A DNA stretch of 63,971 bases, counting the filler. It is 11 parts of 11 records of this genome, joined end to end, with 100 filler letters (N's around TTAATTAATTAA, not from the genome) between each part and the next. Parts side by side here need not be neighbours in the genome. Positions count along the whole stretch, not along the records: positions 43,709 to 53,123 come from SRR7504441_9111; 10 more parts are not named here. The stretch is one strand, 5' to 3'. The notes under the pieces are model-generated. The model had not been told where the DNA came from. It did not search any database and saw only the letters and a program-made list of their open reading frames with translations. Below are positions 1-63,971 of the stretch, in pieces. The first letter of the stretch is position 1. Each line of letters starts with the position of its first letter. The position numbers and the translations under genes were made by a program.

Positions 1-1013
1 GGTGCCGCCAGCCTTGCCTGTGAACCCAAGCGGCCCAGCAGTATTGAAATCTGAGTCCCTGACGCCCAAGTCACTAACTGGGTGCACCGACAGGGGTACC
101 AGCCAGGGATGGATGGATCGAGCAGGTAGGCGCAGAGACCCTCGCCGCCCTGGGAGCCGTGCATGTGGTAGTCGAACTTGAGGAAGATCTCAGAGCTGGC
201 TCTGCACACCTCAAACTGGACCCGGCACATGAAGTGCCCTTGCTGCGGGAGTCCCGGCATCTCCGGGTTACCAGTCAACTGGAATCCATAATCCAAGAAC
301 CCGTGACCCGACAGCCGGAAGGTGCCTGGCCGAGTCACGGCCTGCGGGGTGCCTTCATCGTCCACGTCGTAGTCTCTGCAGCCAGCAGGGACCCCGCTCT
401 GATCATTCACCAGCCTCCCGCCCTCACTGATGGCGGCCTTTGTCACCACCGCGGCCTGCTGAGCTTCGGCTGTCTGTTTGGCCTGGGCCAGCTCGGCCTT
501 GAGCTTGCTTTTGCCCGCCTCGCTCTGGGTCAGCTCAGCCTGCAGCGCATCCCGCTCTTTGCAGAGATTGCTCTGAGCCAACCTGAGCCGTTCCACCTCC
601 GACGCGTGAGTGCGCACTTGGCTTTGCAGCTCAGCCACGCTCCGCTCGAGTTGCTGGCACCGAGCCTCGCTCTCGGCCTGCATCCGCTTGCTGGTCGGGG
701 ACGGCCCGGGCGCGTCGCCCTGGAGCTGGGCCTCGCCAAGACCCATCTCGTCCAGCTTACCTGTCCGACGCAGGAGCGATTTGAGCGCCATGGTCGACTC
801 GGCGCTGTCCAGCTTGATCGATGGGGTCTCGACCGGTTCACCGGCCGCTTGCGCTTGCGGAGTCTTGCAACTCAGCTTGAGCTGGCTCGCGGGCAGTCCG
901 GTCTGCTGAGCTAGGCGGTCCAAAAGCTGAGATACCGTCTCGCCCGGCCCGGCATCGATCAACTCCATCGCCCCGCCGGCTCTCAGCTCCAGTTGCACGT
1001 TGCCAAACCCCAT
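1..1013 (-). CDS. Hypothetical protein: ubiquitin-like N-terminus, coiled coil and L-type-lectin-like C-terminal region (3'-truncated by window edge)
   Basis: Not in the ORF track. Own translation from ATG 1013: MGFGNVQLELRAGGAMELIDAGPGETVSQLLDRLAQQTGLPASQLKL (UBL-like), a heptad-rich segment, then FDYHMHGSQGGEGLCAYLLDP...GPLGFTG. 41-nt GT-AG intron at 59-99. Confidence 0.55.
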   Translation of the reverse strand, partial: MGFGNVQLELRAGGAMELIDAGPGETVSQLLDRLAQQTGLPASQLKLSCKTPQAQAAGEPVETPSIKLDSAESTMALKSLLRRTGKLDEMGLGEAQLQGDAPGPSPTSKRMQAESEARCQQLERSVAELQSQVRTHASEVERLRLAQSNLCKERDALQAELTQSEAGKSKLKAELAQAKQTAEAQQAAVVTKAAISEGGRLVNDQSGVPAGCRDYDVDDEGTPQAVTRPGTFRLSGHGFLDYGFQLTGNPEMPGLPQQGHFMCRVQFEVCRASSEIFLKFDYHMHGSQGGEGLCAYLLDPSIPGWYPCRCTQLVTWASGTQISILLGRLGSQARLAA

Positions 1014-1158
1014 GCTGCCTGGGATCACACGATGAGCTTCTCACCTAGCGCTACAGGTACCTAGCGGCGTTAGATCTAGCTGCGGCCAGTGGCACGCCCT
1101 TTTAATTATCGGTGAGACTTATACACACTTGTGCAGTTGTGCTTACAATGCCATGGGC

Positions 1159-2055
1159 TCAGCCACGCTCAGCCTTCGCCCTTGCCACCTCGTTCGGGTG
1201 GGCAGCGGCCGCACTCACGCCAGACCTCGGCCACCTCCACTGAGGAATATTCTCTGCAGTCGCCTGCATCCAGTACGGAAACTGCATCGGCATCAGCGGC
1301 ATGCCGTCAGGGCCGTCATCTGCGTTCAGCTCCTCGCCAAACCGGTCCCGGATGCACGCCTGCAGCGCACTGAACGTCTTCTGGTTGCCGCCGGACCCGA
1401 AATGCAGCCCGTCGGATAGATCGTCCGGGCCTATCCCGGCCTTCCACAGATCGAGCACCGCCACCGCCTCTGCCGCCCCGACCGCAAGAACCTCGGCCGC
1501 ATACTTGGCGACCACCTCTCGCACCCGGTCCGGCGGCCCAGCCCTTCCGAACGCCTTGCAGGCCTCCGCCCACCGCTCGCCGGCTACGGGCGGCGGGGTG
1601 ACCAGCACAATGCGGGTGCCCGGGCAGGCCGCCTTCACATGTGCCACCATCGCCTCGAGATTAGCCCGATATGCGGCCAGCGGCACGTGCTGCTGAGGGT
1701 TGAGCGCCGCGTCGGCCGCATCATTGGCCCCGAAGAAGATAGTGAGCAGCGCCGGCGGCTGGGCGCATCCCAACGGCAGCAGCCGCTTGAGCAGCGGCAA
1801 AGCCTGCTTGGTGTTGTACCCGGAGAAGCCACGGTTGAGCACATCGGCCTGACGGGCATACCAATCGGCCAACGCGGCTCCGAAGCCGGCGGTGCGCGGG
1901 TTGAACGACTGTTGGGTAATGCTATCCCCGAAGAGGACGATCTGGGGCCGGATCAGTGCAGCGTCCTTCTTGCGCAGCCTCAAGACAAGCATTCCCACGA
2001 TGCCCGCGCCCAGGCCGGCGGCCGCCGCCAGCCAGACCGGGGGCTGACCCATCAT
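1159..2055 (-). CDS. IAH1: SGNH/GDSL esterase, IAH1-like, with N-terminal membrane anchor
   Basis: Blocks LFGDSITQ, NRGFSGYNT, FFGANDA and DGLH are all present; intronless. Confidence 0.85.
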   Translation of the reverse strand: MMGQPPVWLAAAAGLGAGIVGMLVLRLRKKDAALIRPQIVLFGDSITQQSFNPRTAGFGAALADWYARQADVLNRGFSGYNTKQALPLLKRLLPLGCAQPPALLTIFFGANDAADAALNPQQHVPLAAYRANLEAMVAHVKAACPGTRIVLVTPPPVAGERWAEACKAFGRAGPPDRVREVVAKYAAEVLAVGAAEAVAVLDLWKAGIGPDDLSDGLHFGSGGNQKTFSALQACIRDRFGEELNADDGPDGMPLMPMQFPYWMQATAENIPQWRWPRSGVSAAAAHPNEVARAKAERG

Positions 2056-2191
2056 CAGTAACGGAAACTCGGTTCGAAGCACAGGCCGACCAGGTCAGCC
2101 AGTACTGGGCAAGGTACTGGCACGCCTTCTAGTGCTACTCGGACCCCCCCCTCCCCAGGTGAGCCTGAGAGCCTGAGCGGTGGCCACCGAA

Positions 2192-5071
2192 ATGTCGCCC
2201 CAGCTGCTGGGCACAGCGACAGTACTAACGCTGCTCGGCCCGTGCTTCGGGTGCTCGCTGTTCAACCCGGCCAGCTTCAACGGCCCCCAGCTCCCGGGAC
2301 CAGCGGCTCCCGGCGAGGCTGACCGCTGGTGGGCCGAGCTGCAGAGCTGCCGGGCGGCCCAGCTAATCAATTACACGGGCGCAGCCTTCGAGCGGCCCGA
2401 GTCACGGTGGACCCAGACCGCGTTCGCCATCCCGATGGTCCAGGGGTACGACAGGCTGCTGTGGGACGAGCGGGCCCAGCAGTACACGCCGGGCAGGTTT
2501 TTGGAGGACGCCCGTCGGAGGTTTGGCGGGGTGGACGCGATCTTCCTTTGGCCGACCTATACCAATATTGGGCTGGACAATCGGAACCAGCTAGACCTGT
2601 TTAGGGCGATGCCGGGAGGGCTTGTGGGGCTGCGGGCGCTGGCAGAGCAGTTCCGGGCGGCGGGTGTCCACGTGATGTGGGGCTATAACCCGTGGGACAC
2701 CGGCACCGAGCGGGAGGATGGCTGGGTGTCAGTCAACGCGAGTGACCCGACTGATGTGACCAGCACGGCAGGAGAAGGCGGGGCGGATGGGTTCAACATG
2801 GATACCATGACCTCCACCCCTCGTGCTTTCTGGCAGGCGTCGGAGCGTGGCAACTGGCACATGGCCTTCCAGCCGGAGGGTGGGGGCACGGTCGGCTCGA
2901 TGGACTGGGAGACTATGAGCACCTGCCACTGCACGTACACGCCGATGGCACAGACAGTGGACCACTACAAGCTGTTGGAGTCGCGCCGAATGACCTCAGT
3001 CAGGGATCGGTGGTCACTCGATCATACCGACGCGTTCCACTTCTCTTTTTTTAACGGGGTAGGCTACGAGGTGACTGAGAACGACTGGGGAACGACCAAC
3101 CAACTGACCCGTTACAATGCCGAGGCGCTCAGGCGGGTGAATACAGTGCTAAGGTACTTTGGTTCTGTTGGGCTGCTCCGGTCCCCGCGCTGGCGGCCAC
3201 ATGTCACGGGTATCTCCGGTGCGACGGCAGTTTTTGGATCCTCGTTTCCGTCGCCGACGCAGCCAACTGAACGGCTTTGGTTGTTTGTGAACCGAGATAA
3301 GGAGCATAAGGCAGATGCATGGTTTGATTTTCCAGAGGCTGTGCCACAAATGGTGGGGCGAGGCAATCCCAAGACGGTGCTATGGGATTGTTGGCTCGGG
3401 CAGGCTGCACGGCACAACCAGACATCAGTGCAACTGGGGCTGGAAGCCCACGGGTATGGCTGCCTCCTGCTGAGCTCAAACAGTAGTTCAGATGGCCCTC
3501 TGGCTGAATTTCTTGCCTTGATGCGTGAGTTGGCAGCAAGTGGGCCTCTCATGTCGTTCGATAAGGAGTTCTATCCATTGCAACAAGTGATGACTCGCAT
3601 TCCTCGCACGGCTGGTATCACCACCATCCCGCCAGGAATGGTGGCTATACCTGGGGCTGGGCCGGACGGGTTCTACTGGAGCGTCAGATCGACCAAGAAT
3701 CAGGAGAACGACAGACTCTCCGCCGACGTGCAGTACTGGTGGGAGGATAAGGGCTGGGTAGAGCACGGAAGCAGCATCCCTGTGGAACCGTTTCTGATGG
3801 ACCGGCATCCGGTAACCTGTGCACAGTGGCAGGACTACATAAATAAGAGTGGCTACACTCCAGCTGACCTGCACAACTATCTCAAGAACTGGCACTGGGA
3901 TCATGATTCGCCCTCACTCCCCCACCTGATCGCCCACACCCCAGTCGTTTACGTCTCACTGGCCGAAGCGCGAGGTTACTGCAAAGCTCTGGGGAAAAGG
4001 CTACCGCATGACTGGGAGTGGCAGTGGGCAGGCCAAAGTGATCGCTCAGGTGTGAGCACCGGAGCCAGTTTTCCGTGGGGAGCAAACTGCTCTTCAAATC
4101 GGCCATGCATGCCTGCGGTCATGATCGGCAATGAGTTACCTGGCGCTCCCAACGTGGGTTCATTTTCTCCGCAGGGCGATTCTCCTAATGGCGTCGCCGA
4201 CATGCCTGGCAGTGTCTGGCAGTTCACCGACGAGTTCACCGACATGCGCTCCCGGGCCGCGCTTGTTCGTGGTGGCTCGAACTGGCAGGCTGGAGTGCAG
4301 GGAGTGGCTGGGAGTCACTGGTACTTTCGCGGGGTCCCAGCTCCTTTGACACAGCACAACAAGTACGAGCTGATGTCCGATAGCTACGAGAGAGCTGGCA
4401 CGCTTGGATTTCGATGTGTCGCTGATCTGCCTCCAAAGACGTGCAAGAATTCCATCTGTGGACGATGGAGCGGCCCGCCAATTTTCAACACAACACTTGG
4501 TCTAGATTCTGAGACAGTTGAATGGGCCCGCTGGATGCTGGCCCCTGACAGCAAGCTTGTCCATGTCAGCTCTGCTTCAACCGACGCCCGTATTGGCAGT
4601 CCAGCGCCTGCATGCGGTAGTCGCGGCAGTATGAGTGCAGCCAGGACCAGCCTCGCATCGTTTGGCTGGGTGCATGGATTTGTGCAAGGCACGCTCACAA
4701 AAGATGTGACTAACACGACCGAGAGTCTTGCTGCAACATGCGGCTTCCAGCTGAATGTTACCAGCGGCGTCGGCGTTGAGACGCTCGCTTTATTTGCAGG
4801 CGTTGAAAAGGCCGAGTTGGGTCATGTGACCGTGAGTGCCAGTGCTGGTGGCTCGATACTGTTTGAGAGCACATTGAAGACCATCAAGCCTCCATTGCAT
4901 GGCCATGGCGCTGGTGCCGATGCACTTTACCATCTGACTTGGTCATTTGCTACTCAAACCATGGTGACAATACGGTGGGTGCCCAACGAAACGCGGCTGG
5001 AGAAAGCCGGCGTGCTGCTGTACGCAGCGGAGCTCCGGAAGGGTGGCCCTCCGCCGCTCTATGGATATTAG
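2192..5071 (+). CDS. Secreted protein with glycoside-hydrolase-like N-terminal region and FGE-sulfatase (SUMF1-like) domain
   Basis: Hydrophobic signal-like N-terminus; FGGVDAIFLWPTYTNIGLDNRNQ; FGE-domain motifs FLMDRHPVT, PVVYVS, GKRLPHDWEWQ, FPWG, DMPGSVWQ, RGGS, GFRC; intronless. Confidence 0.8.
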   Translation: MSPQLLGTATVLTLLGPCFGCSLFNPASFNGPQLPGPAAPGEADRWWAELQSCRAAQLINYTGAAFERPESRWTQTAFAIPMVQGYDRLLWDERAQQYTPGRFLEDARRRFGGVDAIFLWPTYTNIGLDNRNQLDLFRAMPGGLVGLRALAEQFRAAGVHVMWGYNPWDTGTEREDGWVSVNASDPTDVTSTAGEGGADGFNMDTMTSTPRAFWQASERGNWHMAFQPEGGGTVGSMDWETMSTCHCTYTPMAQTVDHYKLLESRRMTSVRDRWSLDHTDAFHFSFFNGVGYEVTENDWGTTNQLTRYNAEALRRVNTVLRYFGSVGLLRSPRWRPHVTGISGATAVFGSSFPSPTQPTERLWLFVNRDKEHKADAWFDFPEAVPQMVGRGNPKTVLWDCWLGQAARHNQTSVQLGLEAHGYGCLLLSSNSSSDGPLAEFLALMRELAASGPLMSFDKEFYPLQQVMTRIPRTAGITTIPPGMVAIPGAGPDGFYWSVRSTKNQENDRLSADVQYWWEDKGWVEHGSSIPVEPFLMDRHPVTCAQWQDYINKSGYTPADLHNYLKNWHWDHDSPSLPHLIAHTPVVYVSLAEARGYCKALGKRLPHDWEWQWAGQSDRSGVSTGASFPWGANCSSNRPCMPAVMIGNELPGAPNVGSFSPQGDSPNGVADMPGSVWQFTDEFTDMRSRAALVRGGSNWQAGVQGVAGSHWYFRGVPAPLTQHNKYELMSDSYERAGTLGFRCVADLPPKTCKNSICGRWSGPPIFNTTLGLDSETVEWARWMLAPDSKLVHVSSASTDARIGSPAPACGSRGSMSAARTSLASFGWVHGFVQGTLTKDVTNTTESLAATCGFQLNVTSGVGVETLALFAGVEKAELGHVTVSASAGGSILFESTLKTIKPPLHGHGAGADALYHLTWSFATQTMVTIRWVPNETRLEKAGVLLYAAELRKGGPPPLYGY

Positions 5072-5180
5072 TCACCCTTCAAGATTCCCCGAATTAGCCG
5101 TTGTAACTGTTATTACTGCATTCAAAATTAATGGACTATTATACCGGTAATCATCTGTAAATCATCTTTAACCTCAAGAA

Positions 5181-8100
5181 TTATTGCATTTGCGACCAAA
5201 TACGAGTCAAGTATTGCGTATCGCGTTCCTTGAAGGCTCTCATTAAACTATTCACAAGCTTAGAGGTCTTGTTAGAACCTGCGGCTTGTTGGCGCTTGAC
5301 TAGCTGTAACTCGAAGCCGCTTGATACAGTCCTAGCCTTATCAACAATCTGCATGCACATTGATTAGCTGAAGCGAACGCAACGGGCTAGTTAGTGGGGC
5401 ACCTTGGCAGGGAGCCCAGCAAGTTGACCAACATTCATGCCAAAGCTATTTGGACAGGGCCCTTCCGCAAGTTGATACAGAAAATTGACCCTAGATGAAT
5501 GGCCAACTAGACGAAAGGCCATGTGCCAAAGCCCAATCTGCGGCACATGCTTGAATTCTTCAGTCAGTATGTGGTAGTGCGTCGCAAAAAGACAGTTGCT
5601 GCGACATTGCTCCACAATCTCTCGAGTCACCGCATAGGCGATGGAAGTGCCATCCAGTGTTGAAGTGCCCTGGCATACAGACATTGAGTGCTAAGGCAAG
5701 TGCCAGCCGTACCCGACCCAGCTCGTCGAGGATCACCAGTGAGCGTGGTGTGGCCTCCCTCAGTATCTTCGCAGTCTCGGACAGCTCAACAAAGTAAGTG
5801 CTCATTCCACCCATGATATTATCTTGCGCTCCGATCCGGGTGAATATTTGATCCACTGGGCTGAGCTTGCAGCGCTCTGCCGGGACGTTGCAACCTAGTT
5901 GCGCCAGGATGACAATCACGCAACTGAGTCGGAGGGTGGTTGACTTGCCACCCATGTTAGGGCCTGTGACCAGTACGCAGTGCGGCAAGCCGTCGACACC
6001 AAGGCGAACCGTGTTTGGAACGCACAATGGAATACAGGGGTGGCGCCCAGCGACAATTTCCAACACGCCAGTTCCATCGTCATTGACCGCAACAAATTGA
6101 GGCCTGCACATCCCAGGCTCACTCGACACCTCAGCAAGTGAGCTCAGGACATCGAATCGGGCACAAGCATCAGCAAGCCATCTCCATAGATCGCGGTATT
6201 GGCAAAACCTTTTGAACCACGTCTGAACAGATGCCTGTATCGACTCAGTGACTCGAGCATTTGCCGCAGTGAAGCGCGCTAGCAAGTCCAGTACAATCAG
6301 TTCAGAGCGGAACCTCAGCGTCTTTGCGGTTTGAGATACAACCATAAACTCAGCTGGCAGATCTGTACTCCCTCGGCTTCGCACCAGGGAAGATACTGGC
6401 ACTTCAAACACGCATGGATGCGATTGCTGATTGCTAGAGTACTTGAGACCTGATGGGCAACCCAATTGAGTGCAAACATCATCGAGATGTCGGTCCAGCA
6501 GGGTCTGAGCACCCTGCAGCCCCTCCTTCGCAGCTCGCACCCCAGGATCCCGGAGCAAGGGTTCTGAATCATACATCAACTCCGAAAATGCTGAAATTGC
6601 TGTCTCACATCGAGCTGCAGTTGAAAGATCATAGCCCAGCTGGCCTGCTGCGTCAGGTACGCTGTAAGAACACTCTGTTAGTACCACTCTGAGGCTGCCG
6701 GCCATTTGTTTCACACCCAACACTGCTTTTAAAAGGAATTCAAGGCGCTCTTTTCCTTGATTGTCGCTGACCACGGGTGAGCACACCCAGCGCTGTGCTA
6801 TGACAACCACGCGCTCGAGATCAGGGGTTCGAGCAAGTGCCTTACGGAATGAATCTCGCGCCAAACTTTGGTCTACCAGGAGTTGGATGGCACACTGCCT
6901 CTTCTGCAGAGCCGGCAGTTCCCGGAGCGGTGTCGTCATCCACCTAGCAAGAAGTCTTTTTCCGGCTGCTGTCTTTGTACGATCGACACATGCGAGCAGG
7001 CTGCCTCTTCCTCCCACCATACCGCTCTCGCCCTCTACAAGGTGTAGCTGTGAGATTGTCGGGCCGTCCAGCAGCATGACTGGATCCTCGTTTGGCCTTC
7101 CAGGGTTGGTGCCTCCGAGCAAGAGCATCGAAAATCGGCAGTGACTCAAAACTTCGTGGTCTTTGAAAAGTGAAGCAAGGTAGCACGCGACACCGCCAAC
7201 TGCCCCAAGCGCATCTGGGTATTGGACCCTCAATTGCTCAATCTCTGTAGGGGTTGTTGACCAGTACTTGGATAGATAGTGGCATGCATGTTGACTTGAC
7301 CACTCCGCATGCTCACCAATCCGCGTCACGCATGCTACTGATTTGAACGTGCTGAGCATTGTGTGCATGCCTGTGAGCAGGGGGCTGCTAGGGCCTTCTG
7401 GCACTGCGAGCACAACTTCGCGTGGAGGTAGCTGCTGCAACAGCGCGGACAGCAAGCTAAGGGCGCAGTCGTCAGTAAATGCACCAACGTGCGCATGGGC
7501 TCCAAAGCAATCCATGAAGCATACTCCAAGATGCAGCTTGTCTTGCTGCACAGTGGCCGCGACTCCTAGAATGTAGGAGTGCCAAGAGTCAAGCCCAGGA
7601 TCTGGCTGCATTGTCCCTGGAGTGAGGATCTCTACGAGCTCTCGCTCAAGTACTTGGCTGTTCTCAGCACTTGCTTGCTCCTTTTGCTCGACCCGCCCAA
7701 CCTTGAAGCCAGATGCTACTAGTTTTCGGGCATGGTCATTGAAGCACCTCTCACCAGCAGGGAACCCGACCTTGCTATAACCGGCCACCTTCATGTAACC
7801 CAGTCCAAGAACTTTATGGCACGTGTGTGCATCCTCATGAAATGTTTCGAAGAATTTTCCAATTTTCATGAGAATCACCACATCATAATGAGCAGCTTTC
7901 ACCCGCCAGTATTGCCTCTGTGTCTGGCTCATAGCTTGCAGTGCCGAGCTGGGAATCATCAAGCTGCTGGGATCATGACCGTTGTCTCGTTTAGAGCGAC
8001 CTTGGGCATCTCTCGGATCGGCCAGCCACATCGGTGGTGCAGCCCCTGCAGCCTTCTTTATCGAGCCAGGCGCAACGGCTGGGGCACTACTGCTCGCTAA

Positions 8101-8715
8101 GTGCCGTGCACGGTCTGGTGTTTGCCTGAGCTGAGAGTGACGAGATGGCAGCGCCTGAGAGCTCGAGGCCTGTCGAGCTACCGGAGTGCAACCTGAGAGA
8201 CCGTCGCACCCAGGGCGCATCTTTGGAGGCGAGCCAGCCCGGATTGGGATTTGGTGCGCACTAGCAGTTGGGTGACCACACGAATCAAAGTGCTTGCCAA
8301 CAAGTGCTGAGCCCCGCAAGGGAGTCATCCCGTCGTCCACTGGTCTCACGACCACATCAACAGAGTCATCTGACCGAATTAGCTCGGAGACCACACCAAC
8401 AGTATGCGTAGCCTTGCACCGCACTGTTGTTCCGAGTTGATACATCAGAAAGGGCATTGATTCGAATTGTCCCAGGAGCAGTGCGCAATCCGAGCAGTCG
8501 AGCCCAGCATCCACCCGCATCCGCTTTGCCAATGGGCTCTCGAGTGGTTCATCCTCATGCTCGCTGTCGTCGTACATGCCATCCATCTCCAGGTCATCTT
8601 GGCTCCGACAGGGCTGGTCCCTGCACACTATTTGGGCAGATGGCTTATGTGCTGCAGCCACAACACTGGGTGAATGCATCTGTGCTTGGTTGGGTGATCT
8701 AGCGGAGCCACGCAT
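5181..8715 (-). CDS. MSH6: DNA mismatch repair protein MSH6-like (start uncertain, near contig end)
   Basis: QYWRVK...KIGKFFE mismatch-binding motif, Walker A TGPNMGGKST, DELGR|GTST, FATHY. Introns at 5670-5712 (43 nt) and 5349-5402 (54 nt); stop TAA at 5181-5183. Confidence 0.85.
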
Positions 8716-8759
8716 TTGTGCTGCCTTGCGCTTGGCCAGGGCGGCTAAGCGGTTCTGCT

Positions 8760-8859
8760 NNNNNNNNNNNNNNNNNNNNNNNNNNNNNNNNNNNNNNNNN
8801 NNNTTAATTAATTAANNNNNNNNNNNNNNNNNNNNNNNNNNNNNNNNNNNNNNNNNNNN
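8760..8859. other. Artificial contig spacer
   Basis: N44-TTAATTAATTAA-N44; gives stops in all six frames. Confidence 0.98.
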
Positions 8860-11800
8860 GCATCTCTCCGAGAATGTCTCAATCAATCGACAAGCAGTCT
8901 GCATTGACACATCACGTACAGGATCAGCAGCATCTGCCAGGCCTTGTAGGATCAGAGGAAGCATGTCATCCATGTATGGAGCTAGCTGTTCACCAAACAC
9001 CGGGGCCAGAAACAGGATGACTCCTAAGTACCCCTCCCGGATCTGTGCCGATCGGTCGGTGACGCGCAGCAACAAGTCAGGTACGGTTGCATCCAGCCTT
9101 TCGATCCCGAGAGCGCCGAGCACCTCACCAAGTCCCTGTGCAGCGCCAAAGCGCTCGATCGTGGACTTAGCAGAGTCGATCTTCTCCATCAGCCATGGCA
9201 ACAAGTCGTCAAATTGCTCCTCACCGAGCCCCGCTACAAGCATCCCAAGAGCCTTAGCAGCAAACATCCGTGATTCCGGAATCGGATCGAGCAGCACTTC
9301 TTTTACCTCTGGGAGGAGCTCTGTCACGTACGGTCCAAGGTCCTTTTTATTTGCTACCAAGTTACACATGGATCCAATGATCTGCACTGCATTTCGTTTG
9401 ACCTCTGAAGATCGGTCGTTAAGTCCTCGCACCAAGATTGGCATGAGTAGAGCTAGGGATGGTGCGTCGATTGAGTGCACGTATGAGGTTGCCATCAGGG
9501 CCCCAATCGCATCCTTGGTGCCTGCCGGATCTTCGAGAGCCTTGAGTAATGTGGGCACAACAGACTGGATCTCAGGATTCTTGATCACGGAACCAATGCG
9601 TTGCAGTGCAACCTTCCCTGCCTTCCTCACCTCAGTGTGCGAGTCGCTCAATGCATCGCCAAGACGCGGCACAATCTGTGGTAAGCAGGTGGACAGCTGC
9701 TTTGGCGCACAGTGAGCCATTGAACCAAGAAAGTTGGTCGCTGCAGTTTTGGTTCGCCACTGCCTGTCCTCGAGGCCTTCAAGTAACTGCGGTAGCACAA
9801 GCTTGACTCCATGAGCCGAGAGGTTGCCCATCACAACTTCTGCCGTGTGCTCGTCTGCCTCACGCACCATTGGCACATCTGAGTAGGCCTTGAGCAGATT
9901 GGGCAAGATTTGCATTACGTATGGCTCAAATAACCTTCCTAAGAACTGACATAGCAGCTCATAAGCAAAGAGAGCGCCCTGGCGGCCGTTGGCATTCGAT
10001 CCATCCTCAAGTGCTTCCTTGAGATACTCCATGATACCGCACTGCTTGAGGGAGATGATGCCTAGACCTTTGACGACACATGCAAGGCCATAGGCCGAGC
10101 CCCGACGCTCAGCTGTACTGTCAGCATTGACCACTTTGTTCTTGAGCAAGTCGACGAATTCAGCTGCCCGTGGGTCGCCTTTGATTGACGGACACAGCGG
10201 AGTAATTGCAGTGGCAGCAGCATACTGCACTGCTTCTGACGGTGTAGCAAGCGCCATAATCAATTGTTCTATGATCTGTGGTACCTTTGGATCGTCTTTA
10301 GGCAGGTGCTTGGAAAGCCCACCCAGGAAGAGCACCACACTCGAGTGGATGTTGTCTTCTGTCTCGTTTGTGGCCGTGCAGCTCAATTCCTGCTCAAACA
10401 GTGGCAGCAGCGTAGCAATGTGTGTCTTGCCATGTGCTGCCACAATAGCAATTCCTGCTGCAGTCAGCTGCTCGCGCACATCAGGGATTTCGTCAGCCAG
10501 TGCACGCTTCATCAGGAACAGGAGAATGGAGTTCACCGAAGTTGAACTGAGCACAGGAGCAGCGGCTTCAAACACACAAGCCACGCCGTGCCTTGTGCAA
10601 ATCCGCTTTCTGAGTTCATTTTCTGTCTCCTTTGCAGAGAATTGACCAGGCATCATGCAGGCCATCTCGTCTTGGGGCGGAGCCTCACTCATTGTCACAA
10701 ATATCTCCATCAACTTGCTGAGTGCTCCTTTTTCGGTGTCTGGCATGAGCTGAATCCCTGCTGCCACTGCACGCCCGATCAATTTTCGAACTTCAGGCTC
10801 GCCATGCGAAAGCATTGGGAGCAACTCTTCACAGAAATCCTCTGGCAATTGTTGGCCATACTTCTCCCACATCAGCCGACCGAGCTCGGCATTCTCTTCC
10901 ACGCTATCATGGTGGCCTAGCCAGAGCAGAGCTGAAGTATGGAGGTCCTCATTAAGCTGGAAAGGCAGTTGGTGCACTGCACGCAGTGTGGCATGCCGCA
11001 CAGTCCCCTTCTCGCAGATCAGCCCTTCTAGCAATGCTCTGCAGGTTGTCGGCGACGGCGGCATTTTGGCACACACAGCAACCAGGGTTTCGCCAGCGTT
11101 GTTCACCATGTTTACGTCTGAGCAAATTTTCATCGTGTGCACCAGAGCTTCAGTTAGAGGCAGCCATGGCAGAGGGGACCACTCACAATTGCAGCATACC
11201 ACCTGTCAGCAGCAGAAGCTCAATTCATATGCCGACAATATTTATTATTGATAGGGCTAGCTACCTTGAGCGCCGTACTTTGAATTGGAGCTTCCTTTGC
11301 CAACAAAATGTGGTGCAGCATCGGGAATGAGAGACATAGACCAGCTACACCTAGCTCTTTGCCGAGCCCGCAGAGTGCCTCGGCAGCATGTTGGAGCAGC
11401 ACCTTCAGCTCGGATTCAGCCAGTTGCTTTTCGTACGGCCCTTCACAGCGAACTCTCCATACCGCGAGTGCCACCAGGTCGCTGAATGCAACTACACGGC
11501 TAGGGCACAGCCACCTGAACAGACTATGGAGCGCTGCATGAGCAATGTCAGCCACAGTGTAAAGCCCCAGAAGCTCTGTGATTGCTGGCATCACAGCAGT
11601 GGGGAGAGCCATTGTGAGCAGCTGTGGGTTTGATCGTGCGATGGCCGTGGTAGCATCTAGGGCTGCTGATATGCAGGTCACCAAGGTATCAATACGAGCG
11701 ACAGCATCTTCGTCCTCGCCTGCAGCGCCAGCTGCCAGCGTGGAAGCATTGCCTGCCTTGCTTGGTGCGTCCGAGGAACCTTTCTTAGGCTTATCTGACT

Positions 11801-14261
11801 TCTTTTCGGCTGGCTTCTTCTTCTTAGGCTTGTCGAAATTGATCTCCTCTTCGCCCTTTTTAGGCTTCTTCTTCTTTTCGACGGGTTTCTTCTTCTCAGC
11901 AGGCTTCTTCTTCTCTGCAGCGGGCTGGGCATTAGCTGCAGCCTTGCTCTCCATGTCCTTTCGAAGCTGGGCCTCCCAATCGTCTTCTGCACCATACATC
12001 TTATCAGCAGCTGAGAGCTTCTGTTGGCCATAGCTGACAGCTCCGACTGTAGACAGCTCTGCATCAGGGGCAACATACGGCGCACGGTGAGCTGCGAGCT
12101 CCGCCGGCTTGAACGCCTTCAGCTCAGCTGTGTCAAGAAGGGCCACCACGCCATCAAGCAATTGTTGAGCAATTGAGGTGGGGGCAGACGCAACCAGACT
12201 TTCTATGCAGTTCACCCCGGCCGCTCGTCGTGTGGGATTGGGTGATTTGAGCGCTGCTAGCACCCCCTCCACCACCTGGGGCCAACTCTCAGTGCCTTCG
12301 AGGGCGTCTTGCAGGGCAGTCTTGAGTCTGTTCTGAAGCATCCGCCAGGCCACATTGGATGCAGGGTAGCACTCGACAGCATAGTCGGCATACAGCTCAT
12401 CGCAAGATCGAGTGAGTGGATGGTGAGCTAACAGTAAAAGTGGGGCTGTGATCTCCAGGCTGGGCTTTGTTACAATCACGGCACAAATAGCCCGGGCAGC
12501 CACCATCGGCGAAACCGCTTCCTGGGTCTCTGAGTCCAGAACACACCACAGACCCTCTTGCAGCATCTCGTTTGTCGCGGGGTTGCAGCTGGACAGCTCT
12601 GTTGCCGCCACCAGGGCACTTGTGTAGACGGTTTGGTGTGGCATCACCATGCACCTTGCTAGAGCCACAGAAAGCGGCTTCTGCGAGGACTCTGTCAGCC
12701 CAAACTGGGCGCTTTCCGCCAGCAGCCGCCGAGCTAGTTGCACCTGCACCTCTAAGTCCGCCAGCGAGGCTTTGGCGGTCGAGCTTGCGGAGACCAAGAA
12801 CGAATCGGGTGTGCACACAGCAGACCAAAGCTTTGTGACCACGTCTGTGGCGGGCAGCTCGGCCACCCGCACCAAGCACGCTAGCGCCGCCACCGCGTGA
12901 GAGCGCTCGGCCGGCTTTTTGCCGCTGGATGCGACAGTTTTGGCCAGCGGAGCCAGCAGCGGCCTGAAGAGCTCGGACTTGAGATCCTCTGCCATCAACC
13001 TGTGCACGCTGAGCAGCGCCGCAGCCTTGACAGGATCGGCCTTGGTCGGCTCCACTAACCCGCTCCAGAATTTGACTCCGTCTGGAGAGAGAGGAGTCAC
13101 TGCGTGCCACGCCTCGACTGCACTGATGCTGCTGATTCTCACATTGTCGTCCTTTTCATTCAGTTCGAGCACAAGATTCAAGATTGTCTCGGCTGCTGGG
13201 CCGTTCCCATTCGCCCCGGGTGCATTCGCTAACTGGGCGATGCCTGCCATGCATCCTTCCTTTTGGTAGTTATAGCTCAGATTGCCTGCCTTGCTCGAGC
13301 CCCGTAGGACCTCAGCAATCATACCCACAGCCTCCACTATTGGCCCTGGCTCGGCGCATCGCCGCACAAGCTGCCCCAGCGTCTCCAGCGTATCAGTCCG
13401 GCGCTGCTGGTCGCTATGCCGGAGCTCTTCGCATAGTGCAGTCTCCAGCACAGAGGTCAGGTAAGTGCTCAGGTCCGTATTCACCACACTGAACAGCACC
13501 CCGACCACCCCGACCACCGCCTCCGGCGCCCGCTTCAGCCCGCGGAGCGCCGACGGCACCAGCGTCTCCCCGAGCTCCTCTGAGCTCGCCTGGGCCAACA
13601 CCGCATCAAAGCACCGCCAGTATTGCGCCGGCGGCTTGGTTGCGGCGCACAGCAGCAGCTGTGAGTAACACTCGAAAAGCGCCGCCTTGTGCGGCTCAAC
13701 CCGCTCAGCCCCGAGCCACACGGTCAAGCATCCGAGCAGCCCGCACTGTCCCAGCCCCGGTGCCTGGATCGCGCCAGCCAGCAGAGGCTCGGCCGCCGCG
13801 GGCGTATGCCTGAGGATGCCCCCCAGGATCGCCTCGGCCCGGTCGCGCTGGTCGAGCAGGACCAACGCATCCACGCACTCGCTGATACTCGCGCTGAGCG
13901 GGGCCCACAAGTCGGCCTCGCCGAGCAGCGCCGGCCGGCCGGCAAGCAGCGCGCCGGACCACCCGAGAAGCATCGCCGCCGCCCAGTTGTGCAGTCCGTC
14001 GGCGGCCCTGGCTTTGATCCCGGCGACCATCCCACGGGCAAACTGGTCGGACGGGGCGAGCGCGCGCACCATCTGGTCCAGCTGCAGCCGGGTGGGCCGG
14101 TCTGCAATCAGCTCGACCGCGTGCAGCAGCCAGGGGACCAGCTCGTCGACCATCTCGTCCGGCAGCGCGCTCGGGTCCTGGAGGATGAACCATGCGCAGG
14201 CGGCCGCCCGCTCAGCCCGAGAGCTGGACAGGATATCCGCCGGGGCTGCAGGTTCCTCCAT
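8860..14261 (-). CDS. GCN1: Translational activator GCN1 (HEAT repeats), 3'-truncated
   Basis: LGRLFEPYV, LSAHGVKLVLP, WRTK, MAHCAPKQLSTCLPQIVP, HSIDAPSLAL. Start MEEP at 14261; 62-nt intron at 11203-11264 joins the two long ORFs. Confidence 0.92.
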
Positions 14262-14463
14262 CGAACCACCAGGCGGCTTCGCTCGCCGGAGGCCCAACAA
14301 GACGTCAGGTTTTCGTGAACGTCTTCGCCTGAGCTTCAGCGTGGGCAGCCTGAGCGCGGCAGCGCCAGCAGCGCACGATTCTAGCTGTGCGAGGTGAGCC
14401 GATCCGCAAAGGTGATTCTTGCTTATCAACGAATCAATTGAAATCATTATTTAATGGAATGAA

Positions 14464-15303
14464 TTAATCACCCGGGAGCGCAAATGTGCCGGCACTTGGA
14501 AGAACCCTAATGTTAGATACGCAGTGCTCATCGCTCGCAAAAGGCTCGGTTCGATCGTGCCCCCCACACTTCCCTACATCCCCACCGATCCGCTTCCCAG
14601 CACCCTGCTGCGCGAGACCGCTTACCGACCGTGCGAGCGACTTTGCGAGAGGGCTTGCCTTGACTAGCTTTCCTGCCTTTTTCACAGTGCCAGCCACCCC
14701 CGAGCACAGCCCAGCCAGCACCCGCACCAACTCCGTCGCCGGTCGCTCCGACCCACCGAGGTCGGCCGTGCTGATCCCTGCCTTGATCGCGTCCGACAAG
14801 TTCTTAACAAGGCTCAGCCGCAGCCGCCCCCGCTCGGCCCCGAGCCCACGGAGCCGCCCCAGCTTGATCCGAGCCAGCAGCACCCCGCAGACCGCCTGGG
14901 CCGTGTCAATCAGCTCGGCGGTCCACTCTATTCTCGCCAGCCGGCCGGGGGTAAGCCAGGGCCTCGGCCGTATCGCCCGGAGCATCAGCAGGGTGCCCAG
15001 GTTTAAGCACCCCTCTAGCGCGATGTTGAGTCCAGCCACCGCCAGCTCCAGCCACCTCAGCAGCCGGTCTGGCTGTCCGAGCGCATCCCGGAGCTCCGTC
15101 ACGTAGCCCACCCACCGGAGCAGCCCGAGCACCCGCCGCTGGCGCGACACCCGCTTGGCTGCGCGCTTGAGCACGGCGGCGGCGGCCGGGGCGCGCAGAG
15201 CTCGGGCGGCGAGGCTGACCAGCAGCGCGCTGTACTGGACGGTCTTGGCCGCCTTTTCGCCCAGCTCAAGCCCGAGCAGCGCGTTCCAGGCTCCCGAAGC
15301 CAT
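14464..15303 (-). CDS. PEX11: Peroxisomal biogenesis factor 11-like
   Basis: GEKAAKTVQY...VSRQRRVLGLLRW resembles the PEX11 N-terminal motifs; C-terminal LVKNLSD...AGLCSG. Confidence 0.65.
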   Translation of the reverse strand: MASGAWNALLGLELGEKAAKTVQYSALLVSLAARALRAPAAAAVLKRAAKRVSRQRRVLGLLRWVGYVTELRDALGQPDRLLRWLELAVAGLNIALEGCLNLGTLLMLRAIRPRPWLTPGRLARIEWTAELIDTAQAVCGVLLARIKLGRLRGLGAERGRLRLSLVKNLSDAIKAGISTADLGGSERPATELVRVLAGLCSGVAGTVKKAGKLVKASPLAKSLARSVSGLAQQGAGKRIGGDVGKCGGHDRTEPFASDEHCVSNIRVLPSAGTFALPGD

Positions 15304-15381
15304 CGCGCGGCTAACGGCTTCTCTGCCTCTTTGGGACTCGAGCACCGCTGTCCTCAGTGGCTGTGTGTAAGCTGTGGCTCG

Positions 15382-15871
15382 ATGGAGGCGGCACAGGAGC
15401 CAGGGCCGGCCAACGCGGGGCCCAAGAAGTCCAAGGCCGAGCGCGCAGTGGGGCTGGCCAACGCGATCTTTGACTCGATCGACCAGGACGGCAACGGCTC
15501 GATGGACTTCAACGAGTTCACCCGGTGGGCCAAGGAAGACGGTAGCGCTGCCAGCCGGAGGGCCGAACTGGGAAACAGGTCGGCCGCTCGAGTGGCTCGA
15601 GGAGTTTGTCCAGCCGCTGTACGAATGGATGGACCAAGTGGAGCTGGACAACGCGATCCTGCGGCCCGGTGTATGGGGCGACGGCCATCACGGCTTCTCG
15701 CCGGTGGGCTCTGCTGCTGGGGGCAGCTGGCTCACTGTTGCCGCAGGAGCTGCAGCGGGAGCTGCTGGGGAGGTTCCGGCAGGAGTCCAAGGCCAACAGA
15801 ATGGGCGAGCCCGCATTCGTGGAGATGGTGCTGCAGCTGATGAAAATGATAAAGATGGCGGGCGGGCTGCT
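15382..15871 (+). CDS. EF-hand protein, intron-containing, 3'-truncated
   Basis: Canonical loop DQDGNGSMDFNEF; frame changes are explained by short GT-AG introns. Confidence 0.6.
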
Positions 15872-15971
15872 NNNNNNNNNNNNNNNNNNNNNNNNNNNNN
15901 NNNNNNNNNNNNNNNTTAATTAATTAANNNNNNNNNNNNNNNNNNNNNNNNNNNNNNNNNNNNNNNNNNNN
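15872..15971. other. Artificial contig spacer
   Basis: N44-TTAATTAATTAA-N44. Confidence 0.98.
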
Positions 15972-16153
15972 TCGATTTCAAGTCCTCATATTGCTTCAAG
16001 GGCCTTGCACGAGTTCTTTAATTTACCGGTATTTAGACTAGACGCACGACGAACGTGTACAAACGCAAACAAGTAACACCTAGTACTACCCCAAGCTAAA
16101 TTGTAAACACGCGCGCGCACTTGATTTGACCAAATCCAGGCTACAATTGCTTG

Positions 16154-17527
16154 CTACAGCGATGGGAACGGTAGCTCGCTCGTGCCCGCGTTGCAATTGA
16201 GCCTCGCCACACCGTTGGTCCACGCGCGGCTGTACACGCCCGGGCTCTCCACCTCGCACGGCCCGGTCGGCTCCCCGGCCTGCAGGTTGAAGACGTTGCT
16301 CTGCGGCCACTTCCTGTCGTCGCTCTCCCAGCCCCAGCCGATGAAGCCAATAGGCGGGCGCACTATCAGGAAAGCGGCGATGCTGCTGTTGCTCGCGTCG
16401 CCCGCGGCCATCATCATCGGCCGCTGCTGCAGCTCCGGCGCACAGTACTCGTCCATGAATTTACTGCACGACTCGCCCTGCGGCGCGGGCAGGCCGGGGC
16501 TGGTCCCGTCGCCGCCGCTGAAGGCCTGCCAGTTGTACTTGCCTGCCTTGATGAGCGCGTCAACCAGCTTGCTGTGCGTCGCCGTCGTCGCGGCCTGCAA
16601 CTGTGTGATCTCTTCGTCTGTCATGCGCGTGTTCGATTGCGCGTGGGGGTGCTCCTCGCAGCATCCGCCCACGTCGTCGGTGAACGTGCCATCCACCCAC
16701 GGGGAGTCGAGGGACTTAACCACCGACGATATGAAGTACTGCGCGGCCTCGGGATTGCGATAATCCCAAAAGAATTGGTCTCCGAACTCGATCCCTTCGT
16801 TGTAGATGGTCCCATTCTTGGTTCCGTTGCCGTCCGTGTACTGCAGGAAGTAGTCGGCCTTCGAAGGGTCATACATGACCGCGCGCTGCGACTCCTCCCA
16901 CTCGAGCGCGAGCTCCATGTTGTGGTAGATGAAGCACTTAGAGGCCCGGCCCGACCTCTTCAGCCGGCGGCAGCCCTCTGTGCTCACCGCCTCGCAGTTG
17001 GTGCGGTTCCGACCGTTCTTGAACCAGATCCCACGGGCCACCGACCAGTCCAGCGAGACCAGGCCCCACGTGTGGCTTGGGGCAAAGTAGTCGTCGCCCG
17101 AGGGCTGGATCGTTGTGCTCTCCGTCAGGTTCCAGTTGGGCTGCCAGCTCGGTGGACGCGGCGGCAGCTCGGGCGCCGGCCACGGAGGAAACGAGCTCGG
17201 CTTCGGATAGGGGCAGTGCGGGTAGCGGCACCACGAGTCCACCGCTTTGGTGCAGTTGGCCGATATGGCCGCGGTCGTCATCCCGCCACCGATCATGAGC
17301 ACGTTCATGGACGTCATCGAGAGAACGGTGCCGTGGCTGACCTGGGCGCCCCACGCCGTCGTCCGGAGGGTGAAGTTCGCCTCACCCGCGTTCTGGAAGA
17401 ACTGGATGTGGCTTTGAGGGCTCCGGCCATTGCTCCAGTCGCCATTCATGCTGCAGAACGGCGCTGCTGCCATAGCAGCTGTTGACACGACCGTGAGGGT
17501 CAAGGCTGTTGACATGACGCCGACCAT
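16154..17527 (-). CDS. Secreted putative glycoside hydrolase (GHL15-like TIM barrel)
   Basis: Signal peptide; FWDYRNPEA...DGTFTDD; C-terminal GEPTGPC...GVYSRAWTNG..LNC; intronless. Confidence 0.6.
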   Translation of the reverse strand: MVGVMSTALTLTVVSTAAMAAAPFCSMNGDWSNGRSPQSHIQFFQNAGEANFTLRTTAWGAQVSHGTVLSMTSMNVLMIGGGMTTAAISANCTKAVDSWCRYPHCPYPKPSSFPPWPAPELPPRPPSWQPNWNLTESTTIQPSGDDYFAPSHTWGLVSLDWSVARGIWFKNGRNRTNCEAVSTEGCRRLKRSGRASKCFIYHNMELALEWEESQRAVMYDPSKADYFLQYTDGNGTKNGTIYNEGIEFGDQFFWDYRNPEAAQYFISSVVKSLDSPWVDGTFTDDVGGCCEEHPHAQSNTRMTDEEITQLQAATTATHSKLVDALIKAGKYNWQAFSGGDGTSPGLPAPQGESCSKFMDEYCAPELQQRPMMMAAGDASNSSIAAFLIVRPPIGFIGWGWESDDRKWPQSNVFNLQAGEPTGPCEVESPGVYSRAWTNGVARLNCNAGTSELPFPSL

Positions 17528-17648
17528 CTCGGCCCAAAAGCGTGTGGGGCGCCGGTGTCCCGGCTGCGTCTCCAACTCCAACGGACAAATCCCCTGAGTG
17601 TCCGAAGGGACTCGAAATCCACGGGCGCGGGCTCAAACCCACTGCTGC

Positions 17649-19670
17649 ATGCGAGCGTTGTGGGCTCTGCGCGGCCGGCCGGCGGCGGGTCTGGGCCGGG
17701 CATTGGCGCGGGGGTACCGGCGGGCCGAGCAGGCCCCGGCCCCCCACCGATGGCTTCTGGCCTCGGGCGCCGCGGCGATGGCCACCGCCGGCGGGGCGTT
17801 TGTTTTCCTCCCGGCAGAGATGCGCGACAAGGCCGGCGGGCTGTACCCGGCGGCGGATGCGGACCGGGAGGGGTGGAAGCAATTCTCGCTGGACGAGATG
17901 CAGGACCTGGTCGAGGACGGGCGGATCGTGGTGGCGCTCAAGGGCAGCCTGTACGACATGACCGACTTCACCGGGCACCCGGGCGGGTACGGACGGCTGG
18001 CGATGGCGGCCGGGAACGACCTTGAGGTGTACTGGAGCGTGTACACCCAGCACAACCGGGGGCACGTGGTTGACGATGTGATGCGGCCGTACAAGATCGG
18101 GGTGGTCTCGATGCGGGACATGGACACAATCACCGCCCGGACCCACTTCGATGGGGATGCGATCTACGGGAACGATCCCACGTTCCCGGAGCTGCTCACC
18201 AACACCCGGCACCCGTACAACGCCGAGGGCCGGCTCCGGCTTCTCACGGATAGCTTTATTACGCCGATCGGACGGCACTTCGTGAGGAACCACAGCTCGG
18301 TTCCGGACATTGACCCCGAGGACTATCTGCTCACGATCAACGGCGTGGGGGTCGAGGAGACCACCTTCACGCTGGAGGATCTCAAGACAAAGTTCGAGAA
18401 GGTGGAGGTCACGACGGTCATCCAGTGCAATGGGAACCGGCGCGAAGACTTCCACTACATGGATGGTGAGACACCCGCCTTCGGTCCGCCGCACTGGGTG
18501 GCCGGAGCGATCGGGAACGCCACATGGTCTGGGGCTCGGCTGCGCGACGTGATCAAAGCCTCTGGGATGGATGTTGACGGCATTTCTCTCGGGAAAGTTT
18601 CTGCGCCTGAGACCGCAACGCAGATCGGGCTGCTCGGATACGATTCGGACGAGTGCGGCAACCAGTACTGCTGCTCGTTCCCGTTTGACAAGGCGATCGA
18701 CCCGTTTGGCGACTGCATTGTAGCTTATGAGATGAACGGAGTCCCGATCCCTAGATCGCACGGCTTCCCTGTCCGTGCGATTGTGCCGGGGCACGCCGGC
18801 GCGCGGAACTGCAAGTATCTGGAGTGCGTGAGCATCACCGACGCGCCCTGCAGCGGGCACGGCAACTGGAAGCAATACGCAGTGCACGCGCCGGATGTTG
18901 AGCTGCGCAAAATCGCTGAGTTTGAGGTTTATTCCAAGGAGCTCAAAAAGGACCCTGCGGTGCAAGAGATGCCGGTGCAGAGCATGATCACCTCGCCCGG
19001 GCCCGGAGACATCCTCTCCGCGATCAAGTCCGGCGGCAAGTCGGTCACCGTCAAGGGCGTGGCGTGGGGCGGCGGAGGGTCCGGCGTGAACAGGGTAGAC
19101 GTATCGCTGGACGGTGGGAAGAACTTTATCAAAGCAGGTGTCAAGGACCGACCGTTCGAGTACGACGCGGTGCACCGCAAGTCCCAGTGGAGCTGGGTGC
19201 ATTTCGAGCAAGAGATCCCTCTGCCCGACAAGCTGCGGCACAATCTGATCCAAGGCCAACCTATCGAGCTCGAACTCACTTCAAAGGCGCTCAACGCAGC
19301 CTGGAACGTACAGCCGGCCGACCCCAACCCGAACTGGAACTCGCACGGGTGCTGTGTCAACCACTGGTACCGCGTGCCGGTCACGGTCAGCCCGAACATC
19401 AAGGACGACCAGATTGCCGCAGACGGCGATTTTGGAAACAAGCCGTCCGGAGGCCGGTTCACCACGCCGTTCCGGAACCTTGACCACCCCGAGGTGGCGG
19501 TCGAGCGGAGGTCGCGCTCGATGCTTGCCGAAAAGCTCGGGATCGCCGACAGCAACTGCACGTGCGGGCTGGAGTGTCACGAGGGCAAGGGCTGCTTGGC
19601 GCCGCGGTTCAACACCAGCCCGAGCAGGCTGATGGAGAAGCAGATTCAAGCGCGGCAGCGGGAGCCGTGA
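17649..19670 (+). CDS. SUOX: Sulfite oxidase (mitochondrial presequence, cytochrome b5, Moco and dimerisation domains)
   Basis: Arg-rich presequence; b5 HPGG...QHN; FVRNH, IQCNGNRR (Moco Cys), HGFPVRAIVPG, GVAWGGGG..RVDVSLDGG; intronless. Confidence 0.9.
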   Translation: MRALWALRGRPAAGLGRALARGYRRAEQAPAPHRWLLASGAAAMATAGGAFVFLPAEMRDKAGGLYPAADADREGWKQFSLDEMQDLVEDGRIVVALKGSLYDMTDFTGHPGGYGRLAMAAGNDLEVYWSVYTQHNRGHVVDDVMRPYKIGVVSMRDMDTITARTHFDGDAIYGNDPTFPELLTNTRHPYNAEGRLRLLTDSFITPIGRHFVRNHSSVPDIDPEDYLLTINGVGVEETTFTLEDLKTKFEKVEVTTVIQCNGNRREDFHYMDGETPAFGPPHWVAGAIGNATWSGARLRDVIKASGMDVDGISLGKVSAPETATQIGLLGYDSDECGNQYCCSFPFDKAIDPFGDCIVAYEMNGVPIPRSHGFPVRAIVPGHAGARNCKYLECVSITDAPCSGHGNWKQYAVHAPDVELRKIAEFEVYSKELKKDPAVQEMPVQSMITSPGPGDILSAIKSGGKSVTVKGVAWGGGGSGVNRVDVSLDGGKNFIKAGVKDRPFEYDAVHRKSQWSWVHFEQEIPLPDKLRHNLIQGQPIELELTSKALNAAWNVQPADPNPNWNSHGCCVNHWYRVPVTVSPNIKDDQIAADGDFGNKPSGGRFTTPFRNLDHPEVAVERRSRSMLAEKLGIADSNCTCGLECHEGKGCLAPRFNTSPSRLMEKQIQARQREP

Positions 19671-19921
19671 ACCAAGCAGATAAACAGTATCCGCATTACG
19701 TGATTGCGAATGAAGCAAAGATGCAACCAAGTACCTTCACGATCATGACTGACAATTCGTACGAGTACAGTAGAACTCGAACTTGTAAGAACTGAATGAC
19801 ACTAGAATGAGACCAACAGCAGAGACCAACCAGTACAATAGAAGAATTCGATACCACTCGAGCTTAACTCGAGCTCACACATTTTAATCAATTGATATGA
19901 TAAATAAAATCAAGCAATTCC

Positions 19922-20794
19922 TTACAAAGTAAACCACATCTTGATAGCGGTGTACAGCAAGACGAACCACGTGAAATACATGTAACACTCAGGCGAGGTG
20001 CGCCGCTTGATCGGTTTCGCCAGTTGGATCCCCACCAGCGCCAGCAGCCCGATCTGCAGTCCGTGCACCGCCACCGGCCACGACAGCCTGCCGGCGAGCG
20101 CCCGCATGCCCACCTTGGCCACGTTCTTGCCAGCCATCATCACTGACCGTGTGGCCACGAATTGATCCATGTCAAGGCCACAAGCGAGCAGGTAGACGTT
20201 GAATATCGGACCGGAGTTGTTTGTGACCACCGTCACCACGCCGCAGAGCCCGCCCACGCTGGCCCCCACCCACAGCTGCTGGTAGAATGCTTCGTTCCGC
20301 TGCTTGTCGACCTTGTCCTTGCCATTCGGATTGGCCGAGGTTTGGGGCTTTTGAGGCAGCAGCTCTGGCAGCTTCTCGTGGACCCGCTGGACGAGCACCA
20401 GGGCGTACAGCACCGAGGTGAACCTGCGGAGCAAATTCTCGTCCAGCGAAGGCAGGATCAGCGTGCCGACAGCAATCCCGGCCATTATCGCGGGCCACAT
20501 CCGGTAGCAGACAGACCAGTTGGCGTGGCGGAGGTAGACCGAGATGGTACCCAGGTTGGCCACGCAATTGACCACCGGCACCACCGCGGTGAACGCAACC
20601 AGGTGCCCGGGCGGGGCGAGCAAGCTGAACATGGCCACGCCGAGCGTGGAGGCCCCGACCACCCCGCCGACCCCGAGCCCGATCAGGAGCCCAGCGAGGT
20701 ATTGGTAGGCGAGCTGGTGGCTCAGGCACAGCTCGCTGCTGGCCGCCAGGAACGGGATCAGCGGGCCCGCGTTCCACGGCCACACGCCCGGCAT
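19922..20794 (-). CDS. Sulfite exporter TauE/SafE (TSUP) family membrane protein
   Basis: About 8 hydrophobic segments; Gly-rich GLLIGLGVGGVVG and a second-repeat GGLCGVVTVVTNNSGPIFNVYL...FVAT; intronless. Confidence 0.75.
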   Translation of the reverse strand: MPGVWPWNAGPLIPFLAASSELCLSHQLAYQYLAGLLIGLGVGGVVGASTLGVAMFSLLAPPGHLVAFTAVVPVVNCVANLGTISVYLRHANWSVCYRMWPAIMAGIAVGTLILPSLDENLLRRFTSVLYALVLVQRVHEKLPELLPQKPQTSANPNGKDKVDKQRNEAFYQQLWVGASVGGLCGVVTVVTNNSGPIFNVYLLACGLDMDQFVATRSVMMAGKNVAKVGMRALAGRLSWPVAVHGLQIGLLALVGIQLAKPIKRRTSPECYMYFTWFVLLYTAIKMWFTL

Positions 20795-20926
20795 CCTCGA
20801 GTGTTCCGGGTGCTCCCTCGAGGGATAGCGATTGCGTCAGCACGCTCAAACAATCCGGAAATTAATAATAGTAATTCCCGAGCATTCTTGATTTGGCTGA
20901 GAGACCCCTGCACGCGTGGCGCCGGG

Positions 20927-21413
20927 ATGGAACGGCGGTGGGCGCCGTTCGCCACCAGCCACGGGAACGAGCCGGTGCGCGGAGCAGGCCGCCCGTGCGC
21001 TGTGGTGCCGCCCTACTCAGTCAGCCGTGCCGCAGACGGCTCGGTGGCCCAGCAGGCCGCACCTCGACCCCAATCGACCGCCGGCGCTGCATCGGCTCCC
21101 TTCGCCACCGATCTGAACGCCAGGGCCTCGAAGGTGCCACCGCCCGGCTGTTGGGGGCGTTGACCGCGCTGGGCAGCCCGGCAAGCCCAGCTTGAGAGAG
21201 CCGGTGCCCTGGGCCACGATGAGCGCTGTGGCGCCCAAGCAAAAGAGCCCCCGAAGGGCGTTCCCTGCGCCGCCGTGTGTGGCAGCAGACCTCATCCACC
21301 CCGTCAAAGCGTACGAGCCACTGCCGTACGTGGGGCCGGGTAGAGCGGCCGACCAGCCAGTCCGCGCAGCCAAACCACCTGTGGTGCCGAGTGGAGCACG
21401 TGCTCGGGAATAG
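20927..21413 (+). CDS. Small Pro-rich hypothetical protein with APFAT/PWAT motifs
   Basis: ATG at 20927; a 43-nt GT-AG intron at 21134-21176 joins the two ORF frames exactly. Confidence 0.5.
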
Positions 21414-21683
21414 CGCAGCGCACGTGTATATATATTAATAATATATTAAAGCTATGCAAGTAATATGCAAGCATGCATCCATAGATGGATTGCAATGCAC
21501 TAGTGATTAGTAGTAGATATCTGCGTTCAGTTCGACATCGTGCCCGATAACAACGTACGTACGCGCTCAATCGTCTAAGTACTGTACGTATGATTGGCCG
21601 ATAATCGTCCAAGGAGCGAATAAACTTAACAGCTATTCGGAATTGATTTTGCGCAGCCGCTTCCGCACGATCGGAGAAGCTGG

Positions 21684-21712
21684 CTCCTCCTCCTCCTCCT
21701 CCTCCTCCTCCT
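21684..21712. repeat. (CTC)n microsatellite at contig end
   Basis: About 10 perfect CTC units abutting the spacer. Confidence 0.9.
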
Positions 21713-21812
21713 NNNNNNNNNNNNNNNNNNNNNNNNNNNNNNNNNNNNNNNNNNNNTTAATTAATTAANNNNNNNNNNNNNNNNNNNNNNNNNNNNNNNN
21801 NNNNNNNNNNNN
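21713..21812. other. Artificial contig spacer
   Basis: N44-TTAATTAATTAA-N44. Confidence 0.98.
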
Positions 21813-22652
21813 GGCAAATAAAATGACCAAGAACCAACCCACGTTTGGCACGCCCCTTTTGGCTGACCTGGCCGCCTCCGCCTTCCGGATCTCGCAGAGT
21901 AGCAACTGCAGCCCAACATACCGCCATATTCCGATTGCCAGCATAGCAAATGCCAACCATCCCATCACCACCGCCAGGCTCGTGGCTGATGTATTCATCC
22001 ATGTATGAGCCCAATCGAGCTTGAACAGAGTGATTGCGAAGCTCAAAGTCGAAAAGGTGGTCCCTGCGTCCTGGTGAGCAACCGAACCCTGGCGGCAGGC
22101 CCACGTGTCCAGGAGAGCAAAGTCCGCTCGTTGGCGAGCAACGTTCCGACCTACACCGGCTTGTTGGAGCCGGCCGCCGGCCACACCTGGTTGAGCTGCA
22201 TCACTTCGAGCGCAACTTCGTGGTCTTCAAAGAAAAGCGACCCTAACACGCCTCGCGACTGCCGGCCCTCGTGCGCCGCCCCCTCGGCCGCCGTGGCCCT
22301 CTGCGGCGTCCCGTCGCTCCACTCGACCTGTCCCTGATTCGTCTCGGGCCCGCCGGCAGCTGACCATCAACCGCTCCCCGTGGTGCATGCTGGTTGGCAC
22401 ACATGGCACCACGCAGCCCAGGCTGTCGGTGATCCGCAGCAGGCCGCCCTGTGGCAGCCGCAGTGCGCTCCGGATGGCCGCCTGCATATCTTCGCTCAGC
22501 GTATCTTGCCGCAGTCTCAGTGAGACGGCAGGCGCCTCCGGCTCGGCGGCAGAGCTGAGCGAGACGACCCGATCGCCCCGCTGCTGCTGCATTTGGACCT
22601 CCTCGGCGCCAGCGTTCTCGGCATCCAGCCACGACTTCGTCTGGGGCTCCAT
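21813..22652 (-). CDS. DUF202 (VTC1/YidH-like) membrane protein with N-terminal extension, 3'-truncated
   Basis: The spliced product contains LLANERTLLSWTR|TTFSTLSFAITLFKL followed by TM helices; three short GT-AG introns. Confidence 0.7.
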
Positions 22653-22827
22653 CACGGCACCGTATGGATCGGGGCCGAGGCTGCAGATGCTGCAGACGAG
22701 CTGTGCTTCGAGCTACCTCCAAGAGCCACTCCCAACCGCACAGCCGTTGGGCTCCAGCAGGAGCTGCACACAGCACTCAGAGGCGCCATGCGCTTGCAGT
22801 AGGCCTCAGTCTGCAGCACCGAGCCAC

Positions 22828-24081
22828 ATGGGCTCCAGTGGCGGCAAGCCGGCAACGCCGCCGGCGGAGCAGCCGGAGGGCTCGCCGCCAAGCTCATCGG
22901 ACAGCTCGCCAAGCGCCTTCCACTCGCCCCGCCAGATCAAGGAGCCCACTGGCCTGCTCGCCAATACCAGCTCGCTCAGCCGGATGCTGGCAGAAACCGG
23001 CCGCCGAATCCCGCAGCCCGAGTCGCCCACGCACTCACAGCTGGCCGCGGCCGAGAGCGACAACGCCGAGCTGCGGGCTCGTCTTGCGGCGGTCTGCCAG
23101 CTTCTGGAACAAGAGCGAGGCCAGATCAGGTCTGTGGTCGACGCGGCACGGAGCAGCCTGCAGGCGAGCAGTCGGGTGCGGGCGGCGGGCGGGCCGGGGT
23201 CGGACGCGGAGGATTTGATGATCGAGCAGCTCGAGGCGGAGCAACGGCTCCAGGCGACAGCGGCCGAGCTTGAAGGAGCCAAAGAGCGGCTAGAGCTGCT
23301 GCAGGACGCGGTGGTCGCCCCGGCGTCACCGCCCGAGCATCAGGCACTCTGGGCCGAAGTGACGCTCCTCCGAGGACTCAAGCGCCAGCTGGCGGCCGCG
23401 CAGCATCAGCAGCTGACAGCGGCCACCGAGGCAGAGATGACACGACGGTTCCCCGACCTGCGGAGTCGGAAAGTGGTCCCACTTTCCGTTGGGGGGCTGG
23501 TCTGCGTGAGCGAGGAGCGGCATGGGTTTGGATTCGCCCGGGTGGTGGACCAGTTGCCGGCTGGCCGAGTGCTGCTCCGATGGTTGTACAGACCGGAACA
23601 GATATGCTCCAGCCCCCTGTGCATTGATCCTGTCAATCCGCCGATGTGGGACCAAACTACCGGCCGACTGTTCGGCCCTTGCAGGGAGCCCGGCTGTCCG
23701 CTTAGATTAGAACCCGTGGGCGAGCCGCCCGAGCTCGAACGCATCATGACAGACCATACTGACACATTGCCGGTTGAGGCGCTGCTCGGTGAGGCCAAGC
23801 TCGGTGCCCAGCTGCTGCTGCTCCGGTTTGTAAGGTTCGCCTCGCCGCTGCCGTCACCAGTCGAGACGTTTGATAGCGAGATCCATTCAGAGGAGGCTAT
23901 TGCATACGATCCTAAGTATCGGCCGCCGCCGCAACGGAAGGTCAAAAGCTATATCTATGCGACGCGGTCACTTGAAGAGCTCGAAGCCGAGCTTGAGGCC
24001 GAGTTAGATACCGAGCTAGAGGACGAGCTACAACACGACACATGTATGACGGTGCCGGATGATTATCGTGTTGTGCTGTAA
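22828..24081 (+). CDS. Coiled-coil protein with BAH-like domain and possible N-myristoylation
   Basis: MGSSGG N-terminus; FARV...RWLYRPEQ...ERIMTDHTDTLPVEALLG resembles the BAH consensus. Confidence 0.55.
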   Translation: MGSSGGKPATPPAEQPEGSPPSSSDSSPSAFHSPRQIKEPTGLLANTSSLSRMLAETGRRIPQPESPTHSQLAAAESDNAELRARLAAVCQLLEQERGQIRSVVDAARSSLQASSRVRAAGGPGSDAEDLMIEQLEAEQRLQATAAELEGAKERLELLQDAVVAPASPPEHQALWAEVTLLRGLKRQLAAAQHQQLTAATEAEMTRRFPDLRSRKVVPLSVGGLVCVSEERHGFGFARVVDQLPAGRVLLRWLYRPEQICSSPLCIDPVNPPMWDQTTGRLFGPCREPGCPLRLEPVGEPPELERIMTDHTDTLPVEALLGEAKLGAQLLLLRFVRFASPLPSPVETFDSEIHSEEAIAYDPKYRPPPQRKVKSYIYATRSLEELEAELEAELDTELEDELQHDTCMTVPDDYRVVL

Positions 24082-24296
24082 ATTAAAGCAGGCACAATCA
24101 TGCATTATGTGATTTAAATTAATGCTGTTTCTTAGTTGTTTCTCACATTCCCAGTGTACGCCTTTTCCACGAATGCCTGTTGGATCCTTGCTGGCCACGG
24201 ATCCGAACATCCAGACGGCACAAGTTTGATAGAATGTTCACGCGGAGCTCATCAAAGGCAAACAAATACGCCAAACCAGTTGCTCCGGTGGCCGTC

Positions 24297-25349
24297 TTAC
24301 TCGCTCTTGATCGCCCGGTAGTAGGTGGTGCCGTCGCTCGGAAAGGTCTTGTCGTCGGTGTAGATAAACGTCTCATTGCTCGCAGTGAACGCCTTGCGAA
24401 GGAACTTGGCATCGTACGCACTGAACGCCTCCGCCACCGTGTCCCACCGGTAGATCTCGTACTTGCTGCCCGGGGTCAGCCCCGAGACGGTGAGTGTGCC
24501 AGTGAGGTCGTCAGGCTTGTCACCGCTCCGTGTGTCCGGTTCCGATTTCCAAGGGTCAATGTGCAGCGAGGCCGGCATCGCAAGCGCTTGCTTGGCGTCC
24601 GGCGTGAACCCGGTCATCGCCCAGCCAAACCCGTACGGGTACCCGATGCAGTACGAGTAGTGATGGAAGAAGCCACCTCCGCAATCAGCACGAGAGCCCA
24701 CACCATCCCACTTGCCTGCCAGGGTCGAAATGGCCCGGCTGACTGTGTTGACCCCGGCGTCGGTGTAGTGGAGCACTGTGTCGTCGTCGTAGACGGTGGT
24801 GTCGTTGAGCGGGTGGTTGGACTGGATCCCGATCACAGGCTCCACGTGCCCGTACATGCCCTGCGGCGGCTTGAGATCGTAGATTGGGTAGCTCTGGCCA
24901 GACCACATGATCATCCAGGCCACGGCGTTCCCGGCGGCCAGGTGCGCCTTGAGCCACTTGTAGTAGGCTTGGGTCTGCGGCACTGGGGTGTTGAGATAAT
25001 CGAACCCCTCGAACTGGATCTTCAGGTTCTTCAGCGCCTCCTCGATGTTGCACGACAGGATCTCGTTGTCGTGCCCCCCGCACGGCGCAGCGTGCGCGCG
25101 CACCTGCTTCTGAGAGATCCAGGCCCCCTTGCCCAGAGTGGCTCTTTGGGTAGCCCAGGAGCCGCAGTAGCCCCCGGCGTCGTCCCATTGGAAGCCGGGC
25201 TGAATGTCCAAGACCCGCTCGAACTTGAATGACTGCTTCTCGCAGTTGCCGCCCGCGCAGATGGTGCTCTCGTTCACAAGTGTCGGTAGGCCCGCCGCCG
25301 ACACCAGGAGCGCCGCCGACACACAGACACGCAATAGCAATCGGGCCAT
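24297..25349 (-). CDS. Secreted hypothetical protein, possible papain-like fold
   Basis: Signal peptide; QWDDAGGYCG (Gln/Cys) and GHVEPVIGI (His); 350 aa, intronless. Confidence 0.6.
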   Translation of the reverse strand: MARLLLRVCVSAALLVSAAGLPTLVNESTICAGGNCEKQSFKFERVLDIQPGFQWDDAGGYCGSWATQRATLGKGAWISQKQVRAHAAPCGGHDNEILSCNIEEALKNLKIQFEGFDYLNTPVPQTQAYYKWLKAHLAAGNAVAWMIMWSGQSYPIYDLKPPQGMYGHVEPVIGIQSNHPLNDTTVYDDDTVLHYTDAGVNTVSRAISTLAGKWDGVGSRADCGGGFFHHYSYCIGYPYGFGWAMTGFTPDAKQALAMPASLHIDPWKSEPDTRSGDKPDDLTGTLTVSGLTPGSKYEIYRWDTVAEAFSAYDAKFLRKAFTASNETFIYTDDKTFPSDGTTYYRAIKSE

Positions 25350-25417
25350 TTCGTGCTTCGTGTTGCCGGAGCCGGTTGTTAACGGATTTATGATTTCATC
25401 ACTGACTGTCCCCTCAC

Positions 25418-26471
25418 ATGGATCAGCGGACGCTTCTACTTGCGCACGGGCTGGCGCTTGCCTGGCTCCTGGGATTGGCCAGCTGTTGCTACGACTCGGG
25501 CGACTTCTCGATCCGCTCGCCTGCGGACTTCCCGCTCGCCAGCTCGGGCGACCAGATAGAGATCTTCTTCCTACGGGCGCCGCTGGAGGAATCCAAGCTG
25601 CACTCGAGCCTGCTCAGCGCCGCCTCACTCTTCCACTCAGGCGCCGGCTTCCGCTCGTCAAACGGCACCATGTGGTGCCATCCCCGCTCGGCCGACGACT
25701 GAGCTCGCCGCAGGCAGTTTGAGTACGACGCCAAGGACTTTAGCGGCTCGCTGTTTCCTGCCGTCCAGGACGGTGCGAGACCTGGCCCGGCCCAGGATGA
25801 CCGAGCGGCAGGCGAGCTGGTCTGGACCAATGCGGCCGAGGTGTGCGCGTTTGCTGGGATTCGTACCAGGTATTGGACACAAGCTTTGCACGTAGCCACG
25901 GTGCCGGCAGAGACGTATAACAAGCTGCGCGAGCCGATCGGCTGGTGCCCCGGCAAGACGGGCGGGGCTGAAGAGGGCGGCTAGGTATCAGGCCAATCAC
26001 TCGAGCTACCAGCCCTTCACAGTCAATTTTGGGAACGGCAGCAGCCCAGTGCTCGCAGACACGTGCTCCGACTTTACGTGGAGCTTCTTTCAAGAGCTGA
26101 GCAAGATGGGGATTGCAATGAATCCGTTGCTGCCGCCCCAGACTACCCAGTTCTCCTTGTTCGCCGACACGACTGTAGCTATCCGATCTATTCACATCGG
26201 GCAGGGTCACCCAGTAGACAGCACGCGTGTGATAGGGTTCTACAAGCGTATTGCTGATGCGCTCGGGGACATCGGGGGCCTCAGAAACCACTCGGGGCAC
26301 TGGCTGAGGACCGCGTGGGACGTGGCTGTGATGCTGGCCGGGCTTAGGGAGGGCGCGTTCTTTGTGTTGGACACACGTGACACGAGCCAGCGGAGCTTCT
26401 TTGAGCTCAAGCTAAATCATTCCCACCCGGCACGCCTAGAGCTGCTCGATCCGCGACACGTCTTCAATTGA
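25418..26471 (+). CDS. CLN5: CLN5-like lysosomal protein (BMP synthase/thioesterase family)
   Basis: Collinear matches to human CLN5 as I recall it: DQIEIFFLRAP, FHSGAGFRS, FP, HVATV, TCSDF. Introns at 25675-25713, 25773-25811 and 25945-25984. Confidence 0.75.
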
Positions 26472-26707
26472 TTAAAATATGTACAATGCTCTAGTTGAGT
26501 CTGTTGTATGAGTATACCGCCTCGCTTGGACTGATTATTACGCACAGTCAGTCTGTCTCAACTCCTTGCTTGGAAACCAGCCGAAACCTCATCACCACAA
26601 CCTTCAGCTTGGCGCCACATGGAGACTCAATCGCTGTACCTGCAGGACGGAGCCATCGTGAGCCCGGCGGTCTACACTGCCAGTCAGTGCAACGCCTGCG
26701 AGGCAAC

Positions 26708-26807
26708 NNNNNNNNNNNNNNNNNNNNNNNNNNNNNNNNNNNNNNNNNNNNTTAATTAATTAANNNNNNNNNNNNNNNNNNNNNNNNNNNNNNNNNNNNN
26801 NNNNNNN
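26708..26807. other. Artificial contig spacer
   Basis: N44-TTAATTAATTAA-N44. Confidence 0.98.
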
Positions 26808-28190
26808 TGGGCTCACTCGCTCAAAGCTAAATGCGCTAGTGTTGACACACTGCCATCCCATAGCCCGGCCGCTCTTGACTGTGACGTCTTGGAAGACGAA
26901 ATCGCTCATTGGCGCGTCAGGCAGCCCGAGGAATTGAAAGGACGGCTCAGACTTGCTGATTGGGCTCTGCGGCATGAAGATCGAGATGTTCCTGAAGAGT
27001 ACATCAAACACATGAGGAGTCGCACTTCGGTTGGTGACAGGCGGGCTTCCGGTGCCATAAAACATTGAAGCGGAAATCGGCATCGGTTGCTTGACAGAAG
27101 TCTGCATCCAAAATGCCGAATTGAGGACACGGATTGCATGCACGCTGCCCCCTCGCGGCCGTGGAGCTTTAATATGGAACCCTGCGAAGTCGGATCCGTC
27201 GGTGCCAAACGTACAGCCGTCGATTGTGATATTGAAAACACCACCGCTCATCTCCGAGCCGATAGCAAACGTCTCGCTCACGAACACTGTGTCCCTCCAT
27301 ACGATGTTAAACGCCGGCATCCCGAATTTCCGGCCAGCCAAGTCCATGCCGCTCTTGATTGCCGCACTGTTATCGCCCACTGACACCCAACTCCGCTCAA
27401 TGAGCACGTTAGAAGACGAGTCCGGGTCCAGCCCGTCATCATTGGCAATCCCTTCGTCTCGCGGTGCGGTGATGTTGATGTCAGCGATGTGAATATCGTC
27501 GCAACCATACGGATGTACGGCCCAAAACGCTTGATTCACAATGGTCAGGTTGAGCAGCGCCACCTCCTTCGAAAACATTGGCTCCCACACTCGCGGCCGG
27601 CCAAACTGCAGCAGTCCAGCAGCCGGTAGACCGGCGCAGCCATGCGGAGCACACCGGCGATACGCCGTAAACCGGCTCATCCAGGAGCTTCCCAGCCGCC
27701 GGTCCATCCGGTCCCCTTGGCCGTCGATCATGCCCGAACCGGCCACTACGACGTCAGTCATCCGCCAGCCGCTGAGCAGGGCCATGTGTCTCCCCCAGCC
27801 GTGCACCGCCGCGTCCCGTTGGCCCGGGCCGTAGCCGGCGAGCGGCGGAACCACCGGGTACTTGGCCGGGTCCGTCGAACCGAGCAGCACTCCGTCGATC
27901 GTGAGCCGGCAGCCGGTGGACAGGTTGAGCGCCCCTGTGACGAACCGGCGCCCCACCGGGAGCAGCACTCCGAACTTACCCTGGCCATCCCGGGGGCACT
28001 CTCGGATCGCGCGCTGGATAGGCTCGGTGTCGTCGGTCTGGCCATCTCCGGTGGCGCCCCAGGTGGTCACGTCGCACACAGAGCCCGGGGCCGGGTAGTC
28101 GACCGGCCCGGCCAGATCCGGGTACTGGCCGCGGAGCAACCGGGCCTCGAGCCGACCCAAGCAGCCGATCAGCAGCAGCAACAGCCGCAT
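26808..28190 (-). CDS. Glycoside hydrolase family 28 (polygalacturonase-like), secreted, 3'-truncated
   Basis: WGATGDGQTDDT, NDDGLDPDSS, GDNSAAIKSG, AIGSEMSGG. Confidence 0.85.
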
Positions 28191-28278
28191 ACCGGTGTGG
28201 CGAGGGGTGCTGCCGCGTCGCGTCCGTTATCGAGTTTCAGGTCCGTGTGCGGGGACCGCCGATCAAGCCGGCCAACCC

Positions 28279-30038
28279 ATGTTGCCGCTACGGCGCCTCG
28301 CGGCCTCCGGTGCGGCTTGCGGTCGGGCCGGCGGCTAAGCCTTGATGCGCAGGGCTGCCAAAGGCTGTGGGCAGCCATCCTGGTGCCACCCTCGCACGCG
28401 CGTACAGCGCGCCCAAGCTCGGGGAGTGCGATCGCTACCACGGCGATCTGAAGGACCAAGACCGGATCTTCACCAACCTTTACGGCAAGGACGACGTGTA
28501 CCTCAAGGGCGCACTGAAGCGGGTGCGCCCCTCCCCCCTCCTGCTGCACTGCCTGCGACAGCTCAGCGGGCTGCGGCGGCAGGGCATCTGGCACCAGACG
28601 AAGGACATTCTGTCGATGGGCCAAGACTGGGTGATCTCAGAGATGAAGGCCAGCGGGCTCCGCGGCCGCGGTGGGGCTGGCTTCCCGTCCGGCCTCAAGT
28701 GGTCTTTCATGCCGAAGAAGTCTGATGGGCGGCCGTCGTACTTGGTGGTAAACGCCGACGAGTCCGAGCCGGGGACCTGCAAGGACCGCGAGATCATGCG
28801 CTCCGACCCTCACCGGCTGATCGAAGGTGCCCGCCGCTCAGGCCCTCAGGGCGCCGACCCGGTTGCAGGTTGTGTAGTGGCCGGATTCGCGATGCGAGCG
28901 GTCGCAGCCTACATCTACATCAGGGGCGAGTATGTCTACGAGGTGCGAGCCGGGCGGCTCGGCCGGTCGAGCGGGGCGCAGGCGGAGGTGCTCGAGCGGG
29001 CGATCCAGGAGGCGTACAACGCTGGACTGATCGGCCCGAACGCTTCTGGCTCCGGCTATGACTTTGATGTCCACCTGCACCGCGGTCGATCGACAGCCCG
29101 GCCTAACCGGCTGATGGGAGGCGCAGGCGCGGGGGCGTACATCTGCGGCGAGGAGACCGGCCTGATCGAATCGCTCGAGGGCAAGCAAGGTGCCCTGCTC
29201 GCCTCTGTCGGCTGCTCAGCTTGATGCACCAGGTAAGCCAAGGCTCAAGCCGCCCTTCCCTGCCGCCGTCGGCGTGTTCGGCTGTCCGACCACCGTCGCC
29301 AACGTCGAGACGGTGACCACAGCCCGCCCCCACCCCGCCGACCCAGTCCCGCAGGTGGCCGTGGCTCCTGAGATCTGCCGCCGTGGGGCGGATTGGTTTG
29401 CCGGGTTTGGCCGGAAGAACAATCACGGGACCAAGCTCTTTTGCATCTCGGGGCACGTGAACAACCCGATCGTGGTCGAGGAGGAGATGTCCATTCCTCT
29501 CAAAGATCTGGTCGAGAAACATGCCGGCGGGGTGCGCGGCGGGTGGGACAATTTGCTCGCGATGATCCCAGGTGGCTCATCAGTCCCTTTGATCAAGAAG
29601 AACGTGTGCGACGTTGTGCTGACCGACTTCGATGACCTTAAAACCGCCCAATCTGGGCTCGGGACGGGCGCGGTGACTGTTCTGGACAAGACCTCCGACC
29701 CTATCAAGGGAATCGCGAGACTGGCGCACTTTTACATGCACGAGTCATGTGGCCAGTGCACGCCGTGCCGCGAAGGCGCACCGTGGCTGAGCAAGGTGAT
29801 GCAGAGGATGCAGTACGGCGAGTGCCACCCGGAGGAAATCGATGCGCTCTGGGAGGTCTCCAAGCAGATTGAGGGCCACACCATCTGCGCGCTGGGCGAC
29901 GCTGCCGCCTGGCCCATCCAAGGGCTGATCCGGAGCTTCCGGCCGGAGATGGAGGAGCGGATCAAGCAGTACCAAGAGAGCGGCCCGGCCTCGCTGGTCA
30001 AGTACCCGACTTGGTCTGGCGAGGAGCAAAAGCAGTAA
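28279..30038 (+). CDS. NDUFV1: NADH dehydrogenase (complex I) 51-kDa flavoprotein subunit
   Basis: [52 protein letters not shown]. Seven introns: 28310-28352, 28523-28582, 28827-28868, 28943-28981, 29085-29126, 29190-29232, 29313-29354. Confidence 0.96.
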
Positions 30039-30292
30039 CTGAGCTGTTTGCATGATGCTCATCCATATAGTGCGGCTACACTGTAGACTCGATTGGTCGG
30101 CGATGAGTTGCTGAACGCATCGATCATCGAGATGAGACCTTATGTCCATTGATTGGCACGATAAATATTAATTAAAAATATAAAAACCATGCGTAACATA
30201 CTCGTATAACTTTTTCATGTGCATTCAAATCGCGCGTTGTCCTACATATCTTAAGTACTATAACGCGCGTAGACCTCGACCGATTGTCCGCT

Positions 30293-31498
30293 CTATTGGT
30301 GCGTGAACTCTGGCTTGCGCTTCTCCACAAATGCGGCCATCCCCTCCTTTTGGTCGTCCTGCAGACCGACTAACCGCCCTCCCTGGCCCAGCTGCACCGT
30401 GGCGAAGGTCGAGTGGAAGGCGCGCCGCTCCAGCTTGACGCCCTCGGCCAGTGTAGTCTCGAACGCCGCGTTGACACATTGCTTTGCCATCTTGACTGCC
30501 CTAGCCTGAGCCTCAGGCTTGCAGAGCCCGCATACCAATTGGCTGTGAAAAGCTCGCGATCTTCTCCGCCGTCTCGACCGCCTCATCCAGCAGCGAGTCA
30601 GCAGGCACCACCCTGCTCACGAGCCCTGTCCGGCCATGTAATCCGGAGTAGGCTGCAGCGAGCACCAGACGCACAGGCCTCCTCAGCTCCAATGAACCGC
30701 CCAGTGAGGATCAAGTCCATCGCCTTGGCCTTGCCGACTGCCCGGGTGAGCCGCTGGGTCCCGCCCACCCCTGGGATGGTGCCCAGGGTGATCTCCGGCT
30801 GCCCAAACTGAGCCTTGTCCCCGGCAATGATGAAATCGCACATCATCGCCAGCTCGCACCCACCACCCAGCGCATAGCCTGCCCGCCAATCGGCCAGCGC
30901 CGGCCGGGCGGTGGATGCCGTTGACGGCCGCGATCACCGGCTTGTTTGTGAGCGTGGCTCGGTCCCAGGAGTCAAACATATTAGACTTATACGCGTCCAT
31001 AAAGCTCTTGGTAGACATCTCTTTGATATCAGCCCCCGCTGCCAGCCAATCACCCGCCGGCCCAGCCCGCCCGACCTGCGAACGCCTTGGCGCTTCCAGT
31101 AACCACGATGGCCCCCACCCCGCTGGCCCGGGCTGGGCGGTGAACCGCCGGGGTGTGCACCTGTCGGCGTCGAAGCCGGCAAGCGCCCGGTTGAGCTCCT
31201 CGATCAAAGGCGAGCACAGCGCATTGAGCGCCTGTAACGGAATCTCAGCCCCGGACCGGGCCGGAGTGAGCGCCTTGGGCCGGTTGAGTGTGACTAGACC
31301 CACGGCGCCGCGCGTCTCTGCCCGGCCGGCTGCGGCGGCGGCGGCGGCAGACCGAGGCACCGGCAATGATGTGCTCGTACTCTGCAGCCGGGGGGGAGTG
31401 AGTGCACGGCGTGGGGGGTGGGCACCGGGAGCGCTGCACAAGCCGCGGAGCAGCAGCGAGGCGCGAGGAGCGGTGGAGTTGAGTCTTCGAGCAAGCAT
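30293..31498 (-). CDS. ECHS1: Mitochondrial enoyl-CoA hydratase
   Basis: Spliced: [49 protein letters not shown]; nine micro-introns, two with GC donors. Confidence 0.92.
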
Positions 31499-31573
31499 CG
31501 GGGGGTGATCTTGCGGCCGTTGGGGCCGTTGGACAGCCGTTGGCAGCCAACCGCCGTGAAGCGGTGAGGAGAG

Positions 31574-34130
31574 ATGGGTGGCTGCTTGGCAAAAGTGTGC
31601 TGCTGCCGTTGCCGGGGCAACTTCTGCGCGCGCAAGTGCGGCTGCTGCTCGGAAAGCTACAATTCGGATGACTTCCACGTGATCGAAGACCCGGGCAACA
31701 CAGGTGCCTCGCCCCGGCCCGGCCGCAGGGCACCCGGCCGCAGGGCTTTGCCGGCTGATCCCCAAGAACACCCGGACCGGGGTCACAGACACGCCGCAGC
31801 TGGGCGCCCCGTTCCTGGGGGTGCTCGAGATCCGGCGGATCCAAGTCAACCACGCCTCGCTGCCAGAGCTGTGGATCCAGATCAGCTGCGCCGGCGACTC
31901 GCTGGAGCTCTCCAAAGTGCAGCTGGAGGAGATGCCGTTCATATTCGTGATCGACCGGTCAGACGAGCTGCTTAACATCACGGTGGCTCGGCCGGGCTTG
32001 CCCGTTACAGTTGATTGCAGATCAAATCGGCGGGTGACGAGGTTGGGAGCGGCACGATCGCGATAGGGAGCTCAGACTCCAAGATCTCGAAGCTTGCCGT
32101 CCGGGGCGACTGGTTCGACAACAACGTCCCGTGGAGTGAAGTGGACCAGATTCTTGAAAAGGGCCCCAAGGACAACGGCCCGGACTGTACCATCTCATTC
32201 CAGGTGTCCTCCCATACGCCCAGCCACCTTCGTGCCTCCTGCGAACATATTGCGCGGTGCAGTGCCGATACCAATATGTCCGCGGGACGCATGACGGCGG
32301 ATCGGCGTACGGGGCTGGCTACTTTTCTTCCGACAAGGGCTGCTGCGGTGCGCAAGGGTCGGCCAACCACTGGTCAGCTGCTGGCCACCCGACTGCTGAG
32401 ACCAGCTGCCAGGTGCTGCTCGCACGATAACGTGTTTGTGGTGTCGGAGGACACCGAGAACAATACTGGCAGTACCATGCTTGGCCGGGCGATGGAGGGC
32501 GTACGGCGTGAGGTCAGGCTCCCGTAGAGCCGGCTCTGAAGCCCCGGGCCAGAAACAAGAGATTGAGGAGGCGTACGATGCGCTGACCGAGTCCGAGGAC
32601 GAGAAGATGCAGCTGCTGGCCAACACCACCAAGACCTGGATGTCGCGCGTGCATGATAAGATCTCAAAGGTATCTCAACGACCGGTCGCCCGTCTGAGTG
32701 CGGATCCAGATCCAACTTGATCGACTGGCCGAACGGGAGCGGGAGGAGGGGGCGTTCAGCGGGGAAGGCTCGCGCGGGCTACTCCCAACTGTGAGCTGCG
32801 TGCTCAACTACGGCAACATGTTCAAGTCGGTGGCCAACAAGAATATAATGATGGTCGGGCTGGCACCGCGAGCTTTGGCCGAGCTGGCTGGCAGGTGATT
32901 GCCTCTTCGGAGCATTGGAAGCATGAGTTCACCTTCGTCAACCGGCTGCGCGAGAGCAACCCTGATTCGTCCCCGTCACAATTGGTGCGCTGGCCGACTT
33001 AAAGGGCTCGCGGCCAGCAGTCGATTGCAGGGTCGGGACGCAGCCAGGGCTCTGCAGGAAGAAGGCAACGATCGGAGCTTTTTCAAGATATTGCGCGATC
33101 TCAACTCGGACCAGGACGGCAGGATCGTCAAGTGGGCGCCTCGCTGTGAGCGCGCGATTAGACCTGGTGGCAGGACGCTCGAGCCACCTGCTTGCTACAA
33201 GCCGGAGCTCTATAACATTCGTCTGGCCGTGCCGACAGACCACACAACCGGGATGGGTGCGCCTGCCAGCAGCCCAGTCCGAGCAACTGCCAGGCTCACT
33301 GTTCGTGCTCCGGCCGAACACTCCGTGCATCGTCTTTGACTGCGACGGCACTCTGACCACAGGCGACGAGGAAGTAGTCAAACAGTTCTTTCTTGGCCCG
33401 GTCGGGCTTGACGACATGTACGACCCGCAGATGCAGGTTGTCGCCTGATTGGCAGCGCCCGATTAAGGAGGGGCCAGCGCGGTGCTTCAACCTGCTGTCG
33501 GCTCTGGGCAGCCAAGGGCTACCAGTGTATATATCTCTCGGGGCGGCAGGGCTCTTACCAGCAGATGTCTAACAACTGGCTGATGTGGGCCGCACTCCTG
33601 GTCTGAGCTGAGCTGATCGTGCCTGGTGTAGGTCGCATAACTTCCCACCAGGGCCAGTGCATCTGACTCGAACTTCGATTCCAACTCTACCAATCTACAG
33701 CTCGGTCGGCGTTTTCAAGATGGAGTACATGCAGGAGCTTAAAGACAAGGGCTGTGAGATCTACGCGTGCTATGGCAACACCACCACGGACATCAAAGCC
33801 TACCAAAACATCATGGCACCCGAGAACCATGACAGAGTCTTCATTGTGGGTCCACACGGTCAGGCAGCCGAGGAGGCCGGCTCTAAGGCAATCGATTATG
33901 AGAGCCACAATCCCACCATCCTGACTAAGTACCCGGACGCGGCAGTGCCAATCCCGTACACTTCGCTAGGCTGGGGTCCGGTTTTCCTGGGTGAAGATGA
34001 TACAAGCGAGGAAATCCACCGGGTTGATCTGCGGGCGAGTGGTCCTGTATCTGAGACACGCCAGTTCAAGTCCGCTGCATCTGCAAGTGATACACCTACA
34101 ATGGGAAAGGCAGACTTGGAGATGCGTTGA
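31574..34130 (+). CDS. Acylated C2-like + LNS2/lipin-type HAD domain protein (multi-intron)
   Basis: MGGCLAKVCCCRC N-terminus; C2-like beta region; IVFDCDGTLT, GYQCIYLSGR, FPPGPV, YACYGNTTTDIKAY. Confidence 0.7.
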
Positions 34131-34742
34131 GTTTCAACTCGAGCTGTGATTGCGAAGCAATCATGGTGCCAAAGGATTGGTGACGTGTTAGACGAACATG
34201 ATCATCTCGTATCCATGGCCAGCAGATTCGATGAATTAGCCAGACTGAATCCAGACGGCCTAGTTACATGTAATGTAATTATCAATTAAGGTATGTACTC
34301 CGTGTATTCTAAGCATGAGATTTAATGAGATAACTTAGAGATAATTGATTTTGAAGCTTCGGGATCACATTAATCACACAATCAGTCATACTGATTGACT
34401 GAGTCAGCACCCCAGTACTTAGCACCCCAGACTTACAGACTTGCAATTGTACCCTCCAATAATTATTGCAAGCTAGTACTCTACACGAGCAAGCATGAAG
34501 TAGAAAGTGCGCGAACGCACGAAGCACCCCAAATGCGAAAAGGTATAGTATTGGTAGCGTACACTCATGTACGGTACCCCCTCCTCGCCCTGCTGAGGTA
34601 CCGGTCCGTCGTGTTTAACACGGGAAGAAGCTTCGTCCGTCTCGTGCGTTAGATCGTATATCTGCTTTTTTCTTCGCGCGCCCCGTGCGTGAAATTTGTG
34701 GCTCTGTGGAGGCCCCGGTTTGCCGCTCGACGATTCTGTTAG

Positions 34743-35282
34743 CCGCGCCCGAGCTTAGCAAGAACCATCACTGTGAGCGACAACGAGAATCCATACTTGT
34801 TGTGCTCCGCAGGAACAACCCATACGCTTCCGGGGACTGCATCATCTGCGCTTGTGGGCATTGCGGATACGGATACACCGCCTCCTGCGGTATGCAGTCC
34901 TGGCGTGGGCATTGATCTGGGCTGCTCGGCAACAGACAACTGCCAACAGCCTCTGGATCTTTCCATCTCTTGCACATCCACCTGTACAAGCGGCTGCTGC
35001 ATGGCAAACCAAGGCAGGGCTCGCATCCTTACCAGCCTTGATGCTCCAGCCTTTGAGGTTGGACAGCACAGTGTCTCTTGCTCCACCGAAGATTCCTCAG
35101 GCAACCAAGGAGTATCGGTCAAAACCATTGAAGTGATTGACAGCGAGCTGCCTCAACTGCAAGGCTGCGTCACCTCTGAGGTGACCCTCAATGCTTCAGA
35201 AACGACTGCCTCCAGCTCCGGCTCCAGCTCCGACGAGCTCCTCGAGGTCTCATATAACGATGTCTTGCAAGAGGAGGAATAG
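34743..35282 (+). pseudogene. HYR-repeat fragment with no evident start (orphan exon or relic)
   Basis: ATDNC...FEVGQHSVSCSTEDSSGN...IEVIDSELP matches the HYR pattern; in-frame TAG at 34740-34742; no ATG upstream of the HYR core. Confidence 0.4.
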
Positions 35283-35646
35283 GCATGCACACCAAGCAAC
35301 TGATTGCCATGTGATTGGCAAGTACGTGGATGACAATTTGAAGTTCATTAATTAAGAGATTGGCACACCATGCCCACAAAAACCAATCATGCGCTCTAGG
35401 GCTCCATCATTTAGTTACACTTTTTTTAGCTTCAAGCCATCGTAGGTTGACCAATCCACAATGAATAAGCAATAAAACAACAAGCTAACATACACATGAA
35501 CGCAAGTACGGCCAGGCGGCCGCATCGGTCGTATACACTTATTTACACTAGTAGTTATCGAGGCACCTTCCGTCCCAAATCCGGACTAACGGCATCTGCC
35601 GCGACAGCCAGGCTCCACTCGAGCTCTTGCTCACCCGACCTACCGG

Positions 35647-35773
35647 ATGAGCCCGTACTCCGTTCGCGTGGTGACGCTGCTGGCTGCGCTGCTGGTGGCC
35701 GGCGCGCTCGGCCAGGCGAGCTCGGTTGTGCTCTCGTCGGTCAACGACTTCCTGCTCACCGGCGGGGCAGCGG
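35647..35773 (+). CDS. 5' end of a secreted protein, truncated
   Basis: ATG followed by signal peptide VVTLLAALLVAGALG. Confidence 0.45.
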
Positions 35774-35873
35774 NNNNNNNNNNNNNNNNNNNNNNNNNNN
35801 NNNNNNNNNNNNNNNNNTTAATTAATTAANNNNNNNNNNNNNNNNNNNNNNNNNNNNNNNNNNNNNNNNNNNN
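35774..35873. other. Artificial contig spacer
   Basis: N44-TTAATTAATTAA-N44. Confidence 0.98.
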
Positions 35874-36019
35874 GTCCATTGCCTACCACCATTTGGTGTG
35901 TACGGTGCACGTGTGTCAGTATACGAGGTACAGAGACCGTTGTGGCGCTGCAAAGCTCACCGACTGTACGCGGCGCCTCCAGGAGCCGCAGGCTGGCGGT
36001 GACTGAGGGGACACCCTTG

Positions 36020-36778
36020 ATGATGGACGCTCCGGAGGACGGACCCGAGGCCCAAGAGCTGACCGGCTGGGTGGCCGAGCCGCACGCAGTGGGCGACGAG
36101 GAGGTGCCCGAGCGGCCCGCCAGCCGGTTCGGCGGGCGATTCGAGTACCCGATCAAGGGCCGGCTGCTCCAGCCATGGCTGCCCTGCTGCATTCGGATCG
36201 GTGCCGGCTGCCGACTGCTCGCCCACTGAGAGCGGAGACAGGCCGGCTGCATGGCTGCGCCACCGGGACTCTGGACAGGATGCCGCGCCTGGTGTGGGGG
36301 GCGGGCTGGCCCATGCTGCTGGTGTCCACGGGGATCATCGGCGGGCTCTCCTGGCTGCTGCTGGCGTTCGTGCTCCATCGTACTCTATTCATGGATGTGA
36401 TATACTGGCTGCTCTGCTTCCATTCGCTGGCGGTGCTCTGGCGGTGTGGCAGCAGCGATCCCGGTGTGGTGGCCCGGTGCGTATCGGCCGAAGACTGTGG
36501 TGCCCCGGTGCCGGTGTGGCACCCCATGAGCGAAAGCTTCTACGGCCAAGGTGTCCGCTGGAACGGGAGCAGGGTGTGATTGTGTGGCAGGACGGGGTGT
36601 CAGCTATTGTGGTGTGAGTGCTGTGCTGGTTGAGGACGAGGACCACTTCTGTGTTTGGACAGGCACCACGATAGGGCGGGGGAACATGCTGTACTTCAAG
36701 TGGTTCCTCGGCGCTGCGGGCGTGCAGGTGATGTTCCTGCTAATGTATATTAGCTCGTCGGTGATGATGGGCCATTGA
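36020..36778 (+). CDS. Divergent DHHC-family palmitoyltransferase (DHFC variant)
   Basis: Two TM helices, SDPG, then DHFCVWTGTTIGRGNMLYF; two short introns. Confidence 0.7.
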
Positions 36779-37035
36779 CCGGTCATTACCACTACCGTAC
36801 TGTAGTCATTGGCACATTGATGTGACCCAAGAATGATGATGAGAAATGCGTTAGATATGTCCTATATAAATGTTCACTTCATCATGACGTTTTAATAAGT
36901 GCGTTTACTTACAATCACGAGTACGTGTAGTGGACACTACAAGTACAAAATGACTTGTGTTATGGAAGACAGCAAGGCTGCTGCCGTTGCTGTTGGACGA
37001 TGGGATTAACCACTGTGTGCCTGTAGCCGGCTGGC

Positions 37036-38930
37036 ATGGGCTGCACTAGCACTCGGCCGAGCCCAGACGAGGAGGCACTGGAGGCGGGCGAGCCAGCAGA
37101 GGAAGCTGAGCCGGCCGAGGAAGCTGAGCCGGCCGAGGGCGACTGGGCCTCTTTCGAGGTGGACTTGTCCAACCCGGCCGCCACGCTGGGCTCAGTGCTC
37201 GCCCCGGGCCTGGTGGCCCAGCTCAACCCGCTCGAGCTCAAGCGGAGCTGCGAGATCATGTACAACTTTCAGATGAGCGGGTACGGGGCACCAGATGTGA
37301 ATAAAGTGCTCCGGGTGATGTTCTGTGAGCACACCGACGCCCAAGTAGACGCCGCCTTCGCTGTGTTTGACGATGACGGCTCGGGGGCGCTGGATGCGGA
37401 CGAGTTCAGGGCGATGCTGGTACGCCAAGCCTGCGCAGGCTAGGGAAGCTCACCCTGTGGCAGCCGTTGCTGGACGAGAGCGTGCTGAAAGGTGGGCCCG
37501 AGTTAATAGACCAGATGTTCCTGGAAGTCGACGAGGACGGTTCCGGAGAGATCGAAATCGACGAGTTCGAAGAACTGCTACGCCGGTGCGGTGCAGGGGG
37601 AGAACAGGCGGTTGAAACTATTGTGCGGCAGGCTGACGGTGCGTTACAAGGGGATCACCCCTGGAGTGCATGAGAACAGGATTAATTGTAATAATAGAGC
37701 GATCAACCAGACATCCGAAGCGATGATGCTCAGGCAGCAACTCGATGGCCAGGACGCAGTTGCACCTCAAGGCGAGTCACTTGTGGGCCGGTGGTGAATG
37801 GCAGGGCAGGGATAGACATGCCCGAAATATTAGCTGCTGGCGGCGGCGCCAAGGCGGTGCAGGCAATGGTAGGACCAGAATGGTCGCTCAGCAGTGCTGA
37901 GCGATGGCCAGGTTGCCTCTAGTGAGCGCCCGGCCTGGCGATTGCTTTCGAGCCAAACGATGGTCCTCGAGATGATCGAAGATGCTCACAGCGAGTTCAT
38001 CAAGTTTAGCAAGAGGCGCGTTGCACCCGATGACAGCTCACGCTCTTACGGCAGATTTGAAGCGATACGGCAGCGAATCAGCGGACTTGAGAGCAAGAAG
38101 CGATTCCGGCCTCTGAAGAGCGGGACCGCATGGCAACTGGCAGGTCAGGCTCACTTAGGTTGTGGGTTGCAGGCCGCCACCGGAGCCGGCTGACCAGAGA
38201 GTTGCAAGCGACATGCTCGCACAGGTATGCCTGCGAGCGGGTGAAGCTGATTTCACTCAAAAGCTCAGTGCGCGCTTGAAGAAGCGGTTTCAGAGGTAGC
38301 TGATGATAGCATATAGTAGTATAGCTAGCCGCGATAGCATATCGAGCTGACGGCTGTCCAGGAAGGTCAACTGCAAAAGCTACGCCAGCAACGCAGCTAA
38401 GAAGCACGCGCTTGATTTGGTCGAGGGCGTGGCTGAGCTGCTAGCGGAGGAGCTTGAAATTGGGGCAATGGACTTGTTTATAACGCGGGTGTACAGCGAC
38501 GCGGGGAGAATTGATTCAGAAGAGGTGAGTCGTTTCGGGCTTTAGTGGCGCTTTCCTGACGGTGCATTTGCAGTTCGACTTTGCCCAGGGAGACGCAGAC
38601 TCTCAAACCCACCTGAGACGATTGAAACGGCCATGTGTCGCGATACAATTGTTTGAGACCCCGAGCGGCGAGATTTATAGAGACTTTGGCGCCGCACGCC
38701 GGCCTCTCGAGCAAAACCTTGTGGTCAACCATATTGCCACATCGACTCGAGGGCCCAACTACATCGTCAAGGATCCTAGCAATGATGTGTTAATGTTGGC
38801 ATTGGACCCAGAGTTCACGTTGGACCATCTCATGCGCCAACCGACTAAAGAAGAAGAGGTGCGCTGGACTGCATCTGCTGGAACAAAACTTAGCGACGAC
38901 TTCAAAGCCTGGAGTGGCCCGCGCCTCTAA
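37036..38930 (+). CDS. N-acylated EF-hand protein with uncharacterised C-terminus (multi-intron; 3' model tentative)
   Basis: MGCTS N-terminus; EF loops DDDGSGALDADEF and DEDGSGEIEIDEF. Confidence 0.6.
37090..37138 (+). repeat. 18-bp coding tandem repeat (EPAEEA, about 2.7 copies)
   Basis: gagccagcagaggaagct / gagccggccgaggaagct / gagccggccgagg. Confidence 0.85.
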
Positions 38931-39158
38931 GATCACACTGATTTCACCATCGATTTCTGAACTAGAGGGACCTCTTGTAATAATTATTGTATAATAATAT
39001 TGTGATACAAGTCATACATGTGCTATTGCGATACAACGCTTGATGCTAGACTCATGCCTACGCGCACGCGTGGTACATAGCTACTACATCTAGCCATAAT
39101 GATATAATTATCTAACCGCTTTCCCGAAGCGCCGAAGCTGGAAAACTGAGGTGAGTGC

Positions 39159-39893
39159 TCATGTACGATCAAATTTATAAAGAAAACATCGCGTCTTCTT
39201 TTGCCAAGACACAGAGACTTCAATCGTTTTCCATAGGGAGATGATTGGGCTGCCAGCACAGAGTGTCAGCAGCCCAAGCACCGGCGTACTATGACCTGTA
39301 AGATTGCAGGACATCCCCACTGATGGGTTTCAAAGTTGCAAAAGTCTTGGCCCGGGAAAGCAGTACTAAATTCCGAACAATGACTTGCATTAGCTTCTCT
39401 GGATAGCAGGTAGATGCAGCTATGAAATGAGTACCATCTTGGTATAGCGGCTGCATCATATCTCCCATTACGAAGGCACACTCTCTGTCGTGTGCTTGGG
39501 TCAGGCGCTTGGCAAAGTCACTCAAAATCTCATCACCAACCTGAGTCAACTTTACAGCCAGGATGCTGTGAGGCAACCTTTGATTTGTTTGCCACCTGAG
39601 CAGCCGCTTCGAGGGCCTGCATGGCACGGTTGTGCCTAGTTGGACTCAACTCTATCCCTGCAGCCTGCAGGTGGTCTCAGCTGGTTGCGTCGAATGACAG
39701 ACCTTTGAGCAGTTTGTCTGGAGGAATATCTGCATCACGACCTTCCCAGTACTGCACCAAAAGCCCCATCACTTTTTTTGTTTGATCATCAGAGTACCCG
39801 GACCCAAGGTCGTAAAGCACGTCATCAAAGTCAACAACAGTGTCGGGAGACCCGTTCAAGGTGGCAAGCCAGGCCTGAACCCCATCAGGGAGT
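39159..39893 (-). CDS. DOT1-like class I SAM methyltransferase, 5'-truncated
   Basis: Spliced DDVLYDLGSG|TGKVVMQ...AGIELSPTRH...FVMGDM; four short introns; stop at 39159-39161. Confidence 0.7.
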
Positions 39894-39993
39894 NNNNNNN
39901 NNNNNNNNNNNNNNNNNNNNNNNNNNNNNNNNNNNNNTTAATTAATTAANNNNNNNNNNNNNNNNNNNNNNNNNNNNNNNNNNNNNNNNNNNN
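39894..39993. other. Artificial contig spacer
   Basis: N44-TTAATTAATTAA-N44. Confidence 0.98.
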
Positions 39994-40061
39994 ATATCAA
40001 ACATTTTTAGACATAAACTAAGCTAATGCGCCTAATTAGATGCACGGACCAAAGCAATGTG

Positions 40062-43000
40062 CTAGGTGAGCATCCACGCGACGATTGTGCACAGACAAAG
40101 CGGTAGCTGCAGTAGCAAGCTGCCGTCGATTACTGGGCCATCTAGCTCGATTGTCTGTGTGCCACTCCACTCAGCAATCAGGCCTTGGAGCTCAAACTTT
40201 TGTGTCTCAATCGGCGCATCAGCTAGTCGAGCAATGATCGTGCAAGCATACGCCAGCAGCGCCAGCTTCAAGCCGTCTTTGGCAGATGCAAGGTTGCTCA
40301 GCACACCAAGCGCCACTGCAATCTGAAGTCCGCCACAGAGCCCTCTCAATTCAGTAGAATCGGCACCTGGCTCGAAAAGAAGCACTTGGTGATTGCTACC
40401 GGGTGTATAAAAGAGCAGATTTTGCGCTACGTGCGCCTGCCAGTCGGTGCCTGCCCTAGTGTGGTGTACCCTGGTCATCAGAACTTGCACCAAGCCAAAT
40501 ATCAAAAAGTAGATCCCATCTAAAAGTAACACCAGGACAGCCACAGGGCTGGCGCTGGATGGCTTGGAGGGCGTGCAAGTGGTCTCTGTTTCATCTGCAT
40601 CTTGAAATTCCTCGGTCAGCGGCTCAATTTCAGCCTGATCCGCTCCTTTGCGCTTGACGGACCTCAGCGAGCTTGCAGCCTGCTTAAAGTGCTCGATTGT
40701 CTGCTCAAACTCGGCCTGGTCTTTGGGCAGTGCCCGCTCAAAGTGCTCAGCAAAGCTTAACCTGTCAACATGCAGAATCAGCAGCAGTAGCTATCTCAGC
40801 TCACCTGCTGATCCTGCCGTCCTTGTTCGTATCCATCTTCCTAATCAGCTGGAAATTTTTGGCCTCGGTCCATTCATCTGACTTTTGCCCGAGACTCCGC
40901 CTTGCCTTGCCCAGTTCCAGAAGCTCACTCGCCTCAATCGTGCCTGAGCCATCCAAGTCGAACAGGGTGAAAATCCCCAACAGCTGGCCCAACCGAGCAG
41001 TGCGCAGTGACCGGGCTGCATCTGGCGGGCTTCCCACAGGAGAATTCGGTCTTGAGGATGACACAGAGGTCGATGCCGCAGTCTGACTTTCAGTGCTTTG
41101 CTTGGCGCTTCGAGGCGAGGGGCCAGTTGCCCGTTTGGGCCATTCGTCAGCATCGAGCTCTGCATCTTGATTTGCGGAGCGGTGTCTCCTCTCAGGGCTT
41201 GCAGTGGCCGAAGATTCTGCTGCGGCAGCCACACTGCCGGTACCGGTCTCTCCGAGTGTGATCAATCGTCGGCATTGGCGGATGGCAGACGTGAACTCAT
41301 GCTCAGAGTTGGGAAGCGCTTGATCAAGGAACGCGACGAGCACATCCCTTTTGAGCAGGATCGGCCTTTCTGAGTCCATTAGCATTTCACGTGCCATGCT
41401 ATGCTGGGCCAGCGGGGCTGGGAACCGCTTTTGTACTCCTGTGCACAAGACCAGGGCAGTGTTGCTCCACCCTGGCCCTTCCACGACGGCTGTCAACAGT
41501 TCTTTGAGTGCCCGTCTGCGACTTTGAGCTGTCATCTTCGACCCATCACTTGAAGCAGGGCCACTGGCAGCCCCGTCCAGTCCTAATGCTGTCCTGAGGG
41601 TAGGCCCACTGATGCTGTCTTGGGTCTGTTTACTCACCGAACTATCCAATTGAGATCTAGTCAGCCCTGACTTGACATCATCCTGCGTACTTGTACTTAG
41701 CGAGTTGTCTAACCGAGTTCGCACCCGATCTGCCTTGGCCTCACCCTGCATACCTCTATTCCCTTTCGATTTCGACTCTCGCGTCTTCCCGGAAGGTGAG
41801 TCGAGGTAATCTCGCCAGCTTGGGGCTGCAGGGCTTGGAGAACCAGCATCACCTTCCCGCATCGATCTGCGGCCCAAGCTCGAGGACCGCTTGGGCGTCA
41901 CTTGGCTGGAGGACTCCTCCTGCGGCTCGGGCTGCGAGCTGAAAAACCCATTCCGTGACATGGAGGTTGGACTGGCCGAGCGTGGCGACCTGTCTTGCGA
42001 GCCTGCCGACCCAACCTTGGATCGAGGACTAGACCAAGGATCTTCGAGCGAAGCTGCTGCCATTTGAGGCGTCAAGCCAGTGCTGTGTGGATCGTGGCTA
42101 CCTGCAGCTGGGCTATACCTGGAACTGCGGATGCTGTCATTCGAGGCCTTGGGGCTGGCAGGCGCGCTGCTGTCTGGCTCAGGTGTGGCAGGTTCCCTCG
42201 CTCGAGAGCGAGAATTGGATCTTCTTTCTATCGCTTCAGAGCCCTTGCCCCGCTGCTCGCGTTTGAGTGCCTTCTTCCGCGCACAGCTGCGAGCCACCTC
42301 GAGGAGCTGCCCGATCTCTTGTTCAAACTCGTCCTGATCTTTGGGCAAGGCTCGCTCAAAATGCTCGGAGAACTCAAGCCCATCGATCTTTCCATCGCCA
42401 TTCACGTCCATTTTGCGTATCATCCGGACATTCCGGGCTTCGGTCCACTCGCCAGACTTTTGTCCGAGGTTCCGGCGCGCCCTGCCCAGCTCGAGCAGCT
42501 CGCTTGCCTCAATCACACCTGATCCATCCAAGTCGAATTCAATGAACACCTCCATCAGCTTTGCTACTCGCTGCGTCCGGTCCATTTTGGCCGTGCTGCT
42601 GGCTGAGCGGCCGCCCGACGGCAGGCTGGGGGATTCGACCGGCGGACGTGACTTTGACAGAGACTTTGAGCGAGCAGATTCGGCAACATCAATATCCCAC
42701 GCCCTCACAGTGCCATCCGAACCAGCAGACAGCAGCAGCCCGGTGCCTTCGCCGCTGCACCAGCTCTGAGGCAGGAAGATGGCGTCGTTCGCGTCGCCGG
42801 CTGATCGACCCGCCCCGAGCTTGCCACTCATTTTGGCAAGGCAGTCACCTGTACTGACCCGCCAGACACGCACAGCGCCGTCGTCGCCACAGGAAGCCAT
42901 CAGCTTGCCCGACGGCGCAAACGCCAGGGAGCGGACGACAGCAGCATGCGCATTCTCTATCACAGAGATGGCGAAGTGCACCCTTTCTGCTGCCTGTGAT

Positions 43001-43608
43001 GAGCCCCAGGTGAAGAGTCTGATTGTATTGTCAGCAGCCCCCGAGCCGACCAGCTTCCGGTTAGGGCTGAACCTGACCGCGAGCACACGGGCTGTGTGCC
43101 CGCTGAGCGTGGCACTGCACTCGGCTCGCTTTGGGTCAGCCACACCGATCCATACCCTCACAAGCGCATCGTCGCCGCCGGCTGCCACCAGCTCTGGCGC
43201 CGCCGTGTCGATGCTGCGCACTCTGTCCGAGCTCCCGCCAAACTCCCCCAGCAGCTCCCCAGTCGCGAGCTGCCACGTGCACAGCTGGTGCCGGTCTGCT
43301 GTCACGAGCGCACCGCTCTGCTCTAGAAGCCCGACAGCGAGCACAGGGCCTGCTGAGTGCTGCAGCACCAACGGATCCTCCTCGCCCCGCCACACGTAGA
43401 CTGCGCCGTTGGTGGTCCCCGCGACCACCTCGCCCCCGCAGCCGACGCAGCAGCAGCCGACGGCCGCGCTGCTCCGGAGCACTTGGCTTGCCCTGTCGCT
43501 CTCTCTGTTCCAAACACGGACCGTGCAGTCCGCCCCGCCGCTCACAACCACACCCGAGCTCCCCGCAGCGCACGCCAGCACCGCCCCCCTGTGTCCGGAC
43601 AGCTCCCG
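40062..43608 (-). CDS. WD40-repeat + duplicated EF-hand module + C-terminal TM protein, 5'-truncated
   Basis: WD repeats (SGGADCTVRVW, SAGSDGTVRAWD); two FDLDGSG.IEASEL modules; a 43-nt intron at 40762-40804 joins ORF 40801 to the hydrophobic ORF ending at 40062. Confidence 0.75.
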
Positions 43609-43708
43609 NNNNNNNNNNNNNNNNNNNNNNNNNNNNNNNNNNNNNNNNNNNNTTAATTAATTAANNNNNNNNNNNNNNNNNNNNNNNNNNNNNNNNNNNN
43701 NNNNNNNN
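43609..43708. other. Artificial contig spacer
   Basis: N44-TTAATTAATTAA-N44. Confidence 0.98.
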
Positions 43709-44654
43709 GCGTTCGAGCGGGCCAGTCAGGCGGCCAGCGGCCAGGCGGCCAGCAGCCAGCCGCAGCAGCAGGCTCCGCCGGCGGCCTCAGCCACGCCGTA
43801 CTCGTCCAAGTTCCTGCAGGTGATGCAGGCGGTCCAGAACGGCGAGGACCTGCCCGGAGTCCGCCAGATCGACGACAAGCCGCGCAATGACTCGTTCAGG
43901 GCCACCCCTTCGGATGGCGCCCGCCCCCAGAAGCCCTGGCTCAAGAACCGCACTGTCACTGGTGCCAAGCCTTATGTCAAGGGCCTGAACGGCGGCCCCG
44001 GGGTGAAATATGTCAAACCGGCCGCGGACCCGCGAGAGGCCGACGCGGCGGCGGCTCCCCCGGTGGGCGACAAGCTGCAAGGGCTGCAGGAGTCTGCGCC
44101 ATCGGCCGCGCCGTTGGGACGGGATGAACTGGCCTGGCAGCCGGTGGCCAGCTCTGGCTGGGACTCGACAAATCTGGCCGACTACTGCGGTGAGGCCCGG
44201 CCCTGGGCTGGCGCCAGCGGTGGCTCGACCAGGTGCGGATGCTAGCAAGCCGACCCTGGTGGCGCTGGACGGTCTGGTGTTCGATGTGTCGAGCTCTGAA
44301 AGCTTTAAGCTCGGAACCGGGTACAACGCACTAGCAGGTAGAGACGGGAGCCGGGCCCTGGCGGTGATGTCCCTCAACGAGACTGAACTGAGGCAGCGCG
44401 GGCCGCATCGCCAGCCACTGATTGCGCTGGGGCAGGTCCGATCTAGAGGGTTGTTCGGAAGAGCAGAGGGGAGTTCTCAATGACTGGGTGGCTTATTTCA
44501 AGGACCGGAAGCAGTACCCGCCCTCCTGCCTGAATTGGCACTGGGTGCTCCGGCTGATTTATTGGCCCGCAGGTATCCGTTGGTCGGTTGGGTCCCGTCG
44601 ATTGAACAAAGCACTGAGAACGGGGTAAACGCTCGTGCGGATGTGGAAACGTGA
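43709..44654 (+). CDS. KPWE-domain (PEX14/PEX39-like) + MAPR cytochrome-b5-like heme/steroid-binding fusion, 5'-truncated
   Basis: PYSSKFLQVMQAVQNGEDLPGVRQIDDKP...RPQKPWL, then LADYC|G...LVALDGLVFDVS...GYNALAGRDGSRALAVMSL...LNDWVAYF...YPLVG. Introns at 44190-44232, 44393-44435 (GC) and 44514-44572. Confidence 0.7.
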
Positions 44655-45105
44655 TGATTTCGATGCCATTTTGACTGATTTTTGACAAGTCAAGTACTGT
44701 CAAGCTGGCTCCGAAAAACGTTGGTAGCAGTTATGCGGAATGTGATCCATTAGACATGTGCGAAGACTACAATCGGGAGTGACTACTCGTGTTTACTTGT
44801 TTAATTAATCAATACATTGCAGCGCATTGTGCACATGCTCGTACTCTGCTCTGCTACCGCAAAAGACGCACCTGCTTGCATACTACCGGGAGCCTGTCTG
44901 CCTGCCAGCCGGTTATCGCCGCCCGCAGCCGAGCACTCGTGGTGCTTGCAGCCTGGGCGGCCAAGGGAGCGGCCGGGAGAGGGATCGCGTACTGATGTTC
45001 ACCGCGTTACTTGATTGGACTGCAGTCGAGCTATTGCCACTGCCTACCTGCAGCAAGACGGGTAAGCTACCGCCGCCTCGCGTCGGCTAGTGGTTTTGTC
45101 TGAAG

Positions 45106-45224
45106 GGAGCTCAGAGTATGCATATTGCGTTCACCGACACGCCACCCCCCGCTTGTACAGCGAGAGGTGGCGGACCGACTCAAACAAGAGGTGTCAGAAT
45201 TGTGCATAAATCATCATTACAGCC
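45106..45224 (-). ncRNA. Putative box C/D sno/scaRNA, target unknown
   Basis: Minus strand: box C ATGATGA 45217-45211, D' CTGA 45197-45194, D CTGA 45114-45111. The internal 13-bp hairpin at 45141-45171 pairs fully only on the minus strand (two G-U pairs). Confidence 0.55.
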
Positions 45225-45401
45225 AGACGCTACGATGGCAAGGCTCAGCTAGCCCACCTCCTGCGCCGGGAATCCTCTCTCATGCCATTCGTTCTCTCGG
45301 GCTTCGCGCGTCCCGCCAACGGCATCGTTTGTAGCTGCTGTGGTGCATGCCCGCTGGCAGCGAGCTCGCATAGTAGGCGCGCGCGCGCGCGTCGCCCTGG
45401 A

Positions 45402-45412
45402 TGAAGTGGGAT
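45402..45412 (-). promoter_or_regulatory. USE-like snRNA-gene promoter element
   Basis: Minus-strand ATCCCACTTCA versus plant USE consensus RTCCCACATCG; lies upstream of the structured region and is followed by a (GC)n run. Confidence 0.35.
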
Positions 45413-45448
45413 TCATGACCATTCATTCGTAATACTCTTTATATTGCG

Positions 45449-46261
45449 TCATAACGTGATTGAAGGATGCACAATTCTATCACTTGTGAGGTCGACGCGC
45501 TCCCAAATAGTCGAATCCCGCACCAAGTTTATCACTCTGTCGGCTTCTCTATCAATGTACTCTGTAACACCCTCCATACCTGCAGGCGCTGTGAAACCAA
45601 ATATTGCGTGCCCCTTGGATCCGTGAGTGAGAATGCCAGGCAACGAAGCTGCATGACTCGATAGTGTGCATACAAAATGATACAGCTCCAGCTCCTGAGA
45701 TCCTAGACAGTTGCCACACGGAGATCCGGGCTGCAGCTCTGGCACGTACACCACTGGGTAGCCCAGTAGCACACCCATCAAGCTCGGAGCTATCTCTGGA
45801 TCGAGCCCCTCCAGTGTCCCGTCGCACCTCAGCCGGTCGCAGCCCTGAATTATGCGCTCCACGATGAGATCGCGGCGTGGGCCTGCCGGGATAGCGCAGG
45901 GCGTCGGGTTGCTAGCTGCCACATCGACGAACAGGAAGCGGGCGAAGCGGTCGGCGGCGTCCGCCTCGAGCTGTTGCCAGACCCGGTGCTTGTGGAGCAG
46001 CACCGCGCACTGGAGCACATCCACGACCTCCAGCTCGGCCGCCCAGCCGGCCGAGCCCAGCTGTGCGAGCATCTGGCTCCACTCGGCGCTCGGTACGAAC
46101 ACCCGGTCCAGAAGGCAGGCGTTGCGCACCCCGCCCGCCACCGCAAGCACGTCGAGCAGCTGCGCCACCTGAGCTGTCCCAGGCTGGCTGCCCCCACGCC
46201 TCCGCCCCCGCCGGGTCAGCTGCGCCAGAGAGTCCAAGAAACCTGCGCACCAGTCCTCCAT
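45449..46261 (-). CDS. UPF0739/C1orf74 (DUF4504)-like protein
   Basis: VLAVAGGVRNACLLD, LMGVLLGYPVVY...NCL...FGFTAP. Confidence 0.65.
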   Translation of the reverse strand: MEDWCAGFLDSLAQLTRRGRRRGGSQPGTAQVAQLLDVLAVAGGVRNACLLDRVFVPSAEWSQMLAQLGSAGWAAELEVVDVLQCAVLLHKHRVWQQLEADAADRFARFLFVDVAASNPTPCAIPAGPRRDLIVERIIQGCDRLRCDGTLEGLDPEIAPSLMGVLLGYPVVYVPELQPGSPCGNCLGSQELELYHFVCTLSSHAASLPGILTHGSKGHAIFGFTAPAGMEGVTEYIDREADRVINLVRDSTIWERVDLTSDRIVHPSITL

Positions 46262-46388
46262 TCTTCTCTGCAGCGCGACTGGGCACAGCCGCGGCGTTGC
46301 ACCGGTCAGTGCCCGATTGATCAATGAGTTCCGTTATTTTGGCAATCCGGCCACGGCGCCCAAGTGGTGTTCGAGCAGCGCCCGCAGC

Positions 46389-47400
46389 ATGGCCGAAATG
46401 TCACTGGAGATGGTGCGCTGGTCGGTCCGATCGGGGCTCACCGTCTACAGGTGGACGTGCTGGTGATGGGCGACCAAGCGGCCCGGCTGGCCAGCATGTT
46501 GGCTTCTCCCGAGCAGCGGACCACCTGCTCCAACTATCTCGGAATCAACCGGGTGTCGCACGTATTCTGCGGGGATGACTACTGGTACACGGTGGCTCGA
46601 CGGGCTGCCGGTGCTCTGAGCCCGGCCGCAGTTGACCTTTGCGATGCTCGAGAATTACCTTTTCGACCCGTTCCTGATCAACAACGCGACCGAGGCGTTC
46701 AATTGCGTCGTGGTGACCTACACGCAGGGAGATGACGAGAGTCTGAGCGCGGCCACCGAGCTGATGAACAAGTGAGCATCCCTGAATGATGGCGTGTCTG
46801 CCCGGCCTGTGTCGCTGTCCACAACCCTTTCGCCCTCACTATTTCGTCCACAGGTTTGTAGTGAAGAACAACAGCTGTGTAGAAAAGAAGCCTAAAGACG
46901 CCAAGAAGAGCTCAGTTCTAGCCACAGCCAGTGTAGGGGATGACGATACGATCATCGGGATCCCTGCACCTCCGGAAACTAGACCGGTTGGGTTAGGACT
47001 CTTGGTCGCAGTGAACCCAACTCCCTTTGACGAGTCTACACAGCAGCGCCAGAGCTTCCTCCCGCTGACATCGTCTGGTCGTGAGTGAGTAATCCGGCAA
47101 TGCAACCGCTGAGGTGTGCGGCTGGGTGCAGCGCTGCCGATCCAAGAGTCGCAACGGACGCAGCACGAATCGCGGAGCAACACAATACCGCTGCCATGTG
47201 AGTCACTTCACGCTCTTTAGAGTCCAGTATTTTATTTTGCTTGTTTGATTTATGCTGGGTGCAGCTATCTCGGAGAGGAGGACATCGACTCTTGTAAGAG
47301 GGTCTGTCAATGGATCCTTGCTGCTTTCTCCCAATGCAATCCTGAGCACCAAATATCAGACAAAAGAATGCGCTCCGTATTAGCAAGCCTGCGTAGCTGA
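46389..47400 (+). CDS. Hypothetical protein, possibly a degenerate Ras-like fold
   Basis: Five GT-AG introns give a continuous ORF: VDVLVMGD...CVVVTYTQGDDESL...LLVAVN; no GxxxxGKS. Confidence 0.45.
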
Positions 47401-47785
47401 TCTTGAAACGCCCTATAACAGTATTAGTATGTTACAGTATTGTTGATGACCATTGAGTTTATTTGAGTTGATTATCTATGTAGATCTATATTAAGCTTTT
47501 AATAATTTAAGCTAACTGCTTTCAAGATGATCATGCTCGATGATCACGTGTTGCACTCATTAGCACTCATGATTACGACACCCACCAAACTAGTAATTCG
47601 GATTCAATGAGACTCGTGACCATGCGTAGCAGAGTAGTAGCGAAGAACTAAGTTTGCTATAAGCAAAATGGTACCCAAAAGTAGTGGCTTCTAAGCGGCT
47701 TCCGTTGAAACTAAGCTGTTCTGAAGCCTGACAAGATTGATTTCTCAAAGCTTTGGCACTTTGGCACTCGTCAAGCCTTTTCAAA

Positions 47786-50700
47786 TCATCTCGCCTTGGG
47801 CATGGTACGTGTAGGGGAAGCCGGTGTGAGGAGATTTTGTCCAATCCCACGCACCGTGTGAGAGTTTGCTCGACTCATTTTGTTCACATTTTGAATGGCG
47901 TAGGTGTCCCAGGGCTCAATCTCAAACTTGGAGCCAGCTTCTTTCTTGTGATACAGGCTAAGCGCTGAGATTGTAAGCCGGGCATTCTTGATGTTTGTGA
48001 CCAAGGGAATGGCATTCGAGAGTGCAGCCTGGCGCAGAATGTAACCATTCGTTTCGTTATTGCTTGAGAAGCGGCTCGCAGGAATATCAATCACAAAGTC
48101 TATGATCCCCTCTGCCATCCTTTCTGCACAGTTAGGGTGTTCGTTGCTGAGTGGGTGTGGGATGGCCTGCAAGCATATTATCAGACCGAGTTAGCGCCAG
48201 AAAGCGCTACCTCAGTCTTGATACCATGCTGTTCCAGGAATTTAGAAGTTCCTGGTGTAGCATACAGTTTCAAGCCCAGATCCTCCAGCATGTGTATGCT
48301 CTCCAAGAATTCCAGCCGGTGGCTTTCCCGGCCGATAGCAATCAGAACGCCCTTTTTGGGGATCTTGAACCCTGTTGCTAGAATCACCTAGCGAAAGCAG
48401 TGAGGATTCGTTGCATTGTGTTGCGGTGATAAGACTCATTACTGACCTTGAGATAGGCCTCCTTAAGATTCTGTCCAAAGCAGGCAACTTCACCAGTTGA
48501 TGCCATCTCAACACCAAGCACAGGGTCCGCGCCAAGTAGCCTACCAAAGGAGAACATCGGGGCTTTGATATTGACATATTCGACATCATTTGTTCTAAAT
48601 TGCGGAACCTGAGATGTCAATGTAAGTTCACTGTCACGCTCACTGCAAGGGTTGCACATACCTCATAGCGCAGGCCACACATGATCTTGGTGGCCATGGT
48701 GATGAAATTGAAGTTATAGGTCTTGGAAACAAATGGGAATGAGCGAGACGCTCGAAGGTTGCACTCAATAACTTTGATCTCGTTTGCTTTAGCAAGGAAC
48801 TGAATGTTGAATGGTCCTGTGATGTTGAGCGCGGCCGCAATTTTGAAGGCTGAGCGTTTGATTTGCTTGATGGTTTCCAGGTACAACTTTTGTGCTGGAA
48901 GGATGAGAGTTGCATCTCCAGAATGCACTCCTGAAAGCACAAACAACACTCATGACATTGCTCAGCCATGCTAGCATACCCGCATTTTCCAGATGCTCAG
49001 AAATGGCGAAGCACATAACATCGCCACTGTGAGCAACGCCGTCAAATTCGATTTCCTTGGCGTTTTCGAGAAACTTAGTGATCACAACAGGGCAGTCATT
49101 GGAGATTTTTGTGGCCTCCGACAGATACTCATCCAGCTCCGCCTTGGACGGCACCACATTCATGGCTGCGCCACTCAGGACATAGGAAGGGCGAATCAGA
49201 CACGGATAGCCCACTTCGTCACAGAACCGCTCTGCATCGGCCAGAGTACTCACAGCAGCCCAGGATGGCTGGTCGATTCCCTCTTTATCGAGCATTGCAG
49301 AAAACTTATCACGGTCTTCAGCCCGATCAATGTCAGTTGGAGATGTACCAAGAATGCGACAACCTGCTGTCATGAGAGGCATGGACAGGTTTTGTGGGAT
49401 CTGGCCACCCACCTACACACGCACAGAGAATCAGTGTGGTGGCACCACAAGCAAAACTGACCGAGACAACAATCCCTGCAGACTCTTCAATGCTGTAGAT
49501 ATCCATCACCCGCTCGTACGAAAGCTCCTCAAAGTACAGGCGATCACATTCATCGTAATCTGTGGAAACAGTCTCTGGATTGAAGTTCACCACAATTGTT
49601 TTGATCTGGTTTGCAGCCAGTGTGCGAACACAGCTGACAGCACACCAGTCAAACTCGACGCTGGATCCTATCCGGTATGCCCCACAACCCAAGACCATTA
49701 CACCATGGTCATAAAATTCAAGATCATGCTCTGTGCCGTGGTATGTCATGTACAGGTAGTTGGTCCGTGCAGGGAATTCTCCAGCCAGGGTATCCACTTG
49801 CTTCACCACTGGAGTCACACCTTGCTCGATACGTTTCTGCCTCACGTCGCTCTCTGTGCTTCCATCTTTGAGTGCTTGGCTAATATGCAAGTCACTGAAG
49901 CCCAGCTGCTTCGTGTATCGCATCAGAGGAGGTGTAATATTCAAAAGCTTCACGCTCGGGGTCTGCATGGCCATTTCGAGCCGAGTAATGTTCTCCAACT
50001 TACTGAGGAACCACTTGTCAATCTTAGACAGCTCCCAAATCCGGTCGACAGTGTAGCCCTTATGGAAGGCAGCTGCTATTGAAAGCATACGGCGATCAGT
50101 TGGAACAGACAGTGCTTTGTCCAGCGCTTCGTTGTCTAGTTCCAAATCCTCAGATCGTGGTGTAAAGCCTGCCACAGATCCATCCACCATCCGTACAGCC
50201 TTTTGCATAGTCTCTTCAAAGCTCCGTCCAATAGCCATCACCTCACCCACTGACTTCATTGCACTGCCAATTCTGGGGTCCACATGAGCAAACTTTTTCA
50301 AGTCCCACCTTGGGAACTTGACCACAACATAGTCAAGTGCAGGTTCAAAGCATGCAGTGGTTTCCTGGGTCACTGAGTTCCGAAGCACTGAAAGGTTATA
50401 CCCAAGGGCCAGCTTTGCAGCTACGAATGCAAGTGGATAACCAGTTGCTTTTGAAGCAAGTGCTGATGAACGAGACAAACGAGCATTGACCTCAATGATG
50501 CAATAATCAAGTGTGTTAGGGTCCACAGCGTATTGAATGTTACATTCGCCAACAACACCCAAGTGCCGGATCACTTTGATTGAGGCTTCTCGGAGCTTGA
50601 AATATTCCTCATTTGAGAGGGTCTGCGATGGGGCAATCACAATGGAATCGCCAGTGTGGACACCAAGGGGATCGAAATTCTCCATGTTACACACTGTCAC

Positions 50701-52927
50701 ACAGTTGTCATACCGGTCTCGAACCACCTCGTACTCCACTTCCTTCCAGCCTTTCATGGACTTCTCTACCAACACCTGGGGGCTGTTTGCAAATGCCCGT
50801 GTTGCCAGCTCAACTAGCTCAGCCTCATTGGTGGCAAACCCAGAGCCAAGTCCACCAAGAGCATAGGCTGCACGAATAATGACAGGGTAGCCAATATCTT
50901 TGACAGCTGCCAGGCACTGCTCCATATTCTCTGCTGTGATGCCTGGAGCGACGCGCTCATTAATCTCATTGAGCTTTTGTGCGAAGAGGTCACGATCCTC
51001 TGTGCACTCAATGGTTTGGATTGGGGTTCCAAGCACTTTCACATTGTACTTTCGGAAAACCCCTGAGTTCTCCAGAGCACAGGCACAATTCAAGGCAGTC
51101 TGGCCACCAAATGCACACATGATGCCATCTGGCTTCTCCTTGGCAATGACTTGCTCAACAAAGTCCGGGGTCACTGGTAGGAAGTAAACCTTGTCCGCAG
51201 CATCCTTTGATGTCTGGACAGTGGCAATGTTGGGGTTGATCAAGACGCTGTAAATGCCCTCTTCTCGCAGGACCTTGAGACACTGAGATCCGGAGTAATC
51301 AAATTCTCCAGCTTGGCCAATCGAGAGGCCGCCTGACCCAAGCAGCAACACCTTCTTTGGTTTAAGAGCAGGCGGCTCGACGACCGAAGTCAATGTCAGG
51401 CTTGCTTGAGGTTCGACCACCTTTTTGATAAAATCCTTGAACAGAAATCGGGTGTCGGTTGGTCCTCCGCAGGCTTCCGGGTGGAACTGCACGCTGAAAA
51501 TAGGCTTGGTTTCGTGGGTGATGCCCTCATTGGAGTAATCGTTAGCATTCACGAAGAGCTGCTTCCATCCAGCAGGAAGGCTCTCGGCATCCACACAGAA
51601 CCCATGGTTTTGAGGGGTGATGTAGCACTGCCGGGTTCGGCAGTCAATACAGGGCTGGTTGACACCACGGTTGCCATATGGCATCTTCTTGGTTCTCCCA
51701 CCTGCCAGCAGGCATCGAGTCTGTCCCAGTCTTAGGCAGAATACCAATCGCAAGGGCCAAAAGTTGGTTTCCTAGACAGATCCCGAAAATTGTTTGGTCG
51801 GCGGCTACCGCCTTCTTGATGTTGGCAATTGTTTTGGCACACTACAATTGGCTAATCAGGGCCAAGCTGCAAGCACACAGAGAGACCTGCGTCGGGTCAC
51901 CCGGACCGTTGCTGAGAAACAGCGCGTCGTACTTCTCCTCCAAAAAGTCGTAATCCCATGGGACGACGATGAGCCTCACCTACTCAGCGATCAGGGCAAT
52001 CTTTGTCGGGCGTCACCTTGTGCGAGAGTAGCTGTCGGATGATGTTGTACTTCATACCACAGTCGACAGCAAGCACAGTGCACTGAAGCCAGACGGTCAC
52101 ACGAGCGACAGGGTGGGCCAGACCGTAGCGTCAGGAGTGTCGTTGAAAACCTTCTTCTCTTTGCACGAGACCTCGGCTACCAGGTTCCGCTTGTTTGGAT
52201 CGTCGAACGGGATGTCTTCTGCATCGGCTTGAACAATCTGCAGCAATCCCCACTCAGCCTGCAGTTGGCGCTGCTGTCGCGACCTTGCCCAGCAGGGCTC
52301 CGCTCTCACGAACCAGCTTTGTGATGGCCCGGGTGTCAATTCCATACAGTGCAGGCACGTTGTTGGCAGTGAGCCAGTCTGACAGCGACCTGGCCGAGTT
52401 CCAGTGGCTGTGCTCTTTCGAGTAGTCAGTGATGATCAGTCCCGAAATCTGCGATCCCCATCGGCACGCCCGACTAGGTGAGGGGCGCACGTGGATCTGG
52501 TCCGATTCGAAGTTGGCTAGCATGCCCCACTCGTCCAGGTCAGCAGCCGGCACGCCATAGTTTCCCACGAGCGGGAAAGTCAGCACCAGGATCTGCCAAG
52601 GGTGGATCACCGGCCTGATGGCGGCAAGAGCGCGCCTGCCCGCGGTAGGACGGATCTGTCAGCGACTCTGGGTAGCCGACCATCGCAGTGTTGAACACCA
52701 CCTGGACACAGAGCAGCTCAGCACTCGTGCAGCGCAGCGACTGAGGGCACCTCGCCAGCGATCGACGTCGAGGCACCGAACGAAAAGCCCTCGAACTCAT
52801 GCCCACCCTGGAGCACGAGCTTCCCGCGCGGACGCTGCTCCACCTCGGTGATAACATCCGGGACGACCGTCCCCTTCTTTGCTGACCCGCCAGCTGCGCT
52901 GCCCGCCTTCCGCTTTGGTGTAGGCAT
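47786..52927 (-). CDS. Glutamine-dependent carbamoyl-phosphate synthetase (fused GATase + CPSase, no DHOase/ATCase)
   Basis: [19 protein letters not shown] (catalytic Cys), [25 protein letters not shown], two ATP-grasp halves and an MGS-like tail; 13 short introns. Confidence 0.92.
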
Positions 52928-53123
52928 GCTCCGATGCTCGGCGTATTGCTGCTCCCGGTACCGTGTCCGTTGGGATTCAAAAAAGGCCCCGCGCTGATGA
53001 ATTTGATCTGTCATTTCGCGGAAATGCGTTCTAAATGCGTTCCGGATGTGGAAGGCCGCAGTCAGAAGCGCCAATTGAGCGGACGGATGGCTGCAGCCCC
53101 GAGTAGGGTGAGATTCCCGAAGT

Positions 53124-53223
53124 NNNNNNNNNNNNNNNNNNNNNNNNNNNNNNNNNNNNNNNNNNNNTTAATTAATTAANNNNNNNNNNNNNNNNNNNNN
53201 NNNNNNNNNNNNNNNNNNNNNNN
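53124..53223. other. Artificial contig spacer
   Basis: N44-TTAATTAATTAA-N44. Confidence 0.98.
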
Positions 53224-53633
53224 GGGGGGGGGGGGCTCAGCTGGCTAGTCACAGCTAGTGCTAGCCATTTTAGCGCGCAAGCTGTTGCACCGCAGATTGT
53301 TATCTATTCAAACCTACTTGGAGCTTAGCACTCTGAGCTAGTACAAGGCGATCTAGACTAGCCCGCCGCTAGAGCAGCGTGCAGTACCCGCCCCCAGGCC
53401 CAGCGGCCACCGTTGGAGCCGGCACCTGCCTCCTCTCGCTCAGCCCGGGCCCCTCCGCGGGTCCTGCACCTCACCGGTCGTCACTCTATCCAGATGCATC
53501 GTGCCATCCAGCTGCCGGTCCCACCGGCCCACCGCCGGGGCAGTCGGCAGGCTCTGCGCTAGCTTCGGGCACCGAAGCCGCCAAGCAGAGCCCAGCCGAG
53601 CCAACGCGCCCGGGTCCACGTCCTGCGACAGGG

Positions 53634-54369
53634 CTAGGCCGGGGATGCCGCCAGGGGCGCCTGGTGCGGCCGGGGCTCGGGGTACTCGGCCAGCGTGGTC
53701 GGCTCGAGCACGCCGTGCCGCAGCTGCTCAAGCCGTTCTCGCTCGATGCTTGTGTCGTCGGCCTCGTCATCGGCCAGCCCGCGCATCCCCCACATCACCA
53801 CTTCCTGGGCTGCCCCCGGCTGGGCATGCCCCCCCCCCTCGCCGCACCTGTCTCGGTGACTAGCTCGGCGGGGATGAGCAGCTTGGGGGCGTCGGCCTGC
53901 CGTTGGGACGGGAAAGGCAGGATCTTCTGGGCAATGAACCACCAGCCCCGGCGGCCCGGAAGGATCCGGCGCGGGTAACGGGCCCAGAGCACCACCGGGC
54001 CCACACCGGCCGCCCAGCCCGGCCCTCCGTGCGTGCTGCCCTCGGCTGGCCATGGCGCCCCCCATGGCGCACCCGAAGTCCACAAGGTTCCAATCGGAGG
54101 ATCGGGCGGCCGGATCCCACCCGGTGACCAGCCAGTACGGCCGACCGGCCAGCGGTGCCGCCCGCAGCCAGTCCGGCAGCTGGTGCTGGCCCCAGTCGCT
54201 GCCCGGCCTTAGGACCCCTGGCAGACCAGCGGCACCCGGGCTGGTAGTGCGGCCAGAGCCGAGGCGGGGCGTCGTCTAGCTGCTCGGGTGAGGGCTCGAG
54301 CACCGGCGACTCCACCCGCACCCCGCCCGGCCCCTCCGGCAGCGCGATGCAGGCCGGCCGCACACTCAT
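53634..54369 (-). CDS. Hypothetical protein (3' end uncertain)
   Basis: ATG at 54369; frames joined by GT-AG introns of about 37 nt (RPYWLVTGWD...DFG|THGGPGW...WWFIAQKILPFP). Confidence 0.4.
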
Positions 54370-54403
54370 CCTCTCCCAAGCACCGGGTGCTGATGCCGTT
54401 GTG

Positions 54404-54983
54404 ATGGAGGAGCTGGAGTGGCGTGACGGGCGCGAGCTGGAGCTGGACGACGCGCTCGACCCGGCGCCGGCGGCCCGTGAGCCGCACCGGCTGGCCGTCG
54501 ACCTCGGGCCGGACCCCCAGGCCCCGCCCGCTGGCGCCCCGGCCTGAGCTTGCCGCAGGCGGTGTTGGGCTGGCTTGACGGGCTGGGCGAGGTCTTCGAC
54601 CAGGTCTGGCTGCTCTGGCCGGCCGACGCCCCGCCGGTGGGGCTGGCGCTCGGGCCGGGGATGAGGGTGGTGCTCTGCCGAGGCGCGTCCGAGCGGGCGG
54701 AGGCTTGTCGGGGTGCGTCGCACGCGGTGGGCCGGCAGCTGGGCTGGCTGGAGCTGCTGCGTGGGCTGGTGCCCCAGGCGCGGCCCTCGCTGGCTGCCGG
54801 ACGAGCCGGGGGCAGCGGTACCTTATCATGCGGCGCGGGGCACGGGCGGAGCGGCTGCAGGGGGTGCGCGGGCTGGACGGGTGGGCTGAGCTGGGCCGGC
54901 TGTTCGTGCGCACCCGATGGGGAGTGGGCGAGCTCGACAGCCAGTTGAGCCGGCAGTCAGAGGCCGCCGTCGCTGTGGACTGA
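54404..54983 (+). CDS. Hypothetical protein
   Basis: ATG at 54404; frames can be joined by short introns, including a GC-AG at 54521-54558. Confidence 0.4.
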
Positions 54984-55202
54984 TTCATTGTCCTCACTCG
55001 CGGTACCTATAGCGAGCTCGATTAGTAACCGAATCGTGTGACAGGATTTCTGTGACGACTCGCTAGAAAAAGACTCGCATGCGATACTCCAACAATAAAA
55101 GTTTAGAATTGAAGTTGTCCCCCAAATCCGAAATGCGCTAACACGATAACTATGTTAACATCGTATTGTATTAGTAATGTCCGCGCTTGCACGCATTAAT
55201 TA

Positions 55203-56473
55203 CTACGTATTATCACCGGGAACGGGCACGTAGTCCCTGCTGCCCACCGGCTCGATCCGTTGGGCGCAGAGCACCCCGACCGCCGCCCCGGCCGCTCCCA
55301 TCAGCAGCACGGCCCGTATCGAGCCCGCACTGGCTGCAAGCACTGCAGCACCGAGCAGTGAGACTGCGACCTCCGGCAGGCACTGCGACCAGTTGAATAT
55401 ACCGGTGAAGGTGCCCTTGTCCGGCAGCCCGGTCGCCATCACTGAGAACGCGTACCAGGACACTGTGGTGGTAAGCCCCCAGCTCCCGCCTAGCAGCGCA
55501 AACACTGGCAGAGCGGCGCTGGCCGTCCGAGCCGCCGCGAGCAGCACCAGCCCGGCGGCCAGCGCGGATAGGTTTAGGGTCTGGCAGCCGACCAGCCCGA
55601 TGCGGTCGATCATCCAGGGCGAGCAGAGCGCCGTGAACAGGCCAACACCCGCAAGCAGGCATAGCCCCAAGTTGGCCTGGCTGCAGCCCAGCTCGTAGGC
55701 CTCCCGGTTGGGACTGCCGACCGGGGCCTGGCCGTCGCCCTGCTGGAGCTCCTCAGCGAAGTATAGAACCACGTTCACCATCAGTGTGAAGAAGCCGAAA
55801 AATGCCCAGAACTGCCTCCGTGGTGAGCTACACACGAGCAACAGGGGGCACCTGCACCTGCCACATCCGAGCCATCGGGCCGGGCACCCGCAGCACCGCC
55901 TCCACCAGCTCGGCCGCCCCGCATCCGTCAGTTGATGGTCCGGGCTCACACCCAGGCTCAGCCGCCGTGTGCAGGGTGACCGCCGCAGCCAGAATGAGCA
56001 GCCCCGCGGCGACTGAGAAGGTGGCCCAGCTGGGGAACAGCCCGCCCATGGCGTAGCCGGCCGTCTGGCCCAGCCCGCCCCATAGCCCGAAGTAGCCGTT
56101 GGCGTCCGCCTGCCGGGAGCTGGGCACCAGGTCCACCACTAGAGCCCTGAGCGGCGCCTGGATCCCGTTGAGCGCAAAGTCCATCACGCTGAACCACCAG
56201 ACCGCCCAGACCACCGGCCACGGCCCGCTCACCCGCCGGGCCAGCGCCGGGGCCATCGCGAAGCAGAGCAGCGCCGCCGCCGACAGCCCCGTGAACCCGG
56301 CGATCGGAGGGGAGCGGCGACCCCAGCGGGAGCCGAGTCGATCGCTGTACTGCCCGACCGCGGGACCCATTGTAATCCCGGAGATCGGGCCGGCCAGCCA
56401 GACCAGCGATATCAGCCACTGGGCCACCCCGATCTCGGCGAAGGTGGCCGACGCCCCCCCGATCTGGACCCCC
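55203..56473 (-). CDS. MFS sugar transporter, SLC45/sucrose-transporter-like, 5'-truncated
   Basis: VWLAGPISG..GPAVGQYSDR..SRWGRR, DFALNGIQAPLRALVVD, KGTFTGIFN...PE; one short intron near 55860-55900. Confidence 0.85.
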
Positions 56474-56573
56474 NNNNNNNNNNNNNNNNNNNNNNNNNNN
56501 NNNNNNNNNNNNNNNNNTTAATTAATTAANNNNNNNNNNNNNNNNNNNNNNNNNNNNNNNNNNNNNNNNNNNN
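56474..56573. other. Artificial contig spacer
   Basis: N44-TTAATTAATTAA-N44. Confidence 0.98.
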
Positions 56574-57727
56574 TCCTAGCTTCTTCTTGGCATACTTTGC
56601 TGCATCGACCGCTGCCACTCGGTGAGTCGGCGTCAGCATGGCATGCGCCTGGATCTGGATGGCGCTGGAACCACCGACGGAACAGCTGGGCCGCATCCTC
56701 GTGCGCCACCCCCACCCCTTTGAGCAGCAGCGACAGCTGGCTCCGGCCGTGATACTTTAGGTGCCTCTGCTGCTGCAGGTGCCTGCCACATGCTCAGGCA
56801 CAGCTGCCCAGCCACCCACCTAAGCAGCTGCTGGGCACACAGCGGCAGCCGGCTCTGCTCCCCGAGCAGGTCGTCTATCTGCGTGCTCCCTGCCGCCAGG
56901 TGGCACCCGCCTGAGCCATCGGCCACACCGGACGCCATACAGCCAGCCGCACGGTCAGTCCTCCGTACTCGCCTCGTCTCCACCCGCAGCCCCGCCAACA
57001 GCCCCGAAAGCCGATCCGACTCGGCCGGTGCGCGCAGCGCCCGCAGCCGGGCCAGCGCCGGACCCGACCGCTCCATCCGCTGCCCCCACAGTGAGCTGTC
57101 ACCCAGCGGCAGCTCACTCGTTCGAATCCCCTCCGGACCACAAGCCCGAGCGCGGCCTGCCCACAGAGCAGAGCCTCCCCGCGATGCAGCAGCACTCTGT
57201 GCTCGCCCACCAGCCGATCCGCCCACTCCCACGGCACCCCGACCGTCAGCCGGCCCGGCTCGAGACTCCAGGCCGCTGACTCCCCCCAACCCTCCCCGCT
57301 GATGCGCCCTAGCTCGTCGGGGGGCACCAGTCGGGTGCCCGGCAGCTCCAGCCGCTCTAACAGCTCAAGCACCTCCAAGTCGTCGAGCGGGCCCATCCGG
57401 CGGGCCAGCAGCCGGCCCTCGGCCTCAACCAGCCAGCGCCATTGGTCGCTCTGGCACAACCCCAGCCGCAGCAGCCAGTGCCCCACCTGCCCATCAGTCC
57501 AGCCTGCCGTGGCCGTGGCCCCGACCTCGTCCAGCTGGCTGCTCTGCTCCCAGCCCGGGTCGGCGGCATCTGGAAGCTGCCCACGGGTTGAACCTGGCTG
57601 GTCCGGGCCGGCATACCCTGGCGGCGCAGAGCAGTCCGATCCGGGCCATCGCGCAGTCCCAGGCGACTTCCAGGCTGATCTCGTGCTCCGGCCGCTCCAG
57701 GTACAGCGCCACCCCGCCCCAGCCCAT
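56574..57727 (-). CDS. PRIM2: DNA primase large subunit-like, divergent, 3'-truncated
   Basis: LYLERPEHEISLE, GHWLLRLGLC...WLVEAE, VPW...LV..HRVLLHRGEA, LPLCA, HLKYHGRSQLSLLLKGVG. Confidence 0.7.
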
Positions 57728-57795
57728 CGCCGCTCAGTGGCGCAGACCGGACGCGCCTTTGTAGGGCGTTTTCCTATTTCAAAATCTGAAAATCA

Positions 57796-58372
57796 ATGCA
57801 GAACGCCGAGCTTCGCCGGGCTCTCGGCGCAGCGGAGCAGGCGGCGATCAAATCGCCGTTGAAGAACAGCACCAACCTCGGATCATCGCCGCGCAAGCTG
57901 GCCGCGCGCCCCCAGCCGTCCGGCGAGACCCTGCTTCAACAGCAACTCGCCGCAGCCAACGCCGCCATACAGGTGCCCGCCACGCTCCCTGCCCGGCTGA
58001 CCGGGTCGGCAGGACCTGAGCGCCCGGCTGGCGTGCTCGGATCAGGCCCTGCGACAGGCTGGGATGCAGCGGCAGGCCTCGCTCAAGGTGATCCAAAAGC
58101 TTGAGGGCAAGCTGGCCAAAAGCCGGGCCGCCAACACCGAGCTAGTGCTCGAGTTAGATACAGCGCGCAGGGAGACGGGGGAGGCGATCGCGGCGGGTCA
58201 GCGAGCTGCCGAGTTGGAACGGGCCAACAGAGCGGCCGGGGACCGTGGGCGCGCGCAGGGGGAGGAGCTGGTGCGGCTGAATAGGCTGTACAAAGGGATG
58301 CGACATAGAATGATCCACGCGGTAGCGCAGTGCCCCACATGCACTGAGCGATTAAGGGAGTCAATGTACTAG
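57796..58372 (+). CDS. Small coiled-coil hypothetical protein
   Basis: ATG at 57796, one short intron, heptad-rich, C-terminal CPTC. Confidence 0.5.
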
Positions 58373-58410
58373 CAATTGATTTAAACATCCCAGCGTAATT
58401 ATTAATAGGC

Positions 58411-59761
58411 CTACTCGCCTCTTAGTGCGAATATAGAGTGATTAGTCGAGATCATGTGCCGGATATTATTCCGGGCTGGATCCTTCCTCAGGCTCCGGAA
58501 CCGGTTGAGCTGGGGCTCCATCAGCCAGCGGTGCGGGGCGCCCCAGCTGGCCATCAGGCGGTCAAGCTCCTTCGCGTCCCGTTCGGCATCATCTGCACTG
58601 TGCGAAGTAAACACTATTGGCACTTTCATCTGCAGCATCAGCTGCAGCGTTTCATGCCAGCAGTCATCCCCTCGCGCACTGCACCCCGATCAGCCCAGCA
58701 TGACCCAACACTGTACCCTGCAAACCCCACGCCGGAGTTGAACATTGCGAACGCGGACGGAGCCGGCTCCTGCATGAAGCACGCCCCGGCTTCTATAGAA
58801 CCGGGGTGGCTCCTGCGTGATACCTCCGCACCTGCCCCGAGCCTCCAACCAGGCCGGGCGGCCCGTCCCACCGAGCGACTCCCAGTCGGACCCGGCCAGG
58901 ATCTCGTGTCCCACCATCTCCAGCTCGAGCCGTTCGAAACGAAGGAGGCAGCTCAGCTCGCGCCAGGCCTTGGCCGGGAGGCTAGCCTCCGCCCGCGCGC
59001 CCACGAACAGCACTTTGAGCGGCCGGTCCGGGCTCGATATCAACGGGTCCACCTGGCCAGGCTGGGCGGCCGGCTAGTGCAGCGGCACCGTCCGCAGCCC
59101 GTAACCCAGCGAGAGTGGGTAAGAGAGCAAATGAGAAAGATGCCGCACAGAGATCGGCTGGTGGATCCTGCCGGCGCGGTCCATCCCGGCCGGATATCTG
59201 GGCGCACCGATTGAACTTGCGGACGGCCAGGTAACGGTCCCAGCTCTCCAGGGCCTGGGGCAGCTGATCCCCGAGCTGCTCGGCCGCCGGAAAATCGAAT
59301 TCAGGGAAGCTCGGCCGGGAGCGCAGATCGAGCAGGTCTAAATGGATATTCCTGCCCGCCCGCTGCCCGGGGCCCACCCGCCGCGCACCGCAGGTCGTCG
59401 ACGTACTGGCTGTGGCTCCGGTCCGCCGCATAGCACTCCGCAGAGCAGTGCGAAGGGAACCCGCTCTCCAGGCAGCTAAAGCACAGCGCCGCCCGCTGCC
59501 CGCACCGGTTCCAGCTGGTGCTGGCGCGGATGGGAGCACCTTGCCGCAGCCCGGGCAGATGGTCTCTCGGGCGTATTCCTCGCCGAGGGCGCGGAGCCAG
59601 CCCGATTTGGACTCGAGCATCGGTGGGATGTGGATCGGCCGGGGCGCCTGGCCGTCGTCGCTGTTCAGCGCCCAGACCATCCCCTTGAGCCGCTCGACCA
59701 GCGAGGCCAGGCCCCGCCCGCGCAGCCGCCCCCGCGCCGCTCGACCAGTGAGCCCAGCCAT
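58411..59761 (-). CDS. MSS51: MSS51/ZMYND17-like mitochondrial protein
   Basis: Arg-rich presequence; CPGC...CLESGFPSHCSAEC MYND-like; EFDFP, SWDRYLAVRKF, VGARAEASLP, FNSGVG, PIVFTSHS, NRFRS. Confidence 0.75.
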
Positions 59762-59885
59762 TGACCACGCGGTCCTGTCAGCGAGGTCGCGCCAACGGCA
59801 TTTTGCTGCTGCCCGCCGGCGCACTCACAACACACCGCCGCCGACAGTGGAGTGCCGGCGGTGTGTGATGACTTGAGACCTCGGG

Positions 59886-60345
59886 ATGTCGCGTGTGCTG
59901 ATTGAGCGGGGGATCGAGACGGTCCGGGCCGCTGTGGCTGCCGACACCGAGGGCCAACTGCCCGAGGCGCTGGCCGGGTACACCGACGCGATCGAGCTGC
60001 TGCTGGCCGGGCTGAAGCAAGAGTCTAACCCGAGCGTGAAGCAGCAGCTGGGCGAGAGGCTCCAGCAGTACATGCACAGGGCCGAGCAGATCAAAGCCGC
60101 GCTGGACGGAGCGCAGCAGCAGCCCGAGCAGGAGCAGCCGCAGCAGCCCGAGCAGCAGCAGCCGACTGGGGGGTCGCCGCTGGCCGAGCACGCGACTAAA
60201 TGTGTGCGCCGGGGCGGGGCGCCTGACCGGGCGGCAGGGTTGAACAGCGGAGAGCCGGCTGTAGAGAGGCTGGGGCCGTTCCTGGTGCTAGCGGCCGAGA
60301 ATGACCCTAGCCAGCCGGCGCTGTCGCTAGCCTGTGTGTGTGCGG
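59886..60345 (+). CDS. MIT-domain protein, 3'-truncated
   Basis: AVAADTEGQLPEALAGYTDAIELL...YMHRAEQIK. Confidence 0.75.
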
Positions 60346-60445
60346 NNNNNNNNNNNNNNNNNNNNNNNNNNNNNNNNNNNNNNNNNNNNTTAATTAATTA
60401 ANNNNNNNNNNNNNNNNNNNNNNNNNNNNNNNNNNNNNNNNNNNN
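60346..60445. other. Artificial contig spacer
   Basis: N44-TTAATTAATTAA-N44. Confidence 0.98.
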
Positions 60446-60657
60446 AAATAAAGCTGAGATGAACGCCCCGTCGAGGGGTTTAATCGATGGGCGGCGGGGC
60501 TTGGGCGGGCTAGGCGCGGGCGGGCTTCCGAAGCAGGCTTACCCTAGCTAACAGTAAACTGCTTACCCCTATTTGCTGATTGAACTTGATTACCCAAACG
60601 CTACCTGAGCGCGTAGCCACAGCAATGGGAAAATCGTCACTGTGAATCTCATGAGCG

Positions 60658-63600
60658 TCATCTTGTGTTTGGTTGGGGCGGCATACTTGGGACATTAAAC
60701 GGCTTGAGCATTCCGGCGGGATATGAGTCCGACAGCCGGTGAGTATTAACATGTGTAAACGCCTCGATCTCCCTGTCAGCCAGCTGTGGCGATTGCTCCA
60801 CAAAGGATTGCGCTGTCTGATTAGTGTACTTGGAAGGAAAGTTTTGTCGGGTTTCGACACTCGGCTTAATTGGGGGCTCGATCTTCTTGAGCAGTAGCGC
60901 GTCCCAGTCCATAGCAAACACATTCGCGTAGAATGGGTGCTGCTTGATCTGTGCAGCCTGCCCCACTGTCAAGACTTACTAACATGGCATAACCTGCGGC
61001 CGGCTTTCTGGCGTCTTTGACAGGAGCTTGTTTGCCAAATCCTGCACCTGGCAGCAGCTGAACGCTGCACAACAACCCGTTACCTCGGTCACCACCGGCA
61101 CTGTTGCAGGCCACACGTGATTCTCCGAAACGATCTTCTGAAACACATCCCCGCCAGCTCGCGCATCGAATGGTGGCCGACCGATCAGCATCTCGTATAG
61201 CAGAACTCCGACCGCCCACCAGTCCACCGCCTGCCTCCGATCCTGCCCGCCCGAGTATATCCGCACACCTGACCGTAACTCTTCCGGAGCACCACTTCAG
61301 GAGAAACGTACTCACGGGTGCCCACCAGCGACTCGGCACGGCCCTGATCACCTGCACCACATGACTAGCCAGGCCAGCGACAGACTGCCTGCTGAGCCGA
61401 ACTCGCTGGTCACGTTCATCTTCGAAAGACCAAAGTCAGTTAGCTTCAGGTGGCCATCCTGGCTCATCAGGATGTTCTCGGGCTTGAGGTCACGACTGAG
61501 CATACACCACTGCTCAGCAGGAGGTGCAGGAGTCGAGCCAGGACTCACTGGATGATCTGGTGTGAGTGTAGGTACTCCAACGCGAGCACCACCTGCAGCA
61601 CACAGCCTTCACGCAGCTGGTGCTTACAAGCGTACCTCGCCGATATAGAAGCCGGCCGCCATGTGGTGCAGCTTCCGACTCTTGAGCTTGCGCGTGAAGT
61701 GGAAAAGATCGCCTGCCGCTAGATTGCAACTCCCTGGCTTGGCTGTGTTGGGGCACCGCCGTCACAGAAGTCTAGCAGCATGCAAAGCTGGTTGTTGTCC
61801 ACAAAGCAGTAGTGCAGCCTGACCAGGAACGGGTGGTGCAGGCTGAGCAGGATCTGCATCTCGTTCCTGGCCCTCTCGAGCAGGTTCGCTTTGATCAGTT
61901 GCGCCACGTTCTGAACCTTCATTGCCAGCACCCGGCCGTTCATTTTGGACTTAACCATAAAAATCTTGCCCATACCTCCCTTGCCTATGGGCATCACCTT
62001 CTCGAAGTCCGCCAGGCACGCCGACCGGTGCAGTATCGACCGCATTTCCTGCCGTTTGAATCAGCCACAAGCCCCGGCCTGTGCTGCCTGCAGCTGCTGT
62101 TTACTCTGCTGGAGCTGTCGCTGGGCGTGCTGCCCGAGATGCAGAGCCTCGAACGCTTCAAGCACTTGCCCTCGCTGCTGTGGCGAGTTGGCCAGATACT
62201 CGATCTTTGATAGCACACACACGTCGAACCCTCGCTCGTTGTCCTTTAAGTGCACCCCGTGGATCTGCCTACGCTAGAGACTGGCTAACGGCCAAGCCAC
62301 CTCCTCTTCGGTGTAGGCGAACCGCACCGAGTCGCCTCTGAACGACTTGATCCCTGCCCGACCGGTCAGCCTAACCTGCCTACCGTTGGCCCACCGTTGG
62401 CGTTCAGCTGTAGCGTGCGCTCCTGGTGCTTGCCACGCTGGTTCACCTTGGTCAGCTCAAACGAAAAGTTGATGGGCCGCTGCTCCTGCTGGCTGGCCTG
62501 CTCGGCCGGCAGGTTGGCCCCAGGCGACGTAGGACTGGCCTCCGCCTCTTGCTCGAACTCTCCCGCCTCACAAAAGCCCTGCCTGAAGCTCGCCGGCGCC
62601 TGGGCCCAAGCTACCTTGAGCGCCATCCGAGCCGCCGTCATATGTTCGAGCGCGTCCAGCACCCGACCACCCAGCGTCTCGAGCAGCTGTCCCAGAGTCG
62701 GCTGGGCCGGGCTGGAGGGCACCGGGGCCTCGGGGTCTGTTATCTCTATCCCAAGTGCTGCCAGATCCACGTACTGCGGCTGGCCCGGGACCAGGAACTG
62801 AGCCAGGTCGAGCGCCGACTGCCCCGGGCAGAGTCAGGTGCGCAGGGGAGTGGAGGCACCGAGTCGTCGGTGGCACAGCAGCACACAGCGAGCGCAATTA
62901 GATGCGCAATCTCCGGCTGCGACTGGCTGAGCTTGGTTGCCAGTGTGGCAAGCGCTGGAATCGAGCGGCTGGCGGCCTCCTTGAAGGTGTTTGGCGTGGC
63001 CGTGGACGGCTCAGCATGTAGGCAAGGCACATGGACCTGCCTCCAGTTTGAGGGCCAGGAGTTGGGGCTCGCGCGACCTGCACCCGGAACCAGCGCCGCC
63101 TCCGCACATTCAGCTGAGGCCGGGCGGTCCTGTGCCACTCAGCCCGCACGAACGAGGTGGCGTGCTGCCAGCCCTCCGGCCCAAACAGGAGCGGGTCCTT
63201 GTCCACCTCCCAGTCGCACAGCCAGTACCAGGACGCGTTCAGCCCCCGCACCATCTCGGCCGAAGATAGCGCCGAGCCGTCCCCTCGCTGAAACCCGGGC
63301 GGATCGCCCTCCTCAAGCAGCGCCCCATGCACCCGGCCGTTCTCCCACACCTCCACCACCTCCGTGTCCACCACCTTGCCCACCACCGCCTGCAGCACCC
63401 GCCGGCTCCCCGCGTCTGCAGGCAGCACCCTAAGGTCGCTCCCCAGTCCCAGGCCCTCCAGCGCCGACAGGTCCGGCCGCTCGCCGATCCGCTCCAACTG
63501 AGCGCTCAGCCGGCGCAGCTCGAGCCGCGGTCGGCCGTTCTCCTCTACCTGAACGCACGGCCGCACGAACGCCCTAATCCGGCGGGCGTCAAGCGGGCTG

Positions 63601-63909
63601 ACGCCTATCCGGGCCGCGTGGATTGCGTCGGCCCAGTCCCAGGCGCCAGCCGAGCCACCTTGCACTAGCAACCCGACCGTCCCGCCGGACGCCCGGAGCA
63701 CGTCGAACCGGCCCCCGAGGAGCACCTGGACCGCGCTGATCTCGGCCACCGGCAGGCTCGGCTCCGGCTCGGCCGCCAGCCGGTCGGCCGTCAAGCTGAA
63801 ATCGCGCTCCCGCCAGACGCCTACCCCCGATCGGCGGGCACCAGGGCGCCGCACTGGGCTTGCCAGCCTCGGCCGGGACCAGGTAGCGCAGCGTGCCCTG
63901 CTTCAGCAT
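60658..63909 (-). CDS. AGC-family Ser/Thr kinase with N-terminal PH-like and DysF (dysferlin/Pex24) domains (start uncertain)
   Basis: [36 protein letters not shown] and AGC tail [13 protein letters not shown]; upstream EVWENGR...[10 protein letters not shown]...GWQHA...VRRRRWFR; many short introns. Confidence 0.8.
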
Positions 63910-63971
63910 GCCGTGGCACTTGTATCTCTTCGTTATACTTAATACCGGGTCCAGTGAACTAGGTAGTTCAC

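Follow-up and report, generated by a model that had tools for sequence, protein, structure and literature searches.

The window analysed here, a stretch of 63,971 nucleotides, is made of eukaryotic contigs joined by N-linkers, and the locus described lies in the piece at positions 43709–53123. On the minus strand of this piece, a putative box C/D RNA sits in an intron between a DUF4504 (C1orf74-like) gene upstream and a convergent gene on the other flank (Table 1). The DUF4504 gene has two homologues only, both at 42%, and is covered by RNA at 45718–46174; it is relevant here because the exons that host the snoRNA could be its 3′ UTR. The convergent gene carries a PEX14-like KPWE domain (E 4.7e-12) and a weak cytochrome b5-like match downstream (E 0.004), and one of its two spliced introns is probably GC-AG. 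Elsewhere in the window, the minus strand at 40062–43608 encodes a WD40 and EF-hand protein with a block that is repeated about three times and is also present in the next ORF. The Rfam scan found no snRNA gene in the window. When positions 44701–46400 were compared by blastn and tblastx with the 119 homologue loci described below, the snoRNA alone was matched.

Table 1. Features of the snoRNA locus and its flanks, in positions of the whole window
Feature	Position	Strand	Basis
Convergent gene, other flank of the locus	43709–44664 (reaches at least 44664)	+	Two spliced introns, 43 and 59 nt
ATTAAA, possible host poly(A) signal	44800–44805	−	Predicted from the sequence; 32 nt past the RNA contig end
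Host exon 2 (portion covered by RNA)	44837–45047	−	Run X3, record 5, 45045–44837, 0 gaps, 4 other letters
Intron, 210 nt, GT..AG	45048–45257	−	Joint skipping 210 nt (CT..AC on the + strand) in one RNA contig
Box C/D snoRNA, snR48/snoR1/SNORD60 group (Rfam clan CL00066)	45106–45224	−	Rfam and homologue model; C to D 107 nt
Box D, CTGA	45111–45114	−	Sequence; found as terminal box
Box C′-like element, GTGAACGC	45127–45134	−	Of 46 family sequences, 37 carry TGAAC in the 3′ half
D′–C′ stem-loop, 14 bp, 2 G-U	45140–45172	−	Folding; family comparison
Box D′, TTGA	45180–45183	−	Most frequent family D′ (22 of 46 sequences, the window counted)
D′ guide	45185–45199	−	Antisense to LSU rRNA helix 88
Box C, ATGATGA	45211–45217	−	Sequence; Rfam consensus position; found as terminal box
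Host exon 1 (portion covered by RNA)	45258–45294	−	Poly(A) metatranscriptome contig, run X3, record 5, piece 45294–45256
CAACGGCA, YAACGG(A/C) word, possible host promoter element	45317–45324	+	Predicted; 23 nt before the RNA contig 5′ end
DUF4504 (C1orf74-like) gene, upstream neighbour	45449–46261	−	Pfam E 1.3e-13; stop at 45449

To follow the transcription of this region, four of 24 listed runs were compared with the window, three of RNA and one of DNA; the shares given for the listed runs were all under 0.2 and carry no evidential weight. A 248-nt poly(A) contig of run X3 joins 45258 to 45047 and then continues without gaps to 44837, so that the GT..AG intron proposed in the preliminary description is spliced in RNA; this joint was observed in one contig of depth 4, with 39 nt on its short side, in one of the three RNA runs. 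The DNA contig (X1) crosses the intron unskipped. The RNA contigs were of poly(A) and RT-PCR origin; a mature snoRNA did not appear among them, and poly(A) contigs would not show one. As had also been proposed, the intron is about five times longer than is usual in this genome: the six introns of the NDUFV1 gene in the window are estimated at about 39–60 nt, five of them at 39–43. As a marker, NDUFV1 does not place the organism, since its nearest relatives are at 85–88% and the named ones at 73% at most. Two small introns (44992–44953 and one from 44936) that were expected to follow are retained in the sole RNA contig that covers them, and the same contig reads through the TTTT at 44864–44861, where the RNA had been supposed to end. 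The segment 44953–44992 (minus strand) is a 40-nt GT..AG unit like the usual introns of the genome, and its retention in one RNA contig may reflect optional splicing. The DNA contig is identical to the window over the 186 nt at 45108–45293, which include intron and the end of exon 1, and therefore yields no covariation; it diverges abruptly over 45294–45325, including the YAACGG word, as expected from a mosaic haplotype or a chimeric contig.

The snoRNA thus lies within an intron removed from a transcript, with 40 nt between the donor and the start of its C box and 63 nt between the end of its D box and the acceptor. The first of these distances is close to the 41–60 nt reported for Neurospora snoRNAs (PMC2780460). 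The fold of the intron is more stable than that of shuffled sequences (z −2.9), and no such advantage was seen for the two exons (z +0.7 and +1.4). Upstream of the RNA contig, CAACGGCA is the reverse complement of most of ATGCCGTT, which had been taken for a stem arm. Words of the form YAACGG(A/C) occur within about 120 nt of seven of nine roughly placed gene starts, but support for a promoter role is modest because there are 44 of them in the window, where 28 are expected.

These observations support the proposed spliced gene that hosts a C/D guide, given that the splice joint is present in RNA and that the box layout fits a real family. The sequence of the host transcript indicates that it is probably non-coding. 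In this respect it resembles the non-coding hosts of animals (UHG, gas5) and of Neurospora clusters I–V (PMC2780460), which are spliced, contain short ORFs only and carry intronic snoRNAs about 40–60 nt from the donor; it differs from them in that one snoRNA and one intron were seen here, and in that the other introns of the genome measure about 40 nt. A possible but unlikely variant of this explanation, which is not an alternative to the snoRNA itself, is that the DUF4504 mRNA from upstream ends in a long 3′ UTR formed by the host exons, so that the snoRNA would occupy a 3′-UTR intron of a protein-coding gene. Both lie on the same strand, about 155 nt separate the DUF4504 stop from the first RNA cover, and run X3 contains the DUF4504 coding region as well as the host exons. 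In contrast, no contig in the four runs bridges 45294–45718 (a gap in cover that, like the lack of RNA cover at 44726–44836, by itself proves nothing), an ATAAA word occurs 7 nt after the DUF4504 stop, and the 5′ end of the RNA contig is closely preceded by the YAACGG word. In addition, the intron would begin about 190 nt past the stop codon, a position that usually triggers nonsense-mediated decay.

It is considerably less probable that the host encodes a protein of 82–99 residues. An open frame does cross the splice joint in phase 0, starting at 45422 or 45371 and stopping at 44915, and this frame of 99 codons is the sole sizeable ORF across the joint. However, its codon score is at the off-frame level, lower than that of 97% of 116 windows taken in frame from real genes, and its GC2 exceeds both GC1 and GC3, unlike in all 11 reference genes. 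No Pfam family was matched (best E 0.09; the second half was scanned by Pfam only), and the 55-residue first half had no match among 1.84 billion proteins. Beyond 45293, the loose end of the DNA contig shows a net 1-nt deletion within the frame, a weak indication since it was read by eye from 30 letters of one contig.

To place the RNA in a family, we used the Rfam search that had been suggested as a check, and a known snoRNA group was matched. In a permissive scan the best match was snoR1 (RF00345; 37.7 bits, E 3.8e-6), with the 5′ half alone aligned; this score is lower than the curated gathering cut-off of 49 bits, and at curated thresholds Rfam gave no match over the whole window. Because it falls below the RF00345 cut-off, the snoRNA was filed at the level of the clan (CL00066 group) alone. 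The guide and its register are identical to the Rfam snoR1 consensus. A pattern scan with the C box and the guide, which are therefore shared by construction, recovered at least 119 metagenome loci; 20 of these were scanned with Rfam, and six reached the snoR1 cut-off, eight were below it and six were without a snoR1 match. Ten of the 119 loci were unparsed and dropped, and the alignment and ranks leave out nine of the 55 distinct parsed sequences, because their C′ or D calls were doubtful (L006, L008, L016, L029, L030, L039, L078, L088 and L092). The family set consequently comprises 46 reliably parsed sequences with the window included, or 45 homologues without it. These homologues have a common plan, in which C, a spacer, the guide, D′, a stem-loop of variable length, a C′-like TGAAC and D follow one another.

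A model built from the 45 homologues, leaving the window out, matched the snoRNA with 54.9 bits (E about 2e-11, model positions 1–97), and this was its sole match in the 64-kb window. The 3′ half of the RNA, which is outside the search pattern, fits the consensus of the 45 homologues. Homologues with long spacers also score short of the snoR1 cut-off (L063, 33.8 bits; L099, L085 and L117, no match), which means that long D′–C′ hairpins push true family members under the Rfam threshold. The hairpins of these four loci span 37–78 nt, and the family model could be widened to include them. Among viral contigs, the scan for the C box and guide gave three loci, all of them chance or coding matches without Rfam support, and the scan for rRNA gave none.

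Several of the metagenome loci showed arrangements of their own. At L012:776–2785, at least five tandem snoR1-type copies are 400–700 nt apart in one 3-kb locus; at L007:867–1538, a snoR8a–snoR1 cluster occurs twice in tandem; and at L016:553–1570, SNORD15-like, SNORD52 and snoR1-type RNAs are clustered. In the L039:1501 region, a snoR1-type copy has about 37 unrelated bases in place of the C′–D segment of its near-identical sisters, as in a pseudogene or a chimeric contig. A 147-nt contig of the poly(A) library (X3 record 6) carries the snoR1-type RNA of another organism, with six differences over 37 nt from window positions 45191–45227.

The terminal boxes and the 107-nt C-to-D span given in the preliminary description (ATGATGA 45217–45211, CTGA 45114–45111) were corroborated, but the CTGA at 45197–45194 that it assigned to D′ belongs to the interior of the guide. 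The D′ and C′ boxes identified here occur at family-conserved positions outside the search pattern. The final GA columns of D′ are conserved in at least 90% of the 45 homologues, and the C′-like element counts as independent support because it was not part of that pattern; the invariance of the CTGA of box D in the alignment is by construction, since CTGA was used to cut the homologues. The C-to-D length of the 46 family sequences has a median of 86.5 nt and a range of 66–132 nt.

The G-U hairpin noted earlier was recovered between D′ and C′, with arms at 45171–45159 and 45153–45141 (13 bp, two of them G-U) that extend to 14 bp. Its strand bias was likewise borne out, given that the spacer reaches −29.8 kcal/mol (z −5.9) and the opposite strand −20.9, some 9 kcal/mol weaker. 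At 45 nt, the D′–C′ spacer is the fourth longest and the second most stable of the 46, whose median is 22 nt; therefore, long G-U hairpins at this position are within the family range. Across the 45 homologues, the basal D′–C′ stem and the terminal stem covary (81.7% paired, score 0.661, compared with 0.188 for shuffles and at most 0.193 for slid controls), for a structure that was chosen by inspecting that same alignment. In the window itself, these two stems are weaker than in most sequences, with two consecutive pairs by our rule, against at least four in 31 of 51 sequences. Possible terminal stems are GGCT (45224–45221) with the A of box D plus GCT, and GTCTGG (45228–45223) with TCAGAC (45103–45098); the model register flags non-standard pairs.

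Other stems had been proposed around the hairpin, and their letters are all present. The GACAC/GTGTC stem uses bases of the guide, and in the case of TATGCA/TGCATA the 3′ TATGCA turned out to be a family feature (12 of 46), while the stem itself was not borne out. The two long-range stems of 8 bp do not go beyond chance, which predicts 2.2.

In the fold of the naked RNA the guide is mostly paired (mean pairing 0.75, rank 4 of 55), and a guide-free fold costs 8 kcal/mol more than the lowest-energy one. The 5′ arm of the hairpin is identical to the guide at 10 of 13 positions, a likeness that was noticed after the fact and that 47 of 5000 shuffles equal. The arm would most simply have arisen by local duplication of the guide. 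It is very doubtful that the hairpin has a function as an imperfect guide copy, whether by extra rRNA pairing through its arm or as a switch between masked and active RNA; a built-in decoy of the latter kind, in which the duplicated guide would form a long hairpin whose base could mask the real one and a conformational change in the snoRNA or its intron precursor would gate helix 88 methylation, is just as doubtful. Besides the likeness itself and the covered guide of the naked fold, the spacer forms the best duplex with the target among the 46 family members (−17.2 kcal/mol, median −9.1), and yeast snoRNAs employ D′–C′ segments for extra pairing (PMC3116282). Nevertheless, the runner-up duplex (−15.7) comes from an ordinary 18-nt spacer and length alone raises spacer scores, a likeness of 11 of 13 was obtained in the same way for a plant-type homologue, and three homologues with longer spacers have no such guide copy. 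Moreover, the arm is locked in a hairpin of −30 kcal/mol and would compete for the same rRNA site, and close relatives were not found among the homologue loci.

Complementarity to rRNA, another of the suggested checks, was found for the D′ guide. Its duplex with LSU rRNA measures 13–17 nt and is the longest or joint-longest in six of six eukaryotic LSU rRNAs, all from other eukaryotes and perfectly matched by construction; since these rRNAs were selected with the guide complement, the match shows where the guide fits and not the organism's own site. In the two rRNAs for which it was computed, the duplex has about −22 to −26 kcal/mol. The antisense stretch next to D′ therefore exceeds 10 nt, and in helix 88 the first G of GAGG is opposite C 45188, the fifth base before D′. 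By the fifth-base rule, the predicted target is the G equivalent to yeast G2791 and Arabidopsis G2792, which would be methylated. The segment before box D pairs over 13 nt (one G-U, box included) with one of six LSU rRNAs and over 11 nt with one of five SSU rRNAs, and elsewhere over at most 9 nt among the top five duplexes listed per rRNA; it is therefore without a consistent rRNA target. The C′-like element is complementary over 8 nt (−11.5 kcal/mol) to rRNA located 36 nt downstream of the target. We do not claim extra pairing by this element, because many homologues read TGAACTC, and because the extra pairing of yeast snR48 seems to fall just upstream of the target (PMC3116282 supplement, whose text is garbled).

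The guide complement accompanied by a second 7-nt complement was found at 40 or more loci in prokaryote assemblies, and in 35 of 40 the two share one fixed spacing. Rfam was run on 12 of these loci and identified eukaryotic LSU rRNA in all nine with the fixed spacing and in none of the three without it. These contigs (L123–L160) are stray eukaryotic rDNA in many prokaryote assemblies, named isolates included. Two sequences of this kind, both filed in bacterial MAGs, contain insertions: a GIR1 branching ribozyme inside the SSU rRNA gene (L158:1303–1508) and a group I intron inside the LSU gene (L156:5392–5807).

The position in helix 88 is known from both plants and yeast, and it is among the sites common to the two (PMC3511168). 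Plant snoR1 (RF00345, clan CL00066) is the guide for 25S G2792 of Arabidopsis, with G2794 predicted in addition, and G2792 has been equated with yeast G2791 (PMC8053127, PMC8583080). Yeast snR48 (RF00471, same clan) directs Gm2791 and Gm2793 of 25S, both in helix 88, through a non-consensus D′ of six nucleotides, AUGUUA, that allows two registers (PMC5389607); a duplex at 2791/2793, the same site as here, is also drawn in the supplement of PMC3116282, as far as its garbled machine-read figure text can be followed. Nc CD8 of Neurospora and human U60/SNORD60 are listed as snR48 homologues at this site (PMC2780460, PMC8583080), and the human Gm4370 aligns with the second G, yeast 2793 (PMC8583080).

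The window RNA is like plant snoR1 in its C box, guide sequence, guide-to-D′ register, TATGCA before D and terminal layout, and like yeast snR48 in its rRNA site, its use of a D′ guide and its non-consensus D′. It differs from both in the D′ itself, TTGA instead of ATGA in snoR1 or the six nucleotides of snR48. In the plant-type locus L007, the D′–C′ spacer has 22 nt as opposed to 45, and the gene belongs to the tandem snoR8a–snoR1 cluster, whereas the window copy is single and intronic. Nc CD8 is intergenic and has 85 nt (PMC2780460), again unlike the intronic copy.

From its boxes, guide and family match, we conclude that the minus-strand RNA is a real box C/D snoRNA and not an orphan, as had been suggested; it belongs to the snoR1/snR48/SNORD60 group and has a predicted rRNA target. 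The preliminary description held that a match to a known snoRNA would remove the novelty, and the known family together with the target does so. The explanation that we favor as a whole, and with high confidence, is an intronic guide of the snR48/snoR1 type that targets LSU helix 88 and is carried by a spliced, probably non-coding transcript.

On the other hand, the idea of one long structured RNA of 460–490 nt, running from a USE promoter to the TTTT as a telomerase-like or other polymerase III RNA, is already contradicted by the observations and retains next to no probability: the transcript is spliced through its middle, poly(A)-selected and passes the TTTT, the exon folds do not differ from shuffles and the fold of the whole 506-nt region is not beyond chance (z −1.43), and an rRNA guide accounts fully for the C/D part. 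It had in its favor the TTTT, the C/D boxes that trypanosome telomerase RNAs carry, and ATCCCACTTCA at 45412–45402 (minus strand), which is present with two mismatches to the plant USE. This word was rejected as a USE, since the window has 28 sites within two mismatches and 20 shuffles gave 32.7 ± 4.6. ATCCCAC is present 13 times where 7.1 ± 2.7 are expected, and this slight excess is distributed along the window. RTCCCAC was found within 400 nt upstream of 2 of 26 homologues and downstream of 1 of 27. As the preliminary description had stated, there is no telomere template: for 15 repeat types the longest match was 7 nt, and a template was taken as one repeat plus at least 2 nt. The likeness to the telomerase RNAs of Diaphoretickes that have USE/type-3 promoters (PMC8287931) is limited to the USE-like word and the T run; unlike them, the window RNA lacks a template, is spliced and reads through the T run.

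Returning to the intronic guide, we propose the following pathway. RNA polymerase II would start a short host transcript near 45300, which is spliced at 45257–45048, as seen once in RNA, and would be polyadenylated near 44800. This transcript probably codes for nothing and would act as a carrier. By analogy with known intronic snoRNAs, the intron would be debranched and trimmed to a C/D snoRNA of about 110–120 nt, and the core proteins Snu13/15.5K, Nop56, Nop58 and fibrillarin would bind the C/D and C′/D′ motifs. The guide would pair with helix 88 of the pre-LSU rRNA, as indicated by the complementarity and register in other eukaryotes, and fibrillarin would 2′-O-methylate the G that faces the fifth base before D′. 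As with yeast snR48, a second modification by the snoRNA may fall on the G located two bases further. Between D′ and C′, the long hairpin is the variable stem-loop of the family, and we propose that the need to accommodate the snoRNA accounts for the length of the intron.

The literature on snoR1 in algae does not describe the window copy in the portions available, and the available text on Ostreococcus snoRNAs (PMC7671301) has nothing on snoR1; orthologues from algae or protists may be listed elsewhere. These results do not reveal a new mechanism. The snoRNA is an ordinary one, a marine protist's copy of the ancient guide RNA known as snR48 in yeast and snoR1 in plants, and its importance is modest, in that it would extend this family to a presumed, poorly sampled marine protist lineage. 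The locus points to a carrier transcript of the gas5 kind in a genome whose introns measure 40 nt, and it shows that oversized introns offer a cheap means of finding snoRNAs there.
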